A DNA stretch of 33,322 nt from assembly GCF_001194135.2 (NCBI RefSeq), contig NC_068988.1:42011949-42045270 (forward strand), given 5' to 3'. The notes beneath the pieces are model-generated. The model made no database searches and was not told the origin of the DNA. It worked only from the letters and a program-made list of their open reading frames with translations. The position numbers and the translations under genes are program-made. Below, one piece after another: positions 1-33,322 of this stretch (position 1 is the stretch's first letter; each line of letters starts with the position of its first letter). Source of the DNA: Octopus bimaculoides (Eukaryota).

Positions 1-11316: not shown

Positions 11317-11679
11317 TACTCTTTACTCTTTTACTCTTTTACTTGTTTCAGTCATTTGACTGTGGCCATGCTGGAGCACCACCTTTAGTCGAGCAAATCG
11401 ACCTCAGAGCTTATTTTTGTAACCCTAGTACTTATTCTATCGGTCACTTTGGCCGAACCGCTAAGTTACGGGGACGTAAACACACCAGCATCGCTTGGCA
11501 AGCGATGTTAGGGGGGACAAGCACAGACACACAAACATATACACACACATACATATATATATACGGCAGGCTTCTTCCAGTTTCCGTCTACCAAATCCAC
11601 CCACGAGGCTTTGGTCGGCCCGAGGCTATAGTAAAATGCACTTGCCCAAGTTGCTACACGCTACTTACCACACAGCCAC
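11317..11679 (-). mobile_element. tRNA-CORE SINE (family of 3817-4265), B-box segment deleted
   Basis: Plus strand begins TACTCTTTACTCTTTTACTCTTTTACTTGTTTCAGTCATTTGACTGTGGCCATGCTGG (reverse-complement tail) and ends CTACTTACCACACAGCCAC (reverse-complement A-box head). Confidence 0.85.
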
Positions 11680-11867
11680 AACATAGATGGAACACTGTAA
11701 TTTCAGTTTATTTGCATTTAGTATTCATTTTTCCGTCTGTTCGAAAGAGGGAGAATTGNNNNNNNNNNNNNNNNNNNNNNNNNNNNNNNNNNNNNNNNNN
11801 NNNNNNNNNNNNNNNNNNNNNNNNNNNNNNNNNNNNNNNNNNNNNNNNNNNNNNNNNNNNNNNNNNN

Positions 11868-11900
<33 letters not shown>

Positions 11901-11939
11901 TATATGTATATATATATATATTTCTGTATTGACTAGACT

Positions 11940-12180
11940 ACCGGCTGTTGTTTTAAACCGCTGGTCACATTGTGCTTCATCGCAATGTTGTAGCTTTCGA
12001 AGGATGCCACTCCGCTGATTAAGCGAGTATGCCAACATTCCTTTCAACAGAACAACAATCTGTCGAATGGTTACTCATTTACAGCTTTGTGGACTGAAGC
12101 AACGTGAAAAATTGTGTTTTGCTCATGAACATAACGCACCAAGGTTTTGAAAATCGAAACAATGACGTTTCGATCAACAC
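11940..12180 (-). mobile_element. Degenerate CORE-type SINE
   Basis: GGTTACTCATTTACAGCTTTGTGGACTGAAGCAACGTGAAAAATTGTGTTTTGCTCATGAACATAACGC aligns with the CORE segment of the 3416-3697 copy. Confidence 0.5.
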
Positions 12181-13571
12181 CTTATATATTTATGTGAGGT
12201 GTAGAAAACTGCCGCTTTCTGTCTTGTACTATTGCGTTCAGGTGACACTGGAGTGAACCCTCCACGATCGTAGACCTGTACAGAGAAAGTATGAAAAGTA
12301 TCTGTATAGAGTTGGTTACCCATGTAACAAGTCTCTTCTCCCCCTCCACGCTTCTAGTATTGTTGAAGGGAAGGACAAAGGCCAATGCAGCTTGGTACCA
12401 GCGTTCTCAGAGATGTTGTCAGAACAAAGTTCAAGACAATGTCGGACCGCTCTATAGATTCTAACTCTGGATTTATCGTCAAGTTTTACTTTCGAAGACT
12501 TTCTCATACAGGATTATCTCATAAACGGGTATAATCCAGAAGAGGTTTCAAATTAGAGTTTGCCCTTTCTTAAATAGACTACCTTTCTAGGTACACTGAT
12601 TAGTTTCATTTGATTTTGAAAATAATGAATAATTTAGCAAAATAACTTAGTCGTTATTAAGCTCAAGTTTTTCATTTATATGACAAGAAATTTGATTCTC
12701 TGAACCAGAGGCGGTCACTGGCGGTTTAGTATCAAACGGGTCACATAACATTGCTAGTATGAACTAATCGCTGTTAATGACGCAGGTTAGTGAGGTGAAT
12801 CGATTAGTTCAGATTTCAAAAAAATAAACTTAAATTTGATTTCATATTTTTTGTTTTATTTTCGCTTATTGATTTTTACACTATAATGATTAAAAACAAC
12901 AAAGATGGAACACTGTAATTTCAGTTTGTTTACATTTAGTATTCATTTTCTGTCCGTTCGATAGAGGGAGAATTGAGATAATATTTGCTAATACAATCAA
13001 ATACAGCGTGACTAACATCGTCTAGTAAAATGTCCGCTTCCTCAGAAGGCATAAATTCATGTAGTTTCAAACTCAACTTGAAGAAATTTCGTTATATTTA
13101 ACCTTTTAATCATATTGGTAAGTGTATGAACACATTCCATCACAAACATTAAGGACACTTTCACTATGTTGTAGGTTTTAGTTTTTGCTTTCAATTAGAA
13201 TAATTATTAAATGTCTACATATCTAAGATGATTTCGATTTTATATCTGCTTTGTAAGATTCTTGATGCGAACTCAAATTTTGAAACAATTTTTTCTTTGT
13301 ATCTTGGGAGGGTCTTTACACCAATAATAAGCACAGGCACTGGTTCAGTTTCACTTCTTTATCATTAGTGAATTGGTTAATTATTTAACCAACTAACCTA
13401 ATTGATAGGTCTCTGATTTGCAGCAGACTTGTAAGAGATATGGTATATCATTTACGAGGTCGCAAATAACGACGTGAGGACTTTGATAAACAACTTGTTG
13501 ACTTTTCTTAACCAGCTGCTTATATAACCGATGGGTTATTTGGTTGGTAAAATAACTAACCAATTGACTTC

Positions 13572-13712
13572 TAATAGTTTCAAATGTTGGCACAAGCCCA
13601 GCAATTTCAGGGAAGGGTTAAGTCGACTACATTGACCTCAGTGCGCAACTGATGCTTATTTTATCTAACTCGAAATGATGAAAGGCAAAGTCTACATCGG
13701 CGAAATTTCAAC
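13572..13712 (-). mobile_element. 3' half of an (ATT)n-tailed SINE family copy
   Basis: Reverse complement GTTGAAATTTCGCCGATGTAGACTTTGCCTTTCATC...GAAATTGCTGGGCTTGTGCC aligns with the + copies at 13903, 17741, 23906 and 30375. Confidence 0.7.
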
Positions 13713-13777
13713 TTCTGAGACTGATAGAATTAATAATAACAACAACATCGAAAAACACAGGTTCGAAATTTCCCCAA

Positions 13778-13823
13778 GACACCTGATGAAGGCTGGAGGT
13801 TATATCAGCCGAAACGTTGTGTT
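13778..13823 (+). ncRNA. Minimal type I hammerhead ribozyme motif with palindromic helix III (Penelope-type)
   Basis: GACAC CUGAUGA A GGCUG-gagguuauau-CAGCC GAAA CG UU GUGUU. Helix I is GACAC/GUGUU (4 Watson-Crick pairs + 1 GU). Helix II is a perfect 5 bp. AACGUU palindrome at 13813-13818. Cleavage triplet GUU. Confidence 0.7.
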
Positions 13824-13902
13824 AACAACAAACAAGATGAGGACTAGTATCTGTTGAATGTAAATAATTTAAATAATGTTTAAAAATTATGTTATTAAAG
13901 TA

Positions 13903-14117
13903 AAGGCGGCGAGTCGACAAATTCGTTACCGCGCGAAAAAATTGCCCGGCGTTTATTCCAGTTTAACGTTCTGAGTTCAAATGACCGCGAGGTCAACTTT
14001 GCCTTTCATCTTTTCGGAGTCAATGAAATAGATAACAGCTGAATACTGGGATTGTTGTAGTCGAGTGACATGTCCCTTAAAAATTTCAGGCCTTGTGCCT
14101 ATCGTAGAAAGAATTAT
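13903..14117 (+). mobile_element. tRNA-like SINE, (ATT)n-tailed family
   Basis: AAGGCGGCGAG head, B box GAGTTCAAAT, GACTTTGCCTTTCATC-like body, end GGCCTTGTGCCTATCGTAGAAAGAATTAT. Confidence 0.8.
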
Positions 14118-15724
14118 CAAATATAAAGAAATGAAAAATAATACATCTATACCGGATAAACGAGAAATTTGCGAATTGGGATATACGACCGAGACTATAC
14201 CTTTAAATTTATACCCGTAGCTATTAAGATACTTGACTAAATAACTAAATACCCCAGTACAAGTCTTGAGAGGCTAGGCAAGAGAAAATTACATACAACC
14301 CGTTAATGAAAAAATCGTGAAAATACGCAAAATTTTCCAGAAGTTTAGCCAATAATAAGTGCATACACAACCCTGTGGAGATAAAATGTTATGTATATGT
14401 ACATTTAAAAAAACAGTCAAAATATGCTGATTCATTCATGTTCGCAAAGACCTTAAGATTTAAAGGATGTTGGTTAAAACAATATACTTTCTTTCATAAC
14501 CTTCCTACCAAGTAGACGGCCGGTCAAAAGTTACTCTAGAATTAAATACATACATGCTTGCATACATACTTACAAACAATGTGGTCAGAAAAATGCAAGA
14601 GAAAGAGGACATTTATGGATCGTTGATATGGAGCTTGCAAATCCAGTACCCAAGATACACGTTCAGCTTCATACCATTTATTATTATTGGAGCAAAAAGA
14701 TACGTACCAGCCCGTCCGGAGCTAAGTATGGCCGAACTTGGACTCTTGTGAAGAGGAGGCAAATCCTTCATTACTACACTGCAAATGATCACGATATCTG
14801 GGACGATAAATGTCTGCAAGACCTTCTTGAGATTTAAAGGACGATTTTAAAACAAGATCCTTTTCTTGACAACCTTGCTACCAAGCAGGCAGCCGGTTAA
14901 AATTTATTCTGAATTTCAAAAGAGAAAGAGAACAAACGTACATGCATACACACATAAATATATTACTAGCAAATTTGTGTTATCTGAATTCCAGTGAAAT
15001 CTTGTTTAAGTGTTAGAAACCGCCTACTTCTCTTTCCGTGAAGAATTTCAGAAATAAAACCATATATAAATGCATATGCATATATTTATCTACATGTGTG
15101 TGTGTATTGTGTTTGTGTGTGAGCGAGTGTGTATGTGTGCGTGTGTGTGTATGTGTGTTGTGTTTGTGTGGATATACTTACATGTATAGTTCTATATGTA
15201 AATGTGCTTATATATACAAAACAGGGCACCCATATGTCCATACCTCAGTGAGAATACTAAGCAACGCTACAAATGTGGTGGCATTTTCAAACAGTAATTT
15301 GAAATGAAATTAAACAAAAGGTAATATTTCCTGTAGATTCAAAATTTAATACTTTGTATTGACTAGCATATATGCTTACAAAAGTGTTTACAATATCTAC
15401 TTTTAGAAACTAAGCAAATTATAAATTGCTTCTAACACTATAGATTATGTTCGTTAATAAGGTAACAAATGAGATTTAAGATGGCACCGAAAGTGGATAA
15501 ACAGAGAGAGGAAGAAAGAATTACGAGGGAGTGAAAGAGAGTAAATCAAACAAGCAACTTGAATTAAATTCAATCTTGTGTGTGTGTGTGTGTGTAGGTG
15601 TGTGTGTATGTGTGTGTGTGTATGTGAGTGTGTGTGTGTGTGTGCGTGTGTATACATACTTAAATACACACAGACAGACAGAGAAAACGTATGCACAGGT
15701 ATACATGCACGCACACATACACAT

Positions 15725-15784
<60 letters not shown>

Positions 15785-16551
15785 ATAACGAAGATACATT
15801 TATGCAGAGAAGGATATTTTCGTGTATACATTCATATTTGTGTGAGTGTGTGTGTATATATATATGTGTGTGTGTATGTATGTATATGTATGATATATAT
15901 ATATATGTGTGTGTAGGTATACATGTACATATATGTATGTATAAATATGTATGTACGTATGTATGTTTGCATGTATGTAAGTACATATCTATGTAGCATA
16001 ATCAATAGTACCACAATAAATATCTCACTGACTCACTGCTCTTTGCAGTAGCAATTGTTAAAACATTTCTGTTGTCAATAAAGTCTTAATTAAACCTCAC
16101 CGTTCGGTACTCAACTCATACACTGAGTGTGTACGTTTATGTAATAAGTATACACGTATGTATGCGTGTATGTAAGCATATGTGTATATGCATATATATA
16201 CATACATACATAATACATACATATACGTATATATATATATATATATATATNNNNNNNNNNNNNNNNNNNNNNNNNNNNNNNNNNNNNNNNNNNNNNNNNN
16301 NNNNNNNNNNNNNNNNNNNNNNNNNNNNNNNNNNNNNNNNNNNNNNNNNNNNNNNNNNNNNNNNNNNNNNNNNNNNNNNNNNNNNNNNNNNNNNNNNNNN
16401 NNNNNNNNNNNNNNNNNNNNNNNNNNNNNNNNNNNNNNNNNNNNNNNNNNNNNNNNNNNNNNNNNNNNNNNNNNNNNNNNNNNNNNNNNNNNNNNNNNNN
16501 NNNNNNNNNNATACTTACAACAGAAAAAAAAACAATAATAATAATGATAAT

Positions 16552-16599
<48 letters not shown>

Positions 16600-16710
16600 T
16601 TGATTTGCTGGAAACAGCAAAACATACTTATAACAAACGTATATAGGTAGTTACAAAACAATGTTTGGTAGACAAGCAAATTATATAAAAATGGAGTAAA
16701 GACGCTACAC

Positions 16711-16754
<44 letters not shown>

Positions 16755-17066
16755 TGCACACACAAACACGCACACACGCACGCACACGCACAGAGGTATA
16801 TCCGCACCTGCGCGCGCGCATGTGTGTCTGTTAGACATTTTAATAATTTGTAACAGAGAATAATTACATGAAAATAGGATATTGCTGAAAATGCAAAATA
16901 ATTAAGAAGATATAACTATAAACTTTAGGTCACTTATGTTGGATCAAAACAACCCACATATGTTCCCTCTACCTCTCTTAATATTGAGTTCTGATACATA
17001 CACAGGTCTTTTGAGTCACGAAAATTCCATAGTACTCGTATGGAACATCTTTCATATAGTAATACG

Positions 17067-17224
17067 AGCATGAGACATTTGGGCACAGCCGTTTTGGCGT
17101 CGCCTATTTTTGGCATCGCTGATTTGAGGTTAGCTTGTTTGGCATCAGACGTTTTAATGTCTCTCGTTTTCATGTTTCTCTCGTTCTCGCTGTCTCTCTA
17201 TTTCTCTCCCTTTCGTTCTTGCCG

Positions 17225-17277
<53 letters not shown>

Positions 17278-17673
17278 CCTTCTCTCTCTCTCTCTCTCTC
17301 TATCTATCTCTCTCTCTCTNNNNNNNNNNNNNNNNNNNNNNNNNNNNNNNNNNNNNNNNNNNNNNNNNNNNNNNNNNNNNNNNNNNNNNNNNNNNNNNNN
17401 NNNNNNNNNNNNNNNNNNNNNNNNNNNNNNNNNNNNNNNNNNNNNNNNTTTAGCTATCTACCTCCGTTTATGTGTGTAGATATCTAGTTATGTTTGTATG
17501 TATGTGTAATATCTATTTCTCATTCTCTTTGTCTCACACACTCTCTCTCACGCTTTCTTCCTCTCTATCTATGTATGTGTATATCTATGGAGGAGCACTC
17601 GTATGTGTGTATATGTGTATGAGCGTTTATATTGGTTTCGGGGCCAAAGCGTACTGGTGCCAAAAGAGTTCAA
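17067..17673. mobile_element. Possible decayed MITE / DNA-transposon remnant with degenerate TIRs
   Basis: Left GAGACATTTTGGGCACAGCCGTTTTGGCGTCG resembles the reverse complement of the right end, GAACTCTTTTGGCACCAGTACGCTTTGGCCCCG, with repeated TTTTGGC subterminal motifs. The interior is (CT)n plus an N gap. Confidence 0.35.
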
Positions 17674-17740
17674 ATAATCGGTCAGCCGTACAAAATCGTT
17701 CGCAACCAAACACCAGTTGCTTTAATATTTCTCTTCTTTA

Positions 17741-17936
17741 AAGGCGGCGAGTTAGCAGAATCACACCAGACAAAACACTTAGTGGCATTTCCTACGTTCT
17801 GAGTTCAGTTTCCACCGAAGTCGACTATTTATCCTTTTGGGGTCGATCAAATTAGTGTCAGTTGATTACTGAGGTCAATGTAATCGACTTACACCCTCAC
17901 CCGAAATTGCTGGCCTCATGCCAAAAGTAGAAACCA
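17741..17936 (+). mobile_element. tRNA-like SINE, (ATT)n-tailed family
   Basis: AAGGCGGCGAGTTAGCAGAATC head, TACGTTCTGAGTTCAG B-box region, end GAAATTGCTGGCCTCATGCCAAAAGTAGAAACCA. Confidence 0.8.
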
Positions 17937-17973
17937 ATATTTCTCTTGTTTTCATATTCTTCTCGTACTCTAC

Positions 17974-18023
<50 letters not shown>

Positions 18024-18027
18024 CTCA

Positions 18028-18058
<31 letters not shown>

Positions 18059-18239
18059 ACTCTTTTTTACTCTCTGTTTATGCGTGTGAATATCGAGTTA
18101 TATGTGTGTGTATGTGTGTGTTATATGTGTGTTATGTGTGTGTGTGTGTATATATATGTGTGTATGTGTGCGCCTCAAATATGGAAATATCTGAAGATAT
18201 CTTTGACAGACACGCTAAGTGACATATCCAGTATTAGGA

Positions 18240-18926
18240 GAGCGTATGTCAGCATTTGTATGTCTCCAGTATGCGCTAATTTTGTAGCAATTGCTGCTCA
18301 ATCTAAAATTAGTGACAAGCATCTGTTTCGAGTTGGAATACAAGGGCCTACTAGCGTATGTAAATGACGACACAGTAATAGTATCGGACACCATGAAAGT
18401 GAATTTAATCGGTAGCTCTAAAAGAATGAGGCGGTAACAGGAGTAAAGATAAATCCAAACAATTCGGTGTGTTTTTAGCTTGGTACCTGGAGAATCAAGT
18501 CATTGCTTTCCAATAGCATCGTGGGCCACTAGATAGGCAAATTGCTTGGATTCAGTGAAATTGCTTGGATTCTGGATCACTTCGAGGCTCCAAGAAATTA
18601 GAGATTGAGATGAAGTTACGAGAAGCCAGTGGTTGCTTCTTTTCAATTCCTGGAAAGTCGATCCGAGGTGGCAAAAGCTTACGTCGCGTTCCTCATACTT
18701 CATTGGTGGCCGTTGCACCATGCTCACATTCATGACTGACCTGAATGAATCATCTTTTATGATTCCAGTTGAAGGGATGCCTTCTACTGCCAGTACCCTT
18801 TGGTAGACAGGCTGTGTATGCCCTGACTTCTGATGCACAGGTGTGCACTGTGGCTGCACCACCTGCAGAAATTCCTGGACGATGATTGGAGGTCATCTTT
18901 GTGTGAGGTACGTATTTCCACAGCAC

Positions 18927-18927
<1 letters not shown>
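18240..18927 (+). mobile_element. Decayed Tx1-clade LINE reverse-transcriptase fragment
   Basis: Frameshifted manual translation: QYALIL*QLLLNLK...AYVNDDTVIVSD (YADD-like)...EAVTGVKINPNNSVCF*LGTWR...SRSEVAKAYVAFLILH...CQYPLVDRLCMP*LLMHRCALWLHHLQKFL. This follows the Tx1 order YADD / GAKIN..KS / GRA.V.N / GGLG.P. The fragment stops at a (TTA)n array. Confidence 0.65.
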
Positions 18928-19006
<79 letters not shown>

Positions 19007-19012
19007 TATTAC

Positions 19013-19048
<36 letters not shown>

Positions 19049-19069
19049 TATTACTATTATTATTATTAC

Positions 19070-19135
<66 letters not shown>
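18928..19135. repeat. (TTA)n microsatellite with CTA variants
   Basis: Direct reading. Confidence 0.95.
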
Positions 19136-19137
<2 letters not shown>

Positions 19138-19692
19138 GAAAACTCACAGCTTATTTTGCTGGGTACGATGGAAAGTGTCAGCTATCCACAGCCAGCAGAC
19201 TAATGTGACATTTGTTTACTGGTGATACTTCAAGAACCCTGCGAAGAATTCTTGCAAGTTCAAGCAATGCTGATTTTTGTAGGTATTCTTCACACTTGCA
19301 CCGATCTTTTTCAGCCATGTTGGTAGCTGAGTTCTGATACTTCCAAGTGCGCCAATTACTATTGGTATCACATCTACTCTCTTCATTGACCACAACCCTC
19401 GCATTTCCCACTTTAAATCGTCATAGCTGTTTATTTTGTCTTCTTTCACATTCATCCCTTAGTCACCGAGGCATGCTATGTCGATTATCATATATGTTCT
19501 TTCTTTTCTATTCACCACAACAATGTCCGGTTTCCGATGTCTGGTCAGGTGATCGAACTGAGTCATTGCATCTCACAGGATTTTGCAATTCTTATCTTCG
19601 GAAACTCCTTCTGAAGTTTGCTTATACTACGTCTTTGCTCTTTGTTAGCCGTGATTTCCACAACGCTCCCAATGAATCATTCTTGTCATTGC
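19136..19692 (-). mobile_element. R4/Dong-like (RLE-bearing) non-LTR retrotransposon 3' fragment 1
   Basis: Minus translation: IHWERCG...CKIL*DAMTQFDH...RKPDIVVVNRKERTYMIIDIACLGD*GMNVKEDKINSYDDLKWEMRGLWSMKRVDVIPIVIGALG...LQKSALLELARILRRVLEV. This is the PD-(D/E)xK restriction-like endonuclease and conserved C-terminus. (TAA)n lies on both sides on the element strand. Confidence 0.85.
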
Positions 19693-19703
19693 TATTATTA
19701 TCA

Positions 19704-19786
<83 letters not shown>

Positions 19787-19826
19787 GTTGTTGTTATTGT
19801 TATTATTGTAATTACTATTATTATTA

Positions 19827-19880
<54 letters not shown>

Positions 19881-19888
19881 GTTATTAT
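19693..19888. repeat. (TTA)n/(TTG)n microsatellite between two R4/Dong fragments
   Basis: Direct reading. Confidence 0.95.
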
Positions 19889-21180
19889 ATAACTGTTCGA
19901 TATTTGGTAGATTGAGGCAAATTTCTACTGAATCACCTGCTGCACTTCCGTGTTGCTGGGGTGTGTGCAGCATTCTGTGTTCCTTTCTGCTGTTGGGAGT
20001 GTGCGAACTCTTCCCAGTACTGTATTGTGTTAGGTTTTTGTCCTTGAGGTATGGTGCTGTCCTTTGTTGTGTTGCTGCTTGTATTGTGTATTGATTGTGT
20101 AATGCTTTGTTTTTATTGTCTTGCTGGTGGCAGTTTATCTCACTGAGTAAATGCTGTATAGACTGTATCCTATATTTGTAGGTTGTTTTGTTTGGGCTAT
20201 ATTATTGTATTGATAGTATCTTGCGTAGCATGTGGACTGTTCCTAGCAGGGTTATTTTTTGGACAGTGTGTAGTGTTGAGGATCCAGATATAGCTTCTAT
20301 ATTTTTTCGTATGATTTTTTTTTTTATTATGCCCAATGCTCCAACTGTTATTGGTATTGCTTTTACTTTCATGCCCCACATTTTGAATACTTCAGTTTCG
20401 AGGTCTTTGTGCTTCGACAATTTCTCCTCTTCTTTTTTGACAATATTTGATGAGAAGCGAAATGCTCAGCGGTATTTCGTCTGTCTTAAAGTTCTGAGCT
20501 CAATTTCCGCCAAGGTCGACTTTGCCTTTCATCCTTTCGGGATCGATAAATTAAGTACCAGTTGCGTACTGGGAGCCTCTAATCGCCTGGCCCCCTTCCC
20601 CAAAAATGTCGGGCCTTGTGCTTAGAGTAGAAAAGAATATTTTGATCAGAAGAGACTGCAATGTCTATCAGTAAGCAGGTGTTTTGTCACCAATCCTTGA
20701 CTATTTTGTCTGGACGATTAAGTTTTTTTCTTTGTCGGTTTGAACCAGCATATCCCAGATGATCGTTGCCTTGTACCTTGCTTGGCTCATGCTTATACCA
20801 CCTGCTGTTAGTTTTGATGATGTGATATTGGCATATCGTCCAGTGGATATAATTGCTTACTTTGTCGTGTCTGTATACATATTCAAACTTGGCAAGGACT
20901 AGGTAGCCCGAGATGATGTGGTCAACTGGCTCATTGTGCTGGTTGCACATTCTGTATTTGGTGTTGAGGCTTGTTTTCATTATTTTGTTTTTATAATTAT
21001 TTGTAGTCAGGCATCGGTCTTGTGCAGCGAGAATCAGTTCTTCCGTTTAGGCTTTTAGTCCAGAGCTTTTGAGGCAACCGTCATTAGACTTTCCGGCTGG
21101 ATTTCCAAGCGCAACCAACTGGGACTACGGATACTATCCAACCATCTTGCTCTTGATCATAGGTTTGTTAAATCAAATAA
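19889..21180 (-). mobile_element. R4/Dong-like retrotransposon 3' fragment 2 (linker, CCHC knuckle, RLE, about 310-bp 3' UTR), interrupted by a SINE
   Basis: SSGLKA*TEELILAAQDRCL...KYRMCNQHNEPVDHIISGYLVLAKFEYVYRHDKVSNYIHW...NRPDKIVKDW...LLIDIAVSSDQ/NIVKKEEEKLSKHKDLETEVFKMWGMKVKAIPITVGALG...VQKITLLGTVHMLRKILSIQ* (ORFs 20687..20980 and 20202..20420). The 5' boundary is approximate. Confidence 0.85.
20458..20635 (+). mobile_element. 5'-truncated (ATT)n-family SINE with target-site duplication
   Basis: The body aligns with the other copies. Flanked by AATATTTGATGAGAAG (20442-20457) and AATATTTTGATCAGAAG (20636-20652). Confidence 0.85.
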
Positions 21181-21780
21181 GATGCGTATGCGTGCCTCTG
21201 TGTGTGTGTGTGCGCGCGCGCTTGAACGCGTGTGTTTGTGTGTATGTGTTCGGAAATAGGGAATGCAAAATATGTTGTAGGTCTCGTTGTTTCCAGAGAG
21301 AAGGGCTATCATTAACACACTTCACGCTGCTGGTTGTAAGTCTGGATCAACACGGTTTCTTTATGCTTCATTTTCCTTTTTACATTGTTCCTATGGAAAG
21401 AAATTAATTTCGTTTCAACAACGACAACTGCAACCACAACCAATAACCACAATGTATTGCTGTCTAGTAGCTATCGATTTCTGTGTAGTGAGCAACATAT
21501 CGATCTGAGGTTTTCTTTTTTCTTATGGCGCATCATGAGTTTTAACAAGTGATAAGCAATAAAGAATACGTCGCCTCATCATATATGTATTACATTGGTT
21601 CAGTTTTTATTTTTACTGTATGTTTGCTATTTCAATGTCAGTATTTTTTGGTCAACCTAAATTCTCAACTGTCTGTCCTTTCAAAATAACAACAGTTGAA
21701 TTAGTAATCGTTAAACAGTTCATAATTCAATAACAAATGTCCGTTTCTGTGTCTTTGTTTTTCGTCATCTCCACCACTGA

Positions 21781-21844
<64 letters not shown>

Positions 21845-21846
<2 letters not shown>

Positions 21847-21957
21847 CACTTTCAATACAGTAACCATAAGAGCATCACAGCAAACCACAGCACATACCCA
21901 AGGCACACAGAGCTGCGCTCGGTAGTGAAGTGAAAGCACGTTATAAAAATAAAACTA

Positions 21958-21960
<3 letters not shown>
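21845..21960 (+). mobile_element. 116-bp unique island inside a (TAA)n array; possible extreme 3' end of a retroelement
   Basis: Bounded by TAA arrays 21780-21844 and 21961-22043. Ends AAAAATAAAACTACTG-(AAT)n. No coding signal, so the identity is inferred from context only. Confidence 0.35.
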
Positions 21961-22043
<83 letters not shown>

Positions 22044-22044
<1 letters not shown>

Positions 22045-22335
22045 TTTCTGTCCACAGATTCAAAAAAAAGTGATAAGTGCAGAATCTGTGGACAAAACGG
22101 TGAAACCGTATGGCATATTACCAGCCAATGTACGCCACTAGCCCAGAAGGAATATAAGAGAAGCCACGACAATATAGCCAGGCTTGTCCATTGGACACTT
22201 TGCAACAAGTATGGACTTGACAGAGCAAAAAATTGGTACGACCACAAATCTGAAGCCATTGTCGAAAATAAAAATGCAAAGATTCTATGGGATTTTATGA
22301 TTCAGTGCGACCATGAGATAGAGAATATGAAGGCA
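22044..22335 (+). mobile_element. R4/Dong-like fragment 3 (CCHC zinc-knuckle region)
   Basis: Open frame from 22072: DKCRICGQNGETVWHITSQCTPLAQKEYKRSHDNIARLVHWTLCNKYGLDRAKNWYDHKSEAIVENKNAKILWDFMIQCDHEIEN. Starts directly after (TAA)n. Confidence 0.85.
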
Positions 22336-22339
22336 AATA

Positions 22340-23129
22340 CAGCAAGTCCCAGAATTAGATGAACTGGGAAAAAGCTAAACGCATTAAAACAACTTGCTAG
22401 AAATGCTGTCTTAAATATTCTCACTAATAAATAGAAAATACTCAAAGAGAGCTAACAATGTTGATGTTGACAAAGCTCTTACTCATCAATAGTTAGCAAC
22501 TTCTGGTTTAAAATCAGAAACATAATTGTTTATCGTACCGGCCCAGGGCCAATGCCTATTTACAAGATACTACCAGACCAACATCTTACAGGACGGCCAT
22601 AGCCCAACGTGTCGTGTATGTAAACAACACACTGAAACCATCGATCATTTTGTGCCCATGTGCAGCCTTCTTGCGTCTTCAGACTTTCAGCAGCACAGTA
22701 AATTTAGTGGGTAATTTGCAAGGATCTGGGCCTACCCCATGATAAAAACGGGGAGGAACACAAACCCTCCCACGTGCTTGAAAATTATCATATTTCACAC
22801 CAATAGAATTTTTCTGTTCAAACTCACAGAAACGTAAATGCAAATAGGTCAAACATTATATTGAATGATTTCAGACAAAAACTGTGCCTCCTCATCGATA
22901 TGATTATCCCAGCAGTGAAATATGTATTTCTCAAAATCTATCAAGTATAAAGATCCTGAAATAGAACTTGGCAAAATGTCGAAACTCAAGACTAGAAAAA
23001 TATTTGTTGTCATAGGTGCTCTAGGAGTGATAGCCAAATGAGCTGATTCCAAGAAATCCCAAAATAGAAATTAAAAGTATAGTCCTCATGGGAACTTCTC
23101 ATATCCTACGAAAAATACTGTCTATGTAG
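22340..23129 (+). mobile_element. R4/Dong-like fragment 4 (linker, CCHC, RLE, stop), a different decayed subfamily
   Basis: DVDKALTHQ*LATSGLKSET*LFIVPAQGQCLFTRYY...CRVCKQHTETIDHFVPMCSLLA...CLLIDMIIP...YKDPEIELGKMSKLKTRKIFVVIGALGVI...VLMGTSHILRKILSM* (TAG 23127-23129). Multiple stops and frameshifts. Confidence 0.8.
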
Positions 23130-23905
23130 ATCCAAAAACATTTTAATTTGTAAACACATTATCATATGTACTTTTAAATGTACATAATAGCAAACACCTT
23201 ACACTGTCATCTTAAGATCACACATATATCTTATCACCAGACTACTTTTGAAACATACTTTGAATCTTTTTGAAACCTGAAACACCTACGGAGAAGCAAG
23301 ATTCCCATATTGAGATTGATCTCGATAATATCAAGATAACTGTTCTAACGAAGTTATGAAACCGTCTGTCATTGTTGTGTTTTATGGTGAAAGCGATGTT
23401 GTTTTGACAAGAATAGCTATCATAAACATTGTGTATATTAAAGAGCTTATATTTGTGTGTGGTGGGAAATAGTGCTTTACGAAGCTATATTCGTGTAGAC
23501 AGATAAGTATAAGGAGTGGGTAAGTAAGATTATTTTCCTCTGATGGAAGAGGTGAGGTGTGCGTCTTATAAACTAGCTTCTCACTTAAGCTACTTTTTAT
23601 TGAACTTGTGTGTACCTGTGAGTGCATGTGTTTGTGCATGAGTATGTGCGTGTGGTAAGAAAGTGATAGAACACGTCAGGCAAACAATGCATTGCGTTTT
23701 GATTTCAAAATCTACTCGGTTCTTCATCTGGAATAGATTTAAACAACTATTTAATGACCTCGTGGTAAGTTACAAGTGCTTATTCGTTCTTTATTACTAT
23801 TGCTTCATATTTCTTTGTATTATTATTCTGTAGTCTTTCATCCAGGCACTTTTCAAAATAAAAGTATACATCACCATCGTCATCGTCGTTGTTGTTATTG
23901 CCGTC

Positions 23906-24389
<484 letters not shown>

Positions 24390-24458
24390 NNNNNNNNNNC
24401 AGAAAGAATAAGTTAGAAGTTCAGGTTAATGTTATGAATAGAGTGCCAAATTTTTGTT

Positions 24459-24459
24459 A

Positions 24460-24517
<58 letters not shown>
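24459..24517. repeat. (GTT)n microsatellite about 50 nt upstream of the terminal-exon acceptor
   Basis: Direct reading. Confidence 0.95.
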
Positions 24518-24568
24518 AGCGATGCTGATACTTTTATTGCCATTGATTGTTATCTTTTCTTTTCCTAG

Positions 24569-25636
24569 ATATATGGAATTACATCGTTTCTTTTCGTGGT
24601 CCTGTCCATTTTGGGTTTCTGCCTGGAAACGCTGCCTCAAGTCCGAGGCCCCACCAACATCACACGCCAATGCAACGGAGAGACTAGCGAAAGTCTGCAA
24701 GTGATGCAGTCCCATGATGCGCTAAACGTCATTGATGTCATCTGTACCATCTTCTTCACACTGGAGTTAATAGCCCGATTTATATTTGCTCCGCAGAAAT
24801 TGAAGTTCGTTCGTTCTTTAATGAATATTATAGACTTACTGGCTCTCGTGCCACTTTACGTACAAGTCATTCTACATTCAACTGATCCAGAATTCTGTTA
24901 TCTAAATGAACGACTTGTGATGGAGATTATGTTTATTTTGCGTATTATTCGCATGTTTCGAATTTTCCATCTTGTCAAACATTACCAAGCGCTAAAAATA
25001 TTAGTTTATGCCATGAAAGCAAGCATTCAGGAACTGCTTATGCTGGCTATATTTATGATTATTGCTATGCTTGTATTTGCTACAATGATCTATTATGCAG
25101 AACGCAAAGATGCAACGAACGCTAGCGATGCGTTCAACACAATCCCTATGGGGTTTTGGTGGGCAATCATCACCATGACAACGGTTGGTTACGGAGATGT
25201 TTATCCGTCTTCCACGATTGGCTATATTGTCGGTGCTGGATGTGCACTCAGTGGAGTGCTACTAGTTGCCCTTACCATCCCTGTCATCTCGAACAATTTC
25301 ACCCTCTTTTACACACACGTTAGATCGCGCTCCAGCGAACGCCGGGTAAGTCGCACATTCCAAGGTGGATCCGAGATTCTCGAACACCACGATCCCACCA
25401 ATAATTTTGATCGTCGCTCGTCCAATTCGTCTGTGGTTCTGGAAACCTTCATGAATGGCACTGTGGCTGTTCACAAAATGAACAATCCGCTATACGCGAC
25501 TCTACCGTATGCCGACCGTACATCAATTTCAGACAATGGTATGGAAGACGACATGGACTCAGACAGAACCATAAGCAGAAATGGTTCTTTTCGAACACTA
25601 GACCTAACTGAGCCCAAACCTGAAACACGTTTATGA
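24569..25636 (+). CDS. Shaw: Shaw/Kv3-family K+ channel, terminal coding exon (S1-S6, pore, C-terminal tail)
   Basis: Acceptor ttatcttttcttttcctAG at 24567-24568. Phase 0 joins in frame with the previous exon (...SRPAM/IYGITSFLFVVLSILGFCLET). Contains S3 NIIDLLALVP, S4 LRIIRMFRIFHLVKHY, pore IPMGFWWAIITMTTVGYGDVYP (TVGYG 25181-25195), S6 GAGCALSGVLLVALTIPVISNNF and stop TGA 25634-25636. The IPxGFWWA and FCLET motifs are Kv3-like. Confidence 0.95.
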   Translation: MYGITSFLFVVLSILGFCLETLPQVRGPTNITRQCNGETSESLQVMQSHDALNVIDVICTIFFTLELIARFIFAPQKLKFVRSLMNIIDLLALVPLYVQVILHSTDPEFCYLNERLVMEIMFILRIIRMFRIFHLVKHYQALKILVYAMKASIQELLMLAIFMIIAMLVFATMIYYAERKDATNASDAFNTIPMGFWWAIITMTTVGYGDVYPSSTIGYIVGAGCALSGVLLVALTIPVISNNFTLFYTHVRSRSSERRVSRTFQGGSEILEHHDPTNNFDRRSSNSSVVLETFMNGTVAVHKMNNPLYATLPYADRTSISDNGMEDDMDSDRTISRNGSFRTLDLTEPKPETRL

Positions 25637-25723
25637 TATATGAATTCAACTACACAAACACTAAAACAAAAACAATACACAAACAACAAATACAAAATCA
25701 AAAGGATAGGTGAAATATATAAC

Positions 25724-25793
25724 AATAAAAAATACACAAAATTACAAAACTAAATCACAAAATGATACGAAAAAACGGGACGAGTCAAATAAA
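25724..25793 (+). terminator. Candidate polyadenylation signals (AATAAA at 25724-25729 and 25788-25793)
   Basis: Hexamers lie 90-150 nt after the stop codon, but the region is very A-rich, so chance occurrence is likely. Confidence 0.25.
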
Positions 25794-25970
25794 ACATTCA
25801 ACAGCAAACATTATCAAAAGAAAATATGTACATATGTGCGTGATCATGTGTGTGTGTGCGTGCGTGTGTGCGTACGTGTGTGCTTGCGTGTGTGAATTCT
25901 ATAAGTGAAAGAAGATTCTAGAATTGATGTCTATCAATGGTATAAAGATGGTATATATAAATTTTAAAAA

Positions 25971-26009
<39 letters not shown>

Positions 26010-26145
26010 AAAAATAATAATAATAATAATAATAATGATAATAATAATAATAACCACTGCATATATGCAAGTACACGCGTGATGATATATGTGTACATAT
26101 ACATATATAGGTGTGTGTATATACATAGATATATTTATGTATATG

Positions 26146-26227
<82 letters not shown>

Positions 26228-26767
26228 CATATATATGTATATATATATTTATGCTGGTAAACAGGACTATTAGACCATACCTAAAATTTTGGTGCGATTG
26301 AATATGCTCCTATGTACAACAGTACTTTTATCAGTGAGTCTAAAATAACAAAATAACAATTTAGGTACTAAAGAGTGTTGTATTCAATTGACTGGTCATT
26401 ATAATTGACGTAAGCAACACGACATTATCGATCACATGACCAGTAAAAGGCATCCAACACGTTTAAATATACTCAGTAAATGTTTATTATTTCAGACTCG
26501 CTGATCAGCACGCTTGATTGGAAAAGAAATCGATCGCAAGAAACCATTAGGTAATAGAAAGTAACCCTGTTTATCCACATAAAATACTAACAGACACTAC
26601 ACAATTCTAACAGGGGTGTATATAGAACACTTTGGTGTTTTGTACGAAAAAAACAATCAATCAAATATAACACTATCAAATATATATAAATATATATATA
26701 TACATTTACATATGAGCATACACATATATATGCATAAGCATATGCATAAATGCGCGTCTATGTGTGC

Positions 26768-26799
<32 letters not shown>

Positions 26800-26909
26800 C
26801 ATACATACATACATATATATACATATATATACATATATATATGCATACATATATACACGCACACATATATATGCATATAATGTATATATGTATATATATA
26901 TATATATAT

Positions 26910-27900
26910 NNNNNNNNNNNNNNNNNNNNNNNNNNNNNNNNNNNNNNNNNNNNNNNNNNNNNNNNNNNNNNNNNNNNNNNNNNNNNNNNNNNNNNNNNNN
27001 NNNNNNNNNNNNNNNNNNNNNNNNNNNNNNNNNNNNNNNNNNNNNNNNNNNNNNNNNNNNNNNNNNNNNNNNNNNNNNNNNNNNNNNNNNNNNNNNNNNN
27101 NNNNNNNNNNNNNNNNNNNNNNNNNNNNNNNNNNNNNNNNNNNNNNNNNNNNNNNNNNNNNNNNNNNNNNNNNNNNNNNNNNNNNNNNNNNNNNNNNNNN
27201 NNNNNNNNNNNNNNNNNNNNNNNNNNNNNNNNNNNNNNNNNNNNNNNNNNNNNNNNNNNNNNNNNNNNNNNNNNNNNNNNNNNNNNNNNNNNNNNNNNNN
27301 NNNNNNNNNNNNNNNNNNNNNNNNNNNNNNNNNNNNNNNNNNNNNNNNNNNNNNNNNNNNNNNNNNNNNNNNNNNNNNNNNNNNNNNNNNNNNNNNNNNN
27401 NNNNNNNNNNNNNNNNNNNNNNNNNNNNNNNNNNNNNNNNNNNNNNNNNNNNNNNNNNNNNNNNNNNNNNNNNNNNNNNNNNNNNNNNNNNNNNNNNNNN
27501 NNNNNNNNNNNNNNNNNNNNNNNNNNNNNNNNNNNNNNNNNNNNNNNNNNNNNNNNNNNNNNNNNNNNNNNNNNNNNNNNNNNNNNNNNNNNNNNNNNNN
27601 NNNNNNNNNNNNNNNNNNNNNNNNNNNNNNNNNNNNNNNNNNNNNNNNNNNNNNNNNNNNNNNNNNNNNNNNNNNNNNNNNNNNNNNNNNNNNNNNNNNN
27701 NNNNNNNNNNNNNNNNNNNNNNNNNNNNNNNNNNNNNNNNNNNNNNNNNNNNNNNNNNNNNNNNNNNNNNNNNNNNNNNNNNNNNNNNNNNNNNNNNNNN
27801 NNNNNNNNNNNNNNNNNNNNNNNNNNNNNNNNNNNNNNNNNNNNNNNNNNNNNNNNNNNNNNNNNNNNNNNNNNNNNNNNNNNNNNNNNNNNNNNNNNNN
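26910..27900. other. Assembly gap (N run); other gaps at 4946-5193, 11759-11867, 16251-16510, 17320-17448, 24390-24399, 28303-28578 and 31217-31226
   Basis: N runs, most flanked by (TA)n, (CT)n or triplet repeats, as typical of short-read scaffolds. Confidence 0.99.
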
Positions 27901-28790
27901 GTATGTATGTATGTATATATATGTATCTATATCCATCCATCCACCATAATATATATATATACATACGTACATGAATACATACATTGATAGAAAGATACTT
28001 ATTTCTTTTTCTCTAATAGTCTTCTCACGGGAAACCATCACAAGTCTTTCATTGCTCTTGCTGTCTTCTCTATTTCAACGTATTCGCTTGGAATTTACCA
28101 AACGTATATTTGAATGTGAATCTATATGTCAGTGTACGTATGCATGTATGGATGGCTGGATCGATACACGCTAGTATCTTTATCCTTGTGTGTGTGAAGT
28201 ATGCGTCTTGCATTATCCCTGATCGATTGTTTTGCCTTTATTCATATGTATGTGTCTGCCTGTTTTCATGTATGAATATATATATATATATATATATATA
28301 TANNNNNNNNNNNNNNNNNNNNNNNNNNNNNNNNNNNNNNNNNNNNNNNNNNNNNNNNNNNNNNNNNNNNNNNNNNNNNNNNNNNNNNNNNNNNNNNNNN
28401 NNNNNNNNNNNNNNNNNNNNNNNNNNNNNNNNNNNNNNNNNNNNNNNNNNNNNNNNNNNNNNNNNNNNNNNNNNNNNNNNNNNNNNNNNNNNNNNNNNNN
28501 NNNNNNNNNNNNNNNNNNNNNNNNNNNNNNNNNNNNNNNNNNNNNNNNNNNNNNNNNNNNNNNNNNNNNNNNNNNNNNTTATATATATATATATATGTAT
28601 GTATGTAAGTATGTATGTATGTATACATATATGTGTATGTATGTTTGAGTTTGTGTTATATATTTTTATGTACGCACAAACACACGCTCTCGCACGCTCA
28701 CATATACACACACACGCACACACGCATTTATTCTCTGTGAGAAGTATAGAAAAGTGAACCTTAATTATTATTAGTATTAATATTATTATG

Positions 28791-28836
<46 letters not shown>

Positions 28837-29215
28837 GCGTAACTTTCATGTGTAATCTTAGTTACATCATTTGATATTTTGTTGTTTAATCAATTTATGC
28901 ATATATATGTATATATATATATATATATACACATATATATATATATATATATATGTGTGTGTATGCATATATGTATGTATATATGTACACATGTATACAT
29001 ACATGAACATATATATATATGTGTGTGTATATATATGTGTATGTATATATATGTATATATACGTGTAATATTAATGTGTTCACAAATGCAGGATGAAGGA
29101 CAACATAAACACTTTAATAAGCAGATATATTTATCCATCCGTACATACATACATACATAGAAACATGTATACGTACATACATAGAAATATACATACATTC
29201 ACGCTTAAACACGCA

Positions 29216-29270
<55 letters not shown>

Positions 29271-30102
29271 GAATACATACTTTCATGCATACATACATAC
29301 ATACATACATACATACATACATACATACATACATACATACACACATACACACATACATACATATATACACACTTACATACACTGGAAATGTTTATATATT
29401 TACTTATATATTTTATCTCTCCAATCCTGCAAAGCCTTTGTTTGTTTGTTCCTTTTTTATATATATTCTTTAAGTAATTGTTTTCTCATTTCACTTATTT
29501 CTTCACCTCACCAATAAACTCACTCACTCATTCACCAGCTAATTCCTTCAACTACTCACCCTCTCCTTCTCTCTCTTTCTCTCTCTCTCTCTCTTTCTCT
29601 CTATCTCTCTTTCTATCCCTCTATCTCTTTCTCTCTATCTATCACTCTTTTTTCTCCCCTTTCCTGTTCACTTTTTTCACTCATTTACTTTTTAAATATT
29701 GAAAGTAAAATATAACGTGATATTATTAATCGAGTTATGAGCTTCATCTTATGTGTGTTTATATATATATGTGTGTGTGTATAGAATTATGTATATACAT
29801 ATATATATGTATTTTATGCATGAGTGTGTGTTGTTTTCGTTGCATTCTTATTTTCTTTCTTTTATCTATGTATTTTTTTTAACGCAAATAACTTCGTTAT
29901 AATTAAAATTTTTCTTCCTGTGAATGCCATCTCTCTTTAAACATTAAAAAAAGACATTGGCGAAATTTTACACAGGTTGAAATAAAATATGGGGAGCAGG
30001 AAAGAGATGGCGGGATATCCAGATTACAAGAAGAAATTTAACAGAAAAAAAATAAGCGCATTTGCGAACAAAGGGCATCGGTAGTGCTGACTGTGATATT
30101 GA

Positions 30103-30265
30103 GCAGCGAGGTAGTTGACTTGGTAGAGCGTTGGGCGAGGTGTCTGATCGTAGTTAACTTTGTCGTCTTATTTTCTGTTTTCAAGCTGTAACTCGGTCAA
30201 ATTTTGCTTTCAATCTTTTGGGGGTCGATAAAATAAAGTACTAGTCAAGCACTGACATCGTAATG
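30103..30265 (+). mobile_element. Highly diverged (ATT)n-family SINE
   Basis: TTTTGCTTTCAATCTTTTGGGGGTCGATAAAATAAAGTACTAG aligns with the family body and is followed by (ATT)n. Confidence 0.5.
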
Positions 30266-30268
30266 AAA

Positions 30269-30369
<101 letters not shown>

Positions 30370-30374
30370 CATTT

Positions 30375-30572
30375 AGGCGGTGAATTTGGTAGAGTTGTTA
30401 TCACACTGGACAAAATGCCGCTATCTTCACGTCTGAGTTCAAATTCCGCTGAGGTTGACTTTGTCTTTCCTCCTTTCGGGGTCGATAAATTAAGTACCAG
30501 TCATGTACTGGGTCGATGTGATCGACTATCCCCTCCCCTCAAATTTCAGGCCTTATGCCTATAGTAAAAAGG

Positions 30573-30573
<1 letters not shown>
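30375..30573 (+). mobile_element. Near full-length (ATT)n-family SINE
   Basis: AGGCGGTGAA head, GAGTTCAAATTCCG B box, end GGCCTTATGCCTATAGTAAAAAGGA. (ATT)n lies on both sides. Confidence 0.85.
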
Positions 30574-30626
<53 letters not shown>

Positions 30627-30743
30627 TTTGTTGTAGTTGTTGTTGTTGTTGTTATTATTATTATTATTATTATTATATCTTAATATATAATTTGGTTACG
30701 CCTCCTAAAAATGGGGGAATAAGCATGGGTACATAAGAAAAAA

Positions 30744-30790
<47 letters not shown>

Positions 30791-30833
30791 CATCATTATT
30801 ATTATTATCATCATCATTATTATTATTACTATT

Positions 30834-30915
30834 AAGGTGGTGAGCTGGCAGAGTCGTTAGCACGCTGGATGAAATGCATAGCGGTATTTTGCCCGTCGCT
30901 ACGTTCTGGGTTTTG
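30834..30915 (+). mobile_element. (ATT)n-family SINE head, 3' truncated
   Basis: AAGGTGGTGAGCTGGCAGAGTCGTTAGCACGCTGGATGAAATGCATAGCGGTATTT, starting immediately after (ATT)n. Confidence 0.75.
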
Positions 30916-31087
30916 AATAGTAACTCTTAGTTGTTATTTCAATAAACAGCGACGCTGAGTAATGTCGTTTATAAGAACTGATAAACTGAAAAATCCACAA
31001 CTTGAGAAGCTTCGATTATAATTTAGATATTCTACTTTATATACTGAATACTTTTTTCTTTTCCATTTGTTACACCAAACTAAGAAT

Positions 31088-31123
<36 letters not shown>

Positions 31124-32016
31124 CAACACATGCACACGCACACACACGTACATACACACACACACACACACATCTATGAATATATATATGTGTGTGTGTA
31201 TTTATATATATAAATANNNNNNNNNNATATAAAGATATACACACAGAGTGAGGGAGAGAGCGTGGGTGGTGAAGAGGCAGAAATGGTAGCGTGTTAAAAT
31301 AAAATAGTTGCCAGTCATATCTCTTTATCTAAGTTAGAAGTTTTTTATTACTGTGATAACTGTGCCAAAGCATGGCAAGATTTCATGGCTCTTTAATATC
31401 ACTTTTTGAAATTACGTCGGGGATCGGCTCTAACAAACTTGTCATCATTTCGGGTTTGATTTTAAAATGTAACAGTTAACTACCTGAATTGATTTAATCA
31501 TCTACAAGATCTATTGTTTTATGCCAATTATTTTGAATCCTTAAGGATCGGTAAAATCGACTGTACACCTCCGCTGTCTATATAAAATATTGCAGTTGTT
31601 ATTGCTTCTTTCGTTTGTATAATCATAACCATCGTTGCTGTCATCATTATTGATTTTGAATATAGATGTATGGAGGCTGAAGAGTTCAGTACTTACGTAG
31701 AATATATCTGCGGAACGTGTAAGAAAATCTGAAAAAGCCTAAAAGAGTGAGCTGTGAAAGACAAACTACACCAACCGACTTGCTAAGATGAAATGATTGG
31801 TATTGTAAATGGACAACATATTGAATGAAAATGTCCCGTAGTGTACTGGCAGGAGTTAAGGTATTTAGGTTGTTATAGACAGAATCCAAAAAGGAAATTG
31901 TGAAGTCTAGTGATTTTCGGAGAGGCGTTCTTTATATGCCATACTGCAAATCTGTCCTGTCCACTGCTAGACTTTGATTGGATAGCGTAATAAAACGTAT
32001 CTTAAACCGGTGATTA

Positions 32017-32096
32017 GGAGGGGGAGGAGGAAGAAGAAGAAGAGGAGGAGGAAGAAGAAGAAGAGGAGGAGGAGGAGGAGGAGGAGGAGGAGGAGT
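32017..32096. repeat. (GAG/GAA)n purine triplet array
   Basis: Direct reading. Confidence 0.9.
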
Positions 32097-32290
32097 TAGA
32101 GCATCGGAAAAATGCCTTGCTTTTATTTCTTCTGGTTCTTAACGTTCCGAGTTCAAATTTCGCCGAGTCAACTTTACCTTTTATCCCTCCAAAGTTGATA
32201 AAATAAAATACCAACCATGTACAGCGGTAGATGGCATTGATTAACCCTTTCTTCTCACAAACTGTTGCATTGTGCCTAAATCGAAACCAT
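32095..32290 (+). mobile_element. Diverged (ATT)n-family SINE
   Basis: AACGTTCCGAGTTCAAATTTCGCCGAGTCAACTTTACCTTTTATCC...ATTGTGCCTAAATCGAAACCA, then TTG/TTA arrays. Confidence 0.65.
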
Positions 32291-32364
32291 TATTGTTGTT
32301 GTTGTTGTTGTTGCTGTTATTATTATGATTATTATTATTATTATCATTGTTGTTGTTGTTGTTG

Positions 32365-32401
<37 letters not shown>

Positions 32402-32421
32402 CATTATTATTATCATTACTG

Positions 32422-32530
32422 GATTGTTAGAATTTTTAGGTCGTCAAAAAATGTGCTTTGTGGTATAAGTTTGATCCTCCGAGTTCAAATCTACCCGAAG
32501 TCAAATCGGCCTGTGTTCTTATGTGAGAAA
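32422..32530 (+). mobile_element. Very diverged or deleted (ATT)n-family SINE head
   Basis: TTGTTAG...AAAATGTGCTTTGTGGTAT...CCGAGTTCAAATCTACCCGAAGTCAA between TTA arrays. Confidence 0.4.
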
Positions 32531-32534
32531 TTAC

Positions 32535-32589
<55 letters not shown>

Positions 32590-32908
32590 GCTACTACTAC
32601 TACTATTATAATAATAATAATTATTATTATTATGTTATTATCATTATTACTTTTGGATTGCATGTACCACATTCTTGGCCATATTACTTAAGGATTCTTC
32701 CCTCCAAATCTTGTTTTGTTCGCTGTAAATTTGCTGTAAATAAAAATGAGCCAATACTCTCAATTTGATGAGAGATGAAACTAAACAAAAAGTTACTTTA
32801 CTTTCTGAATAAAACACTGCAAAGAAAACATGAGAAATATTACAACCAGCTGATGAGATGAAGATATGAAGGAAACCGTCTGATTAAAAAGAGCTGAAGT
32901 TGATATCA

Positions 32909-33017
32909 GTGATGATGATGATGATGATGACGACGAAGACAACGACGACGACGATGATGATGATGATGACGACGACAACGACGACGATTATGATGACGGT
33001 GACGACGGCGACGGCGA
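32909..33017. repeat. (GAT/GAC/GGC)n compound triplet array
   Basis: Direct reading. Confidence 0.9.
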
Positions 33018-33322
33018 GAATAACGAGTGTTCTAACTATAATACTATCTCTTGCGGTAACGATCAAGTCATGCATGCGTAACAGCAGTTCACTGACAGTT
33101 TTCTGTAAATGAGTCTCATCAAGGTCATGCGTGAATTGCTCCGAATGACGTTGATTAATGCTTTAAATTAAATTATTTAATTATTTAAATTATTTAAATT
33201 ATTTCTTTCCTAAACAAGCACACATGCGCACTCACAAAATCACACAGACACGCTTATTTGCATACATACATACATACATATATGTACATATGCGTCAGAC
33301 ATACATACACACCCAATATATA

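What the first reader, a model, noticed from the sequence alone, without database searches (positions are those of the whole stretch)
25253..25300. Degenerate S6 activation gate (PVP->TIP, V478-equivalent->Ser) in an otherwise intact Shaw-type channel: candidate regulatory ('silent') or leak-like subunit
Seen: S6 reads GVLLVALTIPVISNNF, versus Shaker GVLTIALPVPVIVSNF and Kv3 GVLTIAMPVPVIVNNF. The substitutions at Shaker-equivalent positions are T469L, I470V, P473T (ACC 25274-25276), V474I and V478S (TCG 25289-25291). The TVGYG filter, glycine hinge and T1 Zn site are intact and the ORF is uninterrupted. Established: the PXP motif and V478 form the intracellular gate, and gate degeneration marks obligate-heteromeric regulatory subunits (vertebrate Kv5/6/8/9; cnidarian Kv1/3/4 regulatory subunits). 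I470V is the change produced by editing in mammalian Kv1.1. Inference: this may be a molluscan Kv3-family regulatory subunit or a channel with a non-canonical gate. Whether it has been described cannot be determined here.
Basis: partly seen in the sequence, partly recalled or inferred. Interest (0 to 1): 0.72.

Follow-up and report, generated by a model that had tools for sequence, protein, structure and literature searches.

The report
Octopus ortholog of Aplysia aKv5.1 channel
The odd-looking pore gate is real, but it is the fixed hallmark of an old mollusc and annelid potassium-channel lineage whose Aplysia member (aKv5.1) has the identical gate and was published in 1994 as a non-inactivating channel, so it is not a decayed or "silent" subunit.

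Summary
Window 25253-25300 encodes GVLLVALTIPVISNNF, with Thr (ACC 25274-76) at Shaker P473 and Ser (TCG 25289-91) at V478. It lies in the last exon of an Octopus bimaculoides Shaw-family gene.

The "degenerate gate, so silent or regulatory subunit" reading is not supported:
- All 120 closest homologs, from molluscs and annelids, carry L-T-[I/F/V]-P-V-I-S. Thr, Pro and Ser are invariant.
- Against a distant cephalopod transcript, synonymous sites are saturated (pS 0.77), while the S5-S6 region has 2 nonsynonymous differences and S6 has none.
- The window protein groups with Aplysia "noninactivating potassium channel" (aKv5.1, Zhao et al. 1994) at 98% bootstrap. That protein has the identical S6 and a near-identical S4.
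- Vertebrate silent subunits lose the second proline. This protein keeps it.

The gate changes co-occur with six other clade-fixed substitutions, including K5 to His in S4, Gly to Ala in the S4-S5 linker and Leu to Met in S5. This looks like a retuned sensor-gate coupling.

Best reading: a homotetramer-competent, non-inactivating, weakly voltage-dependent "background" K+ channel. It is a new member of a known kind, of modest interest.

The parts
9882..10147 (+). Internal coding exon: C-terminal half of the T1 domain plus the T1-S1 linker (GELHVP...TSRPAM). It starts in phase 1 after the acceptor ...ttctacAG and ends ATG|GTAAGC. The Zn motif is H (9890-92), C (9908-10) and CC (9971-76).
   Evidence: It is identical to P0001 residues 109-197. 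The exon junction RPAM|IYGITSF is continuous in transcript contig L001.
10148..24568 (+). Intron of 14.4 kb (GT...AG). It holds N gaps, microsatellites and retroelement remnants.
24569..25636 (+). Last coding exon: S1 through S6, the C-terminal tail and the stop codon (TGA, 25634-36).
   Evidence: Pfam Ion_trans, E 2.2e-42. (Kv3.1, 256 bits).
24923..24982 (+). S4 voltage sensor, MFILRIIRMFRIFHLVKH. Against Shaker, R1 is Phe, R2-R4 are kept, K5 is His (CAT 24968-70) and R6 is Lys.
   Evidence: His is invariant in the clade and Lys is present in 92% of canonical Kv3.
25181..25195 (+). Selectivity filter TVGYG.
25253..25300 (+). S6 from the hinge Gly to the gate: GVLLVALTIPVISNNF. Thr is at Shaker P473 (25274-76), the second Pro is retained (25280-82) and Ser is at V478 (25289-91).

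Best explanation
The window carries the last two coding exons of the Octopus bimaculoides ortholog of Aplysia aKv5.1. This is a distinct lineage of Shaw-related (Kv3-like) voltage-gated K+ channels, old enough to be shared by molluscs and annelids.

In this lineage the S6 gate hexapeptide is T-[I/F/V]-P-V-I-S instead of P-V-P-V-I-V. That sequence is a fixed, selected feature and not decay.

Most likely mechanism (inferred):
- The retained second proline still provides the S6 bend.
- Loss of the first proline and a small polar Ser at the hydrophobic-seal position weaken the closed gate.
- A reduced-charge S4 (R1 to Phe, K5 to His) and co-fixed changes in the S4-S5 linker and S5 loosen sensor-gate coupling.

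The expected result is a homotetrameric, fast, non-inactivating, weakly voltage-dependent K+ conductance that is partly open near rest and sets resting potential and firing pattern. This matches what is reported for aKv5.1.

Shown here: orthology, invariance of the gate, purifying selection, transcription in cephalopods, and the co-varying signature.

Inferred: the biophysical consequences, and the transfer of the Aplysia phenotype to octopus.
For: - Sequence and gene model.
- Closest solved family by sequence is Kv3.1 (256 bits, against 225 for Kv2.1, 215 for Kv1.3 and 189 for Kv4.2). It is also closest by predicted fold (TMq 0.64).
- All 120 best homologs have L-T-[IFV]-P-V-I-S, and nearly all have RI[IFV]RMFRIFHLVKH in S4.
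- An exhaustive search shows a clear gap between this clade (60-70% identity, more than 340 bits) and everything else (45% identity or less).
- NJ tree: the molluscan clade holding the window protein and Aplysia P0012 has 98% bootstrap, and cephalopods have 100%.
- P0012 is NP_001191593 / Q16976 / AAA62590, 'noninactivating potassium channel', with S6 identical to octopus. PMC2229393 cites aKv5.1 (Zhao et al. 1994) as a Shaker-family candidate for the S-type K+ channel.
- Purifying selection against cephalopod transcript L001: pS 0.77 and pN 0.017 in S1-S6. The S5-S6 region has 56 synonymous and 2 nonsynonymous differences. In S6, 9 of 16 codons differ, all synonymously, including the Thr and Ser codons.
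- Eight clade-fixed differences from canonical Kv3 cluster in S2, S3, S4, the S4-S5 linker, S5 and S6.
Against: - No electrophysiology exists for the octopus protein. Homomeric function is carried over from Aplysia at 68% identity.
- I could not read Zhao et al. 1994 here. Its oocyte result is cited from its title, the database name and my own memory.
- In Shaker, P473A and P473W are non-conducting (PMC2233862). Function without the first proline must therefore depend on context that has not been tested.
- Atypical S6 gates are the most widespread mark of verified regulatory subunits (PMC6279357).
- T1 self-compatibility cannot be read from sequence, and half of T1 is outside the window.
- Deep tree nodes are weakly supported (48-66%).
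Confidence: 0.8

Rival explanations
1. Obligate-heteromeric regulatory ('silent') Shaw-family subunit. An altered gate and T1 self-incompatibility would prevent homotetramers, and the subunit would modulate a canonical PVP Kv3 partner.
For: The gate sequence TIPVIS loses a hinge proline and puts a polar residue at V6, which fits the signature found in 42 of 43 verified regulatory subunits (PMC6279357). Shaker P473A and P473W are non-conducting (PMC2233862). Octopus has a canonical PVP Kv3 (P0286) that could in principle be a partner.
Against: - The gate is invariant in 120 of 120 homologs and under strong purifying selection. Regulatory gates drift and differ between clusters (PMC6279357), and regulatory subunits evolve fast (PMC3519636).
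- The second proline, which is lost in all vertebrate silent subunits (PMC3440756), is retained.
- Aplysia aKv5.1 has the identical S6 and is named for its expressed non-inactivating current.
- Identity to octopus canonical Kv3 is only 37%, which is about the level I recall between separate Kv subfamilies, and those do not co-assemble (Kv1-4 segregate through T1, PMC6279357).
Confidence: 0.07
2. Dual role. The subunit forms homomers but also co-assembles in vivo with other lophotrochozoan Shaw-family paralogs that have non-proline gates, for example the TVP-gate paralog P0155, to diversify currents.
For: Molluscs carry many Shaw-family paralogs with T, S, A, I or V at the first gate position. 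Lottia has 13 Shaw genes and Capitella has 9 (PMC3519636). These clades group together in the NJ tree, with weak support of 53-65%.
Against: There are no data on co-assembly. The paralogs are 45% identical or less. T1 compatibility cannot be judged from sequence (PMC6279357).
Confidence: 0.12
3. Artefact: assembly or sequencing error, or a decaying pseudogene copy.
For: The scaffold is gap-rich, with a 10-N gap and long microsatellites within 470 nt upstream of the exon. The public gene model has a transposon-derived N-terminus.
Against: The O. vulgaris and O. sinensis proteins have an identical S6 and are almost identical overall. Argonauta is 96% identical. An intron-less transcript contig from another cephalopod has the same S6 amino acids with different synonymous codons. 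The reading frame is open and pN/pS is 0.02 in the core.
Confidence: 0.01

Closest known systems
Aplysia californica aKv5.1, 'noninactivating potassium channel' (NP_001191593 / Q16976; Zhao et al. 1994, Neuron 13:1205)
   Same: They share the same molluscan clade at 98% bootstrap and are 68% identical. The S6 (GVLLVALTIPVISNNF) is identical, and S4 through the S4-S5 linker differs at only a few conservative positions. Both have the TVGYG filter and the T1 Zn motif.
   Different: The S1-S2 loop and C-terminal tail differ. The octopus protein is uncharacterised. Gastropods and bivalves have several paralogs per species, whereas only one copy was seen in cephalopods.
Canonical Shaw/Kv3 channels (human Kv3.1 structures 7phh and 8quc; Drosophila-type Shaw; Octopus sinensis Kv3 P0286)
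   Same: This is the best-scoring solved family by both sequence and fold. The architecture matches: T1 with H-x5-C-x20-CC, six transmembrane segments, and the NNF/FxLYY end of S6.
   Different: Identity is only about 35-37%. The gate is TIPVIS against PVPVIV. In S4, K5 is His and R1 is Phe. The linker has Gly to Ala and S5 has Leu to Met. It does not belong to the bilaterian Kv3 orthology group that contains P0286 and the vertebrate KCNC genes.
Electrically silent or regulatory Kv subunits (vertebrate Kv5.1, Kv6, Kv8, Kv9; Nematostella regulatory subunits in Kv1, Kv3 and Kv4)
   Same: They share a non-consensus S6 gate hexapeptide with a lost hinge proline and a polar residue at V6 (PMC6279357).
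   Different: Here the first proline is the one lost, not the second. The sequence is invariant and not drifting. The lineage is not Kv2-related, and its Aplysia member conducts on its own (own knowledge of Zhao et al. 1994). From my own knowledge, vertebrate Kv5.1 (KCNF1) shares only the name with aKv5.1.
Other lophotrochozoan Shaw-family expansions with T, S or A in place of the first gate proline (e.g. Lottia P0129 SVP, Elysia P0131 TVP, Octopus sinensis P0155 TVP, Lingula P0143 TIP, Lineus P0128 AVP)
   Same: They share loss of the first gate proline with the second retained, are Shaw-related, and occur in molluscs, brachiopods and nemerteans.
   Different: They are 45% identical or less. 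Most keep Val at the V478 position. I found no functional data on them.

Membership tests
Shaker-superfamily voltage-gated K+ channel (Kv1-4 type) | Six-transmembrane Ion_trans core with an S4 that has a basic residue at every third position | tested here: met
   Pfam Ion_trans E 2.2e-42. S4 is RIIRMFRIFHLVKH. The AF2 model shows the S1-S6 topology.
Shaker-superfamily voltage-gated K+ channel (Kv1-4 type) | K+ selectivity filter T-V-G-Y-G | tested here: met
   TMTTVGYGD at 25181-25195
Shaker-superfamily voltage-gated K+ channel (Kv1-4 type) | N-terminal T1 (BTB_2) tetramerisation domain | tested here: inconclusive
   Only the C-terminal half is in the window (exon 9882-10147). The N-half exon is absent from the window. 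The orthologs P0002 and P0003 have a complete PF02214 domain.
Shaw / Kv3 subfamily (broad sense) | Closer to Kv3 than to Kv1, Kv2 or Kv4 by sequence and fold | tested here: met
   Kv3.1 scores 256 bits against 225, 215 and 189. Foldseek top hits are all Kv3.1. The NJ node joining it with Kv3 has only 56% support.
Shaw / Kv3 subfamily (broad sense) | T1 Zn2+ site H-x5-C-x20-CC (non-Shaker Kv) | tested here: met
   H4, C10, C31 and C32 of the exon product are at least 90% conserved in the clade.
Shaw / Kv3 subfamily (broad sense) | Consensus S6 gate P-V-P-V-I-V | tested here: not met
   The gate is T-I-P-V-I-S.
Canonical bilaterian Kv3 orthology group (KCNC1-4, Drosophila Shaw) | Groups with KCNC and Shaw orthologs | tested here: not met
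   Octopus has a separate ortholog, P0286, in that group. Identity to it is 37%.
aKv5.1 clade (Aplysia noninactivating K+ channel) | Monophyly with Aplysia aKv5.1 | tested here: met
   98% bootstrap for the molluscan clade, with a score and identity gap to all other clusters.
aKv5.1 clade (Aplysia noninactivating K+ channel) | Signature residues: S6 L-T-x-P-V-I-S, S4 R-I-F-H-L-V-K-H, linker Ala, S5 Met | tested here: met
   All eight signature positions are present in the window protein.
aKv5.1 clade (Aplysia noninactivating K+ channel) | Homomeric non-inactivating, weakly voltage-dependent K+ current | not testable with these tools
   This needs heterologous expression. For Aplysia it is known only from Zhao et al. 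1994, which is not held, and from the citation in PMC2229393.
Electrically silent / regulatory Kv subunits | No functional homotetramers (T1 self-incompatibility) | not testable with these tools
   No T1 sequence signature exists for this (PMC6279357). The Aplysia ortholog is reported to be functional.
Electrically silent / regulatory Kv subunits | Vertebrate KvS: loss of the second PXP proline and Kv2-related ancestry | tested here: not met
   The second Pro is invariant (PMC3440756). Kv3 scores higher than Kv2.
Electrically silent / regulatory Kv subunits | Gate sequence drifting under relaxed selection, differing within and between clusters | tested here: not met
   The gate is invariant in 120 of 120 homologs. 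S6 has 0 nonsynonymous and 9 synonymous codon changes, and pN/pS in the pore is 0.011.

The most novel reading that the evidence does not exclude
The TIPVIS gate, together with S4 K5 to His, the S4-S5 linker Gly to Ala and the S5 Leu to Met change, may be a naturally re-engineered electromechanical coupling. It would have been fixed in lophotrochozoans since before molluscs and annelids split. It would make a T1-containing Kv channel behave as a fast, weakly voltage-dependent background conductance. It would also be a conserved, homotetramer-competent counter-example to the rule that atypical S6 gates mark regulatory subunits. The surrounding, functionally unexplored lophotrochozoan Shaw paralogs with T/S/A-x-P gates could then be a set of gate-tuned channels and not silent subunits.
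Probability: 0.4. Interest if true: 0.45.

Novelty: new member of a known kind. Interest (0 to 1): 0.3.

Why it matters
For annotation: this gene should be read as the cephalopod aKv5.1-type channel. It is neither a generic 'Shaw' nor a silent subunit, and the public O. bimaculoides model has a transposon-derived N-terminus that needs correcting.

For channel biophysics: the clade shows that a Shaker-superfamily channel can keep strong functional constraint without the first gate proline and with a polar residue at the hydrophobic seal. In Shaker itself, substitutions of the first proline abolish conduction. Inferring a 'regulatory' phenotype from an atypical S6 gate alone is therefore unsafe. 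The eight co-fixed positions give a short, testable list of residues for understanding weak voltage dependence and opening near rest.

For cephalopod neurobiology: it is a candidate background conductance that sets resting potential and firing pattern.

Tried and rejected
- Searched the window for the N-terminal T1 exon with the Argonauta and cephalopod N-termini (tblastn). It is not there.
- Tried to fetch the whole octopus and Argonauta loci. The gene ranges (149 kb and 251 kb) were too long to return DNA. Octopus-Argonauta dN/dS could not be computed, so a transcript contig from a more distant cephalopod was used instead. Its synonymous sites are saturated, so only pN/pS is given and not a corrected dN/dS.
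- Zhao et al. 1994 is not in the paper library. Searches for aKv5.1 found only citing papers without functional detail.
- The AlphaFold model (pLDDT 76.6) shows S6 as one continuous DSSP helix. It says nothing about whether the bend at TIP is kept.
- The Rfam scan of the window found nothing.
- The RNA-editing angle (I470V) was rejected. Val is genome-encoded (GTT) here and in the transcript, and the position varies in the clade.
- Deep branching order among Shaw-family clades is unresolved by NJ on 241 columns (supports 13-66%).

Full report
**What is in the window.** The window is AT-rich (35% GC), gap-rich invertebrate genomic DNA full of microsatellites. On the + strand it holds two coding exons of one gene.
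- Exon 9882-10147 follows the acceptor ...ttcttctacAG and ends ATG|GTAAGC. It encodes GELHVPLDVCGAVVKRELDFWEIDEFEIKACCW...TSRPAM. This is the C-terminal half of a T1 domain with the H-x5-C-x20-CC zinc motif, plus the T1-S1 linker.
- After a 14.4-kb intron, exon 24569-25636 follows the acceptor ...ttttcctAG. It encodes S1 through S6, a 106-residue tail and the stop codon.

The joined product is 100% identical to residues 109-552 of NCBI 'potassium voltage-gated channel protein Shaw [Octopus bimaculoides]' (P0001). The exon junction RPAM|IYGITSF is uninterrupted in a 2.2-kb transcript-like contig from another cephalopod (L001).

**The observation.** It holds exactly. Positions 25253-25300 give GVLLVALTIPVISNNF, with ACC at 25274-76 and TCG at 25289-91. 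The HMMER alignment to human Kv3.1 pairs it with GVLTIAMPVPVIVNNF.
- Thr replaces the first proline of P-V-P (Shaker P473).
- The second proline is kept.
- Ser replaces the 'hydrophobic seal' valine (V478).
- TVGYG (25181-95) and the hinge glycine are intact.

Two qualifications apply. First, the N-terminal half of T1 is not in the window. The gene spans about 149 kb in the assembly and 251 kb in Argonauta. The public model fills the N-terminus with a mariner-type HTH_48 segment. Second, the T469L and I470V changes also occur in PVP-bearing molluscan Kv3 or vary inside the clade, so they carry no signal.

**Is the gate degenerate? No.** All 120 best database homologs carry L-T-[I/F/V]-P-V-I-S. 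Thr, the second Pro, Ile, Ser, Asn and Phe are invariant. Named members are cephalopods, gastropods, bivalves and annelids.

An index-free search of 1.84 billion cluster representatives shows a sharp gap. Clade members are 60-70% identical and score above about 340 bits. Everything else is 45% identical or less.

The window CDS was compared with the cephalopod transcript L001:

| Region | Synonymous differences | Nonsynonymous differences | pS | pN | pN/pS |
|---|---|---|---|---|---|
| Whole CDS | 229.2 | 54.8 | 0.77 (saturated) | 0.053 | 0.068 |
| S1-S6 core | 129 | 10 | 0.75 | 0.017 | 0.023 |
| S5-S6 pore | 56 | 2 | 0.71 | 0.008 | 0.011 |

Within the 16 S6 codons, nine differ, all synonymously. 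These include the Thr codon (ACC/ACT) and the Ser codon (TCG/TCC). O. vulgaris and O. sinensis proteins are nearly identical to the window's. This rules out assembly error and relaxed selection.

**What it is.** By sequence the nearest solved family is Kv3.1 (256 bits, against Kv2.1 225, Kv1.3 215 and Kv4.2 189). An AlphaFold model (pLDDT 76.6) also hits Kv3.1 structures first (TMq 0.64).

It is not the octopus Kv3 ortholog, however. Octopus sinensis has a canonical one (P0286, ALPVPVIVNNF, with a full S4 charge set). P0286 came up, together with vertebrate KCNC1-4, among the best hits of a canonical PVP Shaw query, and it is only 37% identical to this lineage.

In an NJ tree (75 sequences, 241 columns, 100 bootstraps) the window protein sits in a molluscan clade with 98% support. 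That clade contains Aplysia californica 'noninactivating potassium channel' (P0012 = NP_001191593 / Q16976 / AAA62590). Cephalopods form a 100% subclade.

P0012 has the identical S6, GVLLVALTIPVISNNF. Its S4 through S4-S5 linker differs only at a few conservative positions. This is aKv5.1 of Zhao et al. [quoted passage not shown] PMC2229393 cites it as a Shaker-family candidate for the S-type K+ channel. I could not read the 1994 paper. That the current was recorded from the cloned subunit expressed alone is my own recollection, consistent with the title and the database name.

**Context.** Loss of the first gate proline is widespread in lophotrochozoan Shaw-family expansions:
- SVP in Lottia
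- TVP in Elysia, Batillaria, Argopecten and Octopus sinensis P0155
- TIP in Lingula
- AVP and TVP in the nemertean Lineus

Jegla et al. 2012 counted 13 Shaw genes in Lottia and 9 in Capitella (PMC3519636). The aKv5.1 clade is the tightest and most conserved of these.

Comparing 120 clade members with 26 canonical Kv3/Shaw representatives gives eight positions fixed in the clade and different from the canonical consensus:

| Window residue | Canonical residue | Location |
|---|---|---|
| D145 | E | S2 (Shaker E283 position) |
| L185 | F | S3 |
| H223 | K | S4 (K5 position) |
| V225 | T | S4 |
| A230 | G | Start of S4-S5 linker |
| M247 | L | Base of S5 |
| T325 | P | S6 (P473) |
| S330 | V | S6 (V478) |

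S4 also has Phe at R1 and Lys at R6. The changes lie along the voltage-sensor-to-gate path, which suggests co-adapted retuning and not decay.

**Against the literature on silent subunits.**
- Labro and Snyders note that all vertebrate silent subunits lack the second PXP proline (PMC3440756). This protein keeps it.
- Pisupati et al. 2018 found atypical PVPVIV sequences in 42 of 43 verified regulatory subunits. They interpret these as drift under relaxed selection, with a different pattern in each cluster. The regulatory phenotype itself comes from T1 self-incompatibility, which has no sequence signature (PMC6279357).
This gate shows the opposite evolutionary behaviour, namely invariance.
- Hackos et al. 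2002 found Shaker P473A and P473W non-conducting, while V478A was functional with a leftward shift of about 11 mV (PMC2233862). A working channel without the first proline must rely on its co-evolved background.

**Most likely mechanism (inferred).** The second proline still bends S6. Ser at the seal position and loss of the first proline destabilise tight closure. A lower-charge S4 and an altered linker and S5 make opening weakly voltage dependent. The result would be a fast, non-inactivating K+ conductance active near rest, as reported for aKv5.1. I put about 0.8 on 'homotetramer-competent aKv5.1-type channel', about 0.07 on an obligate regulatory subunit, and about 0.01 on an artefact. Additional heteromeric roles remain possible.

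**Verdict.** 'Degenerate or silent' is not supported, and 'non-canonical, leak-like gate' is supported by orthology. This is a new (cephalopod) member of a channel class known since 1994. The clade-wide gate signature and its conflict with the 'atypical gate means regulatory subunit' heuristic are worth a note, but they are not a new kind of system.

Noticed in passing
window 1-9881 (upstream of exon 9882-10147) and P0001 residues 1-108: The public O. bimaculoides gene model starts with a mariner-type HTH_48 (PF17906) segment instead of the N-terminal half of T1. The O. vulgaris model is also N-terminally truncated. The true first coding exon is not in the window, and the gene range is about 149 kb (251 kb in Argonauta).
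   Followed up: partly
window 24968-24970 (His223 of the exon product): A histidine occupies the S4 K5 gating-charge position. It is invariant in 120 clade members, while canonical Kv3 has Lys. A titratable residue at this position might make gating pH-sensitive.
   Followed up: partly
window 24096-24517: An (ATT)n array of about 280 bp, a 10-N assembly gap (24390-24399) and a perfect (TGT)19 array lie 50-470 nt upstream of the last exon's splice acceptor.
   Followed up: no
window 1021-1593 (-) and 22526-22714 (+): There are ORF fragments with the zf-RVT domain (zinc-binding region of reverse transcriptases). The first has E 1.6e-7. The second is weak and below Pfam's cut-off. They are probably non-LTR retroelement remnants upstream of and inside the channel gene's intron.
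   Followed up: partly
related proteins P0155, P0286 (Octopus sinensis), P0129, P0131, P0141, P0143, P0128: Molluscs, a brachiopod and a nemertean carry several further Shaw-family clades in which the first gate proline is T, S, A, I or V. Octopus has at least three Shaw-family types: PVP, TVP and TIP..S. I found no functional data on these.
   Followed up: partly
window 24640-24720 (S1-S2 loop, residues ~116-136 of the exon product): The AlphaFold model predicts a beta-hairpin in the S1-S2 loop. The loop carries an N-I-T sequon and a conserved Cys. Confidence here is only moderate.
   Followed up: no
L001 (Logan contig SRR25158133_3541) and cluster members P0386, P0387: The 553-aa cephalopod ortholog recurs on dozens of short intron-less contigs from many sequencing runs (55 and 43 contigs), so the gene is commonly transcribed. 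The species of these runs could not be determined here.
   Followed up: no
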